Source of the DNA: Thermoproteota archaeon | Lineage (GTDB): Archaea > Thermoproteota > Thermoprotei > Thermofilales > B9-G17 | Length of the DNA stretch: 64,000 bases | Reading direction: 5' to 3' | Assembly: GCA_029258885.1 (NCBI GenBank) | Contig: JAPDJW010000002.1 | Location: 416,001 to 480,000 of the forward strand | Shown here: in pieces, positions 1 to 64,000 of the stretch | How positions within the stretch are numbered: the first letter of the stretch is position 1 | Layout of the letters: every line of letters starts with the position of its first letter | Notes under the pieces: model-generated | Databases searched by the model: none | What the model was told of the DNA's origin: nothing | Seen by the model: the letters and a program-made list of their open reading frames with translations, nothing else | Made by a program: the position numbers and the translations under genes

Positions 1-170
1 TCAGCTAAACTAAAGACGGGGCTGGCGTAGCTCTCAAGTAGTTTTATTAATTCAAAACTTTTCATAGTTATATTGTTCATATATATGTATATAAGGTTAT
101 CATTTTCGATAACCTCATATACATGAAAATTCCCTAAAATATAATTTTTATACTGTAATTAAGAAGTATA

Positions 171-1328
171 CTACGTTGGAATTTTCTCTTCCTCAGGTGG
201 ATTCCAGTTTTTAGCAACTTTAGCTAGCCGCTTAAATAATAGCCTATTTTTCCTCTCAGCCTTATCCATAAGCCTACTAAGGAAGGATATTATCTCATCA
301 TATGTTTCCTTGTCAACGGGAAATGGTACTCCATCCTTTCCTCCAACTGCGTAAGCGAACTTAAATGGATCAACAGGATGAGTAACTGGGTCCTTCCATG
401 AAGGTGGTGTCTCGTAAATTAGCTCAGCCACTAGAGCCAGCCCCCTTAATGTACTTGGTCCAAACCCCTTAACCAGCAACAGATCTGAAAAACTGTCAAC
501 CGATATTTCTCTAGCAATGCTGAGTGCGGCTTTATTTATGGATACCTTGCCTAAAGACCTGTATTTCTTAACAGAACTGGATACCTTCTTGAAGTCATAC
601 GGGGTATAATATGACAATAGGGTATTACCCCTTGCAATCGCAAGTATAGTTTTAATATACCTTTCGATGGTTGAAGCTTTTTCTCCGGCTAGGTCGATAA
701 TTGTTCTCCTGAATTCGTCAATTCTCCTCGCCACAGTATTTAATGCATAGGTGTGTTTAATGCCGCTGATAGCCTTATGGGGTTCACGTTCAAAACTCTC
801 TAAAGTACCTGAGAACCAATGAAACCTCCTAGCCATCCTAACATCAGGATTCATACCCTGCTGAACAACAGCCCAATTACCCTCATTATCCACGAAGAAC
901 GTATGATGATACAGCGTATATCCACACTGTATTGCAACGTTATCAACTTTTGCAACAAGCCTAGATATACGTATAAATTCATCGGCATTTAAGCCATAGC
1001 TTGAACATATGCTTTTAAGCTCATCTGGTGTCCTCCTAGATTTCTTTCCCTTACCTCCAGCGGCCTTTATACCTATATTATCCTCAGATAATACCTGCTT
1101 AATAATTCCGCATGTAACTGTGGTTGAGCCCGAGCTATCCCAATCCATACCGATGAGATTATTTAAAGCTTGAAACCACACTGGATCAGATAACCGCTCC
1201 AAAACACCCTTAGTTCCATACTCGTCTGTAAGTATCTTTAAAACTATTCTCGTAAGCTTAATCATACGATTAGCTAGCCAATACGGAACTACGCCTCTAT
1301 GAAGCGGTAGATCAGCGTATCCGCGCAT
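171..1328 (-). CDS. DUF763 domain-containing protein
   Basis: 385 aa ORF. N-terminal ADLPLH..VPYWL, GMDWDSSGSTT, YHH, W.VVQQGMN and P.D..KFAYAVGGKDGVPFPV are recognisable DUF763 motifs. Confidence 0.9.
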   Translation of the reverse strand: MRGYADLPLHRGVVPYWLANRMIKLTRIVLKILTDEYGTKGVLERLSDPVWFQALNNLIGMDWDSSGSTTVTCGIIKQVLSEDNIGIKAAGGKGKKSRRTPDELKSICSSYGLNADEFIRISRLVAKVDNVAIQCGYTLYHHTFFVDNEGNWAVVQQGMNPDVRMARRFHWFSGTLESFEREPHKAISGIKHTYALNTVARRIDEFRRTIIDLAGEKASTIERYIKTILAIARGNTLLSYYTPYDFKKVSSSVKKYRSLGKVSINKAALSIAREISVDSFSDLLLVKGFGPSTLRGLALVAELIYETPPSWKDPVTHPVDPFKFAYAVGGKDGVPFPVDKETYDEIISFLSRLMDKAERKNRLLFKRLAKVAKNWNPPEEEKIPT

Positions 1329-1459
1329 AGTTACATGTTATATCCTAGATATCATCTAAGTAAACTTTTCGTTAAGTAAACTGCAAGTATTTCATGTAGC
1401 TATATGAAGAAATATTTAGAAAGATAGATTCCTAATAATTCATGGTAAACTAGTAAACC

Positions 1460-2560
1460 CTAGTTACTTTTCCTTTTAATTACATCCCACGTTCTAGGGT
1501 CTTCATGTCCAATCCTCCATGCAGCGAACTTATATATTCCCATTTCAACAGCTATACTTATCCTCAATTCAGTACTTTTAGCCGTCTGAAACCACACCTC
1601 GTGCTCCTCACTATTTAGTCTATACTTGAAGGTAGCCTCCCCGCTATTTAAATCAAAAACTATCTTAGCACCATACTTCTCTGCAAGACTTATTGATTGA
1701 TTAAAGGATACACCCTTGCCTCTACCTCCAATTGGCCAATCATACCCATAGAACGGTATTCCAGCAACAATTTTTTCCTTAGGAACTGTCGATAAAGCAT
1801 ACTCTAGGACTTTCTTAAACCAGTTGATCGGGGAGATTGGTCCCGGCTGGCTTCCAGAGTAGTGATAGTCGTAAATCATTATAATGAATAGGTCGGTATA
1901 GTTTGCAAGAGCACTATAGTCGTATGCCCCGCTCCATCCACTATACGTTTCGGAGGTTTTAGCAACGACATCTATCGAGACTATCTTATCATATTCCTTC
2001 AGCTTTAAGTATAGTAGTCTCATGAACTCGGTTAAATTATCCCTATCCTCAGGCGGTATATTCTCGAAGTCGATATTAACGCCGTCATAGCCGCGCTTAA
2101 TGACTAGTTTCACGATATCGTCGATAACCTTATCCCTAATATCGGGATCAGATAGAATCTTATGTATTAGGTCTCTTTTAAAGCCCTTATTGGCTATAAG
2201 AGGAAGAACCTTAACTCCCCACTCACGGCACTTATAGACTAGCTCCTCAACATAGGTTCTCTCAATCAAGCTAAAGTTCTCGTCAATATAATACCAGACG
2301 GGTGAAACCCAGGTAAATCTATCATGCTTATCGTAGAAGACGGCTATGCTATTTGGATCGTAGTCCACAACCCAGCCGAGAAACTCTACTTCAAAGCTCT
2401 TAAGATCCTTATAGGATTCATCCAGGGGGATAGGCTTAATATTCCTCACCTCAACCCACGGTAAAACCTCAGGCATAAACATATATAAAAACATTATCAC
2501 ATTAAAAATGAAAGCAAGTAGGAAGAGGACGATAATAATCTTTCTCAAGATAAACCCCAA
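1460..2560 (-). CDS. Membrane-anchored glycoside hydrolase family 18 (chitinase-like / YdhD-YaaH-like)
   Basis: N-terminal hydrophobic anchor; GH18 catalytic motif DGVNIDFE intact; MIYDYH, GIPFYG and AAWRIG motifs. Confidence 0.85.
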   Translation of the reverse strand: MGFILRKIIIVLFLLAFIFNVIMFLYMFMPEVLPWVEVRNIKPIPLDESYKDLKSFEVEFLGWVVDYDPNSIAVFYDKHDRFTWVSPVWYYIDENFSLIERTYVEELVYKCREWGVKVLPLIANKGFKRDLIHKILSDPDIRDKVIDDIVKLVIKRGYDGVNIDFENIPPEDRDNLTEFMRLLYLKLKEYDKIVSIDVVAKTSETYSGWSGAYDYSALANYTDLFIIMIYDYHYSGSQPGPISPINWFKKVLEYALSTVPKEKIVAGIPFYGYDWPIGGRGKGVSFNQSISLAEKYGAKIVFDLNSGEATFKYRLNSEEHEVWFQTAKSTELRISIAVEMGIYKFAAWRIGHEDPRTWDVIKRKSN

Positions 2561-2611
2561 TTAAAGATACCTAACAAACATATTAAATTTCTTGAGCGTG
2601 CTAGTTTCCCT

Positions 2612-3487
2612 CTATTTGCCAATCCTTTTATGGACTATAATACCGGATACTATTAATGTTAAACCGATGATAGTTGAGGAAGATATGGTTTCGCCCACCG
2701 TTAAACGTATGAAGAGGAGGGAGATAAAGGGCACAACGTATATAAGGTTACTTATATATGCCGTTTTCTTCGATAGGGTTAGTGCCTTAAGCCATAGAAG
2801 AAATGTTACACCCATTTCAAATAATCCAATATAAATTGCGCCAGCTAGTCCCTCAAATGGCACAGCTAGCGGAATAGAGTTGAGTAGAATGATGGCATAA
2901 ATATAAATGGTGCCGAACAGGAAGTTCAGGAATAATTTCAAAATTTCATCACGTTTATCCCTGACATTTAGCGTCCAGTAGAAAGCCCAAATAAACGCGC
3001 TACATAAGGCATAAAATACGCCCGAGTATTTAAATGCCGTGTACTCTATAGCTCTAGCACCAGATATAACTACTACAACTCCTATAAAGCTGACTAGTAG
3101 GGCAGCTATTTCCTTCAACCCTACCCTCTGGCTAAGAATTATAGTTGATAGCAGGGCTATAGCTATAGGCCAGGTATAGTTTAAGGATTGAGCTATCTGA
3201 GCTGGCAGCAGAGAATATGCCTTAAACAGTACAGTGTAGTAGAGGAGTGGATTCAGGAAGCCTAGAAGCGCCGAATACATGTAATCCCTTAAACTATACA
3301 ACCTAAGCATATCCACCTTATTAAATGCAACAATAGCTACTGAAAACACTATAAACGACGTTATGGATGAATAGAAGAGCATCTGCAGAACATTTAGGTA
3401 GTGTAACGTTATCTTAAATGCAGAGGCAACGGTAGACCATAAAAGAATTACCGTAATAGCGTAGCAATACGCCCTATCTAAACGCAT
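2612..3487 (-). CDS. DMT/EamA family transporter
   Basis: 291 aa with about 10 hydrophobic segments in two repeats; LNYTWP motif. Confidence 0.88.
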   Translation of the reverse strand: MRLDRAYCYAITVILLWSTVASAFKITLHYLNVLQMLFYSSITSFIVFSVAIVAFNKVDMLRLYSLRDYMYSALLGFLNPLLYYTVLFKAYSLLPAQIAQSLNYTWPIAIALLSTIILSQRVGLKEIAALLVSFIGVVVVISGARAIEYTAFKYSGVFYALCSAFIWAFYWTLNVRDKRDEILKLFLNFLFGTIYIYAIILLNSIPLAVPFEGLAGAIYIGLFEMGVTFLLWLKALTLSKKTAYISNLIYVVPFISLLFIRLTVGETISSSTIIGLTLIVSGIIVHKRIGK

Positions 3488-3512
3488 ACCTAAATAATAC
3501 GGTTCCTCAGCT

Positions 3513-5183
3513 TTAATACTTCCTAGTTATTGAAACATAGTATAGCGAGGTTAGTGAAGTTGCTGCCAGCGATAAGAGCAGTATAAAGTTTACAATACCC
3601 ATTGACTCTAGACCACAATATAGAATCCAAGCTAATCCTAAGCCTATCCTCTCAATACCTAGAAACACCGTCATAGAGCCAATCATTATCATAACCTGAA
3701 TTAACGATAGCAACAGTAGTAATGTATTATATAGCCTATTATACTTCTTAATCCTACTAAAGAGAGGAGTAGCGAATACCGTTGGGGTGACTATAAACAG
3801 GCTGCCAACGGGGTTGAATATAGACACTACAACAGCTTCAATGAAAAGTACAAGCTTAGATACCAGCCTTAAGGCGGAGGCTATCTCGTAATCCACCTTT
3901 ATTCTCGGAGCGACAATAATCCTTAATAAAATAATATATAATATCGTTGATGCAGCAACTATGTAGTGTAGGTATTCAAATAGCCTTATCCCTCGGGTAA
4001 ACCAAAGCGCTAGAACTACAGCTTCCGGCGCCATATAGGTGAGCATAAACGTGAGCAGAAACATCGAGAATAAAACTATAGGATACATAGATATCCTAGC
4101 GCCAGCCTTAATGTCATAAATTAGGGATACCAGCAATGGAATGCATAGCGAGAGCGCAAGCAAGTATATGATTGGCTCGCCTATAAAGCCGCTATCAAGG
4201 AAGAGGTAATTTACACCATATGATCCGATATCAGCTCTATCAACAGTTAGCACAAACCTCTCGAGAAACTCACCAACATACTGTAGCCTTTCAGGGGAAA
4301 CCTTATCAATGCTATCCTCGGGTGTATGCCAGTATGGATATAGCGGGTAGTCGCCTATACCAACAGCAGGTATTCCAGCATCAATGAACGGCATAGAATC
4401 CGTTCCTGCAGTAGCTAAGCCGAGCCTATAGACGACCTGTTCAAGGAAGCCGTTCGGAGTAAATACTTCAATTTTAACGTTATAACCAAGCTTCTCCAGC
4501 TGAAACATTACTAGGAGTATATTGGCGTCACTAGCCCTATATGACCAACTTATAAAGGCATACAACCCGATACCCGTCGAATTACGCCAGCCACACATGT
4601 CGATGCTGACAGCATACCTAACCTTATCGATCTCAGGAAAACTTCTAACAAAATTTTCAGCTCCATGCAGTCCAGTTTCCTCAGAGTCCGAAACTAGGAA
4701 GATAATCGAATATCGAGTATCCCTATCCTTAAGAGCCCTTGCAAGCTCTAGGAGAATTGCAACGCCAGCACCGTTATCATTAGCTCCCTCAATAGTCCTG
4801 GGAACAATATCCCTATGAGCCACGAGGACTATGTACTCATCGGTTAAGCCGTGCTTTACAGCATATACATTAATTCCAACAACGCTTTCACGTTTAAAAT
4901 TAACAGTAGAGAAGTTAATCACATAGGTCTCCAAGTCTAGGGATTTAAAGTAGTCCTCAACCCAAAGTGCAGCTAACGAGTCATTCAAGGTACCAACTAC
5001 CCTATACTTGTAATTACGTACTAAATGCTTCAATAACGAATAGGCTTTAGTGCCGTTAAAACACGTGTCACCGCTATAGACGTCGATATTAATATTTGTT
5101 TGAAGGCTTAAAACTAGGATAATTAACGGAATAATATATGAGACTGCAAAAACATTTTTCTTCATCGAAAAACACCATGTCAT
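3513..5183 (-). CDS. Membrane-bound M28 family metallopeptidase
   Basis: Signal-like N-terminus; Zn-ligand motifs AHRD, GANDNGAG, SEETG, SIDM and YWHTPED; C-terminal multi-TM region. Confidence 0.85.
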   Translation of the reverse strand: MTWCFSMKKNVFAVSYIIPLIILVLSLQTNINIDVYSGDTCFNGTKAYSLLKHLVRNYKYRVVGTLNDSLAALWVEDYFKSLDLETYVINFSTVNFKRESVVGINVYAVKHGLTDEYIVLVAHRDIVPRTIEGANDNGAGVAILLELARALKDRDTRYSIIFLVSDSEETGLHGAENFVRSFPEIDKVRYAVSIDMCGWRNSTGIGLYAFISWSYRASDANILLVMFQLEKLGYNVKIEVFTPNGFLEQVVYRLGLATAGTDSMPFIDAGIPAVGIGDYPLYPYWHTPEDSIDKVSPERLQYVGEFLERFVLTVDRADIGSYGVNYLFLDSGFIGEPIIYLLALSLCIPLLVSLIYDIKAGARISMYPIVLFSMFLLTFMLTYMAPEAVVLALWFTRGIRLFEYLHYIVAASTILYIILLRIIVAPRIKVDYEIASALRLVSKLVLFIEAVVVSIFNPVGSLFIVTPTVFATPLFSRIKKYNRLYNTLLLLLSLIQVMIMIGSMTVFLGIERIGLGLAWILYCGLESMGIVNFILLLSLAATSLTSLYYVSITRKY

Positions 5184-5274
5184 AGGCTAGTATTTATAGT
5201 GATTTCTACTGCTTATTTATGTATTCTTCTAGAAAAGTACATTTAAAGCTCTTAGCGGCAAGTCTAACCCGCTA

Positions 5275-5920
5275 GCTATTATATAACTCTAGTAGGAAGA
5301 AGAGTAGTTTCTCCCTATCTACTACCTGAACATCGATTTCATACGCATTCCTATAATAGTATACCTTACCATATTTCCTAAACATATGCTCCTGAACTAT
5401 TTGCTCATATAATGCTGACTCAAGATACGGCGTACCCGTCCAGTCTGAAAAAAAGCTGGAGAAGCAAGGGATCCCGGAAAAAGAACTTTTTCTCCCGCCG
5501 ATAGAGGATCCTCCTCTGTCTAAGGTAAGCCACGTTAATTAAGTAGAGGTCACAGAAGAACTCTATATAGCTTTGAACAACCTTATAGGAATACCCAGAG
5601 GTCCTTGTAGCGAGAGCCCTATAGCTCGCTGAAGATGGGGAAGTAGATATAATAGATGATAGTACCTCTCTTGCTATTTCAAGACTTCTACCATATCGCA
5701 CTATTTCACCGATATAGGCAGACAGAATATCATCATACGGGTATTCATTTATACTTGGAGGAAATCCCCCAGTTACAATATACTTCTCAAATAACTCCTC
5801 TATCTCCCCCGGATGTAGTTCAGGCTCGATATTGTACAACCTAACGTATTCTGAAAAACTTAAAGGCATAACCTCAATCGTAACTCCTTCTCTCTCCTAC
5901 CGGGAAAAAACTCCACATCC
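5275..5920 (-). pseudogene. Truncated, frameshifted AAA+ ATPase/DUF4143-family gene
   Basis: ORF 5420..5869 (MPLSFSEY...YIVTGGFP...KFFFRDPL) lacks the Walker A N-terminus. Upstream FPGRR residues lie in another frame. After a T7 run (A7 on + at about 5448-5454) the product continues in a shifted frame as FSDWTG...LYEQIVQEH...YYYRNAYEIDV. Confidence 0.75.
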
Positions 5921-5922
5921 CG

Positions 5923-5958
5923 TCTAACTTAATCCCTGGTGGGGGGATTAAGTCTAGA
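5923..5958. repeat. Inverted repeat / hairpin at the truncation point of the ATPase pseudogene
   Basis: ACTTAATCCC (5927-5936) and GGGATTAAGT (5944-5953) form a perfect 10-bp stem with a 7-nt loop, extended by TCTA/TAGA with one bulge. Confidence 0.7.
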
Positions 5959-6121
5959 TAGAAAGCCAGATATCATGAGAACTTATATTTCTCAAAAATA
6001 TAAAAATTGCGAATTTAATATTCTCACAATAATATATAAACATTGAGAAAAACTTATATCTTCACTATATATTTAATTACCTCCTATAGCATAATTAAAA
6101 AAATAACTACTTAAACTGAAT

Positions 6122-6544
6122 CTACCTAAACCTTCTCCTACCTCCTCTGCCTCTACGGAATCCTCTCCTAAATCCAGGTATTCTTTGCTCAGATAGGTTA
6201 TTTTCCTCATTAACTTCCTCAATTTCCTCCTCAGACTTCTCCACAGAGCCCCTACGGCCAACATTAAGCCTAAGGGAATTCCTGAAGACGCTTACATAGC
6301 CGTTCTTAACAACTATAGTGGAGCCCTCATGCTCCCTAACAGTATCTATATTATCATCCCAAAGAGTCATCTTAATAACTCCAGTCTCGTCGCCAACTAA
6401 TGCCTCAGCGACCCTATGCCCCATGCCGTCATGTCTGGATACAACGGTTTTCTCAGAGCCTACCTCTAGCACCTTAACCCTTATATCAAATCCTCGAGAG
6501 GAGGTATTTAGTTCTCTAACCTTAACCAACCTACTTTCTCCCAT
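6122..6544 (-). CDS. ssb: Crenarchaeal-type single-stranded DNA-binding protein (single OB fold, Arg/Gly tail)
   Basis: KVRELN...VKVL...VAEALVGDETGVIKMTLWD...NG.V..FR..LRLNVGRRG is an SSB OB fold. The start is moved to ATG at 6544 (MGESRLVK) because a GTGAT RBS-like motif precedes it. Confidence 0.85.
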   Translation of the reverse strand: MGESRLVKVRELNTSSRGFDIRVKVLEVGSEKTVVSRHDGMGHRVAEALVGDETGVIKMTLWDDNIDTVREHEGSTIVVKNGYVSVFRNSLRLNVGRRGSVEKSEEEIEEVNEENNLSEQRIPGFRRGFRRGRGGRRRFR

Positions 6545-6758
6545 CCTAATCACTTGGCTAATGCAGGACATAAGGCGGGCAACACATATTAATACTTTTC
6601 TATTCACGAAGCTATTTGATAATTAATTCACAAGAAATACACCATATTGATGCAGAACGTTAACCCACTTACGTACACATAATAAAAACTAATTACCATG
6701 ATAGCTTCTATCATATAGGGAAAAGAAATGTACTTTCCATTGAATGGTGTAGGCAGAT

Positions 6759-7650
6759 GTGCAGCATGATAGATGTCAAGTTGAAGTAGATGTTTCTCCA
6801 CTTGAAAACATGTTAAAGATAATTAATTATCTTAAAAAACGTGAGCGCATTAAATTCTCTCAGCTAAAGGAACTCCTTAATAGTAGAGCCTATAGATACA
6901 TGCTTTTCACTCCCTTCCTAATAATGATGATAATTGCCGGCTTCCTATGGTCGTGTCTCCACTACATCGAAACTACGCCATTTAGTAGGAAATTCTCCCT
7001 CTCCCTTAAACTTACCAGTACGCTGGGAGTATGCGGTCCCATAAAGATGTGTATTATATATGTAATATTCATTGTCATCGGCATATTCATCTTCATAACT
7101 TCCATACCATTCTCAACAGCGGAACTATTCTACTCCCTCTTCAGAAGCTCACCTTCTACACGTTTATAGTCTTCATAATACCAAGCATCTCCGGCCTAAT
7201 CGAAGCACACATATACTATAGGCACGGATACCATATGAAAAACTATTCCTAGGCCTCATATTAAAGAACACAATTATACTAATCTTCATACTCATCCACG
7301 GATTAATGTTTAAGATAAATCTAATAAGCTACCTTAACTCACAAAACATACTATATATAGCATGGAGCTTCATATTTTCAGGCCTACACTTCCCGGAATC
7401 TATACCGATCAGCAAAAAGATAAAAGCTATCTCTAATAGCAGCTAAAAAGATAGAACTAACGTAATTTCCAAATCTTAGTGTGGAGCATCTATGTACCTA
7501 TATGGTACACTACTATATGGCTAGGTACACAAACTCATCTACATCCATCCGCCGAAAGGATACATATTATATACCGCACAAAGCCTCAACGTAAACACAA
7601 GAATAAATTAATGAATAGAAGCAAAAGCCTAACAGCAACCACAGAACCGA
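6759..7650 (+). pseudogene. Possible degraded membrane-protein gene (short basic N-terminal region plus hydrophobic segments across several frames)
   Basis: ORF 6759..7169 has two TM-like segments. Hydrophobic peptides continue in other frames (FIVFIIPSISGLI..., IILIFILIHGLMFKINLISY...AWSFIFSG). No family was recognised. Confidence 0.3.
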
Positions 7651-7677
7651 AAGCCTTTTATAGTATTTTATAATTAA

Positions 7678-7705
7678 AAGTCTCAGACTTTAAAGTCTGA
7701 GACTT
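7678..7705. promoter_or_regulatory. Perfect 28-bp palindrome (putative operator) 6 bp upstream of the ATPase start
   Basis: AAGTCTCAGACTTTAAAGTCTGAGACTT equals its own reverse complement. It lies just downstream of an AT-rich TATA-like tract. Confidence 0.7.
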
Positions 7706-7711
7706 GAGAGT

Positions 7712-9103
7712 ATGAAATTCATAAATCGAGAGATCGAACTTGAAGTCCTGGAGGAAGCTTGTAGAAGCGGAAAGGCGGAGCTAGTTATAATCTACGGTAG
7801 AAGGAGGATAGGTAAAACAACCCTACTTTCGGTTTTTGCTAAACATAGAAACGCCATATATCTTATAGTAAACTTTGATGAACGTGAACCAGCTCTAAGG
7901 GATTTAACGTCACAATTTCTAGACCAAGTAAAACTGCCATATACACCGTTAATTCAGTCTTTTTCAGACCTATACCTACTCTTTAATCAAGTTAATGCAT
8001 CAATCATTATAATAGATGAATTTCAAAGGCTACACAACACGGGCGGCGTAACAGAGCTACAGCATATCTGGGACCGGCATCTATCTAAAGGCCATAAGAT
8101 AATCATCCTATGCGGATCATCCGTAGGAATGATGGAGAGGATAGGCTTATCCTATGAATCGCCGCTCTACGGTAGAGCAACCAGAGTACTAAAGATAAAG
8201 GAGCTAGACTACGGAGCAGCTAGAAGCTTCGTGGAAAAATACGGTGAAGAGGATAAAGTTAGAACATACGCAGTTTTCGGGGGGACGCCTGGCTACCTTG
8301 CACTGATAGACGATGAAAAATCCCTGCTCCAGAACATTAAAAACCTAATACTGGATCCAGGCGCAACACTGAGAGAGGAACCGCTAACTCTACTATCCAT
8401 GGAACTCAGGGAGCCCACCAGATACATACAGGTTCTTGAGGCAATAGCCCAGGGAGCAACAAAGCTAGGGGAAATAGCCAGCAAAACGGGCTTCAAGACA
8501 AGCGACATAGCCAAATACATCCGAATACTAGAGAAAGAGCTGGATCTCATAGAGAGAAAATACCCGATACTGGAGGAGGGAAAGAGGGGGAAAGCTAGAT
8601 ACTACCTTAAAAACAACTTCTTCAAATTCTGGTTCAGCTACATATTCCCCCATATAAACCTGCTGGAATTCGGTCTACAGGATAGAGTACTCGACATAAT
8701 CGAGAGGAATATAGACATCTATACATCAAAAGTATTCGAGGATATAGCGCTACAACACTTCATAAGCCTCTCACATGAAGGAGCCTTCGAATTCACAAAA
8801 ATAGGGAAATGGTGGCAAAAGGACATAGAAATAGATATAGTGGCAATAGACGAGAAAAAACTAAATACATACTTCATAGAAGTAAAGTGGACTAAAAAGC
8901 CCGTAGACAAGAGGGAGCTATACAAGCTAATATCAAAAGCCCAGGAATTTCCATGGATGAGGGATAGGAGAAGGGAAACATACGTAATGTATTCAAAAGC
9001 TGGATACACGTTCGAAAAGGAGGAAAACATATACACGTTTACGTTAAAAGATATTCAAACCCATTTCAGCAAGAATAAACCTAAAATAAAGGTTATAAAC
9101 TAG
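7712..9103 (+). CDS. Archaeal AAA+ ATPase with wHTH and DUF234 (PD-(D/E)xK-like) C-terminus
   Basis: KFINREIEL start; Walker A YGRRRIGKT; Walker B IIIDEFQ; LCGSS; SPLYGR; FGGTPGYL; C-terminal KWW..EIDIVA...IEVKW. Confidence 0.9.
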   Translation: MKFINREIELEVLEEACRSGKAELVIIYGRRRIGKTTLLSVFAKHRNAIYLIVNFDEREPALRDLTSQFLDQVKLPYTPLIQSFSDLYLLFNQVNASIIIIDEFQRLHNTGGVTELQHIWDRHLSKGHKIIILCGSSVGMMERIGLSYESPLYGRATRVLKIKELDYGAARSFVEKYGEEDKVRTYAVFGGTPGYLALIDDEKSLLQNIKNLILDPGATLREEPLTLLSMELREPTRYIQVLEAIAQGATKLGEIASKTGFKTSDIAKYIRILEKELDLIERKYPILEEGKRGKARYYLKNNFFKFWFSYIFPHINLLEFGLQDRVLDIIERNIDIYTSKVFEDIALQHFISLSHEGAFEFTKIGKWWQKDIEIDIVAIDEKKLNTYFIEVKWTKKPVDKRELYKLISKAQEFPWMRDRRRETYVMYSKAGYTFEKEENIYTFTLKDIQTHFSKNKPKIKVIN

Positions 9104-9129
9104 GAGGCATTTAGGATTTTGCAAATAAC

Positions 9130-9415
9130 TAAACTCCTAAAAGATTACTTAACAGCAATGCTACTCGATACAGCACGTAAATCGTCCTCATCCAATACAA
9201 CCCCTAAAACCATTCACAATTCTATAGCACGCTCTTTATCAACCTCAACACGATAGGTCAAAAGCCAGCATTAACCAGCTTACGTAAATGCGCAATAAGC
9301 AGAGGCTTCGAAATACCAAGACTCTCCCTAAGCTCTCTCCTCAGCCAAATCTCCAGACACTAAACTACTCCCTCAGCTCCTCAATATCCTAAAGTCTAGG
9401 ATAGCTTCAAGGAGT
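9130..9415 (-). pseudogene. Degraded ArsR-like winged-HTH regulator
   Basis: My translation of the minus strand gives RRELRESLGISKPLLIAHLRKLVNAGF* followed by TYRVEVDKERAI in another frame. Several stops and frameshifts are present. Confidence 0.55.
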
Positions 9416-9442
9416 ATATTTTCGGAGAGACTTAAACACCCC

Positions 9443-9464
9443 TATCAGCGGATTACCGCTGATA
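9443..9464. repeat. 9-bp inverted repeat upstream of the HTH remnant (putative operator)
   Basis: TATCAGCGG-ATTA-CCGCTGATA, adjacent to a minus-strand TTTAAG TATA-like box at 9431-9436. Confidence 0.5.
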
Positions 9465-9578
9465 AAATACCCTTTTCATTCTCCTCTACTACCTATTCTA
9501 CTGCATATGGTGTTTAAGTCTCTCTATATGAGAATGCGAATTTGGATGAGGTATTAGGTTAAAAATAATCTGGGGATT

Positions 9579-10523
9579 TTATTTGAAGTATTCTTGGATT
9601 GGAGGTACTACTTGCTTCTTCCTCGACATTAATCCCTTAATGTAGTATGCGTTTTCTCCTCTCGGCTCAAGCTCATATACTCTACCGAATATTTCCTTGA
9701 ATAGCTCCGGCTTTTCGGAGACGTAGAGGAGTAGGCTCCCCCTATTAATTATGTCAGTGAGCATCATTATGAGCAATCCATAGTTTCTCTCGGAGGCCAG
9801 CGTCTTCATCTCCCTAAGTATTTCATTGCGTTTAGCTTCAACCTCGCTTAAATCAACTGTTTCAACCTGCCCTATACCCACCTTAACTCCGCCGAAAATG
9901 TACTCCTTGAAGTCGGTTAAAATTATCTCCCTAGGGGTCTTCTCAGCTATCCTAGACTTAGCCTTAAACATATCTATTCCAAGCTTCTCCAGATCCTTTA
10001 GGCCAGCTATCTCAGCAAGCCTATGAGCTACCTCCTTATCCTCCTCAGTACATGTAGGGGATCTGAATATAACGGTATCTGATAGTATGGCTGAAACCAT
10101 GAGCTTCGCCAGGTCGGCTGGTATCTCGAATTCCCTATTAAAGAAGAACTTAGCGATAATAGTTGTAGTTGAGCCTATGGGCTCAATGTGGACGAAGATA
10201 GGCTTGGCTGTGACGAAGCCCCCCAACCTATGGTGATCTATAATTTCAAGTATCTCGGCTTCATCGTAGCCATCGACCATCTGGCTTGCCTCGTTATGGT
10301 CAACTAAGATAAGCTTTTTACCCCTTGCATTCTCAAGCAACATGGGAGGCTCTGCCCCAAACTTCTCAAAGACAAACTTTGTCTCAGGATTAAGTTCACC
10401 AGCCCTAGCTGCTACAGCATCTAGTCCAAGCCTTTTCTTAAACTCAGCGTAAGCCATAGCCGAGACAATAGTATCAGTATCAGGTTTCTTATGGCCGATG
10501 ACATATACGAGCATAAAGGTCAC
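9579..10523 (-). CDS. ppaC: Manganese-dependent (family II) inorganic pyrophosphatase
   Basis: GHKKPDTD, LVDHN, IIDHH, ILSDT and C-terminal SRKKQVVP motifs of the DHH/DHHA2 family. Confidence 0.95.
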   Translation of the reverse strand: MTFMLVYVIGHKKPDTDTIVSAMAYAEFKKRLGLDAVAARAGELNPETKFVFEKFGAEPPMLLENARGKKLILVDHNEASQMVDGYDEAEILEIIDHHRLGGFVTAKPIFVHIEPIGSTTTIIAKFFFNREFEIPADLAKLMVSAILSDTVIFRSPTCTEEDKEVAHRLAEIAGLKDLEKLGIDMFKAKSRIAEKTPREIILTDFKEYIFGGVKVGIGQVETVDLSEVEAKRNEILREMKTLASERNYGLLIMMLTDIINRGSLLLYVSEKPELFKEIFGRVYELEPRGENAYYIKGLMSRKKQVVPPIQEYFK

Positions 10524-10884
10524 CTAGAAAAAATGGGAATAACTGATATTTTTATTATTCGGGCGGTGGAGCCGGATACTCGGCTCAACGACTACAGCTG
10601 TTCCGAAGGCTGTAACAACAATGAATCCCTCAATTATCTCAAAGTCTACTCCAACTATAGCGTTTGCGCCCATATTCATAGCCCTATTCCTAAGGTCATT
10701 TAAAGCTTCATCCCTAGCTTTCTTAAGCTCCTCGAGATACGCCTTTCCTCTACCGCCCACTAACGCCTCTACTCCAGCTAGAATCTTCCCCTAAACCTCT
10801 AGTCCTAATGCTCATGCCATAAACAATTCCCAGAACTTTAACTATCCTGTAACCCGGAATGTTTGGAGTAGTTGCTACGATTAT
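10524..10884 (-). pseudogene. YbjQ/UPF0145 family gene, frameshifted and lacking a canonical start
   Basis: The 5' part IIVATTPNIPGYRIVKVLGIVYG is out of frame with ARDEAL...GANAIVGV...VTAFGTAV. The shift lies in GGTTTAGGGGAAG. The in-frame upstream codons are TAG CCA TCG, with no ATG, GTG or TTG. Confidence 0.75.
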
Positions 10885-11442
10885 CGATGGCTATATAATG
10901 CGTTCGCAAAATTTTAACGGAAGCATGTATAAATTATCTTTAGAAAGTAAGAGCTGAAATTCACATTTAATAACTATATTTTTAAATCAAAATGAACATC
11001 TTTTAGCTTAACTCGAAGATTTGATGATGATGAATAGCATATTTCATTTTACTAGGCTACACGGTTGGCGTGTATACGTCAGCTATTTGTAATCGAAAAA
11101 CTTAAAAATATTTGAAAAGAAACAGTTATATTGAATATATTAAGCATTAAAATAGATGCAATGGAACAATAATTTTTAAAACATATTTTTCAGCCTAAAA
11201 TTACTGTATTATAATAAATTAAAAATGTTAAAAATGCTTTAAATTACTTTATGGGGAAAATTTTCATGGAATAATCTGCTCATAATTCAATTCCTTAGCC
11301 TTAAAATTCTAATATTTCTCTTTTTAAAATTAAAGAGTATAGCTGAAATTGGGCTTTTTCGAGTAAAAAGGCTTATTAACATGGTATTTAGAGGGATAAA
11401 GACCGAGAGTTAAATATCTGGTTAGGATAGGGGAGGTATGGG

Positions 11443-12609
11443 GTGAAGAAGGAAGACTCGAGTAAACTTTTGCTCATAAACAACTTCATACAGAGTTTTA
11501 GGTGGAGTATAGTCAGCCCCTTTATGCCGCTATTCTATTATTCTCTTGCTGGCAGCTTTGCAGTACTGAATATAGTGAACTATTCATCCTCAATTATAGC
11601 TTCAATATTCGCCATAATATGGGCTAGAATATCCGATAGCTATGGAAGGAGGAAGCCGTTCATCATTTTATCGTATATAACGGGCATAGCTACAACCTAC
11701 ATGCTTGCACACATTAACACGATATATGAACTGCTCATACTGAAAATTGCTGGAAGCATTATTGGAAGTGCTGGCGGCTCATCCTTCTCAGCTCTGCTTG
11801 CAAAGAAGTTTAAGAATAATAGAGGCAAGGTCTTGGGTACGTATAATGCGTTGGGCATAGCTGGAGGAATAATAGGAAACCTGATCTCAGGCTATATCTA
11901 CGAGAACTACGGCATACGCGCCACGCTAGAGTACATATCATACTCAACCGTAATACCTCTGGCTATAGTCCTCCTAATAGATGAGGAGCCTGAGGAGAGG
12001 AAGCCTTTAGATATTAAATCTATGTTTAAGCCGCCTAAGATCCCCAAGAGCTTCATTAAATACTATCTGTATCACCTCTACGTATGCGGTAAGGGGGCTG
12101 TTACGGGCGGAATCTACGCAATATACTTTATAAACTATCTAGGCGGCTCTCCGCAGGAGTGGGCTATGGTAGTAACCTTAACCTCCCTCCTCTCCCTATC
12201 TTCCCCATTCTTCGGAAGCCTCATCGATAAATACGGCGTAAAATTTGCCTATTACTATTCGGCTATCGGCTGGATACTCCTCGACATAGGCTATATTCTA
12301 GCGAACGACCCCGTAACATTTGCTATAATATTTGTGCTACCAATAAGCGCTGCGTATTGGGTAGCATACAATAAAATTATATTTGATGCAAGCGATAAGT
12401 CTGAGAGAGCATCGTTCTTCAGCTATCTAGGATTAATTTCATCACTCTCCTCAATGGCCATAGGAGTGACTGCTGGCTACATAGCCGATATGTTCGATCC
12501 AAGATCTCTGCTAATTATCTCCGCAATATTATCGGTAACAGGGCTTATCCCACTAAAAATACTGTTCAGGGACGAAGATTTACGTCGCCAGCTATGCTCG
12601 ATAAAATAA
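11443..12609 (+). CDS. MFS transporter
   Basis: 388 aa, about 12 TM; motif A ARISDSYGRRK and a second copy GSLIDKYG. Confidence 0.9.
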   Translation: MKKEDSSKLLLINNFIQSFRWSIVSPFMPLFYYSLAGSFAVLNIVNYSSSIIASIFAIIWARISDSYGRRKPFIILSYITGIATTYMLAHINTIYELLILKIAGSIIGSAGGSSFSALLAKKFKNNRGKVLGTYNALGIAGGIIGNLISGYIYENYGIRATLEYISYSTVIPLAIVLLIDEEPEERKPLDIKSMFKPPKIPKSFIKYYLYHLYVCGKGAVTGGIYAIYFINYLGGSPQEWAMVVTLTSLLSLSSPFFGSLIDKYGVKFAYYYSAIGWILLDIGYILANDPVTFAIIFVLPISAAYWVAYNKIIFDASDKSERASFFSYLGLISSLSSMAIGVTAGYIADMFDPRSLLIISAILSVTGLIPLKILFRDEDLRRQLCSIK

Positions 12610-12685
12610 CCTAAATTTTTAATTTTTCTAAATAGTATAGTAAGATTAATATTATATTGTCTTACCTATTAATATTGGTTTTACG

Positions 12686-12928
12686 ATGATGCCAAGGAAA
12701 GATTTTATTGTTAAGGTAAGCAGTAAGGGACAGATAGTAATACCAGTTGAGATTAGGAGGCGTTTTAATATTAAGGATAAGGTACTAGTTAGGGTAGAGG
12801 GTAATGAAATAAAAATAATACCTATTATACCGCTTGAAGACCTCTTTGGCGTCGATGGAGATGCTATGAGGGATGTTGCGAGGGAGATAGTTGAGGAGAG
12901 GAGGGCTGAGCTAAGACTTGAGCAGTAA
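12686..12928 (+). CDS. vapB: AbrB/MazE/SpoVT-family antitoxin (VapB)
   Basis: VKVSSKGQIVIPVEIRRRF motif; overlaps the downstream PIN gene. Confidence 0.9.
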   Translation: MMPRKDFIVKVSSKGQIVIPVEIRRRFNIKDKVLVRVEGNEIKIIPIIPLEDLFGVDGDAMRDVAREIVEERRAELRLEQ

Positions 12929-13316
12929 ATATGTTGTAGATGCTGGAGCATTAGCCCTATATTTCTCAGGAGACAAGAGAATCAAGAAATATTTCGATAA
13001 TATATTTCGAGGCTATGCTATCGGTTATCTATGCGAGATTAATCTTGCAGAATTCTACTATAAGACAGCGGAGAAGCTTGGAGAAGAGGTAGCTAAGCTA
13101 AGATATATTTCGATAAGAAATTCCAGCATAAGGCAAATTGCTGCTGGAGGCGATTTAACGATAGAAGCTGCTAGAATAAAGCTTAGATACCGTAGGAGAA
13201 TATCGCTAGCTGATGCCTACTTGATAGCCCTCGCGCGCATGGTTAACGGCGTAATTCTTACGACGGATAAGACTGTAAAGGAAGTATATGGAAAATGCAT
13301 ATATTTTGAGGTTTAG
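12918..13316 (+). CDS. vapC: PIN-domain toxin (VapC)
   Basis: YVVDAG, INLAEF, ISLADAY and ILTTD PIN acidic motifs. Confidence 0.9.
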   Translation: MSSKYVVDAGALALYFSGDKRIKKYFDNIFRGYAIGYLCEINLAEFYYKTAEKLGEEVAKLRYISIRNSSIRQIAAGGDLTIEAARIKLRYRRRISLADAYLIALARMVNGVILTTDKTVKEVYGKCIYFEV

Positions 13317-15061
13317 GAGTATCCTATTAGCGCATAATATATTTCCTTCGCCTTAATGTTTGCCTCCCTTATTCTCCGTCTATTGACCTTATTTTTACGA
13401 TCATAGGTTAGTAGCCCATTAAGTTCTCCTTCAACATCGTAGAGCTGTGTATAGCAGTAGCCAGCTATACCCTTAAGTTTAGCAATATTAATTACAGCTT
13501 TTTCATAGTTTTCCAATAGATCATCTACGTTATCGAACCCATCTCCATAGTAGCATACCGGACGCCTAATTATAGGCTTCTGCCCCTTTAATCCCCATCC
13601 ACCAAACTCGCTTAAGACTATAGGTTTACTGGTATAGTCTATTTTTGAGGCAAATATTCTCCCATATTTAATCAGGAATTCCCTTGTTTCGTAGGCTTCG
13701 TTCCAGCTTTTCCTAAACTCTTCCGGGCTGACATCGACGGCTATGCTATAGTCGTGTATATCGAGTATATCAGTAACTACGTGGGCATATCCGCTGGTGT
13801 CAACTACGGGTCTAGTTGGATCAAGCCTCTTAGTCCTCCAGTATATTTCACTTATAAAGAACATAGCATAGGGGTCGCTCCTAGCCTCGCTCCTCTCGTT
13901 AAATGGAACCCAAGCTATAATACATGGATGATTGTAGTCCCTCAGAATAATATTCCTCCACTGACTCCAGAAGACCTCGAGATTCTCTCTCTTTAAACTC
14001 ATGCCCCAATCAGCCATTTCAAGCCATACAAGTACTCCAAGCTTATCGGCAAAATAGAGGTATCTAGGATCGGGAGGTTTCTGATGGGCTCTAACGCCAT
14101 TAAATCCCATATCAAGTAGCGCCTTTAAATCCTCCTCAAACCTCTCCACGCTTGATGGAACATATATGCCATCTGGATAATATCCCTGATCCAGGGCAAA
14201 CTGCAGAAACACCGGTTTACCGTTAAGAAGTATTTTATTCCCGCTTACCTCAATTCTACGGAAGCCTACGTAGGAATATATCCTATCAACCTCCTCTCCT
14301 GACTCCTCGTCCACTAGAATCAAGGATAAGTCGTATAGTACCGGATTATCAGGAGACCAAGGCTCAACACCATCAACTTTAAGCATTACTGTCATCTCCT
14401 TGGAGGCAACCATCTCCGAGCTAGCTAAAACCTCGCCGTTTCTTGAGACCTCAACCCTAAGCTTAAGCTTATCGATGAGTCCATCGAGGAAAGCCTTCAA
14501 CGTAATACTTCCATCGATATCAGCATTAACCGTAAAATGGTCTACGTAGCCCCTACCTGTAAACTCGATCCATACGGGCTGCCATATTCCAGTAACCCTA
14601 CTGTAAAGAACTCCCCTAGGATAAAGCCTACTATCCTGCTTGCCCCTAGGCTGATCTCCGTGCCTATCGACGACCCTAACTACAAGCACGTTATCCTCAG
14701 ACACGAGACCCGTTAAATCGAAACTGAAGGAATCATATCCACCGACGTGTTCCCCAAGCTTCCTACTGTTAAGCCAAACCGTAGCTTCATAATCAACTGC
14801 TCCGAACTTAAGTATGGGCTTTAAGCTCCTATATTGGCTTGGAATCTTAAACTCCCTAAGATACCACACCACATCATGAAAACAGTTATCACCGATACCG
14901 CTAAGCCTACTCTGAAAAGGATAGGGGACATTTATCTCCAAATCATAGTTATCGGGATTCAGACCGTACTCAACAGGTTCCTCATAATCGTCGAACATAA
15001 ACTTCCATTTACCTTGAAGCTCTAGCCAAAGATTTCTCCTAAAATCAGGCCTAGGATACAT
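13313..15061 (-). CDS. Glycoside hydrolase family 2 (beta-galactosidase/glucuronidase-like)
   Basis: L.GKWKF, FGAVDYEA.VWLN, GIWQPVW, LDQGYYP, VRAHQK; acid/base PFNE and nucleophile LSEFGG motifs. Confidence 0.9.
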   Translation of the reverse strand: MYPRPDFRRNLWLELQGKWKFMFDDYEEPVEYGLNPDNYDLEINVPYPFQSRLSGIGDNCFHDVVWYLREFKIPSQYRSLKPILKFGAVDYEATVWLNSRKLGEHVGGYDSFSFDLTGLVSEDNVLVVRVVDRHGDQPRGKQDSRLYPRGVLYSRVTGIWQPVWIEFTGRGYVDHFTVNADIDGSITLKAFLDGLIDKLKLRVEVSRNGEVLASSEMVASKEMTVMLKVDGVEPWSPDNPVLYDLSLILVDEESGEEVDRIYSYVGFRRIEVSGNKILLNGKPVFLQFALDQGYYPDGIYVPSSVERFEEDLKALLDMGFNGVRAHQKPPDPRYLYFADKLGVLVWLEMADWGMSLKRENLEVFWSQWRNIILRDYNHPCIIAWVPFNERSEARSDPYAMFFISEIYWRTKRLDPTRPVVDTSGYAHVVTDILDIHDYSIAVDVSPEEFRKSWNEAYETREFLIKYGRIFASKIDYTSKPIVLSEFGGWGLKGQKPIIRRPVCYYGDGFDNVDDLLENYEKAVINIAKLKGIAGYCYTQLYDVEGELNGLLTYDRKNKVNRRRIREANIKAKEIYYALIGYS

Positions 15062-15266
15062 GTATTCTAGAATGACGTGATAATGTTAAATACTTTTCGT
15101 ATAAAAACGCGGATCAGCTAAAATCATTTAAAATATGGCTTAATCGGGTAAAATTGATGAAACCACTTCTTATAATCTGTTTAGCGGTACTCCATTCCGG
15201 GTAGAATCTCGCAAAAAAGAGTTATGCTTATTATAACTAAAAATTAATGAGTAGCTAGGTGGAAAC

Positions 15267-16547
15267 ATGAGCGAGAAAACCTCTAGGCTACCTGGTTTCT
15301 ATAAGCTTACCCTTGAGGAGAGGCTTAAGAAGGTAGCTGAATTCGCCAACCTAACCGATGAGGAAGTAAACATGCTGAAGAAGGAGGGTAACTTAAGCCT
15401 AGACATTGCTCAGAGAATGATTGAAAACGTCATTGGAACAATGGCCTACCCCTTCGCAGTAGCCGTAAACTTCCTAATAAATAATAAGGACTACCTAATC
15501 CCAATGGTTCTCGAGGAACCTTCGGTGGTAGCTGCAGCCAGCAACGCCGCTAGAGTGATGAGGAAGTGGGGCGGAATACACACCACAAGCACAGGACCAG
15601 TAATGATAGGGCAGATACAGCTCGTAAACGTAGAGGATCCATTTGGAGCTAAAATGACGATACTCGAGCATAAGGATGAAATAATTAAGATAGCAAATGA
15701 GCAGGATCCAATACTAGTTAAGCTCGGCGGCGGAGCTAAGGACGTAGAGGTGAGGGTCATAGATTCACCCAAGGGACCAATGGTAATAACACACTTAATA
15801 GTGGACGTCAGAGACGCTATGGGGGCAAACGCCGTAAACACTATGTGCGAGAAAGTTGCCCCCCTAATAGAGAGAATAACTGGCGGGAGGGTTTATCTGA
15901 GAATAATATCAAACCTAGCAGACAAAAGGCTTGTAAGAGCACGGGTTAAGGTCGATAAAAACGATATAGGAGGAGAGGAGGTAGTAGATGGCATCGTAAT
16001 GGCCTGGGCGTTTGCGGCAGCAGACCCCTATAGAGCAGCAACTCACAATAAGGGAATACTAAACGGTGTAATCGCTGTAGCATTAGCGACGGCACAGGAT
16101 CATAGAGCAATAGAGGCTGGAGCTCATGCATACGCGGCCAAGACCGGTAGATACCTACCTTTAACTGTATGGGAGAAAGATAAGGATGGAAACCTGGTAG
16201 GCACATTAGAAATGCCTATGGCCGTGGGAATAGTTGGAGGAGCAACAAGAGTTCATCCAGTAGCTAGGATAGCATTGAAAATACTGGGTGTGAAAACGGC
16301 AACGGAACTAGCTGAAATAATGGGAGCAGTAGGATTAGCGCAAAACTTCGCAGCCTTAAGAGCTCTAGCAACTGAGGGAATACAGAGGGGCCATATGAAG
16401 CTTCACGCTAGAAATCTGGCAATGCAAGCTGGAGCTACGGGAGAGCTGGTCGATAAGATAGTTGAAATAATGGTTAGGGAAGGCAAGATAAGATACGATA
16501 GAGCCGTAGAGTTAGTTGAAGAATTTAAGAAGAAGGGTAAGCTTTAA
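15267..16547 (+). CDS. mvaA: Class II hydroxymethylglutaryl-CoA reductase
   Basis: SRLPGFYKL start; ENVIG; EEPSVVAA; DAMGAN; THNKG; EGIQRGHMKLH. These are class II signatures. Confidence 0.93.
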   Translation: MSEKTSRLPGFYKLTLEERLKKVAEFANLTDEEVNMLKKEGNLSLDIAQRMIENVIGTMAYPFAVAVNFLINNKDYLIPMVLEEPSVVAAASNAARVMRKWGGIHTTSTGPVMIGQIQLVNVEDPFGAKMTILEHKDEIIKIANEQDPILVKLGGGAKDVEVRVIDSPKGPMVITHLIVDVRDAMGANAVNTMCEKVAPLIERITGGRVYLRIISNLADKRLVRARVKVDKNDIGGEEVVDGIVMAWAFAAADPYRAATHNKGILNGVIAVALATAQDHRAIEAGAHAYAAKTGRYLPLTVWEKDKDGNLVGTLEMPMAVGIVGGATRVHPVARIALKILGVKTATELAEIMGAVGLAQNFAALRALATEGIQRGHMKLHARNLAMQAGATGELVDKIVEIMVREGKIRYDRAVELVEEFKKKGKL

Positions 16548-16582
16548 CGTAAAGAATTTAAATTTTAATTTAGCTTCATTTT

Positions 16583-16975
16583 CTATATATCGTAGTCAGG
16601 TTCATTATCTCGCGATACTTCAAAGCCCAGCTGAAACCCCGATCCGCCGGGAGGAGGCATTCCAGGGGTACCTCTATAATACATCATTTTATAGCATTCG
16701 TTAACTCCTTCGTCACTTGTCACTTTAATTACGGATGCTAGTGAACCTAAACTTATGATGAAGAGGCCTATAGCTATGAGGATAACTCCAACTATAATGC
16801 TTGCTAAATTTAATTCTGTAAGACTTGTAAAGTCCATTGTAATAAGGTAGGTTATGAGTGAAGATCCTCCAAGTAATAATCCAACATAGAATATTATGCC
16901 GCCTATAATGCTCCATAGTATAGAGAATACTATAACCTTAATAGCGAGCCAGAAACTCCTTCCCCAACCAGCCAT
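16583..16975 (-). CDS. Hypothetical small membrane protein
   Basis: 130 aa, two TM segments, Pro/Gly-rich tail. Confidence 0.6.
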   Translation of the reverse strand: MAGWGRSFWLAIKVIVFSILWSIIGGIIFYVGLLLGGSSLITYLITMDFTSLTELNLASIIVGVILIAIGLFIISLGSLASVIKVTSDEGVNECYKMMYYRGTPGMPPPGGSGFQLGFEVSRDNEPDYDI

Positions 16976-17224
16976 ACTAGACTCCGATTAAGTTATCGAA
17001 CATACATCTATATAAACTTTGTCTTTAAATGCATAATGTGATAAAAAATAGAATAATTATCATTTAAAGAAATATATAATGCATAAAATACATTCAGATT
17101 GAACTATGGGTATTATCAATTCACTGGAATGAATATATTAAAAATACAGCGTTTATCCTAGCTATTTTATTCATTTTAAAGTTCTATAAGTAAAAATTCA
17201 GGCGGATAATAGGATTAAATATTA

Positions 17225-18586
17225 TCATATTAGGTTTAGGTAATGAGCTATTAGTCCTGTAGCTATAGTTAACGCTAAAATTGGTGCTGCTATCTTAAGG
17301 CTCCTACTTATTGCCTCTCCCTCTAGTCCTTTCCCTCTTAATGACATCGAGCCTACCACAGCTTTTGCTGGCGAGATCATACTCCCCAATCCTCCTCCGA
17401 TATTCTGGGACGCCAGTATCAAGTATTTATTCAACGACAGCTTTTCGGCATACGAGTACTGGAGTAGGGTGAATATAATGTTTGAGGCAGTATTGCTTCC
17501 CGTTACGTATGTTCCAATGAAGCCTACTATTGGTATGAGGGGCACATAATAATATCCGAAGCTTTCAGCAAGAGCTTTAGCCAGTTCCTCCATCATCTTT
17601 AGGCCTTTAGACATATCGGCCGACATCGTAAGGACGATTATGGCTAATACCGATTTATACGAGTCCTTTAGCGTTTCTTTTCCTATACTTAGAAGTATCC
17701 CTACATTACTAATGTACTTTATGTGGAATATGAGTGAGGTCGTTATCACTAGGAGGCTTGTCTGTGCAAATCCTCTAAATCCGAGGATATTTCCAATCAT
17801 TAAGATTAGCGCCAAGGTGAGGTATGGATATAATGGGATAAGCACCTTAGAGGCTCTCTCCCTATAGCTTAGATAGATTACTATCATAAATACGAGAATA
17901 CTTGAAATCATGGCTGAATAGTTTAGGAGGATGGGTGATAAAACGAGCATAGTGATAGGCGCCAGGTACGCGGGGAGGGTTTGCTTTATTGACATCCTGT
18001 ACCTTAGTGATAAGATAGCTATTGTAAATATAAGCGCTATAACCATGTAGATACTGGTATACAGGAACATTTCCTCCTCAGGTAAACCGGTTAACTCAGG
18101 TATAACAAGCGTGGGTATTCCAAGCGAGGCGAAGGGTACAGCCCAAGAGTGACCTACTAAAACCATAGTTAAAGCGTCTACTGGCGTGATACCAAGCGAA
18201 ACTAGAAGTGGGGCAACTATCGTCACAGGTATTCCATAGCCTGTTAGGTTCTCTATAAATCCGGAGAAAACTACTGATAGGAGCGGTATAACGGCTTCCC
18301 TGTTGCCGCTAACTGCCAGCTCTTCTCTAAGCTTCTTCTCAAAACCTATCTTCACATAGGTTTTGTAGAAGAATAGTGCGGAAACAACTATTAGCGAAAT
18401 TTTAAAACCGGATAGTGCTCCATTAATTAGGGATCCTGGAATAACTCCTGTTAAGCCTAGATTCACTGAGGCTATAAGGCATAGAATCATCATTATAATA
18501 CTAGCTTTAAGGACGCTAATTTTAAATATCGATATCAAAAGCAGAGGTAGTAAAACATATGTTAATGCATAGAGAACCAGTAGCAA
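17225..18586 (-). CDS. L-lactate permease (LctP) family transporter
   Basis: FSGFIENLTGYGIP, FASLGIP, GTYVTGSNTASN and GGGLGSMISPAK resemble LctP motifs. Confidence 0.8.
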   Translation of the reverse strand: MLLVLYALTYVLLPLLLISIFKISVLKASIIMMILCLIASVNLGLTGVIPGSLINGALSGFKISLIVVSALFFYKTYVKIGFEKKLREELAVSGNREAVIPLLSVVFSGFIENLTGYGIPVTIVAPLLVSLGITPVDALTMVLVGHSWAVPFASLGIPTLVIPELTGLPEEEMFLYTSIYMVIALIFTIAILSLRYRMSIKQTLPAYLAPITMLVLSPILLNYSAMISSILVFMIVIYLSYRERASKVLIPLYPYLTLALILMIGNILGFRGFAQTSLLVITTSLIFHIKYISNVGILLSIGKETLKDSYKSVLAIIVLTMSADMSKGLKMMEELAKALAESFGYYYVPLIPIVGFIGTYVTGSNTASNIIFTLLQYSYAEKLSLNKYLILASQNIGGGLGSMISPAKAVVGSMSLRGKGLEGEAISRSLKIAAPILALTIATGLIAHYLNLI

Positions 18587-18660
18587 GCTATCACCACTAT
18601 TTTACGGCTAAATAGGCTAACATTTTAAATAAAATGGTAAATATATAGTTTAGTGGTTGT

Positions 18661-18984
18661 ATGAGAGTGAACGTTAGGTTTAAACTATGGCTTGAATACA
18701 ACGGCAAGCCTATAATAGGATATGGTGGCGCGAATCTCCTAAGGCTTATAGATGAATATGGCTCAATATCTAGGGCTGCCGAGTCCCTCGGTATATCGTA
18801 CAAGTTCGCTTGGAACTACATTAAGAAAATTGAGGATAGGCTAGGTTTAAAGATAGTTGAAACACACAGGGGTGGGACTAGTAGAGGGGGGGCTAGGTTA
18901 ACCGATGTAGGCAGGGAGCTCATGGAAACCTACTTCCACTACTATAATTTAGTAAATGAAGCGTTAAGGGAGGGGAGAGGCTAA
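18661..18984 (+). CDS. modE: ModE-type winged-HTH regulator (DNA-binding domain only)
   Basis: LLRLIDEYGSISRAAESLGISYKFAWNYI and RGGTSRGGARLT. No C-terminal Mop domains are present. Confidence 0.85.
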   Translation: MRVNVRFKLWLEYNGKPIIGYGGANLLRLIDEYGSISRAAESLGISYKFAWNYIKKIEDRLGLKIVETHRGGTSRGGARLTDVGRELMETYFHYYNLVNEALREGRG

Positions 18985-19017
18985 GATTTAAGAAGCATAC
19001 GGTTTAAACTATAGCTG

Positions 19018-19806
19018 GTGTTGTATTTGAGATGGGAGGAGCTAACTTCTTCGGATTTTAAGATGTTAGATAAGGATAACTTGGTGGCAATAATAGTTGT
19101 GGGCTCAATAGAGGTGCATGGACCACACTTGCCGTTGGGGACGGATACTATACTTACGTATGCAGCCGTATTAAAGGCTGCTGAAGTTGAGGATGCCTTA
19201 GTCCTACCGCCCTTATATTACTGCTATGTCCCGGAGAATAGGAACTTTGAGGGAACGATAACTATTTCAGGAGATACCTTCATTAAGCTTCTGGAGGAGA
19301 TTTGTGACGAGGTCTATAGGAATGGCATAAAAAAGATACTTATTGTAAATGGACATGGAGGAAACGTTAGACCATTAAGGCTATTTCTAAGGGAGATGCT
19401 ACGCAAGGGTAAACGCTACCAATTATACATAGTTACTGACGCTTGGTCTCCCTTCTCCAAGGAGATATCCGAGGTAAAGGAAAGTAAGGTCATTGGTCAC
19501 GCATGTGAAATTGAGACAAGCCTGATAATGCACGTAAGGCCCAATTTATGTAAACTAAATAGGGTTAAGGGCGAAGCCAAGCTGGGGGTAGAGAAGGTAG
19601 TTGAAGGAGTTGAGGCAATGGTAGACTGGATAAGCTATGCCATCGAGGGATACGTAGGCAACCCACTACTGGCTTCAAAGGATAAGGGCGAGAAACTGTT
19701 CAATGCATGGGTTAGGGGTCTAGTGGAGATTATAAGAAATATTAAGAGCGATAAACAGTATTCGAAGATACTTGAACTATACTATAGAAATTCCAACATA
19801 GAATAG
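19018..19806 (+). CDS. Creatininase/creatinine amidohydrolase family protein
   Basis: GSIEVHGPHLPLGTD, NGHGGN and HACEIETS metal-ligand motifs. Confidence 0.9.
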   Translation: MLYLRWEELTSSDFKMLDKDNLVAIIVVGSIEVHGPHLPLGTDTILTYAAVLKAAEVEDALVLPPLYYCYVPENRNFEGTITISGDTFIKLLEEICDEVYRNGIKKILIVNGHGGNVRPLRLFLREMLRKGKRYQLYIVTDAWSPFSKEISEVKESKVIGHACEIETSLIMHVRPNLCKLNRVKGEAKLGVEKVVEGVEAMVDWISYAIEGYVGNPLLASKDKGEKLFNAWVRGLVEIIRNIKSDKQYSKILELYYRNSNIE

Positions 19807-19849
19807 GCCTTGTAATATAATATTAGAAAAATATGGGGGAATTAAAATT

Positions 19850-21715
19850 TTATTCAGGTAGTAATCCTTCGCTCTCAAGTCTATCGGCTAGCTCCTTTAA
19901 TCCAAGTTCCTCAAGCTTCTCTCTGGTAGGCCTTCCATCCTTCCATCCACGTAGATTATAGTACTCTGGAAGCATTTCATCGAGTTTTACAACCTTGCCC
20001 TTACCTGGTCCCTCGGGCATCGGCTCCTTAAGTAGCCTAGCTGGCAGTGTATCGTATTCTTTGCCATCTCCGAATGATAGTATGTTGAATACTCTCTCAG
20101 CGTTGTATATTCTCTCACCGACCTTCTTTAGCTCCTCCTCAGTTACATCCCATCCAGTTGCTCCAGTAAGTAGCATAGCGAAGTCGTCAATCCACGTAGC
20201 GAAGGTGTTGAACTTACATAGTATTAGGCTGTCAACAACCGCGAAGCCGTTCTGGAACTCAATTACTAGCGCAGGCTTACCCTTAGTCTCAAATCTATCA
20301 ACTAGCTGTGGAACACCCAGGATCTCAGGTGCAATCATATATGCTCTTAGGTGGCATCCACCTCTATTAGACGTAGCATATCCTAATCCATGTCCTTGGG
20401 CACCTCTTGGATCGTATGCTGGTAGCTCCTGTCCTCTAACAACCATAGCTATCTCAGGCATACCATACTTCTCAGCGAGTCTCTTAGCGCCCTCAGCTAG
20501 GTCGTCGCCAATACCGGATCTATATGCAGTTCTCCATGTCAATTCGACCACGGCCGCTGAATTACCCCATTCTGGGACGAGCCCTCTCAACTTCTCCTTA
20601 GGAATCTTACCTTTCTCATATAATTCCATCAAAGTGCCTATAACGTGGCCCATGCTTATAGTATCTAATCCAAGCTCGTTACATAGGTAGTTAGCCTTGG
20701 ATATAGCTTCCAAATTGTCCGTTCCAGTCTGTGCACCGAAGGCCCATAGAGTCTCATACTCAGGACCATCGCCTTCTCCAGCAAATGGACTCTCTTTGGG
20801 TATCCTAGTGTATCTTCCGCACGCAATTATACAGCCCCAGCAAGGCACTTTCCTAACTAGTGTTTTCTCGCTAATGGTCTCTCCACTATACTTGTCGGCT
20901 GTAGGATGAACTCCCGTCTGGAAGTTTCTTGTTGGAAGCAGTCCATGCTTATTAATTATGTTCACAAGAACTGCTGTGCCGTATTTCGGAAGGGCATCTC
21001 CAGTTACGGGGCTCTTCTTAAGCTTATCAACGTTAATCCTAACAGCCTCCCTAAACTTCTCTTCATTAGCTATGGGTGGCTTCATAGTTCCTCTAACAGC
21101 GATTGCCTTAAGCTTCTTACTACCAAGTACTGCTCCATGTCCTCCTCTTCCAGCAGCCCTACCTTTATCATTTATGAGGCATGCGAACTTCACTAGGTTC
21201 TCTCCAGCAGGGCCTATACACATAACCTTAATGTTCTCGTCGCCCAGCTCCTCTATCAGTATATCTGTTGTAGCGTGGGTATCCTTGCCCCATAGATGCT
21301 TAGCATCCCTAAGCTCAGCCTTACCATCGTGAATCCACAGGTACAGCGGCTTTTCAGCAGCGCCCTCGATAATTATGGCGTCGTAACCAGCAAACTTTAG
21401 CTCTGGACCCCACTTACCGCCCGACTGAGAGTCGTGAATGGTATTTGTTAGTGGAGCCTTAGTAACCGAACACCATCTACCGCTCTCGGGAGCAGCCGTA
21501 CCAGTTAATGGGCCAGTTAATATAATCAGTTTATTTGCAGGGCTGAGTGGATCCACCTTAGGATCTACTTCCTTAAGCATGAGGTATACTCCTAGACCTC
21601 TGCCGCCAATCCATTTCCTCAGAATATCCTCAGGGATTGTTTCATCCCTAAGCTTCTCATCGGTTAGGTTAACTCTCAGAATCTTACCCATGTAGCCTCC
21701 TGGCAAGAATTTCAC
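19850..21715 (-). CDS. aor: Tungsten-dependent aldehyde:ferredoxin oxidoreductase
   Basis: GYMGKILRVNL, IGGRG, IGPAGE, RAAGRGG.GA..GSK.LKA, CWGC...C, GLDTISMG, RGGCH. Size fits AOR. Confidence 0.93.
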   Translation of the reverse strand: MKFLPGGYMGKILRVNLTDEKLRDETIPEDILRKWIGGRGLGVYLMLKEVDPKVDPLSPANKLIILTGPLTGTAAPESGRWCSVTKAPLTNTIHDSQSGGKWGPELKFAGYDAIIIEGAAEKPLYLWIHDGKAELRDAKHLWGKDTHATTDILIEELGDENIKVMCIGPAGENLVKFACLINDKGRAAGRGGHGAVLGSKKLKAIAVRGTMKPPIANEEKFREAVRINVDKLKKSPVTGDALPKYGTAVLVNIINKHGLLPTRNFQTGVHPTADKYSGETISEKTLVRKVPCWGCIIACGRYTRIPKESPFAGEGDGPEYETLWAFGAQTGTDNLEAISKANYLCNELGLDTISMGHVIGTLMELYEKGKIPKEKLRGLVPEWGNSAAVVELTWRTAYRSGIGDDLAEGAKRLAEKYGMPEIAMVVRGQELPAYDPRGAQGHGLGYATSNRGGCHLRAYMIAPEILGVPQLVDRFETKGKPALVIEFQNGFAVVDSLILCKFNTFATWIDDFAMLLTGATGWDVTEEELKKVGERIYNAERVFNILSFGDGKEYDTLPARLLKEPMPEGPGKGKVVKLDEMLPEYYNLRGWKDGRPTREKLEELGLKELADRLESEGLLPE

Positions 21716-21750
21716 CTCAAATAAATATTTCCTTATATAAATATACGTTT

Positions 21751-21778
21751 TTCGATATGTATAAAAAGTAATATCGAA
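21751..21778. promoter_or_regulatory. ModE-like binding site upstream of the aor promoter
   Basis: TTCGATAT-N12-ATATCGAA (8-bp inverted repeat) fits the ModE pattern CGnTAT-N12-ATAnCG. It lies just upstream of a minus-strand TTTATATA box at 21734-21741. Confidence 0.65.
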
Positions 21779-21790
21779 CCGGTTATCGCT

Positions 21791-22237
21791 ATGTATAATA
21801 AGGTAAATAGAATGTTTAATACTATAATGAATATTCGGATCATAAAAGCAAGGCTATCCGAGAAAGTTAAGGAACTGGCTCATAAGTATCCAATAGTATA
21901 TGCTGTTCTCTATGGTTCTATAGTTGAAGGTAGATATATTCAAGGGGAGAGTGACATAGATTTAGCTTTAAAGCTGAACGTAGACGATAAGGGTAGCGCC
22001 GTGAAGGTGGTTGAAAGGCTAATATCCGATCTTAACATAGATAACCTCGACATAGTATTAATCAACTTTGCTCCCTTCAGCCTTAAATATGATATATTAA
22101 CTAGAGGGGAGGTTATCTTCTGCCGTGACCATGAAGCTCTCTTCAAGGACAGGCTTAGGATTATCAAAATGTACGATGATTGGCTTTTCATATCAAGGCA
22201 TTTTATAGAGAGGGAGATAGCTAAGGTGAGGAGATGA
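21791..22237 (+). CDS. mntA: Minimal nucleotidyltransferase antitoxin (type VII TA)
   Basis: LYGSIVEG...ESDIDLA (GS-X10-DxD) and IDIV-like motif LDIVLIN; ATGA overlap with the HEPN gene. Confidence 0.9.
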   Translation: MYNKVNRMFNTIMNIRIIKARLSEKVKELAHKYPIVYAVLYGSIVEGRYIQGESDIDLALKLNVDDKGSAVKVVERLISDLNIDNLDIVLINFAPFSLKYDILTRGEVIFCRDHEALFKDRLRIIKMYDDWLFISRHFIEREIAKVRR

Positions 22238-22662
22238 GACCAAGCACGCTTAAGAGGCTTGAGAGATTTAACATAGCCCTAGATTTACTGAGGAAAGCCC
22301 TAAGACGTAGCAGGGAGGAATATCTGGAAAACATCGAGTTGCAGTCGATAGTTGAGAGGAATATACAGGTAGGAGTAGAATTTGTAGTGGATCTCTCCAG
22401 CTACATACTATCTCGCCTGAATATACCTACTCCGGAAACCTATGGGCAGGTTATCGTGGAGGCGCATAAGTTAGGTATATTCGACGATGAAATTGCCGAG
22501 AAGATGAGGAAGCTCATTGGGTTAAGAAATATAATAGTACATCTATATGCTGATATTTCATCTGAGATAGTCTATGATAATTTGCCCGAGATAATAGGTG
22601 TATTAAGTAGAGCGGTGAATGAATTGATAGCCTTTTCCCGTAGAAGAGGCCTCGACCCATAA
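22234..22662 (+). CDS. hepT: HEPN/DUF86 ribonuclease toxin
   Basis: IVERNIQ; GLRNIIVHLY carries the R-X4-H-X-Y motif. Confidence 0.9.
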   Translation: MRPSTLKRLERFNIALDLLRKALRRSREEYLENIELQSIVERNIQVGVEFVVDLSSYILSRLNIPTPETYGQVIVEAHKLGIFDDEIAEKMRKLIGLRNIIVHLYADISSEIVYDNLPEIIGVLSRAVNELIAFSRRRGLDP

Positions 22663-22679
22663 GTATGCTATTTATTCTT

Positions 22680-23055
22680 GCTTAAGCCTGCTAATATTAC
22701 GTTTATATCTGATCATTTGAAGCTATATCTTTGACAAGATCTCTAAGAATATCTACGGGCACATTCATGTAGTGTCTAACGATCTTATGAACAACGTTTT
22801 TAAACCCGTATCTTCTAACCAATTCCATCCAATATTCCGCTAGCTTATAGTCCTTGTACATCTCTATACTGTGCATTGCCTCACGCCATACCCTAGCCTA
22901 TATCCTATAAAGCCTACATCCATGCGGCAAGGGTTCAACTATCATTACCGCTGAAGCGAGGGATCGAATCGAGAAAGTATATCTACGTGCTCTCTCGAAT
23001 CTATTTCATGAAGCGTAAAATAGAATACAGCTAGATCAGCAAACCTTTAAGCGAG
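22680..23055 (-). pseudogene. C-terminal remnant resembling a class I SAM-methyltransferase
   Basis: My translation gives ADLAVFYFTLHEI, then MIVEPLP...WREAMHSIE...YWMELVRRYGFK, broken by stops and frameshifts. Confidence 0.4.
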
Positions 23056-23099
23056 AAGTTTAATAATGAGCTATAAAATCTAATAATTACACGTAATGG

Positions 23100-24221
23100 G
23101 TGGTGGTTCTCCTGAAGCATAATGGTTTCCTCCTAGATGTATTTGAGGAAGGATTTGTTATCCCTAAGCCAAGGAGGGGTCCAAGAATACTCTTCATCGA
23201 GCTTACTACGGAATGCAATTTAAACTGCAAGATGTGTTTCAGACGCACGATGACGGAGCCTAGAGGCTTCATGGACGAGAAGCTTTTTAAAAAGATACTT
23301 AATGATGCTGAAGAGTGTGGGGTAGATTTCATATGGTTTGGAGGATGGGGCGAGCCTACATACCATCCAAAGTTTCTTGAATTTGCAGAGGATGTTAAAT
23401 CCAGGGGATTCAAGCTCGGCATAAATACGAACGGTACTCTGCTTTCATCGGACTATGCGGAGAAGTTAGTTAAGCTAGGAGTTGATAGAATAACTATATC
23501 TATCGACGCAGCAATGCCTCAAACATATGCTGAAATAAGGGGAGGCGTACTTAAAAACATACTTTCAGCTACAAGCCTTATTCACGGAATGAAGAAAAGC
23601 ATAGGTACATTGTATCCAATTCTCGAGTTCTCGTACGTAATGATGAAGAGTAATGCAGATGAAGTATTAAAGCTATTTGAGATAGCTGAAAAACACGGCG
23701 TTGGACGAATAATTATCTCAAATGTCATACCTATCAGTGAATCCCTTGTAAGCGAATGTATATATGGCAATAGTTTCAACTACGAGAGAATCGTAGAGAA
23801 AATAGCTATTAAAACCCTCGAGACAAACGTGGGCGCAGCCGTCCCGGAATTTGAACTTAAAACCGAAAGAAGATGCCTATTCATCGAAAACAATGCCTGC
23901 TGTGTAACCTGGAACGGCGAGGTAACTCCATGCTACAACTTCCTGCACAACTACATAGCGTACGTATATGGTGTTAGAAAGGAGATGAAGCAAATCTCCT
24001 TTGGAAACATTAAGGATAAAAGCTTAGGTGAAATATGGAGGAGCCCCGAATACCAAAAGTTCAGATTTAAAGTTAGGTATTTCAAATTCCCCTCCTGCAC
24101 CGACTGTAAGTTCCACGATATATGCGATTTCGCTACCTCAAACCTCATGGACTGCTGGGGAAACGAGCCCAGCTGCGCAGATTGCCTCTTCAGCAGAGGA
24201 ATCGTTCAGTGTCCGCTATAG
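23100..24221 (+). CDS. Radical SAM/SPASM protein, tungsten-cofactor oxidoreductase maturase family
   Basis: CNLNCKMC; FGGWGEP; NTNG; Cys-rich C-terminus CTDC..DIC...DCWGNEPSCADC...VQCPL; about 1.4 kb from aor. Confidence 0.8.
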   Translation: MVVLLKHNGFLLDVFEEGFVIPKPRRGPRILFIELTTECNLNCKMCFRRTMTEPRGFMDEKLFKKILNDAEECGVDFIWFGGWGEPTYHPKFLEFAEDVKSRGFKLGINTNGTLLSSDYAEKLVKLGVDRITISIDAAMPQTYAEIRGGVLKNILSATSLIHGMKKSIGTLYPILEFSYVMMKSNADEVLKLFEIAEKHGVGRIIISNVIPISESLVSECIYGNSFNYERIVEKIAIKTLETNVGAAVPEFELKTERRCLFIENNACCVTWNGEVTPCYNFLHNYIAYVYGVRKEMKQISFGNIKDKSLGEIWRSPEYQKFRFKVRYFKFPSCTDCKFHDICDFATSNLMDCWGNEPSCADCLFSRGIVQCPL

Positions 24222-26252
24222 TCGAACTTCAATTACCGCTCCATCCTTCTTAGATACGGGAACATATACTCTCCTTTCTACTCTAAATTCTCTGCCTGAT
24301 CTCAAGTCCCTACCCAATTCACTCCCATTCAAACCTAAGCCTTCAACATCTACGTCTAGTGGAACTACAACATCGTTATTCCTGGTATTAACTAGGAAGA
24401 AAACATACCTATCGTCTCCCTTATAAACTGAAGTAATTATACCCTCTATTCTGGGTCTAATATACGTTGAAAACCCAAACGCACCTAATAGCTTAGTTAT
24501 AAAATTAGAGCTTGGCTTTACACCTAAAAGAAGCACGCCACCTTTACCCTTTCTCTTAAAGTATCCTACAACATACTTCCTCCCATTAACTAGCTCGGCG
24601 TAAACCCGATCTTCTTCACTCCTAGCATCGTATAGCTCAGATGCCACTATCTCGCCTACAGTCCCGCCGAAGACGTATAATTCCTCTGTTTTTAAAGTTA
24701 GCTCATGGCCATTAATCGTTATCTTAAATCTGCCTCCTCCTCTAATGGACAACAAATCTACATGTAAGTCTTCATCAATCCTGGACTTTACGCCATGTTC
24801 ATTAACTGAGGGATACATTCCAAAGACGGCAAGCACAGAACCCTCTTCCATACACCTAAGCATCCTACGCCTATATTCATCGTTAAGGTAATCTAGACCC
24901 AAATAGATCATGAGCCCACCTCTATCCCTATCGACCTTTGGTTCGTATACGTTGAAGTCTAAGCCATGCCTATGAATATCTCTAAGTAAGTCGTCGAACC
25001 ACCTACTCCTAATTCCCCATATATGCTCTCTAGTAACCACTATAGATACATCAGAAAGCCTAGTTAAGTCGGTGGGATTCAGCCTATTATATAGATTCAC
25101 AATCTCCTTAAACACAGGGTAGAGCTCAGGCCTCACTCTACCCCATTCATTTATAGGTGAGAAATACCAATTATCCCTATTCACCAGCATATACCAGTTC
25201 CATCCAATTAGACCGAAGGCTAAGCCTAGTAAGGCCATATACCTGTAGTGTCCAGCTTCAAGAACTCCTGCACCATAGTGCCAGTCATGCCATACCCCAC
25301 ACTCGAATTCGGCAGACCAGGCGATACCAGCCGTAGCCTTCAGATACCTAACTATAACACTGAACCTCACTAGATCTTCCTCGGGAACCATGTTTCTAGG
25401 ATAGATATCTATACCTATTAAATCGCATATCTCCTTAAACTGGTAGAAGTTCTGCGGATAGCCCCACGGATAGGCGTTAAAGTATATCGGAATCTTCACT
25501 CCATTTCTCCTATACATTTCAGCGAGAATCGATGCGAGCTTAAGGCAATACCATTCCCTAAATTTGCAGAAATCCACGTATCTTCTAACGTCGATGAGAC
25601 TATAGCGTTGAGGCAGTCTCTGGAAGGCCTTAACCTCATCGAAATCCTTAAAGTTCGTGTTCCATGCCCTATTAAGGCTATCTATATCCCCATACCTCTC
25701 CCTAAGGTATTCCTGAAAGACGCCGTTGCCGCCGTATAGCCCTAACTGCCAGCCGTAGCTCCACTCCCACGGATCTATTTCATTATCAACTTGAAGTAGA
25801 ACTATACATCCATTATCGTACTGATGCCTAATGATAACCTTGGATACAGCATTAATCCATTTTTCAGCGTATTCAAGAAACTTCGGATGCATTCTATGAT
25901 ATCTAGCCGCGTACTCCGGCACACCAGCCCAAGGCATTTCCGAGTATATGTAGGGTCCAGGTCTAATTAAAACATACAAGCTTTTTCTCTCACATAGTTC
26001 AAGGAATCCTTCTAAATCCCTCTGCGGGCTTATCCTGCCGTTGAAATCATAGACTTCCTGTCGTATTTCATGGTAGTTCCACGGGACGTACGTTGATACG
26101 AACTTTAAACCTAAATCGACGACCTTATCTAGGACTTTACTCCAGGCCTCCCTAGGAATTCTCCAATAGTGTACCTCGCCGCTTAGAAGCCCATACCTCT
26201 TTCCATCGATAAATATCCCATTATCTTTAACTTCCACCGTCAGCTTAGACAC
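24216..26252 (-). CDS. Glycoside hydrolase family 35 (beta-galactosidase or exo-beta-glucosaminidase-like)
   Basis: SGEVHYWR, TYVPWNYHE, LIRPGPYI, QVDNE (acid/base) and SAEF (nucleophile region). Confidence 0.85.
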   Translation of the reverse strand: MSKLTVEVKDNGIFIDGKRYGLLSGEVHYWRIPREAWSKVLDKVVDLGLKFVSTYVPWNYHEIRQEVYDFNGRISPQRDLEGFLELCERKSLYVLIRPGPYIYSEMPWAGVPEYAARYHRMHPKFLEYAEKWINAVSKVIIRHQYDNGCIVLLQVDNEIDPWEWSYGWQLGLYGGNGVFQEYLRERYGDIDSLNRAWNTNFKDFDEVKAFQRLPQRYSLIDVRRYVDFCKFREWYCLKLASILAEMYRRNGVKIPIYFNAYPWGYPQNFYQFKEICDLIGIDIYPRNMVPEEDLVRFSVIVRYLKATAGIAWSAEFECGVWHDWHYGAGVLEAGHYRYMALLGLAFGLIGWNWYMLVNRDNWYFSPINEWGRVRPELYPVFKEIVNLYNRLNPTDLTRLSDVSIVVTREHIWGIRSRWFDDLLRDIHRHGLDFNVYEPKVDRDRGGLMIYLGLDYLNDEYRRRMLRCMEEGSVLAVFGMYPSVNEHGVKSRIDEDLHVDLLSIRGGGRFKITINGHELTLKTEELYVFGGTVGEIVASELYDARSEEDRVYAELVNGRKYVVGYFKRKGKGGVLLLGVKPSSNFITKLLGAFGFSTYIRPRIEGIITSVYKGDDRYVFFLVNTRNNDVVVPLDVDVEGLGLNGSELGRDLRSGREFRVERRVYVPVSKKDGAVIEVRL

Positions 26253-26456
26253 CGAAATAATATAGTTTCACGGCTTTAAAAGTAGTAGCATTAAATCGGC
26301 TAAAAGTGTAGACGTTGATCCTGGCGGTACATGAGGGCTTGAGCCTCTCATAACGGATGTTACAATAGATGAGCTAGGAATTCAGATAATAAGCTTCGGA
26401 AGAGGTCTATAGAGGCATAAAGGAGATCCTCCCTCGGTCATGCGAGGAAGTTCAGG

Positions 26457-28571
26457 TTAGTAAAATATTGAGGCCAAGTAAAAGGCTACTAAACCTATCA
26501 CGTAAGCTACTGCAAGGCTTAATATTATCGAAAGAATTGCCCGCTTTGCTCCCCCCTCCTTATATATAGTGACTATCGTAGCTATACAGGGTACGTAGAG
26601 CGTAACCATAATCATAACAGCTAAGCTCTGGGGGAAGGTTAAACCAAGTTTCCTTATTGCTGATGCCGGATCAACCTCACCAGCTATTAGCGCAAGGGAT
26701 GATATGAAAGTCTCCTTAGCTACTATCCCCATAAGAAATGTGAATGCAAGCTTCCAAGAGCTCTCCGGATCTACCGCTAGAGGGGCAAATATGGGTGCAA
26801 GCATACGGCCTATGATCACTGCATACGTCTCTTCAATACTGGCCGCAGGGCCCTCTGGACCATAAGACGTTAGGAACCATATGATTAGGCTAAGTAGGAG
26901 AATAATCCCTCCAGCCTTCTTCAAGAAATGTTTAGAGTAGTCCCATGTAATCCACCATAATACCTTAGGTGAGGGTAGGTGTATCGGCGGAACCTCAAGC
27001 AATAGTTCAGGGGGGTGCTTAATCCCGTAAGCCCTCCTTATTAGTAGCGACGTTACGAAGTATGATATCATTGCAATGAGGTAGATAATTACTATTGATA
27101 ATATTTTCTCCTGTGGCGTGGGAAAGAGGGCTGCTGCCAGCGCTGTGATAACTACAAGCCTTGCCTGACATGGAATAAACGGCACCGATAGGATTATCTG
27201 TCTTCTCTCGTAATCCTCCGTCGAGGCCCTCGAGGCCATAACTGCTGGAACGTTACATCCCAAGGCTATTAGAGTCGGATAGACTGCCCTACCCGATAAG
27301 CCGAACTTACTGAAGAACTTATGGAGTGATACTGCAACGTACGGGCCTATACCGCCGTCCTCGAGAAATCCTAGAACTAGTAACGTCATGAATATTAGAG
27401 GGTAAAATGATAGGACCGAGCCTACGCCACCAATGATTCCGTCAGCGATCATACTTTTAATCCATATAGGTAAGTTCAATGTATAGATGTAACTAGAGAT
27501 GGCCTCAAACACTGATGAGAGAACTCCGGCTATGGTCATAGACTCTATCATTTCAGCTAAATCCTCAGATCCTAAAAAGCTGAAAATAAGGTTCAGCGGA
27601 AAACCCGTATTGAGGGTAAATACTAGAAAATATAATCCGAGAATTATGGAGAGGCTAATAAGGGGGCCTACTTTAGGTCTGAGGAAAAGTTTTTCCAAGG
27701 GACTGCCGAGCATGGGTCTTTTAAGAGTCCTCACTACAACCTCGCTCGTTACAGAGTCCACAAACCTATACCTAGTGAGTATAATTAATGCATCAACGCC
27801 CATTCCTACGCTCTTAGAAATAACCTGTCTTATCTCTCCAATTTTCTCTATGCATTCAGGGCTATGTTTAGCCAGAATATCCTCGAGATCAGGATCTCCT
27901 TCAAGCAATCTTATAGCAATCCACCTTCTCTTAACGCTGGGTATATAGGGACATTTAGATATAAGCCTCTCTACCTCACTTATTGATGGCTCCAGCTGTC
28001 CATAATTAAGTTTAAAGGTCTTATTTCTACGTCTGCCGGTAGATACGTCAACTATGGCGTTTAATAGCTCTCTTATTCCCTCGCCAGTAATGCTTGAGAC
28101 AGGGACTATCGGAACACCGAGTTTAGCTTCAAGCTTATCAACGTGTATGTGTATGCCCTCCTTATGCGTTGCATCCCACTTAGTTAAAGCTACTACAACC
28201 TTATTCGTTAGCTCTAGGACGTGTATAGCTAAATACAGAGTTCTTTCAATATTCGTAGAATCGACCAGAACTAGAACAACATCGTACTTACGGCTCAAGA
28301 GGAAGTTTTTAGTAACCTTTTCCTCAGGAGAAGTCCCCGTTAAGCCATATACTCCAGGAGTATCTATAAGCAGGATTTTCCTACCCCTATGCTTAACAAC
28401 ACCATACTTCCTCTCAACGGTTGTTCCAGGCCAATTAGCTATATGCGCTATCTCCTTCGTTAACGCGGTGAAGAGGGCAGACTTACCGACGTTAGGTTGG
28501 CCGACAACCGCTACTCTTATATCAAATCTTCTCTTAAACTCTCTGCTTTTAACGTCAAGAGACGGTCTCAA
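26457..28571 (-). CDS. feoB: Ferrous iron transporter FeoB
   Basis: GQPNVGKS, NWPGTTVE, DTPG, TKWD and SSITG G-motifs; LGCNVPA, PFIPCQAR and LYVPCIAT membrane motifs. Confidence 0.95.
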   Translation of the reverse strand: MRPSLDVKSREFKRRFDIRVAVVGQPNVGKSALFTALTKEIAHIANWPGTTVERKYGVVKHRGRKILLIDTPGVYGLTGTSPEEKVTKNFLLSRKYDVVLVLVDSTNIERTLYLAIHVLELTNKVVVALTKWDATHKEGIHIHVDKLEAKLGVPIVPVSSITGEGIRELLNAIVDVSTGRRRNKTFKLNYGQLEPSISEVERLISKCPYIPSVKRRWIAIRLLEGDPDLEDILAKHSPECIEKIGEIRQVISKSVGMGVDALIILTRYRFVDSVTSEVVVRTLKRPMLGSPLEKLFLRPKVGPLISLSIILGLYFLVFTLNTGFPLNLIFSFLGSEDLAEMIESMTIAGVLSSVFEAISSYIYTLNLPIWIKSMIADGIIGGVGSVLSFYPLIFMTLLVLGFLEDGGIGPYVAVSLHKFFSKFGLSGRAVYPTLIALGCNVPAVMASRASTEDYERRQIILSVPFIPCQARLVVITALAAALFPTPQEKILSIVIIYLIAMISYFVTSLLIRRAYGIKHPPELLLEVPPIHLPSPKVLWWITWDYSKHFLKKAGGIILLLSLIIWFLTSYGPEGPAASIEETYAVIIGRMLAPIFAPLAVDPESSWKLAFTFLMGIVAKETFISSLALIAGEVDPASAIRKLGLTFPQSLAVMIMVTLYVPCIATIVTIYKEGGAKRAILSIILSLAVAYVIGLVAFYLASIFY

Positions 28572-28798
28572 GGATAGGCCACCGGCTGAACAATGATTTT
28601 ACGTGCAACGCCCCTACCAATAGCCACCCTAGTTCCCCTAACCATAACAAGTATAGGGCCTGGAAAGTTTGAAATAACCTCTACAATGCTTCCAGGAGTA
28701 AATCCCATCTCCATAAGCCTCCTCCTAGCTCCAAAGCCACCTGCTATATACAGTACCCTAGCCCTAGCGCCCGGAGGAAGATCGGCAAGAGTTATCAT
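28568..28798 (-). CDS. feoA: Ferrous iron transport protein A
   Basis: TLADL.PG...RRLMEMGFTPG...GPI...RGTRVAIGRG. The start is placed at the ATG overlapping the dtxR stop (ATGA). Confidence 0.92.
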   Translation of the reverse strand: MITLADLPPGARARVLYIAGGFGARRRLMEMGFTPGSIVEVISNFPGPILVMVRGTRVAIGRGVARKIIVQPVAYP

Positions 28799-29460
28799 GA
28801 AACCACCTTCTCGACGAAAATAAACTCGCATACCTCCAGCGGAAGCTCATGAATTAAACCATTCATTTTAACTATAACAGCATTTTCTTCTCTATTCAGG
28901 ACCTCAATAACCCTATTAGGTCTAATGTCTAAATCTTTAACGTAAGCTAGAGGCTTCTTTAACTCAGTTACCCTAATAACCACGTACCTGCCACTACTAA
29001 CTGTCGACAAACGTTGCCCCCTACTTTCACCCCTGCTAGGAATAGGATTACCATGCGGGCAAAAACTGGGAAAGTTCAGGTATTCATCGGCTAGCTTAGC
29101 GAAGCTCTCAACATGCTCAAGTTCATGAGCCATATTATGAGCGCTAGCTAAATCCAAACCGAATACCTCGATAAGAAATACCTCAATGACTCTATGTCTC
29201 CTAATTATATCCCTAGCAACGCTTTTCCCAAGGGAAGTAAGCCTCAGCGTTCCGCGTCTAGTCTTCAGGACATACCCGTCTCTTGCAAGCCTATCAAGTA
29301 CACGCGATGCCGTAGCAAGCGTAACGCCAAGCTCAGACGCAATATACGATAACCTGGATTCTCCGAAGGTCTCCTCAAGCCTATACATTGTAGCGATGTA
29401 ATCCTCCCTCTTAGGCTTAACCTTCTTCTCAACTTTTACTAGGTTAACTTTATTAGACAC
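28795..29460 (-). CDS. DtxR/IdeR-family metal-dependent repressor with FeoA-like C-domain
   Basis: EDYIATMY, IASELGVTLATAS, RRHRVIEVFL, AHELEH and CPHGNPIP. Confidence 0.92.
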   Translation of the reverse strand: MSNKVNLVKVEKKVKPKREDYIATMYRLEETFGESRLSYIASELGVTLATASRVLDRLARDGYVLKTRRGTLRLTSLGKSVARDIIRRHRVIEVFLIEVFGLDLASAHNMAHELEHVESFAKLADEYLNFPSFCPHGNPIPSRGESRGQRLSTVSSGRYVVIRVTELKKPLAYVKDLDIRPNRVIEVLNREENAVIVKMNGLIHELPLEVCEFIFVEKVVS

Positions 29461-29468
29461 GTCTAATA
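29451..29468. promoter_or_regulatory. Putative DtxR-type operator overlapping the regulator start codon
   Basis: TATTAGAC-AC-GTCTAATA, an 8-bp inverted repeat with a TTAG-N6-CTAA core. Confidence 0.55.
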
Positions 29469-29621
29469 TAGTTAGCCGTATAATATATAAGGCTTTCCAC
29501 GTTTTCCTTTATTTTGGAGAACAACGTTTAAAACGATGTAAAAGACCGCCCACTTATTTCAAAATACTTAAGACGTGATTTATTTTAAAATATATTTATC
29601 AGAGTAAAGCGGTGCACCAGC

Positions 29622-30404
29622 ATGATACTCGATGAATCCGTAGAAAGTATTCTTGGGGAGTTAAGCGAGAAGTTAAGAATTATAGATTTTTCCATATGCT
29701 TCCGCTATGCGTATGCAGTTGTTGAGGGGAAGTACGGGAGAGCTATGGGTGTAGCCTATATACCGTATGAAGATGCACACGGTTCTTCAGGGCTAAATGA
29801 GGTACCTAGACTTGAAAAACTCCGAGAATATGTAAGTTCACGGAATGTTCTAGAGAAGGTTGCTGGTGTAGCACTGCTGAACGCTGTATCACAGTATCTC
29901 CTATGGTATATTCATCAGGATAGATATTCTATTAACCAGGATATGGACGCCTTCTTCATCCTAGAGTCTGAGGAGCTCCAGAAGTTAAAGGTTGTTTTAA
30001 TCGGCTATATTGCCCCGCTAGAGGAAATGCTTAGAGATAAGGTTAGGGAGTTAGCTATTATAGAGCGTAGCCCCTTCACTCGAGGTAATGCCCTTCCGGA
30101 CATAGCTACGCCTAGAGTTCTCCCCAATGCCGACGTAGTCTTTATTACAGGCTCAGCTCTAATCAATGATACGATAGACTACGTACTTGCTCTCTCTCGT
30201 AAGGCAAAAATTAAGGTTCTGGTCGGTCCAACGGCACAGATCCTTCCCGACGTCGTCTTTAAAGCTGGTATAACACATGTCGCAAGCACCAGAGTAATAG
30301 ATATCGATAATGCATGTAAGATGTTGAAGCTTGGAGGAGGAACCAGGAGTCTAGTTAAATGTGGAGAAAAATACGTTATAAGCATGTTAAGAAATAGGCA
30401 ATAA
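29622..30404 (+). CDS. DUF364 (Rossmann-like) family protein
   Basis: GVALLNAVSQ, VVLIGYI, DVVFITGSALINDTI, VLVGPTA and GITHVA. Confidence 0.85.
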   Translation: MILDESVESILGELSEKLRIIDFSICFRYAYAVVEGKYGRAMGVAYIPYEDAHGSSGLNEVPRLEKLREYVSSRNVLEKVAGVALLNAVSQYLLWYIHQDRYSINQDMDAFFILESEELQKLKVVLIGYIAPLEEMLRDKVRELAIIERSPFTRGNALPDIATPRVLPNADVVFITGSALINDTIDYVLALSRKAKIKVLVGPTAQILPDVVFKAGITHVASTRVIDIDNACKMLKLGGGTRSLVKCGEKYVISMLRNRQ

Positions 30405-30405
30405 T

Positions 30406-31614
30406 TTATCTTAAAAATAGCTTGCCTAGTGTATAGTATATCCTAAGGCAGTTTATCAGGTTTTCAATCTTTACGTATTCGTTGGGGACATGTGCTACTT
30501 CTCCTGGTCCTATAATTAGAGCTGGCGCCTTAGTGTAGTAGCTAAGTATTTCCGCGTCAGTATATCCCATAGTATATATTCTATGCGGCTCCTTACCTAA
30601 AACCTCCTTAAAGGCTGTAATGGCTATATCATATAGCCTCCTGCCCCCATCTGTACTCAAATCGATCATGTAGGGAGGTCTATGCTTTGGAAAGATTTCG
30701 ACTTCAACCTTAACGCATTTTTCCTCTGTATCGTATTCATGTTTATGCTTATCGACCAAGCTTTCAGCTATACCCTTAATCTGGGCAATAGCTTCCTCGA
30801 CGTCCTCGCCGTACACAAGCCTCCTATCAACGTATACCTCACATCTATCAGGTACAACGTTTATTTTCCTTCCACCTTTTATCATGGTAACTGAGACAAC
30901 ACCTTTCCTAACCTTATTCACGGTCACTATGGGTAGAATTCTAGGCTTAATCGCAGAGTTAAGGTTACTTATAGCCTCTATAAAGTCAACAGCCCTATAG
31001 ATAGCGTTAACGCCCATTTCAGGCCTACTGCTATGATAAGCCTTACCATTAAAGATGATTTTAAACCTAACGCTACCCCCATGCCCAACCCTTAGGGCAA
31101 GTTCCCTCTTCTCAAATACCGAGCCCTCCCCAACAATAATGCCGTTGACATTCATTCTGCTTAAAACGCCCCTGGAGGCAACGTACTCCGAACCCCACTT
31201 CTCTCCACCCTCCTCCCCAACAACCGCTGTATACACGAGTGTACCCTTAAATCCCTTTTTCCTTAAAGCAAGGAAAGCTAACGTAAGGGCAGCTAAGCCT
31301 CCTTTCATATCGGAGGAACCCAGCCCATAAATCCTATCACCCACAAGCCACGGCTCAAAGGGATCCCTCTCCCATCCCTCAGAGGGAGGAACAGTATCCA
31401 TGTGGCCATTAAACACGAGAACGGGGCTTCCCTCCCCCTCAACTGCGACCACGTTGCCATACTCATCCAGTTCGACTGCGACGCCATTGTCCTCGAGAAA
31501 ATCCCTCAAGTACTTTGCAATTTCATCCTCGTGGCCAGTGAGGCTTGGTATCGAAATAAGGCTCCTAGTAAGCTCAACTACCCTTTCCTCATAATCGATA
31601 ATATCAGTATTCAT
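30406..31614 (-). CDS. M20 family metallo-amidohydrolase (ArgE/DapE/LysK-like)
   Basis: NGHMDTVP, GSSDMKGG, VGEE, VGEG, HSSRPE.GVNAI, N-VVPD.C and GPG..AH.PNEY. Confidence 0.9.
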   Translation of the reverse strand: MNTDIIDYEERVVELTRSLISIPSLTGHEDEIAKYLRDFLEDNGVAVELDEYGNVVAVEGEGSPVLVFNGHMDTVPPSEGWERDPFEPWLVGDRIYGLGSSDMKGGLAALTLAFLALRKKGFKGTLVYTAVVGEEGGEKWGSEYVASRGVLSRMNVNGIIVGEGSVFEKRELALRVGHGGSVRFKIIFNGKAYHSSRPEMGVNAIYRAVDFIEAISNLNSAIKPRILPIVTVNKVRKGVVSVTMIKGGRKINVVPDRCEVYVDRRLVYGEDVEEAIAQIKGIAESLVDKHKHEYDTEEKCVKVEVEIFPKHRPPYMIDLSTDGGRRLYDIAITAFKEVLGKEPHRIYTMGYTDAEILSYYTKAPALIIGPGEVAHVPNEYVKIENLINCLRIYYTLGKLFLR

Positions 31615-31654
31615 GGTCTAATTCAGGTGTCTTCAAAAATAAATAGCTTTAGAA

Positions 31655-32650
31655 CTATATATAGCCGTGAGCCTTATACCATTCAACAGTCTCCTTAAGC
31701 CCTGTCTTTAAATCGTATTTAGGTCTGTATCCAAGCTCCCTCTTAGCCTTCTCAATGCTATAAGCTCTATCAGAGGTTACGGCATCTACCGTGCTTACGT
31801 GCCACATAAAGTTCTCCCTACCCGTAATCTTGTTTACCAATTCAACGGGAGCTATCAAAATTTTAGCTAGTATGGGCGGTATATGATGTTTAGGAGGCGC
31901 TTTACCGAGAATTTCAGCTAGGATGTTAAATACTTCAATGTAGGTATAGGCTCTATCCTCGCTGATAATGTAGGTTTCGCCCACCGATACATCGCTTTTT
32001 TCAAGAACCAGCCTAAAGCCCTGACATACATCCTTAACGTAGACAAACTGTACAAGATTCCTACCTGAGCCCACTATAAACCTCGTCGCAAGAGAGTTTC
32101 TCGCAAGGGATGTAATAAAGTAGTATGATACATCGTTTACATTTCTAGGCCCATATACGCCAGATGGCCTAACAATAGTTGCCTTAAGCCCCTTCTTCAT
32201 GTATTCCTTAACCACGTTTTCCGCCGCCAGCTTTGATCGACCATACTCGTAAACTGGGTTTGGAGGAGTATTTTCATCAGCTGGCGGATTCTTCACTGGA
32301 CCTATGGCTTCAGTAGTACTACAATAAATAAACCTATCAACACCATTCTTTAAAGCCGCTTCAATAAGCCATCTAGTTCCCTCAACATTAACCTTCCAGT
32401 ACAGCTTCTTCTTACCGTGAAACGTATAGTATGCAGCAAGATGTATTATAGCATCAACTCCCCTAGTAACGTTAACGAGTGAGGGTGGATCTGTTAAATC
32501 ACCGTATCTAAGTTCAACTCCAAGTTCCTTAAGCAGATCTATCTTACTCGTCTTCCTAACCATGCCAATAACCGTATAGCCCTTAGATAGGAGGTTTTCA
32601 ACCAAGTGTCCGCCTATAAAGCCGGAGGCGCCTGTAACAAGCACTTTCAA
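31655..32650 (-). CDS. Extended SDR (NAD-dependent epimerase/dehydratase, 3-beta-HSD-like)
   Basis: VTGASGFIG, HLAA, NVEGT, YCSTT, YGRSK and RPSGVYGP. Confidence 0.9.
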   Translation of the reverse strand: MKVLVTGASGFIGGHLVENLLSKGYTVIGMVRKTSKIDLLKELGVELRYGDLTDPPSLVNVTRGVDAIIHLAAYYTFHGKKKLYWKVNVEGTRWLIEAALKNGVDRFIYCSTTEAIGPVKNPPADENTPPNPVYEYGRSKLAAENVVKEYMKKGLKATIVRPSGVYGPRNVNDVSYYFITSLARNSLATRFIVGSGRNLVQFVYVKDVCQGFRLVLEKSDVSVGETYIISEDRAYTYIEVFNILAEILGKAPPKHHIPPILAKILIAPVELVNKITGRENFMWHVSTVDAVTSDRAYSIEKAKRELGYRPKYDLKTGLKETVEWYKAHGYI

Positions 32651-34107
32651 ATAACACCCACCTCCCTACGCCTAAGGTAAATTGAATATGTAAGCTCTCT
32701 AGCTAGGTACATTCCATCAAACGGTTCAATGGCACTACGCATATACATATCTCTAAGCGGAACTATCCTATATACACGTAGCTTACATAGATTGGAGATA
32801 AAGGCTTCAGCATCTTTCTCTGGGAGAGCATACCCTACAGTCTGGACTCCATCAACCTCCTTGAATGTTTCCCTATGCGGAATGTTCTCTATTAACTTGA
32901 TGGCTTGATCAACCGTGTTCACACTAACAATTTCGATAAACCTCTTCCTAACGTGCAACTGATACTCAGGGAAGAACTCAATGACCTTATCTAAGACGGG
33001 CTTATCCTTAGAGACGACTATAGTCCAGGAAATATCTCCATTGTCGGGCGTAAACACTTCACACTCCTCAAACGTTAAAGCTCTCCTAACACTATGGACT
33101 AAATATCTCTCACTATCGTCGAGCTTCAGCGGAAATTTCTCAGAGTAGCCGTTAAGCCTCAAGCCTACCTTCGACGCAAATTCGATTAATTCCTCGTAGC
33201 TACCTATAAAGGTTGCTTCTGTAGGGGAGCTACACAGTTGTTGGTCGTATAGAACTATGTTTAAAGCAAGATCGTCAGCCGCCTTATCGAGATCCACGCC
33301 ACTACCTACAACAGCATATCCAGTTAAGGGACCGTTAACCATAAACTTAGGCTTGTGGGGATTACGTGCCACTTTCTCAGCTATGATAGTCCTAGCGGGC
33401 TCGCCTCCCCAAAAGTTCACGAGGTCAACCGGGGCCTTCTCCAGGAGATACCTTAAGGCTTCACTGTTGTGTCTCATATATGCGATTAGAATAGCATTTG
33501 ATAGAACCTCGGCTTCAGGATATTCGTCTGCTAGATCTAGAAGTAGCCTATAGACCTCAATAACGCCTAAGTGATTGGCTATTGAAGGCTTAAGTACAGT
33601 TACGTTACCCATTGCAAGAGATATGCACGTTGGAATTAGCGGCGGGATAAAGGAATTGCCAGCACCTATGATAAACACTGTGCCTATGGGGACGTGCCTG
33701 ACGTATTCGCCTGGTCTGAACTCTATGAAGCTGTCGATAGCCTTAACTCCACCGGGAAGTCCTACCTCAATGTTAGACAGTATATTATCATTATTAAATA
33801 ATATAGAAACAAATTTGAATTCTAAGTCTATGAGTTTCTCGCTATACCCAGTTTTCTCGGAAAGTTTTCTTTTGATGTTATTCAGCTCGCCCCTACGAAC
33901 CTTTTCATGCCATTTCTTGCCTATTAAACCGAGAATTTCCAGCCTCCTTAAGATGGGTATCTCCATCAGCTGTTTTCTAATAGCATGCGCCTTCTCTAGG
34001 ATTCCTTTAAGCGATTTAACTGTAGGCTCTACCACTGTTAAGTTGCCTAAGTTAAACGTCTCCTTTTCGATGGCCGTTTCCCTTCCGTGGAGAATCTCCA
34101 GCTGCAC
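32647..34107 (-). CDS. luxC: LuxC-like acyl-CoA/acyl-protein reductase
   Basis: PIGTVFIIGAGN, VLKPS, FWGG and YDQQLCSSP. The last matches the LuxC active-site D-Q-x-x-C-x-S motif in an aldehyde-dehydrogenase-like fold. Confidence 0.8.
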   Translation of the reverse strand: MQLEILHGRETAIEKETFNLGNLTVVEPTVKSLKGILEKAHAIRKQLMEIPILRRLEILGLIGKKWHEKVRRGELNNIKRKLSEKTGYSEKLIDLEFKFVSILFNNDNILSNIEVGLPGGVKAIDSFIEFRPGEYVRHVPIGTVFIIGAGNSFIPPLIPTCISLAMGNVTVLKPSIANHLGVIEVYRLLLDLADEYPEAEVLSNAILIAYMRHNSEALRYLLEKAPVDLVNFWGGEPARTIIAEKVARNPHKPKFMVNGPLTGYAVVGSGVDLDKAADDLALNIVLYDQQLCSSPTEATFIGSYEELIEFASKVGLRLNGYSEKFPLKLDDSERYLVHSVRRALTFEECEVFTPDNGDISWTIVVSKDKPVLDKVIEFFPEYQLHVRKRFIEIVSVNTVDQAIKLIENIPHRETFKEVDGVQTVGYALPEKDAEAFISNLCKLRVYRIVPLRDMYMRSAIEPFDGMYLARELTYSIYLRRREVGVI

Positions 34108-34110
34108 TTA

Positions 34111-35385
34111 CTACTCCACCTTCCTTCCCTCAGTCATAAGCTCCTCGAGAGTTCCTCCACAGGCCCTCTGTAGATCCCACCCTTCCTCCTTTGTCAATCG
34201 TCTAACGTAGACGTACTCCTTCCCATAGTATCTATCGGAGGGATGAGATCTAAGTATATCGCCCGGATAAAATACTTCAAGCCATGATGTCGTAAATGGA
34301 TTAAACATTCCAAGTATACCCTCACCATCTTCATGCATCATTTTAAACGTCTTCGGCTCCAGCAGAAATACGTGAGTAAGAGGATGAGGCATCAGATCCA
34401 TGACGCCAAACCTACTAATGAGGGCAGCTAACGTTTCAGTCATACCTAAAACATCCATAAATGGTACATCAATCTTTTCTCCTTTCTCGTTACGTGCATA
34501 GAAGTGTCTTCTAGCAAGCTCCACGATCTTATCATAGGGCGGTAGATCGGTAAAGCCCTTAGTACCACCTCCAGTTACTATAACTCCTCCCCTACCTAAA
34601 TCGACGGGCGGCGCTCCGGTTAAAATCCTCGTAAATATCCTCTTGATAAATCCAAGTTCACCGAACTTCTTAGAAAGCAGGTACACGCCAGCTGGCGCAG
34701 TAAAGAACAGCTTAGGCTCCTCCTTACTCTTCAGGAACTTAACCAGGTTATCCTTATTTGGAACGAGCCTCTGCCAAGGAGTCCCTTCCTTAACACCCGT
34801 TAAAAGTCTCATACCATAAAGCAATTCAATGCCCTTAGCCTCTAGAGCATAGTGTACGAACGCGACGAAATTCAGTCGCTCCTTAAGCTCAGGAGCCGCC
34901 ATAAACAACGCTATACCCTTATTCTCCTCGAGTTCCCCACCATACACATACTCGAACAACGCCGTATTTACGGTTATCATGATGGCTAAATCGAGGGGAC
35001 TCCTATAGACTTTAACGGGATTCCTACCCGTAGTACCGCTCGACATAAAGTATTTGCCACCGAGCTCAACATCCCTTATCAGGAACCTCTTGTGTCCCTC
35101 ACCCCTAATAAGCTCAGAAGGCACAGCAAGCTTTTCGAGATCCTCAAGCTCAGCATTCCTCGGATTAATATCCAGCTTCTCAAAAAGCCTAGCATAGTAG
35201 TCACTGTGTCTCCTGAAGTAATCTAAGGCCTCCCTTAAAAGACTTCTCCTTAAACTAAGCAAGTAATCAGGCGATTTTTCAAACAAGCTTCTATCGTGAA
35301 CTAGCTCCCATATCTTCTTAACGTAGGGATCCTCCCTCAGAAGCCTGCTTTGAGACGCCTTCTCAAGTATCTCGGATACTTTCAT
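34111..35385 (-). CDS. luxE: LuxE-like acyl-protein synthetase (adenylate-forming)
   Basis: FMSSGTTG P-loop; TGGGTKG (compare LuxE GGGWKG); DVLGMTE; GD motif; C-terminal QRACG (compare LuxE RGC with the acyl-accepting Cys). Confidence 0.8.
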   Translation of the reverse strand: MKVSEILEKASQSRLLREDPYVKKIWELVHDRSLFEKSPDYLLSLRRSLLREALDYFRRHSDYYARLFEKLDINPRNAELEDLEKLAVPSELIRGEGHKRFLIRDVELGGKYFMSSGTTGRNPVKVYRSPLDLAIMITVNTALFEYVYGGELEENKGIALFMAAPELKERLNFVAFVHYALEAKGIELLYGMRLLTGVKEGTPWQRLVPNKDNLVKFLKSKEEPKLFFTAPAGVYLLSKKFGELGFIKRIFTRILTGAPPVDLGRGGVIVTGGGTKGFTDLPPYDKIVELARRHFYARNEKGEKIDVPFMDVLGMTETLAALISRFGVMDLMPHPLTHVFLLEPKTFKMMHEDGEGILGMFNPFTTSWLEVFYPGDILRSHPSDRYYGKEYVYVRRLTKEEGWDLQRACGGTLEELMTEGRKVE

Positions 35386-35593
35386 TAAGACACCTCAAAC
35401 CAATATCTAAACCATCAGAAATAAATACTTTGACGTAAACCCTGTCAACAGATAACGAAGAACATTCATCAACCCGAAAAGGGTGTAATTACGGGGTATA
35501 GGGTGTTTATGCAAGCTAGCTAGTTTCCGTAATTATAGTGGGTACTAAGATAAGGTTTTAAGCTAGCGTATGCTATTATCTAAATAGCTAGGT

Positions 35594-35806
35594 ATGTATA
35601 AGTATATCGAAGTTAAACCCGACGTATGCGGAGGAAAGCCCGTTATCAAGGGTACGCGTGTCATCATTGAGATTATTTTAGAGTCGCTTGCTAATGGATG
35701 GAGCGTAAAGGAAACAGCAAAGGAATTTAAAATACCAGTAGAGGCGGTCCTGGAAGCATTGAAGTATGCCCATAACATAGTATCTAAAATAAGTGGCTAT
35801 GTATGA
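35594..35806 (+). CDS. DUF433 family antitoxin
   Basis: PDVCGGKPVIKGTRV...ILESLANGWSV.E motif. Confidence 0.9.
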   Translation: MYKYIEVKPDVCGGKPVIKGTRVIIEIILESLANGWSVKETAKEFKIPVEAVLEALKYAHNIVSKISGYV

Positions 35807-36128
35807 TACTTGCCGATGAAAGCATACATTATTCGCTAATAAAGGAGCTGAGAAGACTAGGCGTCATTGACACAGAGCTTAGAGGAATTTTCGATATAGA
35901 ACTAATTGAACTGGCCAATAAGAGAAACATGATCATATTGACTGAGAGCAGGGATTTTCTAAAAAACTATTAGGAGGAAGGTAAGGACAGGTTTAATGTA
36001 TGTATATTACTATAACTAAAGACAACTGTAGGGAGATAGCTGATCTCATCAGCCGTCATCTAAATAGGGCCAGAAATAACCTTATGATAGTTTACCGGGA
36101 TTATGTAGAGATAATAAGCCTGAAGTAA
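35803..36128 (+). pseudogene. DUF5615 PIN-like toxin, disrupted
   Basis: Not in the ORF track. ATGA overlap with DUF433. MILADESI...DIELIELA...IILTESRDF stops after 56 aa; the C-terminal part continues in other frames. Confidence 0.7.
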
Positions 36129-36200
36129 CATTTTCTTAGCTTATGACAGACCACCTACTATATCATTAAACATTTATAGAAACAGTCTTTAAGGTTTCAT

Positions 36201-37451
36201 ATGGCCAGGCTGAATGTTGCTAATATAGTGAATATTCAGAGGGCGCTGTGTTTTCCTAGGCTTGCTGGAACGGATGGTGAGGAGAAGGCTAGGAAGATAA
36301 TATTGGATGAGCTTGAAAGCTATGGGTATGATCCTAAGCTGCACGAGTTTCAGGTTAAGACCTTTAAAATAAAGGAGGCGGAGCTTAGAATTCTGGAGCC
36401 GTGGAGCGATGAAATACCCTGTCGAGGAGTCGGCTTATCGGGTTCAACACCCCCAGAGGGCGTGGAGGCCCCGCTCGCCTATGCTGAGGAGGGGGATCCA
36501 GCTCTAATACCTGGAGAGGGCTACATCCTCCTCCTTACTAGTAGGCCTCGGTATCCAAAGTATAAGAGCTTAATGAAATGGAAGCCTAAAGGCTTCGTAA
36601 TCTCCGAGCCAAACCCGTATAGGAAGATCTCTCATCTAGATATGATCCATGAGTGGAGGAAATATGGAACTGTGCCTATGGTCTATATCTCGTTTGCTGA
36701 TGCATATAAGCTAGTTGTCCACGGCGCCAGGAGGGCTTATTTAAAGCTCATTCAGGACGAGTGGGATGCAAAGTCCTACAATATAGTTGTTGAGAAGAAG
36801 GGAATTAAGTATCCCGATGAAGTAGTAATCATCTGCGCGCACTATGACTCGGTATACGACGTACCTGGGGCAACGGATAACGCTGGAGGAACAGCCTTGC
36901 TTCTGGAGCTGGCGAGATACTACTCTACAGTTAACGTTAAGAGAACTATTAGGTTTATATGGTTCTCCGGGGAGGAGCTTGGATTAAGGGGTTCAAGAGC
37001 TTACGCGGATGGGCTAAGGAAGGAGGAACTTGAGCAGATAAAGTTCGTAGTAAACCTGGATGTTCATGGAGCTGTTATAGGTTCTAATAGCGCAACATTG
37101 ACAGGTCCGAAGAATGTTAAGGAATACTTGGAGGTAGTGTCGAAGAAGATGGGTATAAACCTTAAAGTCGGTGAGGGAGTGTATTCATCCGACGGAACAT
37201 CATTCTCTAAACACGGAATCCCCTCCATAAGCTTCTATAGGTCAAGCGGCTTCGGGATAACCATGCATACGATAGACGACGACGACCGGTATATAGGCGA
37301 GCAGGCATATGCGGGCTTAGGCGATATACTTGTCGACTTTATAGATACTCTCGTAAACTCAGAGGAACTGCCGTTCCCTAGGGAAATACCGGAGGATATT
37401 AAGAAGAAAGTTGAGGATTACTTTAAGAATAGGTTAGGAGTAGAAGAGTAG
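36201..37451 (+). CDS. M28 aminopeptidase with PA-like insert
   Basis: RLAGTDGE, CAHYDS, GATDNAGG, GEELGL, NLDV and HTIDD. Confidence 0.9.
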   Translation: MARLNVANIVNIQRALCFPRLAGTDGEEKARKIILDELESYGYDPKLHEFQVKTFKIKEAELRILEPWSDEIPCRGVGLSGSTPPEGVEAPLAYAEEGDPALIPGEGYILLLTSRPRYPKYKSLMKWKPKGFVISEPNPYRKISHLDMIHEWRKYGTVPMVYISFADAYKLVVHGARRAYLKLIQDEWDAKSYNIVVEKKGIKYPDEVVIICAHYDSVYDVPGATDNAGGTALLLELARYYSTVNVKRTIRFIWFSGEELGLRGSRAYADGLRKEELEQIKFVVNLDVHGAVIGSNSATLTGPKNVKEYLEVVSKKMGINLKVGEGVYSSDGTSFSKHGIPSISFYRSSGFGITMHTIDDDDRYIGEQAYAGLGDILVDFIDTLVNSEELPFPREIPEDIKKKVEDYFKNRLGVEE

Positions 37452-37964
37452 CTATTGATACATCCTAACTCTATCGGAATATTTTTTATGTATAAGCTTC
37501 TCAAGCTCTATCCTAAGCTTTCTATCCAACTCCCTCTGCGAGGAGGAGAGCCCTTCAAGAGGCTTCGCTAATCCGAGTAGCGGTCCTTTAATCAACACGT
37601 AGTTATCCCTTAACTCAGGCTCAGCAACAGGCCTAGTTTTAGCCAATATATCAAGAAGTTTAACAGGGTTCTCCTTCAGAGTTTTCTTCAAAATCTCGCT
37701 CGGCAACTCTCTTATTCCGAAAGTAAAGGGTATTGAATCAAGGAAGCTTCTAAGATCACCCGTAACGCTTAGTTCGGCGCCGAGGCCTACGAGCCTATAC
37801 GGGTTAAGAGGCCAAGCCTTTATCTTCCATCCCCGAGAGGAGTGGGAGATCAGGAAATCCAGGTATCCGTACCTATCACGGCTAGCTAAAAACCTCCAGT
37901 TGAGAGGATTTTTCCTATACTTGTTTACAACTATCCTGAGTATTTCATCGATATTTCTAATCAT
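37452..37964 (-). CDS. Conserved hypothetical protein
   Basis: 170 aa ORF with protein-like composition that fills the gap between convergent genes; no family recognised. Confidence 0.65.
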   Translation of the reverse strand: MIRNIDEILRIVVNKYRKNPLNWRFLASRDRYGYLDFLISHSSRGWKIKAWPLNPYRLVGLGAELSVTGDLRSFLDSIPFTFGIRELPSEILKKTLKENPVKLLDILAKTRPVAEPELRDNYVLIKGPLLGLAKPLEGLSSSQRELDRKLRIELEKLIHKKYSDRVRMYQ

Positions 37965-38105
37965 TTCACACTTTAAAATAGCATAACCATATATAATAAT
38001 AGCGCATTACAGCACCCTGCTTCAATCTATATCGGAGGAATACCTGAATAATACATCACAGCATCTAATGGAGTACATATTACCGCATGCTTTAACCGGT
38101 TTATT

Positions 38106-38846
38106 GTGGGATTCTTGAAGCCAATATACGTATATGCTAAGACGCTGCCCGAGGCTTGGGAGATAAGCATATATAAGCTATGGAAGGAGGGCATAACAAT
38201 AGACACTGAATACGGCGAGAATAGCAGGGATTGTCCAGCAGTAATATACGTAGAGGATCCCTTCGCTGAGCCGAGAATACACCTTAAAGGACTTACCGGC
38301 GGCTTTAAATCCCTTAGAGAATATCTAAGCGAAGTTATAGATGGAGTTAACGATCACCTAGTTGAGGCTGGCAAGGTTGACTACACGTATCACGAGAGGA
38401 TATTCAAGTATCCAGGGCTGAGATTCAACGCTGATATGGAGCGAATAAACCAGATAGAGTATGTAGTTAGGAAGCTATCCAATGCTCCATACAGTAGGAG
38501 AGCACAGGCAATAACTTGGGTCCCCCATCTTGATACTAGAAGTGAATATCCCCCATGTCTGCAGAGGCTATGGTTCAGGATCGTCAACGGCAAGTTAGTA
38601 CTACACATACATATAAGAAGCAATGATGCATTTAAAGCGGCTTTTATGAACATGTATGCCTTTACAGAGCTTCAGAGAACAGTAGCTAAAAGGTTAGGTG
38701 TAGATACCGGATACTATCTACATGTAGCCGATTCATGTCATATATATGAGAGGGACTGGAAGTGGGCTGAAAAATTCATTAAGCAAATAGAGAATGGGGT
38801 ATCTAAGAGGTATTATATGAGATCTGATATATTAGGTATAGGTTAG
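38106..38846 (+). CDS. thyA: Archaeal-type thymidylate synthase (ThyA fold)
   Basis: YTYHER, NQIEYV..KL...YSRRAQA, PPCL (catalytic Cys), RSND, N and S.HIY. Confidence 0.85.
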   Translation: MGFLKPIYVYAKTLPEAWEISIYKLWKEGITIDTEYGENSRDCPAVIYVEDPFAEPRIHLKGLTGGFKSLREYLSEVIDGVNDHLVEAGKVDYTYHERIFKYPGLRFNADMERINQIEYVVRKLSNAPYSRRAQAITWVPHLDTRSEYPPCLQRLWFRIVNGKLVLHIHIRSNDAFKAAFMNMYAFTELQRTVAKRLGVDTGYYLHVADSCHIYERDWKWAEKFIKQIENGVSKRYYMRSDILGIG

Positions 38847-38907
38847 TAGCCGTAGGTTCTAAACTGAAACCATAAGCTTTATTTCATCCTCATTTAAGAT
38901 ACAATCG

Positions 38908-39327
38908 ATGAGCTCAGAGGACGAGCTTGAGATAATTAGGAGAAAGAAGATGCTTGAGCTAATGAAGAGGGGTGTCGTAGATAGAAGGAAGACTGTTATG
39001 CCAAGCGGTGTCGTGCAGCTAACTGAAGCTAATTTCGATGAGTATCTAGGAAAATATCCCCTGGTTATAGTCGATTTCTGGGCGGAATGGTGTATGCCGT
39101 GTAAAGTCTATGCACCTCTTTTTGAGGAGCTTGCAAAAAGGTACTCGGGGAGAGCGGTATTCGCTAAGGTAAACGTAGATGAAAACCCCAGTATTGCAAG
39201 AAGGTATTCGATTATGAGTATACCTACGACAATAGTATTCTATAAAGGTAGAGAATATGAAAGGCTTATTGGATTAAGCCCAATGAATATGATGAGGCTA
39301 AGAAACATAATAGAGAATCTCTCCTAA
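38908..39327 (+). CDS. trxA: Thioredoxin
   Basis: VDFWAEWCMPC, KVNVDE and IMSIPT; N-terminal DELE.IR.KK helix. Confidence 0.9.
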   Translation: MSSEDELEIIRRKKMLELMKRGVVDRRKTVMPSGVVQLTEANFDEYLGKYPLVIVDFWAEWCMPCKVYAPLFEELAKRYSGRAVFAKVNVDENPSIARRYSIMSIPTTIVFYKGREYERLIGLSPMNMMRLRNIIENLS

Positions 39328-39361
39328 ATATACAATTCTATGTTGCTACTCCGTATTCACT

Positions 39362-40231
39362 CTACTTTTCTCTCTTCTTCGACCTAGCCTTTCTGCCTAA
39401 GCGTCTATAGGTGTTCCTAAGCAGTATTGCATCGCCCTCTATATTCGGGCTTTCACTTATAACCACACCCTTGATTTTAAAGTCCCGCCAGCTCTTAACT
39501 AGCGCCTCATAGTCTAAATCCGTCTCTTCAATGTTTAAGTGTCTCTTCTCCCCCTTTTCGGTATACTCTATCCCCGATACGTGTATATGCATGTTCCTCA
39601 GCCCCTCCTTACCCAGATATTCCTCAACGAGCTCCAGAACTCTGGCAAACTCATCGTAGGAGTTAAATCCGCCAGCATTCCTAGCTCTAAGGTGAGCGTA
39701 GTCTATGACGGGCATAACCATCTCCAGCTCCTGGCTAAGCCTTAAAACTTCCTCGAGGGAACCGAACTGTGTAGGCTTACCGGTAGTCTCAGGCCTAATC
39801 CATATCTTAATACCTTGATTATCGAGCTTCCTAATAACCTCCTTAAGAGCCTCCTTAACTCTATCATAAACTATCTTAGGGTCATCGCCCATATAGTATG
39901 CAGCGTGGAAGCATACGCTCCATGCACCAGCAATATACGCTATCTTAGCGGCATTGAGTATCCTCTCAATACTTCTTTTCCTCTTAGCCTCATCAGGCGA
40001 ATTTAGGTTTATGTAGTATTCACCATGACACGTAAGCTTAACACCAGCCTGCTTAGCTACCTTTCTAACCTCCAGCGCACGTTCAGCCGATAAACTAACC
40101 CTCCTAACAAACTCAAGCTCCATAGCATCCAAACCAAGATCCTTAACTTGGTTAATGCCCGCAATAACGTCACGTTTAGGCGTACTTATAGGAATACCGG
40201 CTGTACCAAAGTAGAGCTTCCTTAAACCCAA
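39362..40231 (-). CDS. nfo: Endonuclease IV (AP endonuclease family 2)
   Basis: FGTAG, MELEFV, HGEYYINL, FHAAYY, PETTGK..FG, IDYAH, HIHVSGI and RH. The start is placed at TTG 40231 after a GAGGGG RBS-like motif. Confidence 0.88.
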   Translation of the reverse strand: MGLRKLYFGTAGIPISTPKRDVIAGINQVKDLGLDAMELEFVRRVSLSAERALEVRKVAKQAGVKLTCHGEYYINLNSPDEAKRKRSIERILNAAKIAYIAGAWSVCFHAAYYMGDDPKIVYDRVKEALKEVIRKLDNQGIKIWIRPETTGKPTQFGSLEEVLRLSQELEMVMPVIDYAHLRARNAGGFNSYDEFARVLELVEEYLGKEGLRNMHIHVSGIEYTEKGEKRHLNIEETDLDYEALVKSWRDFKIKGVVISESPNIEGDAILLRNTYRRLGRKARSKKREK

Positions 40232-40468
40232 GCAGAACCCCTCACGACAACCCCTAAAACAACATACATATTTCGTTCGCCTAAAACTATACACTAAAAT
40301 ACCTTAATTATCTTTAACGTTCACATTAATAGGCTTCTCAGGTAAGTCTAATCATAGGTAGCTCTTCTAACATCTATTCCGAGCTTTACCGCCTAGCTAA
40401 AAATTCCTCAACTATTTATTCTTACCATTTTCATTCTATGGGGATTGTAGCTATGCGGTGCTATGAGC

Positions 40469-40909
40469 TTAAGCCTTAATTAATTCCTCTGTCGTGTATA
40501 GGATAATTCCTTTACCTAAGATCTTAGTTAATACGTCCCTACTCTCCTGAATTCTTTTTTTAAGTTTCTTATCGTCTGTTACTAGTTTTGCATCTAATTC
40601 ATATGATACAACCACGTATGATGCATCATAGTATGTTATATTAAGTTCATGTGCTAGATTTAGTACAAGCGAGGTATCGTGTGGAGCAACGATATGTAAA
40701 ATATTGAATATATTATTAGTTAGAGACAGTAGCAGTAATGCTTCATCAATAGATATTCTGTTTAGTAGTGTGGCTTCTTTCCATAGAGCATTACCTACTT
40801 CATAGGGGGTGAGAGTCAAAATATAGTTTCCTTTCAGGTATTTGTATGCGGATGACCCAATAGTCCTAATTAGGTTTAGTAGTGCTGAAGAATCGAAGAC
40901 GAGCTTCAT
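40469..40909 (-). CDS. vapC: PIN-domain toxin (VapC)
   Basis: VFDSSA, TPYEVGNALWK, ITYYDASY and LVTDD. Confidence 0.9.
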   Translation of the reverse strand: MKLVFDSSALLNLIRTIGSSAYKYLKGNYILTLTPYEVGNALWKEATLLNRISIDEALLLLSLTNNIFNILHIVAPHDTSLVLNLAHELNITYYDASYVVVSYELDAKLVTDDKKLKKRIQESRDVLTKILGKGIILYTTEELIKA

Positions 40910-41145
40910 CTCTCCTCACGACTAAGACGTATAATACTGGTTATTTCTTCAGCAGGTATCTTTCTTAGAATTTTACTAGCTTCATCTAAAGACTCCTTAA
41001 TCTCTTCCTCTTCTCTTTTTCGCACCTCCTCTTCTAAAGCACTTCTAATAACATCGCTAATTGTTATATTATACTTCTTTAGTTTATTGTAGAGTTCTCT
41101 CCTAATTTTAGCTGAAACTGTAACATAGTCCACGTAGAACACCAT
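40906..41145 (-). CDS. vapB: Ribbon-helix-helix antitoxin (VapB/CopG-like)
   Basis: VTVSAKI..ELY..LKKYNI.ISDVIRSALEEEV; ATGA overlap with vapC. Confidence 0.85.
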   Translation of the reverse strand: MVFYVDYVTVSAKIRRELYNKLKKYNITISDVIRSALEEEVRKREEEEIKESLDEASKILRKIPAEEITSIIRLSREER

Positions 41146-41159
41146 ATTTAATACAAATA

Positions 41160-41184
41160 TTGTAGTATAAAAATATTACTACAA
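41160..41184. promoter_or_regulatory. Inverted repeat upstream of vapB (putative autoregulatory operator)
   Basis: TTGTAGTA-N9-TACTACAA. Confidence 0.5.
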
Positions 41185-41309
41185 AAATCGTAATACCAGC
41201 GTATCTAGCTTTTGATTTAAATATTCTCTGACCACATGCGGTTGAGTGTTAGAAGTAAGATTAATAGCAGGGATATAGTACCGTTAATTTGGTCCTACGG
41301 TTGAGGATT

Positions 41310-41585
41310 ATGGGACTTCAGATAAAGATTAGAACGTTAGGCTACTTGGAGGATCTATTGGACAGGGAATTGGAGGTTAATGTTAATGCTACGTCAGTGC
41401 TGGATTTAATTATGGAGTTAGCCAAGCTTAAAGGCTTTAAACCATCGGAGATTCTCGATTCTCTAAGGGATGAAGATTATCTACTGTTGCTTAACGGTAG
41501 AAGCGTTAACTACGATATGCTTAAGAAGACTAAACTGAGAAGCGGGGACGTGGTAGTATTTATGCCTGTTGTTTCAGGCGGATAA
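41310..41585 (+). CDS. MoaD/ThiS/SAMP-family ubiquitin-like sulfur carrier
   Basis: LLLLNGR...TKLRSGDVV.FMPVVSGG with a C-terminal GG; ATG at 41310 preferred. Confidence 0.88.
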   Translation: MGLQIKIRTLGYLEDLLDRELEVNVNATSVLDLIMELAKLKGFKPSEILDSLRDEDYLLLLNGRSVNYDMLKKTKLRSGDVVVFMPVVSGG

Positions 41586-43337
41586 TGGCTCAAGCCTAGA
41601 CATTTTTATGAATAGTTTCTGGAACTCCTTTCTCTCAGGCATATTTAATACCCTTATTCTACGGCAAATTCTCCTAATCTTCTCTCTTTCGCTCATCGAT
41701 ACCAGATATATTTCAGCTCCTGCAAGCGATCCATTTCCTATAAAAACTATGTTCTCTTTCTCAACCCTCGGCAGTAATCCAATTTCAACGGCATTATCTG
41801 GGTTGATTCTAAAGCCGAAGCTACCAGCTACATACACTTTCTCCAAGTCGCTAGGCTTAATCCCCAATTGCTCCAGAAGAAAATAGTATGCAGTCTTAAA
41901 CGCTGAGATAACGAGCTGGAGCTTCCTAATATCAAGCTGAGTAACCACTATATCGCTGGAATCACTCGAGGCGACAACGAATTCAAGTATACTCTCCCTC
42001 CTCCTGACGCCTTTCCCTTCCCTTAACCTACCGTTTCGTTCAAGTAGTCCATGTCTAACGAGTTCAGCTAGTATATCCACGTATCCAGTACCACATATAC
42101 CCTTAGGATCAGTATTTCCTATAACTCTATACCTATCGTCACTTAAGCTAAAGCTTTCAATAGCTCCTTCAACAGCCATCATTCCATGCTTTAATCCCAC
42201 GCCCTCGAAAGCTGGTCCTGCTGGTACAGATGTAGCCACAATTTCATCGTTATACTTTACTACAACCTCACCGTTTGTACCTATATCTATAAGCATGGCA
42301 CGGTTATGTTCGAGCAGGCCGGATGCTAGTATATCGCCAGCAACATCGCCGCCTACAAATCCCCCAATTACGGGAAGCGTATAAACTATGGCTTCACTAT
42401 TTCCGATTAAGCCTAGGCTTCCAGTGTTAACTCTTATCTCCTCTAAGAACGGGGGTTCAAATGGATACGTGCCTAGGGTTGCAGGGGATATACCTAGGAC
42501 TAAAGCCGTCATAACCGTATTTCCGGCAATAGCTATGGAGTATATATCATCTGCGCATACATCGGAGGACGATATCAGCTCGGAGATATTATCATTTATC
42601 GTTTTGACAGCTGCCTCCTTAAGTTCAGAAACACCATTACGTCTCGTTGCATACTCTATACGGGATATAAGGTTATCTCCATACCTTATCTGATAGTTGT
42701 ATCTAAAGCTACTAGCTATGATCGATCCAGAGGATAGATCGATAAGAGATGAAACAACTGTAGTAGTACCTAAATCAACAGCAACACCATATATCCCTCG
42801 CTTAGATACTCCTAGAACCATCTCCTCCTCTAGGTCATATACTAAGTTAACTCTTTCTCCCTTAGCTACAATGGATGGAATGATTCGTCTAAAGCCCATG
42901 GAACAGGACTTGGGATTCAGACCATTTTTCCTAAGAACATTGAACACGTTATCGATAACTGAAGGTCCGCTGCGGCTAACCCTACCTAGGGGGAGGAGAA
43001 TAACCGATGGATTTACATTAATACTTCTTCTTATTCTCTCTCCGACAATGCCTCCCCTGATCCTCGGGATACTGATCCAAGTCTCTCCTAGAACTCTTGT
43101 TTGACATGCAAGCCGCCATCCCTTCTCGATAAGTTCGCCAAGTAGCTCCCTTTCCCTCAACGTTGGCTGACTAATATTGCCTTTCAATATCTTAACTCTA
43201 CATAAACCACATAAACCACGGCCGCCGCAGGAAGCACTGATCAATATTCCATTACTTCTTAATGCTTCGAGGAGGGTAATGTTCCTAGAAATGCTTAACT
43301 TAATACCATTAACATTAAGAACTATGTTTTCCTCCAT
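41574..43337 (-). CDS. Reductive activator of corrinoid proteins (RACo/RamA-like; 2Fe-2S + ASKHA/DUF4445)
   Basis: CGGRGLCGLC...RLACQ ferredoxin domain; AVDLGTTT; GDNLISRI; GGFVGGD; IDIGTNGE; AGPAFEG; GICGTG; Q.DIR; AGSFG; GNGSLAG. Confidence 0.92.
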   Translation of the reverse strand: MEENIVLNVNGIKLSISRNITLLEALRSNGILISASCGGRGLCGLCRVKILKGNISQPTLRERELLGELIEKGWRLACQTRVLGETWISIPRIRGGIVGERIRRSINVNPSVILLPLGRVSRSGPSVIDNVFNVLRKNGLNPKSCSMGFRRIIPSIVAKGERVNLVYDLEEEMVLGVSKRGIYGVAVDLGTTTVVSSLIDLSSGSIIASSFRYNYQIRYGDNLISRIEYATRRNGVSELKEAAVKTINDNISELISSSDVCADDIYSIAIAGNTVMTALVLGISPATLGTYPFEPPFLEEIRVNTGSLGLIGNSEAIVYTLPVIGGFVGGDVAGDILASGLLEHNRAMLIDIGTNGEVVVKYNDEIVATSVPAGPAFEGVGLKHGMMAVEGAIESFSLSDDRYRVIGNTDPKGICGTGYVDILAELVRHGLLERNGRLREGKGVRRRESILEFVVASSDSSDIVVTQLDIRKLQLVISAFKTAYYFLLEQLGIKPSDLEKVYVAGSFGFRINPDNAVEIGLLPRVEKENIVFIGNGSLAGAEIYLVSMSEREKIRRICRRIRVLNMPERKEFQKLFIKMSRLEPLSA

Positions 43338-43350
43338 TTACTTCAACCAA

Positions 43351-44025
43351 TTAATTACCCGTTTTCTCCCCAACAAGTTTCTTACATACTTCAACGGCTT
43401 TAACGGCATCTTCGGCATAGGCATCAGCACCTATTTGTCTAGCAAATTCCTCCGTAACTGGTGCACCACCAACTATAACCTTCACCTTATCCCTAAGCCC
43501 CTCCCTCTTAAGCAATTCGATAACGTTCTTCATCTCTATCATCGTAGTAGTCAAGAGTGCGGACATCGCAACAATATCGGCGTTAACTTCCTTAGCCTTC
43601 CTGACGAACTCTTCGGGCGCTACATCGACGCCTAAGTCGTAGACCTCGAAGCCAGCTATCTCAAGCATTGTCGCCACAATATTCTTACCGATATCGTGTA
43701 GATCGCCCTTAACAGTACCTATAACAATCCTTCCCAATACTTCCCTAGCACTGCCCTCAGCCGTAAGTAGTGGCTTAAGCTTCTCATCCATAATCTCCTT
43801 AAAGAGATCAGCTGAAATAATTAGCTCGGGCAGGAAATACTCCCCCTTCTCAAATAAATCGCCTATCTCTCTTATAGCAGGAGTTAAGGCGTTATCAATA
43901 ATATCTAGAGGCTTAATACCCATCCTTAAAGCCTCATCAACAGCCTCCTTAACCTCATCAATCCTTATCTCAACCATCAACCTCCTAATTCTTTCTAGAA
44001 TTTCCTCTCTATTCACAACAGACAC
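43351..44025 (-). CDS. Methyltransferase cognate corrinoid protein (MtmC/MttC-like)
   Basis: Cap domain IGDLFEKGEYFLPEL; B12-binding GTVKGDLHDIGKN (DxHxxG); DLGVDV; SALLTTT; VGGAP. Confidence 0.93.
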   Translation of the reverse strand: MSVVNREEILERIRRLMVEIRIDEVKEAVDEALRMGIKPLDIIDNALTPAIREIGDLFEKGEYFLPELIISADLFKEIMDEKLKPLLTAEGSAREVLGRIVIGTVKGDLHDIGKNIVATMLEIAGFEVYDLGVDVAPEEFVRKAKEVNADIVAMSALLTTTMIEMKNVIELLKREGLRDKVKVIVGGAPVTEEFARQIGADAYAEDAVKAVEVCKKLVGEKTGN

Positions 44026-44419
44026 CTATAAAGCATCACTATACCATAAATATATGCTTTATCACGCTATAGCAATATTTGGGTCAATCGGTAAAGACCT
44101 CAATTAGCTTCAAGCAAAATCAGCTGAAAAGCCGTGCACCTAACCATTTACAGCGGCGACTTTACGTCTCTTGCCGACTACCATAAAACCTTAACACAAG
44201 TAAATACTATATTGCCATTATTTAAGATTGACATAATTATCCTATCCGCAAGCCTTGTCGGTCACCTCTACCATCAAAAGGACAAGACATTATGTATCTC
44301 AGTGAATTAACGTATAGATGTATACATCCCCAGTCTTGAAGTCTATTCATAAAGAGCTCTCTAGTTCCTCAATGAGTATACGTTAATTTATGATTCTTAG
44401 GCTTACAGTTTATTAAAGT

Positions 44420-44477
44420 ATTTCAGCTTAGGACCGCGTAATCATCAGAATCATCAAGGGCGATATTCATCATGTGG
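44420..44477 (-). ncRNA. C/D-box methylation guide sRNA (core unit of a longer box array)
   Basis: Minus strand: C ATGATGA - atatcgccc - D' TTGA - tgattc - C' TGATGA - ttacgcggtcctaag - D CTGA. About 55 nt and intergenic. Confidence 0.7.
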
Positions 44478-44542
44478 CGTCATAGCCGCCTAGTCATCAC
44501 AGTCAGTGGGGGGCAACGTTATTGAATGGCTAATCATCCGCC
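44478..44542 (-). ncRNA. Additional upstream C/D box units (second sRNA or 5' extension)
   Basis: Minus strand: GATGATT...cccccca-CTGA-ct-GTGATGA-ctaggcggct-ATGA, directly adjoining the downstream sRNA. Confidence 0.45.
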
Positions 44543-44595
44543 AATATGATAGTTTTAAGGAAATCAATATATCTTTTTCGAAGCTAATATAGGCT

Positions 44596-45192
44596 GTGAG
44601 TGAGTGGAAACAGAGGAAGGAATATTTCATTAACAGGCTGAAGCGGGAGCTGAAGGAGGGTAGGGTAGACATAGATATTCTACCTCTGCTTGAAAGTATA
44701 AATGAGCTTGAAAACTTCTATACTACGAGCTCCTGCAGCGGTAGAATACAGGTATACTGTGCAGAGCTTCCAGGAGACAAGTTTGGATTGAAAACTCTAG
44801 TTAAATGGCATAGAGTCATCACTACAGATGAGCTGAAGGAGGTGTTAAGGAAGTCTGACTGTAAGAATATATGGCTTGCAGTACTTCCACCTATAATTCA
44901 CGTCGTAGCCAAGGATGTTGAGTCAGCTAACCTAATGCTTCATATAGCTAGGGATGCAGGCTTTAAACACAGTGGGATACTATCGGTAAAGCCTGAGAGA
45001 ATAGTTATTGAAATAACTGGTAGCGAGAGAATAGAGCTTCCGATTAAATTAAATAATATTCAGATAGTTCCTGAATCTGCTTTAGAAGACATAGTTAGAG
45101 CTGCTAATGAAATGCTTAAAATAACTAAAAAGAAGTTAAGTAGACTGAGGAGAAATACTTGCAGGCTGAAGTCTTTAGGTCAAAAAGATTAA
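44596..45192 (+). CDS. taw3: tRNA wyosine methyltransferase Taw3/TYW3
   Basis: VDIDI..LL..IN..NFYTTSSCSGRI, KWH, PPIIHV and A...GFKHSGI. Confidence 0.92.
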   Translation: MSEWKQRKEYFINRLKRELKEGRVDIDILPLLESINELENFYTTSSCSGRIQVYCAELPGDKFGLKTLVKWHRVITTDELKEVLRKSDCKNIWLAVLPPIIHVVAKDVESANLMLHIARDAGFKHSGILSVKPERIVIEITGSERIELPIKLNNIQIVPESALEDIVRAANEMLKITKKKLSRLRRNTCRLKSLGQKD

Positions 45193-45270
45193 ATCTCCCT
45201 AAATGCTTTAATATACTCAATTTCTGCCTCTCGCTCAATCCTGATTAATATATGGCTTACGGGGAGTAGA

Positions 45271-46020
45271 GTGAAAGTATTTGGATTCACCGGACCTAGG
45301 AATTCGGGAAAAACGACAGTTGTCGAAAAAATCGCCGAAAAGCTTGTGAATGAAGGATACAGGGTTGGATACATTAAACACGCGGGTAGAGAGGAGTTTA
45401 TAGACGTAGCTGGCAAGGATACGAGCAGATTAAGGGACAGCGGCGCCGCGAGGAGAGTGGTGATAGCTGGTTCGGAGTCAGCGATTTTCATGGAACCGCT
45501 TGAGCTTACTAAGGCCTACAGTTTCTTCGGCGGTTTCGACTACGTTCTGGTTGAGGGGTTTAGGAGAAGCTACATAGGTCCGAGAATAGTTGTCGCTAGA
45601 AAAATCGAGGATGCCATAGGCTACATCGACGAACTTACGGTAGGAATAGTCCTAACCGGAACTACACAGCCTAGCGGATCTTACAAGGATATTCCAATAT
45701 TCAGTCTAGAGGATGTTGATAAGGTAGCTAATCTAGTTAAAACTAATGCATTGAATCCATTGCCTGGATTAAACTGCGGTAAATGCGGGTTTAAGACGTG
45801 TAGGGGTTTAATGTCGGCTATTATTAGGGGTGAGGCTAGCATAGATCATTGTGTAACGCTTAAGGCTTTAAAGGAAGTTAGGTTAAGGGTTGATGATGTA
45901 TATGTTCCCTTAAATCCATTTGTAGCGGGTCTTCTCAGAAACATTTTAATAGCATTTATTTCAAGTCTTAAGGGGGTAAAATCTAAGCCCAATAAAATAG
46001 AGGTAATAGTGCTTGAATAG
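45271..46020 (+). CDS. mobB: Molybdopterin-guanine dinucleotide biosynthesis protein B with Fe-S module
   Basis: GPRNSGKTT, YIKH, KDT.R...GA, VLVEGF; LNCGKCGFKTC...C; LNPFV tail. Confidence 0.9.
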   Translation: MKVFGFTGPRNSGKTTVVEKIAEKLVNEGYRVGYIKHAGREEFIDVAGKDTSRLRDSGAARRVVIAGSESAIFMEPLELTKAYSFFGGFDYVLVEGFRRSYIGPRIVVARKIEDAIGYIDELTVGIVLTGTTQPSGSYKDIPIFSLEDVDKVANLVKTNALNPLPGLNCGKCGFKTCRGLMSAIIRGEASIDHCVTLKALKEVRLRVDDVYVPLNPFVAGLLRNILIAFISSLKGVKSKPNKIEVIVLE

Positions 46021-46071
46021 TTGTTCGGTTATACCGAAAGTTCTTCATATATGAGATTTTGGTGATGAGCC

Positions 46072-46773
46072 ATGTTTAAGGCGATAGCCCTAGATATTGA
46101 TGGAACGATAACATTAAAAAACGGCTTAATAAGCACAAAGGCTATATTGCTAATCAGAAGACTTGAGTCTAGAGGTATCAGGATAGTTCTCGCATCAGGC
46201 AATGCCTTTCCGGTTTTAATGGGCTTGAAGAAGTACTTCGGCTGTAGCGGAGTAGTAATAGCGGAAAACGGCGCAGTAGTAGGGGATGATACACAATTGA
46301 TAGTAAACGGTGATCCGGAGGTTGGGTTAAAGGCTAAGGAAGCCATATTATCTAAGCTAGGGGATATAGTTCGTGAGAGCTGGCAGAATAGGTTTAGATA
46401 CGTGGATTTTGCCTTTAAGTTGAGGAAGCCCAGCTTAAGTAGGAGCTATGTCCTCAACGCCATGAGGAGGGCTGTAGGCGACATGCCATATACAGTTGTG
46501 GTAGATAGTGGTGTTGCTTTCCACGTGAGGGATATTAGAGTAAATAAAGGCGTTGGTTTAATTAAAGCGGCTGAGCTAATGGGACTATCACCTAAGGACT
46601 TTGTTGCAATAGGAGATAGCGAGGTAGACCTAGAGATGTTTGAGGTTGCAGGTTTCAGCGTCGCACTAGCTAATGCAGTTAAGGAATTAAAGGATAGAGC
46701 TGATATGATAACAGAGAAGCCGTACTGGGAGGGATTTAATGAGGCCGTTGAGAAGATCTTCAACCTAAAGTAA
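46072..46773 (+). CDS. HAD-IIB phosphatase (phosphoglycolate phosphatase/SPP-like)
   Basis: DIDGTIT, LASGN, AENG, NKG and IGDSEVD. Confidence 0.9.
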   Translation: MFKAIALDIDGTITLKNGLISTKAILLIRRLESRGIRIVLASGNAFPVLMGLKKYFGCSGVVIAENGAVVGDDTQLIVNGDPEVGLKAKEAILSKLGDIVRESWQNRFRYVDFAFKLRKPSLSRSYVLNAMRRAVGDMPYTVVVDSGVAFHVRDIRVNKGVGLIKAAELMGLSPKDFVAIGDSEVDLEMFEVAGFSVALANAVKELKDRADMITEKPYWEGFNEAVEKIFNLK

Positions 46774-46775
46774 CT

Positions 46776-47141
46776 CTATTCTCTGTCAATCCTTTTAACT
46801 AGTATATGTTCACCGCTTATGGTTGAATAGTACGCCTTAATTCTAAGGCTTTCCCTATACTTTAATGCTATGTTTCTGGCCTTTTCCTCAAGTCTCCTAC
46901 ATATATCCTTCAATTTAACTACATCTCCCCCCTTAAGGCTCCATCCAGGCCTATCAACGTGTATGAGTTCCACTATTAATCCTGGCATTTTTAACGTTAG
47001 ATCTATCCATAGGGAAATTTTATGTCGCCTATTTATACTGAATAATATCCATGTAGCTTCCTTTAAATCAACGTTACGTGCAACTATACTTTTTTCTCGA
47101 TAATCATATATGCTCTTTATTCTAACGGCTACCTGACTCAA
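46776..47141 (-). CDS. Hypothetical protein
   Basis: 121 aa ORF filling the gap between genes; no family recognised. Confidence 0.55.
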   Translation of the reverse strand: MSQVAVRIKSIYDYREKSIVARNVDLKEATWILFSINRRHKISLWIDLTLKMPGLIVELIHVDRPGWSLKGGDVVKLKDICRRLEEKARNIALKYRESLRIKAYYSTISGEHILVKRIDRE

Positions 47142-47232
47142 ATTAAAACACCGCTATTCTAATATATATCAATACAAGCTAATATTGGTTACAAATAAAA
47201 TATCGATATGAGGACCAATTAAGCATTTATTG

Positions 47233-48417
47233 CTAACCTTCCTCATATATAAACTCCCATTCGTCAATATTTCCAGCTATATCCTGTAAGATCTTTAATG
47301 CAACATCCTTAGACATAACTAAAAATATTTTCCCCAAATGCTTACAGAATCTTTTACTTTCAATCCTTTTCATCCAATCAGCACAGTTATGGGTTATCCT
47401 CCTATTTGTCAAATCTATTTCAATGAAGTACTCCTTAACTCTAGCCTTCACATATTCCTTCGTAATTGTGAGTTTAACTTCGCTATTAGGTATTCCCTTT
47501 GCTCTCTCCAGCCTTTTTTCATTCATGAATATGAGCAAAATATCTTCAACGTCTGCCTCGCCTCTAGCTATAAGCTCCTCAAAACTCTTCTTCGCCTTCT
47601 CAATAGCCTTCTCCTTAAAGTATTTATCAATCTCTTTCAGCTTAAACTCGTGGCCGAAATGTCCTATCCCTAGAAGAAGTATCATCTGAAGAGCATTTTT
47701 AGGGGCGAAACCCCTAAAGTGGTTATTGAAATATCCATAAACAACCTTAACTTTAGATGCAACTTCCTTAACTCTCGGAACCCACTCCTTAAGTTCCTCT
47801 TCAGTGTAAAGATAGTAGTACCAAGGCCTCTGTCCCCTACCATGCCACCTGATATAGGAGAAGTCTGCAGTAACATATGCATGTGGGGGCAGGAGGGGTT
47901 CATCAACAATGCAGTAAGCTATATTCCTATCTTTAAGAGTATCTAGCACCTCCTCGTTAAGCCATGATTCATTCCTAAATTCAACAGCGAAAGGAAAATT
48001 ATCGTATGGTAAAAGATCCAGGAAATCGCTTAGATAAGGTGCTTCAGACATGGAAACCGGCGGAAGCTGAACTAGAATAGCCCCTAACTTATCCTTCTCC
48101 CTTAAGGGCTTAACTAACTCAATAAATCTATCTATATCACTTTTCAACCCCATCTTCGGATTAAACTTCTTCTTATGAGTAATAAGCCTCGGAAGCTTAA
48201 GCGAAAACTTAAAGTACCTAGGTGAGCTCCTGATAAGCCCCCTAATTAAGCCGGGCGTAGGATAGCTGTAAAACGTAGAATTCACCTCTACAGTGTTAAA
48301 TACCTCTATATATTGGCTAAACATATTCTTATAGTCGAAATAGAAGGGACCAACCCAATCGTCGTAACTCCACCCAGAAGTTCCTATAAGTATTTTCCCA
48401 ATAGGCAAAGATGACAC
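47233..48417 (-). CDS. DUF72 TIM-barrel protein with C-terminal SWIM-like zinc-finger extension
   Basis: IGTSGWSY, VEVNSTFY, LVQLPP, AVEFRN.SW, YIRWHGR, YLY..EEL and YFNNH; the tail carries HNCADW...FCKH. Confidence 0.88.
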   Translation of the reverse strand: MSSLPIGKILIGTSGWSYDDWVGPFYFDYKNMFSQYIEVFNTVEVNSTFYSYPTPGLIRGLIRSSPRYFKFSLKLPRLITHKKKFNPKMGLKSDIDRFIELVKPLREKDKLGAILVQLPPVSMSEAPYLSDFLDLLPYDNFPFAVEFRNESWLNEEVLDTLKDRNIAYCIVDEPLLPPHAYVTADFSYIRWHGRGQRPWYYYLYTEEELKEWVPRVKEVASKVKVVYGYFNNHFRGFAPKNALQMILLLGIGHFGHEFKLKEIDKYFKEKAIEKAKKSFEELIARGEADVEDILLIFMNEKRLERAKGIPNSEVKLTITKEYVKARVKEYFIEIDLTNRRITHNCADWMKRIESKRFCKHLGKIFLVMSKDVALKILQDIAGNIDEWEFIYEEG

Positions 48418-48522
48418 CTAGCTTAGGCTGAAGGTAGAATCTACTATTCTTGTATCTACTTGATAGATTATAAAAAGATTTCTCAAGATATTATCCGGAA
48501 TTATGGGGAACTGTTGACACGT

Positions 48523-48930
48523 CTATGTCCTAGATCTTACTGAAACGTAGATAATTATAGCTATTGCTATTAAGGTGTTTAGTAGCCCGATGGGCGTAAA
48601 GAGGAATAATAGTGTAAACATTTCGTAGTCCACGAGAGAGTGGTAGGGAGCGTACGCAAAGAGAGAGCTTACGTGTATAAGGAATACTGCCACAACATAG
48701 TAAAGCGAAATAATTCCCAGAGGTCTTGCTCTCGGGGACTTAAAGTATTTAAGTAGAATTGATAGAATGCAGAGAACGCCAGAGGATACGTATAGTCCCA
48801 TAATAGTAGCAAAGTATGCTGGAAGCACCTGAATTTCGCCTCTAAGTCCGATGACTACGGACAGGGTTACAGCTGGCACTAGGTAGATCAGCCCTAGGAG
48901 AGCCAATATCTTATCTAGAATCTCCCCCAT
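48523..48930 (-). CDS. Hypothetical membrane protein
   Basis: 135 aa, about 4 TM; directly downstream of the DUF2330-like gene (2-bp gap). Confidence 0.6.
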   Translation of the reverse strand: MGEILDKILALLGLIYLVPAVTLSVVIGLRGEIQVLPAYFATIMGLYVSSGVLCILSILLKYFKSPRARPLGIISLYYVVAVFLIHVSSLFAYAPYHSLVDYEMFTLLFLFTPIGLLNTLIAIAIIIYVSVRSRT

Positions 48931-48932
48931 AC

Positions 48933-49961
48933 TTACGCCCCTTTTCTTCTAAAGTAAATCTCGAGCGCAAGGATAGGTAATACGACTGCTAAGGTTGGTG
49001 AAAATAGGAGTATATAGGGCATTATAAATCTTAAGCTGAATCCCGGCCTTAATATAAGGTCTCTATCAAGTTTATCTGCGGGACCCTCGTAGTATATGAG
49101 CGTGGCCCACACTTTATTATATCCCTTAAATAGGTTGGCCAGATCCTTATCTGCTTCAGCTATTTTATCTATACTAATCAGTTTTTCGTTTAAGATTTTG
49201 AAGCCTAGAGACTCGATTTGTTCCGGTGGAATTCTATCTTTCGTAACTATAAATAGCCTTATCTGCGTTTCGCCGGATAATGTCTTAGAAACTCTAAGAG
49301 GATAATATATACAGTCGCTAGCAAACTTATATTTAAGAGGCATAATGTAGGTGGAGAATACTCCAATTTCAACTACATCAATCGCAAAATATTGGTATCC
49401 ATCATCAATATAATCGTTAAGCACACTAATATACTCGGACACGTTAGCTACCTTTGGAGGATCTATGCTCCTGGATCTACAGTAGTTTACAATCCAATCA
49501 TATAGGTCTTCTCCCGAATCAGCTTCAAGTAATGTAATAGTATGAGGACCTATCCGCTTACTATATATCACCTCAACACCGCCACGCAAAGTAAATGTTC
49601 CGAATGGATAGTAGCTCTTCATCATAAGCTTCTCAAACACGTAAAATGCCTTAATACTGGCTGCCTCAACACTAGGTATAGTCTTTAACGGAAGAACTTC
49701 CACTAGCTCTACTTTCTTGAATATATCCGGTTTCTGCGTAATGATTGCAGGACTAACAACGGTGGATAGTATCATTACTTCAGTTTCACCGTTCCATCCA
49801 ATAATCGCAACCTGCATCTCCTCCCTAACTTTAATCGGGAGTATCGGAATTATACACCTATCAGCTAACGCTACACTGGAATATAGCAGTAAAACTAACA
49901 TAATGGGTAGATATTTTCTCAACCGCATATGTAGAGTTAACTGAGATCCGATAATAAGCAT
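48933..49961 (-). CDS. Secreted/membrane-anchored DUF2330-like protein
   Basis: Signal peptide; Q.AIIGW...E.MILS; IGPH.IT; L.DY...GY.YFAID; PL...F; YPLR.S; C-terminal TM. Confidence 0.65.
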   Translation of the reverse strand: MLIIGSQLTLHMRLRKYLPIMLVLLLYSSVALADRCIIPILPIKVREEMQVAIIGWNGETEVMILSTVVSPAIITQKPDIFKKVELVEVLPLKTIPSVEAASIKAFYVFEKLMMKSYYPFGTFTLRGGVEVIYSKRIGPHTITLLEADSGEDLYDWIVNYCRSRSIDPPKVANVSEYISVLNDYIDDGYQYFAIDVVEIGVFSTYIMPLKYKFASDCIYYPLRVSKTLSGETQIRLFIVTKDRIPPEQIESLGFKILNEKLISIDKIAEADKDLANLFKGYNKVWATLIYYEGPADKLDRDLILRPGFSLRFIMPYILLFSPTLAVVLPILALEIYFRRKGA

Positions 49962-50127
49962 TATTTATGTTCAAAAATAGCACATCAGCCTGAATAAAAT
50001 TCGCAAGCTAATAGCAAAAGCTTGAGCTGGTGTCGAAAACCTAAATGCAAAAGGAATTTTGTGCTCTCTATAATAAGCTGGGCATAATGCTTAAATATTA
50101 GCCTAACACTAGAATTTCTAGGCTAAT

Positions 50128-50182
50128 ACTGATGATGAAGGTTAAAAGCTAAGATCGATGATTGAAACCTGGCTTCTGAATC
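50128..50182 (+). ncRNA. C/D-box methylation guide sRNA
   Basis: C ATGATGA (50132-50138) - aggttaaaagct - degenerate D' AAGA - C' GATGATT - gaaacctggctt - D CTGA (50176-50179). A TTAAATA box lies at 50091-50097. Confidence 0.65.
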
Positions 50183-50410
50183 TAAAATATGGTAAAATTT
50201 AAAACATACGATAATTTTTAAAAGAAAACCCCTACAAAAATATAAGGTTGACAATAACCAATAAAAAACGGAAACAAACGTATTAACACCGGCTTATTTG
50301 TAGTATTTTTTAGAGTTTATGCATGTTAAAGGAGTAAAAGAATGGAAATATAATTATCTGATTAGCAGAAAAAATGGTAATGTTTATGATATACTTGTTT
50401 CATAATATAC

Positions 50411-51553
50411 TTGGTGTGGAGTATGATCAGCAAGAAAGATATGAAAATCATACAAAAGTATCCGAAATTATTCATTAAGAATAATGCAAAAATTTTTAGC
50501 CTATTAAGAGAATATCCAAGGAATTTATCTGAAATAGCTAGGCAACTCAAAATGCCGACAGAGACTGTTAGAAGCAGAGTATTAAAGCTTGTTAATAGTG
50601 GATTGATAAAAATTACTGCTATAGTTGACTACTACAAGTTAGGTCTCGGAAATTATAAGGCTTTCGTTAAGCCTAAAGCCATTAAAGGTATAAACTTTAA
50701 GGATTTCTTTACAATAGCACCCTATACATATCTCAAGACCAAGGTTCTAGGACAGCTAAGCGGCTTCTATTTTGGATACAACTTCCCGCTAGATAAGGAG
50801 AGAATACTCTACGACTTCTACGAGGAGGCTAGAAGGGCAGGTCTATTAAAGGACTACAGTATCTTTAAGGTCACTACTCCACTATATGTATTCCCAGACT
50901 TCTCCAAGTACTTCGATACTAAGAGGAGGAGATGGAATATCGATTGGGATGCATGGGTCGACGCTGTACTTACGACGGAGAAAGTTGAGTTCCCTGAGTT
51001 GTCCGTTGTCTCAAAGAAGGCTACTTTTGACGAAATAGACTTAACGGCAATAGCTATGCTCCAGGAGAACGGCATGGTAAGATTTGCCTCAATAGCTAGG
51101 AATGCTGGCATAACCCTGCAGGGACTAAGATACCACTACTACGAGCACATAGAGGATAAGAAGCTGATACTAGGATATCACGTCGACTTCTACCCGTATC
51201 CACCGATTCTCTGTAATGAGTATGTGCTTTGGATTTCATTCACAAGTGAAAAGAACATGTTCAGGTTCGTCGGTGCATCAGTGGATAAGCCATTCATGAA
51301 GATGTTCGAAAGAATTATAGGAGAGAATGAGCTGCTAACCACAGCTGTCCTGCCAGTGTTCGATCAAACGAAGTTCTTCAGGAGCCTAGAGAAGCTTGTC
51401 GACCTAGAGATAATATCATTCTATAAGGTAGGAATGCTGGATAAGGAGTCTCTCTACGAGGTATCAACGGTACCGCCAGGCAAGTATTATAGATCAGGTG
51501 CCTGGACTGTCTACGAGAGCAGGATAATGAATAAGATAAAGAGAGTATCCTAA
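50411..51553 (+). CDS. Long tandem Lrp/AsnC-like HTH transcriptional regulator
   Basis: N-terminal HTH (NLSEIARQLKMPTETVRSRV..L); a second HTH (DEIDL.AIAMLQENG...FASIARNAGITLQGLRYHY). Confidence 0.7.
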   Translation: MVWSMISKKDMKIIQKYPKLFIKNNAKIFSLLREYPRNLSEIARQLKMPTETVRSRVLKLVNSGLIKITAIVDYYKLGLGNYKAFVKPKAIKGINFKDFFTIAPYTYLKTKVLGQLSGFYFGYNFPLDKERILYDFYEEARRAGLLKDYSIFKVTTPLYVFPDFSKYFDTKRRRWNIDWDAWVDAVLTTEKVEFPELSVVSKKATFDEIDLTAIAMLQENGMVRFASIARNAGITLQGLRYHYYEHIEDKKLILGYHVDFYPYPPILCNEYVLWISFTSEKNMFRFVGASVDKPFMKMFERIIGENELLTTAVLPVFDQTKFFRSLEKLVDLEIISFYKVGMLDKESLYEVSTVPPGKYYRSGAWTVYESRIMNKIKRVS

Positions 51554-51855
51554 ATAACGCCTAAAAACCTTTTTCTTTTAATTTCTATCGTTAATACTCC
51601 ATTTTTATACTTCGCTTTAGCTGTCTCCGGAATAACCTCCTGTTTAAGCCTTATTATAGCATAGTACTTTATGTCGTAGCCTATAGCTGATATGACTACT
51701 TCATGTCTCCCAACTTCCACGCTTATCTTATCCTTGTATGCACCTGGCATATCCACAACAATTAGGAGTTTTCCTCCCTCAGAAATTATCTCATAATAGG
51801 GCTCAACAACATTTATTGTGTCATATCTCCAGTTCCTATACAATTTAGCCCCCAT
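51550..51855 (-). CDS. Small heat-shock protein (Hsp20)
   Basis: VVDMPG..KDKI.V and AKAKYKNGVLTIEI alpha-crystallin motifs. Confidence 0.88.
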   Translation of the reverse strand: MGAKLYRNWRYDTINVVEPYYEIISEGGKLLIVVDMPGAYKDKISVEVGRHEVVISAIGYDIKYYAIIRLKQEVIPETAKAKYKNGVLTIEIKRKRFLGVI

Positions 51856-51908
51856 GATAATTATGAGGAACAGATATTTTAAATGTTCGACGGCTAAATT
51901 AAGGCTAA

Positions 51909-52682
51909 TTACATATAGTATCTAGGCGGTGCCTCGCCCTTCTTCTCCTTCTTTATTTTAGCTAACTGGCTAAGTTTCTCCGCTATAGTTGCCTTCATCT
52001 TCATATCTTCAATAACCTTATCTATCTTCGTGAAGTCGATTTTAAGATTAAACATCTCCGTTACAATCTTTATCACGTTCTTAGCTGCAATAACATCTGG
52101 ATAAAGCTGAGTAATACTGCCTAATAGACTAAACGCCTTTATATTATGGAGTTTAGCCAGACCGAGCATTATACCACATGCACCAGTAACCGCGCCGCCT
52201 TGAGATAATTTGACTCCATACTTCTTCAGGAGATTAGCTAAGTCCTCACTTGTAGCTACGCCAAAGACATTATATTTTCCGCTAACTGATGTTGTTCCAC
52301 CAAGTGTAACTATCATCTGAAGACCATATTTCGACGCATATTCTATTACCTTCTCAGCCACCGTATACTGTGCCCATGATACTGGCTGAGTATCTCCAGC
52401 TAAGAATATTATGTTCTTATCTCCTTTATAGGCATAAAATTCGTACTTTGGTAAGGATACGATACCCTTGTAATTAATTATAACCCCCGATTTACCATCT
52501 GGAAGAAGTAAATAGTCGGAGTATAGTTCGGCTATCTTGACAGGATTTAAAACTTCAATCATATAATCTACTGCAATTTTACCCACGAATCCAAGGCCTG
52601 GTAGGCCTTGGATTAATATAACGTCCTTTAAATCCATCTTTTCAAGCTCTATAATTTTAATCCAACCCACTAATCTTATCAC
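51909..52682 (-). CDS. PAC2-family proteasome assembly chaperone
   Basis: GLPGLGFVGKIA.DY, LAGDTQP, TLGG and G.VTGACG. Confidence 0.88.
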   Translation of the reverse strand: MIRLVGWIKIIELEKMDLKDVILIQGLPGLGFVGKIAVDYMIEVLNPVKIAELYSDYLLLPDGKSGVIINYKGIVSLPKYEFYAYKGDKNIIFLAGDTQPVSWAQYTVAEKVIEYASKYGLQMIVTLGGTTSVSGKYNVFGVATSEDLANLLKKYGVKLSQGGAVTGACGIMLGLAKLHNIKAFSLLGSITQLYPDVIAAKNVIKIVTEMFNLKIDFTKIDKVIEDMKMKATIAEKLSQLAKIKKEKKGEAPPRYYM

Positions 52683-52806
52683 CTCTAGCCATGTAGGTAG
52701 TATAACCCTTTCTATAAAAATATTTCCTAGTACATTTAATGTTATATTGCCATTGCCTTTTAACTACAGTAAACGGATATAGAAACATTAAGCTTATCTT
52801 AACTGT

Positions 52807-53979
52807 CTAATAGTAATCGCCTAGTAGCCATATGTTGCCTATGTTAATGTTCTTTAATCCTTCCTCCTTGGCTGCATTAAGACATTCAAGGGCATGAATC
52901 CTGCTCGTAGGAGGCAAATCGGTCAGCATATAGTCTGGGTGAAAAGCTAAGAGAGAGTACGGTATCTCGGGGTCTATGCTTGCAATAAAGCGAGCTATCA
53001 TCCTAACCTCGTATACGTCAACATACCCGGGAACCAGGAGGGTACTAGCCATTACTAATGGAACTTCAGGTCTTTCATCAATGTATTTACATGCAAGCTT
53101 AAAGTTCTCAAATAGCATCTTATTGCTAACGCCGGTTAACGCTTCATATATGGATGGAGTCCAAGCCTTTATATCGAACTTAAATATACCCCCGCTTTCA
53201 AGGGATAATTTAACAGCCACCTCGAGGAGCTTTGGATTCATTAAGCCGTTAGTTTCCCAGCATATTCTGAGAATTCTCCCGTCGTCCCTAGCCTTCTTCA
53301 ATGCAATTCTGGAGGTAGCTATTGCGTGAATAATCTGGGGAGATGGATCTCCACCGAAAAAACATATACATGTAACTTTATCGTGTACTTTTGACGCAAG
53401 CTCCCGTGCGCTCATTAATGGCTTTAACTTGCGTGTATTCTCTCTGTAGCTCCAGTTCTGACAAAATATACAGTCCAAATTGCATGCGCCATAGAATACT
53501 GCGAGATTATAGAACCCCCTCTCGCCGTCACTCTTAACAGCATATTTAGGGTAGCCTAAGCCGGTAGTAGCTGGACAGAACCATTCAGCTACGCAGTTCG
53601 TGGGCAAGGGATCGTAGTAGTAGTCGACTACGGCCTTATCGGGAAATCCGGCGTATCGATAGAGCCTGCCATTCCTGTTTTCGACAAGCCCGCAGAATCC
53701 CTTCTCGCCCTCCTTGAGCTCACATTCATTAGCGCAAATATTACATTTAACGCTCCCCCCTTTAGGTGGGGAACCGGGGAGGCCGTATCTACCTCTACTG
53801 ATGACGTGGCTTCTTCTGGCTATTGCTAATGCTTCCTCGGGGTTATTCCTTAGACACTCGCTGCAGACTCCAATAACCTCGGATATGACTACGTCCTCCC
53901 TGCCACATAGCTTACACTTCTTCTTCCTAGTATTATATCCCGTAAACCTGAGGAACATTTTCTCGTACTCTATATTCAT
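52807..53979 (-). CDS. Radical SAM protein (PFL-activase-like, AmrS-related) with N-terminal Cys clusters
   Basis: CKLC, CSEC, CNICANEC; DPLPTNCVA; CNLDCIFCQNW; CFFGGDP; WETNG; FHP.Y. Confidence 0.85.
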   Translation of the reverse strand: MNIEYEKMFLRFTGYNTRKKKCKLCGREDVVISEVIGVCSECLRNNPEEALAIARRSHVISRGRYGLPGSPPKGGSVKCNICANECELKEGEKGFCGLVENRNGRLYRYAGFPDKAVVDYYYDPLPTNCVAEWFCPATTGLGYPKYAVKSDGERGFYNLAVFYGACNLDCIFCQNWSYRENTRKLKPLMSARELASKVHDKVTCICFFGGDPSPQIIHAIATSRIALKKARDDGRILRICWETNGLMNPKLLEVAVKLSLESGGIFKFDIKAWTPSIYEALTGVSNKMLFENFKLACKYIDERPEVPLVMASTLLVPGYVDVYEVRMIARFIASIDPEIPYSLLAFHPDYMLTDLPPTSRIHALECLNAAKEEGLKNINIGNIWLLGDYY

Positions 53980-54077
53980 ATATTCACTGATAAAGCTAGC
54001 GAGCCAATATTGTTGGCTTAAGGTTAGCGAAACACTCTTATGTCAATTAACTGAAAATAGTATATTGTAGTGGTAGT

Positions 54078-55133
54078 ATGGAAAAGAATATTCATGAGGC
54101 AAGATACTATAGGGAACTCGAGGATAATGTCGTTCAATGCTATGTTTGTGCTCACAAGTGTATCATAAAGCCTGGTGGAAGAGGCATATGTCTAGCTAGA
54201 GAAAACATAGATGGTAAACTCTACCTGCTAGTCTACGGGAGAATTTCTGCTATGAGTATAGATCCAATCGAGAAGAAGCCTCTCTTCCACTGGTATCCCG
54301 GCTCTCCAACATTCAGCATCAGCACAGTCGGATGCAACTTTAGGTGTCCTTGGTGTCAAAATCATGACATCTCTCGAGCTGATCCGAAGGAGGTGCACCT
54401 TAGATACGTGCCCCCGGAAGAGGTGGTTAGATTAGCGGTTAAGTACGAGTGTCCTTCAATATCAATAACTTATAATGAGCCTATAATATGGTTTGAATAT
54501 GGTATAGATGTAGCGAAGCTTGCTTCAAAACATGACTTAAAAATAGTGTTCGTCACTAACGGCTATTTCAGCGAGGAAATAGTATCCGAGGCGGCAAAGT
54601 ATATACATGCAGCAAATGTTGATGTTAAGGCCTTCAAGGAGGAGACCTATAGGAGATATATCGGTGCAAGGCTTCAGCCAGTACTCGACGCGATAGTAGC
54701 GTTAAAGGAGAAGGGAGTACATGTAGAGACAACGTATCTAGTCATACCCGACCTAAACGATGATCCTAAGGAAATAGAAGCTATGGCTAAGTGGCATTTA
54801 GAAAACTTAGGCCCAGATACTCCGTTGCATATAAGCAGGTTTTTCCCTCACTATAAGTTTCTGGATAGACCTCCAACGCCCATAGAAACCCTAGTGAGAG
54901 CATACAAGATAGCGAAAGAGGTAGGCCTAAACTACGTATATCTCGGAAACGTTCCAGGGCACTCCGGCGAGAACACTTATTGTCCCTCATGCGGAAAAAT
55001 GCTCATTAGAAGAATAGGGTTCTACATAAGCGAATGGAATCTAACAGATGACAACAAATGCAAGTACTGTGGAGCCAAAATATCAGTAGTAGGGAAGTAT
55101 CTAAAAGCTAAAAGATGGAGCTGGCTCTGGTAA
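54078..55133 (+). CDS. amrS: AmmeMemoRadiSam system radical SAM enzyme
   Basis: C.VCAHKC...GIC..REN; DPIEKKPLFHWYPG; GCNFRCPWCQN; TYNEP; H.SRFFP.YK; T.CP.CG; C..CG. Confidence 0.9.
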   Translation: MEKNIHEARYYRELEDNVVQCYVCAHKCIIKPGGRGICLARENIDGKLYLLVYGRISAMSIDPIEKKPLFHWYPGSPTFSISTVGCNFRCPWCQNHDISRADPKEVHLRYVPPEEVVRLAVKYECPSISITYNEPIIWFEYGIDVAKLASKHDLKIVFVTNGYFSEEIVSEAAKYIHAANVDVKAFKEETYRRYIGARLQPVLDAIVALKEKGVHVETTYLVIPDLNDDPKEIEAMAKWHLENLGPDTPLHISRFFPHYKFLDRPPTPIETLVRAYKIAKEVGLNYVYLGNVPGHSGENTYCPSCGKMLIRRIGFYISEWNLTDDNKCKYCGAKISVVGKYLKAKRWSWLW

Positions 55134-55164
55134 CTTTACTAGCTTTAGAGCAATGGGGTAGTAT

Positions 55165-55833
55165 TTGAACCATCTAGTTATGGCCATCTTAACGTATATA
55201 GCTATAGTATGCATAAACCTAACTAAATTCACATTTGAATTTCATGCGGCGAATACTCTTTCATACATCATAATGATCTTAAGCTACCTATATTCATCTC
55301 GAGCGGATTATAGGCGGAGGATAGTGAATTTCTATTCGTCAATGAAAAGCGGAGCATTTTATGCCTTAATACCGCATGCCTTTAACCTAGCTATCCTAGG
55401 GACAAGCGGTTACGCGCAAATAACTGGATACAGTTATCCAATACTGCAAATACTATCATGCACCGTATCGTCGTTTTCGGAAGAGCTCTACTTTAGATTC
55501 TTCCTCTACGAGAATTTTCAAAAGGCGGTTGGCAGAATAACATTTTCGATAATAGTTGTATCTGCCATGTTTTCTATATATCACCTTCCGCCGAAACTTG
55601 ACATTACTCTGACAATATTTATATCAAGTTATTTTATAATGGGAGTTATACTCCAGGAACTATACATAAGAGATGGATTACTAACTCCCATCCTATTTCA
55701 TACGGCGTTTAACCTGATAGGTGGAGTATATGCAATAAGCCTAAACACTCTCGCGTCAATAATTTACAACTCAACACTAACTCTGGCATTAGTGGTTTTT
55801 ATGATAGCTAATAATATTTCTGCTGATGCTTAA
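55165..55833 (+). CDS. CPBP (Abi/CAAX) intramembrane glutamic protease
   Basis: SEELYFR, FSIYH and HTAFN motifs; multi-TM. Confidence 0.8.
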   Translation: MNHLVMAILTYIAIVCINLTKFTFEFHAANTLSYIIMILSYLYSSRADYRRRIVNFYSSMKSGAFYALIPHAFNLAILGTSGYAQITGYSYPILQILSCTVSSFSEELYFRFFLYENFQKAVGRITFSIIVVSAMFSIYHLPPKLDITLTIFISSYFIMGVILQELYIRDGLLTPILFHTAFNLIGGVYAISLNTLASIIYNSTLTLALVVFMIANNISADA

Positions 55834-56017
55834 TAGTTTTCTTGGTTGACTATATAGGGTTTAAGTTGTTTAGGCTGTAGTAAAGTATTTATAAACTATT
55901 TATAATGTAATATTCTGCCGTCTGGGGTGGTTACATACGCTATACCTATCCTAGTCTTTTGAAAGGGAAAGAATTTTTCTATATCCTAGAATATAGTCTC
56001 CTTCTGGTGATGCCCTG

Positions 56018-58840
56018 ATGCTGAGTTTCCACTCTATAGAGGAGAAGTGGCAGAGAAGGTGGGAGGATGCAAGAATATTCGAAGCGGATCCTGATCCAAG
56101 TAGACCTAAGGTCTTCGTGACCTTCCCGTATCCCTACCTAAACGGTCCACTACACTTGGGACATGCCTATACGTGTACGAAAGTCGATATCTATGCTAGG
56201 TTTAAGAGGATGCAGGGATACAATGTGCTCTTCCCACAGGGATGGCATGCTACAGGCGAGCCTATCCAGGGCGTAGCTGAAAGGGTTAAGCTTGGGGATA
56301 AAGTTCAGATAAAAATACTGCTCGACAGCGGTGTTCCGGAAAGCGAGATACAGAAGTTTACAGATCCCAAGTATATAGCTGAATACTACCGTAAGTTAGC
56401 GAAAAGGGATATGAAGAGAATGGGTTACTCGATAGACTGGAGGAGGGAGTTCATAACTACGACCTTAACGCCCACGTATAGCCGTTTCATAGAGTGGCAA
56501 TACAATACTCTTAGAAAGAAGGGCTATGTCACTAGGGGAACTCACCCGGTTATATGGTGTCCTAGGTGTCAAAGTCCAACAGGTGATCATGATAGGCTTG
56601 AGGGGGAGGGTGTCTCACCCATAGAATACGTGTTACTGAAGTTCAGGTATAACGATGCATACCTCATGGCTGCGACCCTCAGGCCTGAAACGATATACGG
56701 AGTTACTAACATGTGGATTAATCCCGATGCAGACTATGTTCTAGCGCTCGTGGATGGAGAGAAGTGGATAGTAAGTAAGGCTACGGTTATAAAGCTAATC
56801 GACCAGCTCAGGGACGTTAAGGTACTGGAGGAATTTAAGGGGGCTAAATTAATAGGAAAGAAGTGTTGGAACCCCGTTAGGAAGGAGTACATCTACATAC
56901 TTCCAGCGTACTTCATAGATCCAGAGACAGCCACCGGAGTAGTTATGAGCGTCCCCAGCCATGCACCGTACGACTATCTAGCTTTAAGGGATTTGAAGAG
57001 AAATCCGGAGGTGCTCAGGAAATTCAATATCGATCCGAAAGTACTGGAGGAGATAAAGCCTATATCCATAATAAGCGTTGAGGGGTTTGGCGAGCATCCA
57101 GCAATAGAGGTTGTCGAGAAACTTGGGGTAAGGGATCAAAATGATCCTAAGGCTGAGGAAGCAACCAAGGAGGTATACAGGAGAGAGTACCACATGGGTG
57201 TAATGAAGGATAACTGTGGACCATACGCTGGGGTGAAGGTATCTGAGATTAAAGATAAGTTAATCGAAGACTTTAAGAGGGAGAGAATCGCTGATATTCT
57301 CTGGGATCCGGCTGACGTCGTTATATGTAGATGCACTACTAGATGCCACGTTAAAATACTTAAGGACCAGTGGTTCTTGAGGTTTAGCGATGAGGAATGG
57401 AAGAATAAGGTTAGGGAGCATCTCAGGAATATGCGTATTATACCTGAGGAGGCTAGAGAGGCCTTCGAATACACGATCAACTGGCTCAAGGATAAGCCAT
57501 GCGCTAGAAGGACAGGATTAGGTACGCCTCTTCCATGGGATCCTGACTGGATAGTTGAGACCTTATCCGATAGCGTAATCTACATGGCATACTACACTAT
57601 AGCTAAACACATAAACAAGTATAAGATCCCTGCTGAAAAGTTAACCGACGAAGTCTTCGACTATATATTCTTAAATAAGGGCAACGTTGACGAAATAGCA
57701 GCTAGAGCTGGCTTAGATAAGGATCTTCTGGAGGATATGAAGAAGGAGTTCGAGTACTGGTATCCTGTGGATCTTAGAGTTAGCGCTAAGGAGCTGGTAT
57801 ATAACCATCTAACGTTCTTTCTCTTCCATCACGTAGCTATCTTCAGGCCCGAACATTGGCCTAGGGCGATTGGAGTAAATGGAATGATAATGGTTGAAGG
57901 GAGAAAGATGAGTAAAAGGCTCGGCAATTTCATAACCATAAATGAGCTCTTAACTAAATATGGTGCGGACGTAGCTAGGTTTGCTCTCGCATACTGCGGT
58001 GAGGGACTTGAGGATCCAGATTGGAGGTTTAAGGAGGTTGAGGCAATTAAGAGGCACCTAGAGGCATTCTATAACATGGCTACTTCTCTAAGTGAAATCA
58101 AGCTTATGGAGGAGGATGATATGGATAAATGGCTTAGAAGCAGGCTTCAGAGGCACATTAGGGATACTATAGAGCACCTAGAGAATCTGAGGACTAGAAG
58201 TGCCATACAGTCCGGCTTTTTCGAGATATTGGCGGATATAAGGTGGTATGTAAGGAGAAAGGGAGGATATGGGCCAGCATATATAGACGCTATTGAGACG
58301 ATTGTTAAGCTCATGGCGCCTATTATTCCACATATGGCAGAGGAGATATGGGAGAAGTGGGGCAGGGAGGGATTTATATCCTTAAGTAAATATCCGGAGT
58401 ATAGAGTGGAGTATGTGAACGAGAGAATAGAATTGAGGGAAGAGTACATTAAGAGAGTCTATGGGGATATTAAGGAGATAATTAGGGTAGTGAAGATTGA
58501 GAAGCCGAAGAAGCTTATCCTCTTTGTAGCTCCTAAGTGGAAGTATATAGTGTACAATGAGGCCATTAAGGACAAGGAGAATTTAATCAAAAGGGTTATG
58601 GCTATACCTGAGGTTAGGGAGAAGGGAGTTAAAGCGGTAAACTTTGTCAAGCAGCTGTTAAAGTTGGGTGTGGAAGATAAGATATTAACACAGGACGAGG
58701 AGTATGAGACGCTTATCTCAGCTATAGATTTCCTGAAAAAGGAATTTAAGCTGGAGGTTCAAGTTATAAAGGCTGAGTTTTCGGAGAATCCCAAGGCAGA
58801 AAAAGCTCTACCTATGAAACCTGGTATATTTATAAAGTAA
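56018..58840 (+). CDS. leuS: Leucine--tRNA ligase (archaeal type)
   Basis: FPYPYLNG.LHLGH (HIGH); SIDW.REF; editing domain ATLRPET and ATGVVMSVPSHAPYD; KMSKR.GN. Confidence 0.96.
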   Translation: MLSFHSIEEKWQRRWEDARIFEADPDPSRPKVFVTFPYPYLNGPLHLGHAYTCTKVDIYARFKRMQGYNVLFPQGWHATGEPIQGVAERVKLGDKVQIKILLDSGVPESEIQKFTDPKYIAEYYRKLAKRDMKRMGYSIDWRREFITTTLTPTYSRFIEWQYNTLRKKGYVTRGTHPVIWCPRCQSPTGDHDRLEGEGVSPIEYVLLKFRYNDAYLMAATLRPETIYGVTNMWINPDADYVLALVDGEKWIVSKATVIKLIDQLRDVKVLEEFKGAKLIGKKCWNPVRKEYIYILPAYFIDPETATGVVMSVPSHAPYDYLALRDLKRNPEVLRKFNIDPKVLEEIKPISIISVEGFGEHPAIEVVEKLGVRDQNDPKAEEATKEVYRREYHMGVMKDNCGPYAGVKVSEIKDKLIEDFKRERIADILWDPADVVICRCTTRCHVKILKDQWFLRFSDEEWKNKVREHLRNMRIIPEEAREAFEYTINWLKDKPCARRTGLGTPLPWDPDWIVETLSDSVIYMAYYTIAKHINKYKIPAEKLTDEVFDYIFLNKGNVDEIAARAGLDKDLLEDMKKEFEYWYPVDLRVSAKELVYNHLTFFLFHHVAIFRPEHWPRAIGVNGMIMVEGRKMSKRLGNFITINELLTKYGADVARFALAYCGEGLEDPDWRFKEVEAIKRHLEAFYNMATSLSEIKLMEEDDMDKWLRSRLQRHIRDTIEHLENLRTRSAIQSGFFEILADIRWYVRRKGGYGPAYIDAIETIVKLMAPIIPHMAEEIWEKWGREGFISLSKYPEYRVEYVNERIELREEYIKRVYGDIKEIIRVVKIEKPKKLILFVAPKWKYIVYNEAIKDKENLIKRVMAIPEVREKGVKAVNFVKQLLKLGVEDKILTQDEEYETLISAIDFLKKEFKLEVQVIKAEFSENPKAEKALPMKPGIFIK

Positions 58841-58938
58841 CTTTTTGTAATTAACTAAAATTTTTATATAAAAACTTAAACATTACATATATTTACTTTT
58901 AAATATATATTATCATTACTGAAGGGCGGGAATCAGCA

Positions 58939-59622
58939 ATGAAGGTGATGAACAGAATAAGGACGGGAACTAAAGGATTAGATGAACTTATAGAAGGAGG
59001 TTTTCCTGAAAATTCTCTAATACTCCTCGCTGGCCATCCAGGTACAGGTAAAACTATAATGTCATGGCAATTCCTAATCGAAGGAGCTAGAAATGGAGAG
59101 AAGGGTCTGTATATATCTTTTATGGAGTCCCCCGAAGAACACGTAAGGAATTTAAAAGAGGTTAGTATAGATATACAGCCCTTTATTGACCGTGGACTAA
59201 TAGAGATATTAGAGCTCATGCCAACTCTAGATAAAGGTCTTGAATCTACATTAAATTTAATTTGGCAGAAAATCGAAGAGTTTAGGCCCAAAAGAATAGT
59301 CTTAGATTCTGTTACAGCAATATTAATGGTCGTACCTAGGCCCGAATCAAGGGTCATAGTACATTTATTTAAAAAAGTTATTAGGAAATTCGGTTCTACA
59401 GCAATATTAATAGTCGAGGTTCCCGTGGGAAAGGAAAGCATAGGCTATAGTGTTGAGGAATTTGTTGCTGATGGAATAATATTCTTAAGGCACTACCATA
59501 CAGGCCATGAAAGACTTATTAAGCTCGATATAATTAAGATGAGAGGAACTAATCACAGTAACTTATCTCATGCTATACATATATCTAATGAGGGCTTAGA
59601 AATAACCGGGATAGCTATTTAA
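58939..59622 (+). CDS. Single-domain KaiC/RecA-superfamily ATPase
   Basis: RIRTG..GLDELI.GGFP; GHPGTGKT; RIVLDS; EFVADGII.L; KMRGT.H. Confidence 0.9.
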   Translation: MKVMNRIRTGTKGLDELIEGGFPENSLILLAGHPGTGKTIMSWQFLIEGARNGEKGLYISFMESPEEHVRNLKEVSIDIQPFIDRGLIEILELMPTLDKGLESTLNLIWQKIEEFRPKRIVLDSVTAILMVVPRPESRVIVHLFKKVIRKFGSTAILIVEVPVGKESIGYSVEEFVADGIIFLRHYHTGHERLIKLDIIKMRGTNHSNLSHAIHISNEGLEITGIAI

Positions 59623-59828
59623 CCTTATATTAACATCTATTTTATCCCTATAAGTAATTATAAGATCCACTTAAGCTAGCCTCTACATCTTTAAATCAAA
59701 AGCCATTAGGTTACGTTAGTTCGTAGCAAGATGATACATATACATAAAATTATTAACATTTAGTGACGCTAATTTAAACTTAAATTAGCAAAAGATATTT
59801 AAGCTAAAGATACTTAAAAATAGGGTCA

Positions 59829-61088
59829 TTGAGGTGTGTTTTAATGGATATAGCTTATTTTGTATGGGAATATCCACCTCGACTTGTTGGTGGACTTGGA
59901 ACTTATGCTACCGAAATTACTAGACAGTTTGTTAAGATGGGACATAACGTATCTGTCTTCACGCTGAATCCTGGGAACCTTAAAACTAGGGAGCTTATAG
60001 CTGGAGTAGAGGTACATAGACCATTGCTTGTAGACTTATCAGACATAATATTTGATGTTGTAGCTGAGGATATTAAAAGGTGGGGTCCTGGAATAAAGTT
60101 CTTTGCTGATATATTCCTCTATAATTTGCTCTCAGCTTCGAAGCTTGTAAACGACCTCGTTAAGGGCGAACGCAGAAGCTTCGATATAATATCCGCACAT
60201 GACTGGCTCTCGGTAATATCAGGCATAGTATCTAAAAAAGAGCTTAATATCCCGATGGTATTTCATATACACTCTACGGAACAAGGCAGAACTATGGGTA
60301 ACGGATCAAAAGTTGTTATGGAGCTGGAGAAGAAAGGAGGTCTACATGCCGACGCAATAATAACCGTGTCGAACTCCATGAAGAAGGAGTTAACAGAACT
60401 CGGATATCCAGCCGAAAAAATTAGGGTAGTATGGAACGGAGTAGATGCAAATAAATACGACCCATCAAGGGTGTCCGAGGAGAGGATAAGGGAGATAAGG
60501 GCAAAATATGGTATAGGCGACGATGACTTCATGATATTTTTTATAGGTCGACTAGCTAGAGTAAAGGGGGTAGACAAGCTAATTCAGGCCATGCCCTACG
60601 TACTGGAGAAGCATCCAAGTGCAAAGCTCGTAATAGTTGGGCTAGGCGATCTAAAGAATAAGCTAGTCAAACAAGCAAAAGTTCTAGGGATAGCTGATAA
60701 AGTAAAGTTTAGATTTGAATTCATATCCGAGGATGAAAGAATAGCCCACTACGCGGCCTGTGACGTAGCTGTCTTTCCTAGCCTCTATGAGCCGTTCGGA
60801 ATAGTAGCACTAGAGGCAATGTCCATGGCAAGGCCCGTAGTCGTGGGAGCAAGAGGAATATGCGGCTTTAAGGAAAGCGTGGTGCCAGCTGGGCCTGAAC
60901 AGACAGGAATACATGTAAACCCGTATGATCCGAGGGATATAGCTTGGGGAATAAACTGTATCCTAGATGATCCGGAAAAGGGAAAATGGATGGGTGAAAA
61001 CGGCAGGAGAAGAGTTCTAAAGGAATTTACGTGGAAGAAAATAGCTGAAAAGACCATTAAAATATATGAAGAGGTTGCATCAAAATAG
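59829..61088 (+). CDS. GT4 glycosyltransferase (archaeal glycogen synthase-like)
   Basis: WEYPP..VGGLG, HDWL, HSTE.GR, IGRL..VKG and FPSLYEPFGIVALEAM. Confidence 0.88.
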   Translation: MRCVLMDIAYFVWEYPPRLVGGLGTYATEITRQFVKMGHNVSVFTLNPGNLKTRELIAGVEVHRPLLVDLSDIIFDVVAEDIKRWGPGIKFFADIFLYNLLSASKLVNDLVKGERRSFDIISAHDWLSVISGIVSKKELNIPMVFHIHSTEQGRTMGNGSKVVMELEKKGGLHADAIITVSNSMKKELTELGYPAEKIRVVWNGVDANKYDPSRVSEERIREIRAKYGIGDDDFMIFFIGRLARVKGVDKLIQAMPYVLEKHPSAKLVIVGLGDLKNKLVKQAKVLGIADKVKFRFEFISEDERIAHYAACDVAVFPSLYEPFGIVALEAMSMARPVVVGARGICGFKESVVPAGPEQTGIHVNPYDPRDIAWGINCILDDPEKGKWMGENGRRRVLKEFTWKKIAEKTIKIYEEVASK

Positions 61089-61242
61089 CAAATCATAGTT
61101 TAATTTCTTGAATATACGGTAGTGAAAGCATTTAACATAGGAAGTCAACATAGCTTCTTTTCAGTAATATAAAAACATCAATATAATAATAGATATATCG
61201 ATTATAATCTTCGATAATATTCTGAAATTAAAATCCTAAGAG

Positions 61243-62142
61243 ATGCGGAGAATGAGATTTGGGGTTATACCCTTAGACTTTAATGAGGCTATAAAAAAGC
61301 TTACTTCAGTTAATCCATTGATTAGAAGGGGCGTAAGTTTAAAGAAATACGCTGTTAAAGCTATTGAAAGCGGTTTTAAGCATATAGAAATCCCTCTGGA
61401 TATCCTTCAAGTATATCCAAAGCTCTTAGATAAAGGGGCGTTAAGGGAGATACTTGATATCACATCTGCTTGGAAAATTTCCATTTCTGCGCATCTTCCA
61501 ATATGGGGTATTGAGCTTTCGTGGGTAAACGAAGACATTAGGAGGGCGTCCGTAAAAACCGTAGTAAAATCGATAAAATATGTGGATATTCTTGAGCCCG
61601 AGTACTATGTCTTACACATAGCGGGAAAGCAGGTAAGTGAATTCGCGTTGCTCAGCTATACTAAGAAACCTATGAGAAAGATATGTAAAGTTTTAGCTCA
61701 ATATGCCGTTAGGAGTATAGATGAAATCGTGAGGAAGACGGATCTTGACAGTGAACTTTTAGCCCTAGAAACAGTAATGTTCCCCTACGATCTAACGCTG
61801 GAAGTTGCCCGGAGAACTGGTGCTTCCTTCCTAGTAGATACAGGCCACGTTCTCTCGGGACAGTGTGGAAACGTAGACCTTTACAGAATATTAGATGAGG
61901 TTAAGGATATGCTTGTAGGAATACATCTTCACGATGCCTACGTGAAGCGTGACAGCGAGGGCAACGTCATTCGACGCGACCACCTAATTATTGGCGAAGG
62001 ATCACTAGATATCCTAAGGTTCTTTAATAAATTAAAGGAAATAGGTTTCAACGGTCCAATAGTTATCGAACTATCACTTCCAGGCGCCATAGAGTCGCTA
62101 CGCCGGCTACATGAGATTATACCCGAGTTATTTAAGGTGTAA
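61243..62142 (+). CDS. Xylose-isomerase-like/AP-endonuclease-2 TIM-barrel metalloenzyme (possibly CbiR-like)
   Basis: SAHLP, YVLH, LALET, VDTGH, IHLHD, DH..IGEG and VIE metal-ligand pattern. Confidence 0.75.
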   Translation: MRRMRFGVIPLDFNEAIKKLTSVNPLIRRGVSLKKYAVKAIESGFKHIEIPLDILQVYPKLLDKGALREILDITSAWKISISAHLPIWGIELSWVNEDIRRASVKTVVKSIKYVDILEPEYYVLHIAGKQVSEFALLSYTKKPMRKICKVLAQYAVRSIDEIVRKTDLDSELLALETVMFPYDLTLEVARRTGASFLVDTGHVLSGQCGNVDLYRILDEVKDMLVGIHLHDAYVKRDSEGNVIRRDHLIIGEGSLDILRFFNKLKEIGFNGPIVIELSLPGAIESLRRLHEIIPELFKV

Positions 62143-62144
62143 GC

Positions 62145-63494
62145 ATGCTGTCAAGGTTTCAGAGGTTGATATATGGGTTAGCAAGGTTTGGGTCAAGTAC
62201 GCTATTAGGCGTATTTAATTTATCGAGCGTCTATATATACTGGAGCTACTATGGCTTAAATCCGGTTTTAACCGGATGGGTTAATGCTGTAGGGAAGATA
62301 GTTATAGCCTTTTCAGGCTATATCGTCGGATACCTGAGCGATATCACCAGTACGAGACTTGGGAAACGAAAGCCATATATTATAGCTGGAGCTATGCTAC
62401 TGGCTTTATCATTCACTCTCTACTATATCCCTCCAAGAGAGGTAATTACCTGCGGTCAAACTGCCGTATTTATCTATGCGCTTTTCTTTAACTCCCTCTT
62501 TAACTTCTCCTACGCCCTTCTAATAACCCCCTACCAGGCGTGGATGCCTGAGATAACTGAGCCCGGAGAAAGAGTGTATGTGTCAGCACTACAGAACATA
62601 GCTAACCTGCTTGCGGGGGCAGTTTCAGTCGCCGTAAGCTTCATAATGCCGTCAATACTTAAAATTGAAGAGAATATATTTACATTCATAATTCTCTTTT
62701 TATCAATACTTGAAATTCTACTCTATATTCCAACGATATTAACCATTCCAGCTGAAAAGGTGACAGTATTTTCTCAAAGCCTACTGAAGAATATGAGTGA
62801 GATTATAGGGAACTGGGAATACATTAAATGGATTCTCTGTCAGGGAGCAATATCGATATCCACGACAATAACATTATCCACTGTATTATCCTTCACGTCC
62901 ATGGTGCTGGGGCTTGGAAGGGGGTATAAGGAGATAGCCATGGGAGGTCTAGTGTTTATAGTAGCTGTAATTTTCTTTATTCTATGGGGTAAATCCTCCG
63001 AGATAATAGGGAGAAGAAGAACCATGTTAATATCCAACATAATCTTCTCAGTTTCACTAGCATCAACCGTAGCCCTAGCCTTCTTGGGAGAGGATATTAG
63101 AAGATATATAGGATACATATTTTTAGCGGGAACGGTTATAGGAGCATCAGGCTTCCACCTATTTTCATATGCAATCATTGCAGACATAGCACACGTAGAT
63201 CAGCTTAAATCGGGACTAAATAGAGCTGGACTATACACGGGCTTTAATAATATTGTATTGAACTCTTTCCAAACTGTAGGATACGTATTGGCGGGATATA
63301 TTCTAAGCCTTCCCCGGGCTCCCTACGGAGACTATACATACGGTTTACTCCTATGGGGACCTATAGCGGCCCTATTCGTGATACTAGGAAGCCTGATATT
63401 AGCTAGGACTAACGTAGAGCCGTTTAGAGGAGCAGCTCGAGGTTCTCAATATATGGGTCACACCAGTGGCTCCAATACTGTATCTGGTTCTTAA
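62145..63494 (+). CDS. GPH/MFS sugar-cation symporter family transporter
   Basis: GYLSD.TSTRLGKRKPYI, TPYQAWMPEI and IIADIA...RAGLY.G. Confidence 0.88.
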   Translation: MLSRFQRLIYGLARFGSSTLLGVFNLSSVYIYWSYYGLNPVLTGWVNAVGKIVIAFSGYIVGYLSDITSTRLGKRKPYIIAGAMLLALSFTLYYIPPREVITCGQTAVFIYALFFNSLFNFSYALLITPYQAWMPEITEPGERVYVSALQNIANLLAGAVSVAVSFIMPSILKIEENIFTFIILFLSILEILLYIPTILTIPAEKVTVFSQSLLKNMSEIIGNWEYIKWILCQGAISISTTITLSTVLSFTSMVLGLGRGYKEIAMGGLVFIVAVIFFILWGKSSEIIGRRRTMLISNIIFSVSLASTVALAFLGEDIRRYIGYIFLAGTVIGASGFHLFSYAIIADIAHVDQLKSGLNRAGLYTGFNNIVLNSFQTVGYVLAGYILSLPRAPYGDYTYGLLLWGPIAALFVILGSLILARTNVEPFRGAARGSQYMGHTSGSNTVSGS

Positions 63495-64000
63495 CAGGAA
63501 CGGGGTTCTCCTCTAATACTAGCTTTCTCCCCGCATATGCTAGGCTGAAAAGTTCGCTTGAATATAAGGCTACGCCCTCGGTAATCATGTGATCTAAATG
63601 GTTAATCAATATGCACTTTACGTCATTATCTCTCCTAGTAAGCTTAAGCAAGTCTATTAGGTAGGGTGTATCTCTAGGCCATATAACGCTACCGTGATAC
63701 TGCCTATCGTTGAGATACGGCTCCATTCTGCGCCTATTTACGAGTACTCCAAATAGTCCCCGCCTACCTTTCAAATACACCGGCTTCCTAAAGATGAATA
63801 TACTTTCGAAATACCTTAGATAATCACGTATTTCGGAACAATTGAACATTTCCCGGAGAAGCGATAAGGAAACTACACCAACCGAACTAGGCTCAATACA
63901 TTTAACTCCATTATATTCAAGCGAATAGAACCCATCTTTCGTAAGGAACTTCTCCCTGAATCTTTTCGGCATCTCCGATAAAGCTACCTTAACATTTGTT
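63424..64000 (-). CDS. C-terminal part of an amylo-alpha-1,6-glucosidase-like (alpha/alpha)6 glycoside hydrolase (partial, runs off the window)
   Basis: The frame is open from the window end (TNVKVALSEMPK...). QYHGSVIWPRD resembles the YH.G.VWP motif; followed by ELF and Q.WS. Confidence 0.6.
   Translation of the reverse strand, partial: TNVKVALSEMPKRFREKFLTKDGFYSLEYNGVKCIEPSSVGVVSLSLLREMFNCSEIRDYLRYFESIFIFRKPVYLKGRRGLFGVLVNRRRMEPYLNDRQYHGSVIWPRDTPYLIDLLKLTRRDNDVKCILINHLDHMITEGVALYSSELFSLAYAGRKLVLEENPVPVKNQIQYWSHWCDPYIENLELLL

Follow-up and report, generated by a model that had tools for sequence, protein, structure and literature searches.

A luxE-luxC-SDR gene cassette in Thermoproteota and other archaea as a candidate carrier-free route from a carboxylic acid to an alcohol

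We analysed a window of 64,000 nucleotides from a Thermofilales archaeon (contig JAPDJW010000002.1), in which three adjacent minus-strand genes encode a LuxE-like protein, a LuxC-family protein and an extended SDR (Table 1). An earlier sequence-only reading described the first two as a luxE-luxC pair with a 3-bp gap, a TAG-TAA double stop, a GGTGGAG RBS and a GTG start for luxC. Both genes are real and lie at the coordinates it gave, and each of these elements is present, but it overlooked the third gene, whose TTG start overlaps the TGA stop of luxC (TTGA). A candidate TATA-like box, TATTTATT, can be read some 40 nt before the ATG of luxE and may act in the promoter; a sigma-70 promoter scan, whose model excludes archaeal promoters, stayed at chance level. 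The protein motifs quoted earlier were all found, namely SSGTTG (residues 115-120), GGGTKG (272-277), GMTE (314-317) and RAC409G in the LuxE-like protein, and FWGG (232-235) and YDQQLC292SSP in LuxC, and given their conservation across homologues they are far beyond chance.

Table 1. Positions of the cassette genes, their signals and the two cysteine codons, numbered within the window
Feature	Position	Strand	Remarks
LuxE-like gene	34111..35385	-	424 aa ORF, predicted adenylating acyl-protein synthetase
luxC	32647..34107	-	486 aa ORF, GTG start, LuxC-family acyl-thioester reductase
Extended SDR gene	31655..32650	-	331 aa, TTG start, third gene in 65/71 informative loci
luxC RBS GGTGGAG	34114..34120 (read 34120-34114)	-	inside the last luxE codons
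luxE-luxC junction	TAG 34113-34111, TAA 34110-34108 (the 3-bp gap), GTG 34107	-	from sequence
SDR RBS GGAGGTG	32659..32665	-	inside the end of luxC, from sequence
luxE upstream signals	35391..35430	-	RBS GAGGTG 35396-35391 and candidate TATA-like box, read from sequence
Cys409 codon (LuxE-like)	34159..34161	-	predicted acyl carrier thiol, equivalent to P. phosphoreum LuxE Cys364
Cys292 codon (LuxC)	33232..33234	-	aligns with P. phosphoreum LuxC Cys296

The LuxC protein is a clear member of its family, as had been claimed. It scores 122.8 bits against the Pfam LuxC model (PF05893, cut-off 21) compared with 39 bits for Aldedh, it matches 7xc6_A in the PDB (E 2.5e-14), and its structural model has the same Photobacterium LuxC chain as top Foldseek match (TM 0.81). 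The score against the LuxC equivalog NF052251 (long-chain fatty acyl reductase) is 68.2 bits, far below the curated cut-off of 750. Cys292 aligns with the catalytic Cys of LuxC, and Q289-C292 is invariant in 73/73 LuxC homologues. Asn258, also invariant in these homologues, aligns with the catalytic Glu of the ALDH 5uju, and its presence in place of that Glu is as expected of an enzyme of the LuxC type, which leaves its thioester unhydrolysed (PMC9157457). Phe297, which LuxC requires for activity on myristate (PMC9157457), corresponds in the alignment to Ser293 here, so the substrate is probably other than that of the lux enzyme.

Of the two Pfam matches anticipated, that of LuxC was thus obtained and that of the LuxE-like protein was not. 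Single-sequence searches with the latter gave no match in Pfam, where the LuxE model PF04443 missed it, or in the PDB, and only 8 of 76 LuxE-like homologues match PF04443, weakly (best E 2.9e-7). In a profile search the top PDB match is LuxE itself (7xc6_E, E 8.9e-5), and the pair Arg395/Arg396 aligns with the Arg-Arg of LuxE. Residues S115-G117, K276, G314, E317, R395 and R396 are invariant across the 76 homologues and C409 is kept in 75 of them, while the tail motif R-x10/11-RAC occurs in 83/86 sequences. The structure model consists of an ANL N-terminal domain and lacks the C-terminal subdomain, residues 30-401 aligning with only residues 10-335 of the 432 of PaaK (Z 27), and the low pLDDT of the tail (412-424) fits a mobile arm. 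The hallmarks of LuxE named in PMC9157457 are a loop Lys (K238), an Arg-Arg pair (R354/R355), a tail Cys (C364) and the lack of a C-terminal subdomain, and all of them are retained here, as Lys276, Arg395/396, Cys409 and the shortened fold; the residue roles are transferred from that study, with Lys and Cys equated by motif position. These features support the LuxE-type architecture and catalytic residues proposed from the sequence. The nearest solved folds by Foldseek and VIA are PaaK-type aryl ligases, in part because 7xc6 resolves only 118 LuxE residues, and LuxE is among the closest folds in the Atlas, as is one LuxE-LuxC fusion cluster.

Two lines of evidence support the suggestion that the LuxE-like protein and LuxC are probable partners: a natural LuxE-LuxC fusion protein (P0251) and a modelled complex. 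The complex scored 0.69 against 0.00 for the best of 3 controls, passing a mark that 58/80 solved pairs and 2/110 mismatched pairs reach, but it may owe this pass to its resemblance to 7xc6, a like complex already solved; the model runs share at least 62% of contacts, with partner pLDDT of at least 82. The expected conservation of gene order is likewise found, with luxE-luxC-SDR in 65 of the 71 informative archaeal loci, luxE-luxC in 2 and luxE alone in 4. Of 14 Thermofilaceae genomes, the 7 that have LuxC, and no others, carry the SDR orthologue, whereas in one relative (G005) a 75% identical SDR lies apart from any LuxE/C pair. The M20 deacylase gene downstream (30406-31614) is not kept beside the cassette in other loci, and no conserved transaminase, aldolase or transferase accompanies the trio in the loci compared. 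Other neighbours are restricted to one lineage each, namely a MenA-like prenyltransferase (17 loci), a ComB-like gene, a glutaredoxin/FTR pair and an MFS transporter.

Searches of the whole genome, which is 99.89% complete, agree with the earlier claims that luxD and luxAB are missing and that the pair works without a carrier: there was no match to LuxD (PF02273), luciferase (PF00296) or another AMP-binding ligase, nor to the ACP or carrier domain (PF00550) and the PPTase (PF01648) that mark a phosphopantetheine-dependent carboxylic acid reductase (CAR). With a single thiolase region in these searches, beta-oxidation is not an evident route here. Evidence for expression is weak at best. In Ca. 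M. petrocarbonis the homologous cassette lies on one contig whose depth is 1145 and 1258 in two RNA-Seq runs from a single study, with flanks in the same runs at 104-474 upstream and 526-938 downstream, but coverage extends to every bin and DNA carry-over is possible. The expected locus tags are absent from the list in the T. adornatum proteomics supplement.

The SDR carries the motifs GxxGxxG, Ser111, Tyr136-xxx-Lys140 and Arg32 and falls in the HpnA/Gox2253/3beta-HSD-like group of extended SDRs. The conserved Arg32 is presumably the NADP-type signature typical of reductases, and the enzyme is probably NADPH-dependent. Its top PDB match over the full length is 3wj7 (E 3e-40), which we take to be Gox2253. 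Gox2253, which is unlinked to LuxE/LuxC, is termed an aldehyde reductase in a published paper, and the substrate range of the group is broad, extending to ketones and sterol-like alcohols. The sequence-only reading had envisaged a stand-alone two-gene unit ending at the aldehyde; this finds no support in that form, since the conserved SDR belongs to the unit, which makes an alcohol the likely end product.

The genes, their families, the conserved residues, the synteny, the E-C fusion and the absent carriers are observed, whereas the chemistry and the direction in which it runs, the part of the SDR and the nature of the substrate are inferred. Our favoured reading, to which we give a probability of about 0.7, is that luxE-luxC-SDR encodes a carrier-free ATP/NAD(P)H relay from acid through aldehyde to alcohol. 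The three genes would form one operon for carboxylic acid reduction independent of CoA and ACP, in which 1) the LuxE-like protein would use ATP to form an acyl-adenylate (Lys276/Arg396) and load the acyl group onto Cys409 in its own tail, 2) the tail would swing into the docked LuxC and pass the acyl group to Cys292 for reduction by NAD(P)H to the aldehyde, and 3) the co-encoded SDR, probably with NADPH, would reduce the aldehyde to a primary alcohol.

The alternatives differ in what they make of the SDR and of the direction of the reactions. The aldehyde could be the true product, with the SDR acting elsewhere on the molecule, on a ketone or a sterol-like hydroxyl or in an epimerisation. That the best NCBIfam matches of the SDR (HpnA, SdmB and OleD) are all under cut-off is consistent with this, as are the E-C pairs that lack an SDR in distant relatives (Theionarchaea, the fusion P0251, actinobacteria) and GriC/GriD, which halt at the aldehyde. 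We nevertheless consider it unlikely, because the solved SDR closest to this one would be an aldehyde reductase, if 3wj7 is indeed Gox2253, and the trio has no conserved transaminase, aldolase or transferase gene beside it that would consume a free aldehyde. The chemistry of LuxE, LuxC and the SDR is reversible in principle, and the trio could run oxidatively, the SDR oxidising an alcohol, LuxC turning the aldehyde into a thioester and LuxE freeing the acid or acylating an acceptor; luxE/luxC genes do occur in enterobacterial flagellin islands, where lipid modification has been proposed. Against such a relay, which we regard as improbable, stand the conserved Arg32, the reductive direction of characterised relatives (LuxCE, GriCD and TabE), the lack of a linked and conserved acceptor or transferase gene, and the one thiolase region. 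An ordinary PaaK-like CoA ligase beside an ordinary aldehyde dehydrogenase, as suggested by the PaaK fold neighbours and by the labels 'phenylacetate-CoA ligase' or 'aldehyde dehydrogenase' that some sources give to homologues, is strongly disfavoured by the missing C-terminal subdomain with the PaaK catalytic Lys, the conserved tail Cys, the excess of the LuxC score over that for Aldedh and the loss of the ALDH catalytic Glu.

Returning to the acid-to-alcohol relay, the ATP to AMP cost together with the patchy distribution of the cassette suggests a low-flux accessory job in biosynthesis or salvage rather than in energy metabolism. As to the substrate, our weakly based guess divides among a lipophilic or isoprenoid acid (~45%), a (hetero)aromatic acid (~35%) and a small polar acid (~20%). 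A more speculative proposal, against which we judge the odds to lie, is a hitherto undescribed biosynthetic route of archaea, common to Thermoproteota, Methanomassiliicoccales and Odinarchaeota, in which a lipophilic (isoprenoid/alkyl) or prenylatable aromatic acid would be converted to the alcohol for an unrecognised membrane lipid or cofactor. Two other roles were rejected: replacement of HMG-CoA reductase (HMGR occurs in carriers and non-carriers alike, 32/33 genomes) and salvage for a missing prenyl-diphosphate synthase (PF00348 is present in 32/32). Synthesis of the butanetriol (BDGT) backbone found no support in a search of paper titles, and the range of carriers does not point to it.

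The closest known system is LuxC-LuxE of Photobacterium phosphoreum (PDB 7XC6; PMC9157457), which is alike in the folds, both catalytic Cys, the LuxE Lys and Arg-Arg, the missing C-terminal subdomain and similar regions at the predicted interface. It differs in that the LuxC proteins are only ~20% identical, with Phe297 replaced by Ser, and the archaeal LuxE-like protein has a basic amphipathic helix (244-256); compared with the lux operon, the order here is E-C-SDR, with an extra SDR and no luxD, luxAB or luxG, in an archaeal host in which ACP was not found. GriC/GriD of the Streptomyces griseus grixazone cluster are, as cited in PMC10179220, an adenylating protein and a reductase that convert 3-amino-4-hydroxybenzoate to the aldehyde with no luciferase, within a secondary-metabolite cluster that makes its own substrate and uses the aldehyde oxidatively downstream. 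The likeness is one of described function, and such bacterial luciferase-free acid reductases make the archaeal trio less surprising. EhpF/EhpG (PDB 3HGV, 3L2K) presumably carry out the reduction in the pathway of D-alanyl-griseoluteic acid, whose hydroxymethyl group derives from a dicarboxylate. Their genes, one of the AMP-binding and one of the ALDH family, lie side by side in an operon that also encodes an SDR, and the short fold of EhpF resembles the LuxE-like model (Z 21, 12-13% identity), but unlike the archaeal trio they sit in a phenazine operon. The mechanism itself is therefore not new; what is new is the archaeal E-C-SDR version. A literature search for archaeal LuxC/LuxE or a Methanosuratincola acyl-CoA reductase found no description in a set in which subscription journals are scarce.

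If correct, our reading would bring LuxCE chemistry, joined by a constant third enzyme, into the Archaea and would point to an alcohol made by many archaea, and a heat-stable acid reductase needing neither phosphopantetheine nor CoA would be a useful biocatalyst. The cassette is common to Thermoproteota, Methanomassiliicoccales and Odinarchaeota and is carried by many archaea, mostly of hot-spring or anoxic lineages, but its patchy distribution shows that this is no core archaeal pathway. Cultured carriers include Thermofilum adornatum, Infirmifilum uzonense, Thermosphaera aggregans, Thermosphaera chiliense and Ca. Methanosuratincola, while some close relatives lack the cassette and provide natural controls, which makes the question testable now.

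The cassette is a real, conserved archaeal three-enzyme unit. The sequence-only reading had described two genes, and the LuxE-like gene and luxC do form a pair; a third gene, coding for an extended SDR, adjoins them directly, with its TTG start overlapping the luxC TGA and with an RBS of its own. The sequence contains both open reading frames with every LuxE and LuxC motif quoted in that reading, the 3-bp gap between them, and the RBS and TAG-TAA double stop. The survey of archaeal synteny that it called for bears the pairing out: among 71 loci with sufficient downstream DNA the order LuxE-LuxC-SDR is found in 65, LuxE-LuxC in 2 and LuxE alone in 4, with signs of decay in at least two of the last (an SDR remnant in one, an altered tail in another). 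Within Thermofilaceae, the SDR orthologue and LuxC co-occur exactly, in the same 7 of 14 genomes. No other neighbor conserved across lineages was found around the cassette loci, and the M20 deacylase gene of the window is not kept beside the cassette elsewhere. The DUF433 and DUF5615 genes on the other side are a decayed toxin-antitoxin-type pair.

Coordinates of the cassette, its neighbors and related loci (L, comparison loci with their own coordinates; G005 and G012, genomes of relatives)
Feature	Position	Strand	Remarks
LuxE-like gene	34111-35385	-	
luxC	32647-34107	-	
SDR gene	31655-32650	-	
M20 deacylase, ArgE/DapE family	30406-31614	-	40 bp 3' of SDR; above TIGR01910 cut-off
DUF433 gene	35594-35806	+	directly upstream of cassette
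Truncated DUF5615 PIN-like gene	35803-35973; possible extra fragment 36000-36128	+	after DUF433 gene
HMG-CoA reductase	15267-16547	+	about 15 kb from cassette
MenA-like UbiA prenyltransferase facing radical SAM gene	3' of SDR in L031, L037, L038 and 14 further Methanomassiliicoccales loci		that lineage only
Distant variant	L091 4668-12655; L093 4637-12648		directly 5' of LuxE-LuxC: genes for carbamoyltransferase, unknown protein and two radical SAM proteins; behind TrmB regulator
Second, distinct LuxE-LuxC pair	L105 2547-5404; L108 4106-6951		another Thermofilales family (G005, G012)
Solitary SDR of G005	L107 2325-3314		

The Pfam comparison came out differently for the two proteins of the pair. 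The LuxC protein scores 122.8 bits on Pfam LuxC versus 39 on Aldedh; its sole significant PDB sequence match is Photobacterium phosphoreum LuxC, with C292 of YDQQLC aligned on the catalytic Cys motif, and its AlphaFold model (pLDDT 94) best matches chain A of 7xc6, the structure of that LuxC with LuxE (TM 0.81, compared with at most 0.69 for the ALDH-family matches listed). The invariant Asn258 occupies the position of the ALDH catalytic Glu, which fits an enzyme of the LuxC type that leaves its own thioester unhydrolyzed (PMC9157457). Since the score is far under the NCBIfam LuxC equivalog cut-off and the position of LuxC Phe297 is Ser in the window protein, specificity for myristate cannot be taken for granted.

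The LuxE-like protein by itself had no match in Pfam or PDB. Searched as a profile of 76 sequences, 8 of which match Pfam LuxE weakly, it retrieves LuxE (7xc6 chain E, E 8.9e-5) before the PaaK ligases of the PDB. Its model (pLDDT 87) has the PaaK/EhpF fold with the N-terminal domain only, and this predicted form is the architecture that defines LuxE, in which the catalytic Lys is shifted to a GGG loop and the subdomain gives way to a short Cys tail (PMC9157457). K276, R395, R396 and the tail C409 are conserved among homologues; with C292 of LuxC, both predicted catalytic cysteines are retained, as had been claimed. The nearest Atlas folds are, in order, two archaeal clusters, one unnamed bacterial cluster, and then LuxE and a cluster of LuxE-LuxC fusions. 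The protein represents a diverged subfamily that the Pfam model does not cover and is predicted to work as LuxE does.

A partnership of the two proteins is supported by P0251, a natural LuxE-LuxC fusion of 884 aa in a distant relative. The modeled complex of the window proteins scored 0.69 and the best of three controls 0.00, a mark that 58 of 80 solved pairs attain as against 2 of 110 mismatched ones, and because the 7xc6 complex has already been solved this pass denotes likeness rather than binding. At least 62% of contacts agree between runs, partner pLDDT is at least 82, and the predicted LuxE-side interface (residues 67–97, 344–357 and 397–399) resembles those portions of LuxE that are resolved next to LuxC in 7xc6.

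The source genome (2.1 Mb, 99.89% complete) contains one thiolase region, and its search gave no match for ACP, PPTase, LuxD, luciferase or any AMP-binding ligase, which extends the reported absence of luxD and luxAB to the genome. The LuxE-like protein therefore appears to be the sole ANL enzyme, which supports direct Cys-to-Cys transfer. By homology, an acid and ATP would yield acyl-AMP and then acyl-Cys409, the acyl group would pass to Cys292, NAD(P)H would free the aldehyde, and the SDR would convert it to the alcohol. We give this full chain a probability of roughly 0.7, and the part assigned to the first two enzymes is very likely on the same homology. The SDR has GxxGxxG, Ser111 and Tyr136-xxx-Lys140 intact and Arg32 conserved. 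Its best PDB match is 3wj7, which we take to be Gox2253, described as an aldehyde reductase; its NCBIfam matches (HpnA, SdmB and OleD) are each under the cut-off.

Clues to the substrate are faint and divided. A lipophilic acid is hinted at by the group to which the SDR belongs and by a basic amphipathic helix, residues 244–256 of the LuxE-like protein (mean moment 0.58, charge +2.7, unexceptional among its helices). The fold neighbors PaaK, ClxA and EhpF, together with an aromatic-acid-type MFS or MenA-like gene near the cassette (each single-lineage and under cut-off), hint at an aromatic one. Two roles in filling isoprenoid gaps, replacement of HMG-CoA reductase and compensation for a missing prenyl-diphosphate synthase, both failed. 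Three genomes of the genus Thermosphaera likewise have an HMG-CoA reductase gene 7–15 kb from the cassette, a proximity that is probably due to chance.

Mechanism and luciferase-free use are already known. LuxCE shows the acyl relay (PMC9157457), and GriC/GriD, cited in PMC10179220, convert an aromatic acid to the aldehyde without luciferase; ehpF/ehpG are located in phenazine operons, luxE/luxC are present in flagellin glycosylation islands, and TabE is an acyl reductase related to LuxC. In agreement with the earlier statement, a literature search, with subscription journals mostly outside its coverage, found no publication on the archaeal three-gene cassette.

Relatives numbered 186 in one protein search and 183 in the other. 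Cultured carriers of the cassette include Thermofilum adornatum and Thermosphaera aggregans. All 80 loci listed from genomes are archaeal and span Thermoprotei, Methanosuratincolia, Nitrososphaeria, Brockarchaeota, Odinarchaeota, Methanomassiliicoccales, Archaeoglobales and Bathyarchaeota; a strong LuxE-like match was obtained in 27 of the 301 genomes of a phylum sample, and 24 of these also have LuxC. The LuxE tree mostly tracks lineage, with many losses: one branch has Thermoplasmata on a single side, and a group of Thermoprotei is supported. The source shares its order with the Thermofilum adornatum and Infirmifilum uzonense genomes and is therefore a Thermofilales archaeon of another family. 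Its copy falls outside those of Thermofilaceae, and forced joining was rejected (AU p 0.0066, a test chosen after the first tree), which suggests separate acquisition or hidden paralogy.

Distant relatives retain LuxE-LuxC and lack the SDR. Those in Theionarchaea lie beside a carbamoyltransferase gene and two radical SAM genes; others come from actinobacteria. The variant at L091, where LuxE and LuxC are fused, and at L093, a Theionarchaea-like sequence, appears to be an archaeal biosynthetic cluster not yet described. The second pair in G005 and G012 is nearer canonical LuxE (Pfam 89 bits) and has no SDR; G005 carries an SDR 75% identical to that of the window, solitary on a different contig. 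In Pseudonocardia sediminis a luxC homologue absent from the called genes follows the LuxE-like gene (L092 11572-12678), and luxC of the relative G024 has an in-frame TAG immediately 5' of QLCSSP (L003 near 2298-2302), a sequencing error or a pseudogene.

Elsewhere in the window, motifs alone indicate a gene for a corrinoid-binding protein and, after it, one for an ASKHA/ferredoxin protein resembling a corrinoid reactivase (41574-44025, minus strand) and a feoB-feoA-DtxR-like iron uptake unit (26457-29460, minus strand); 38106-38846 (plus strand) is a thymidylate-synthase-family gene (Pfam 69 bits).
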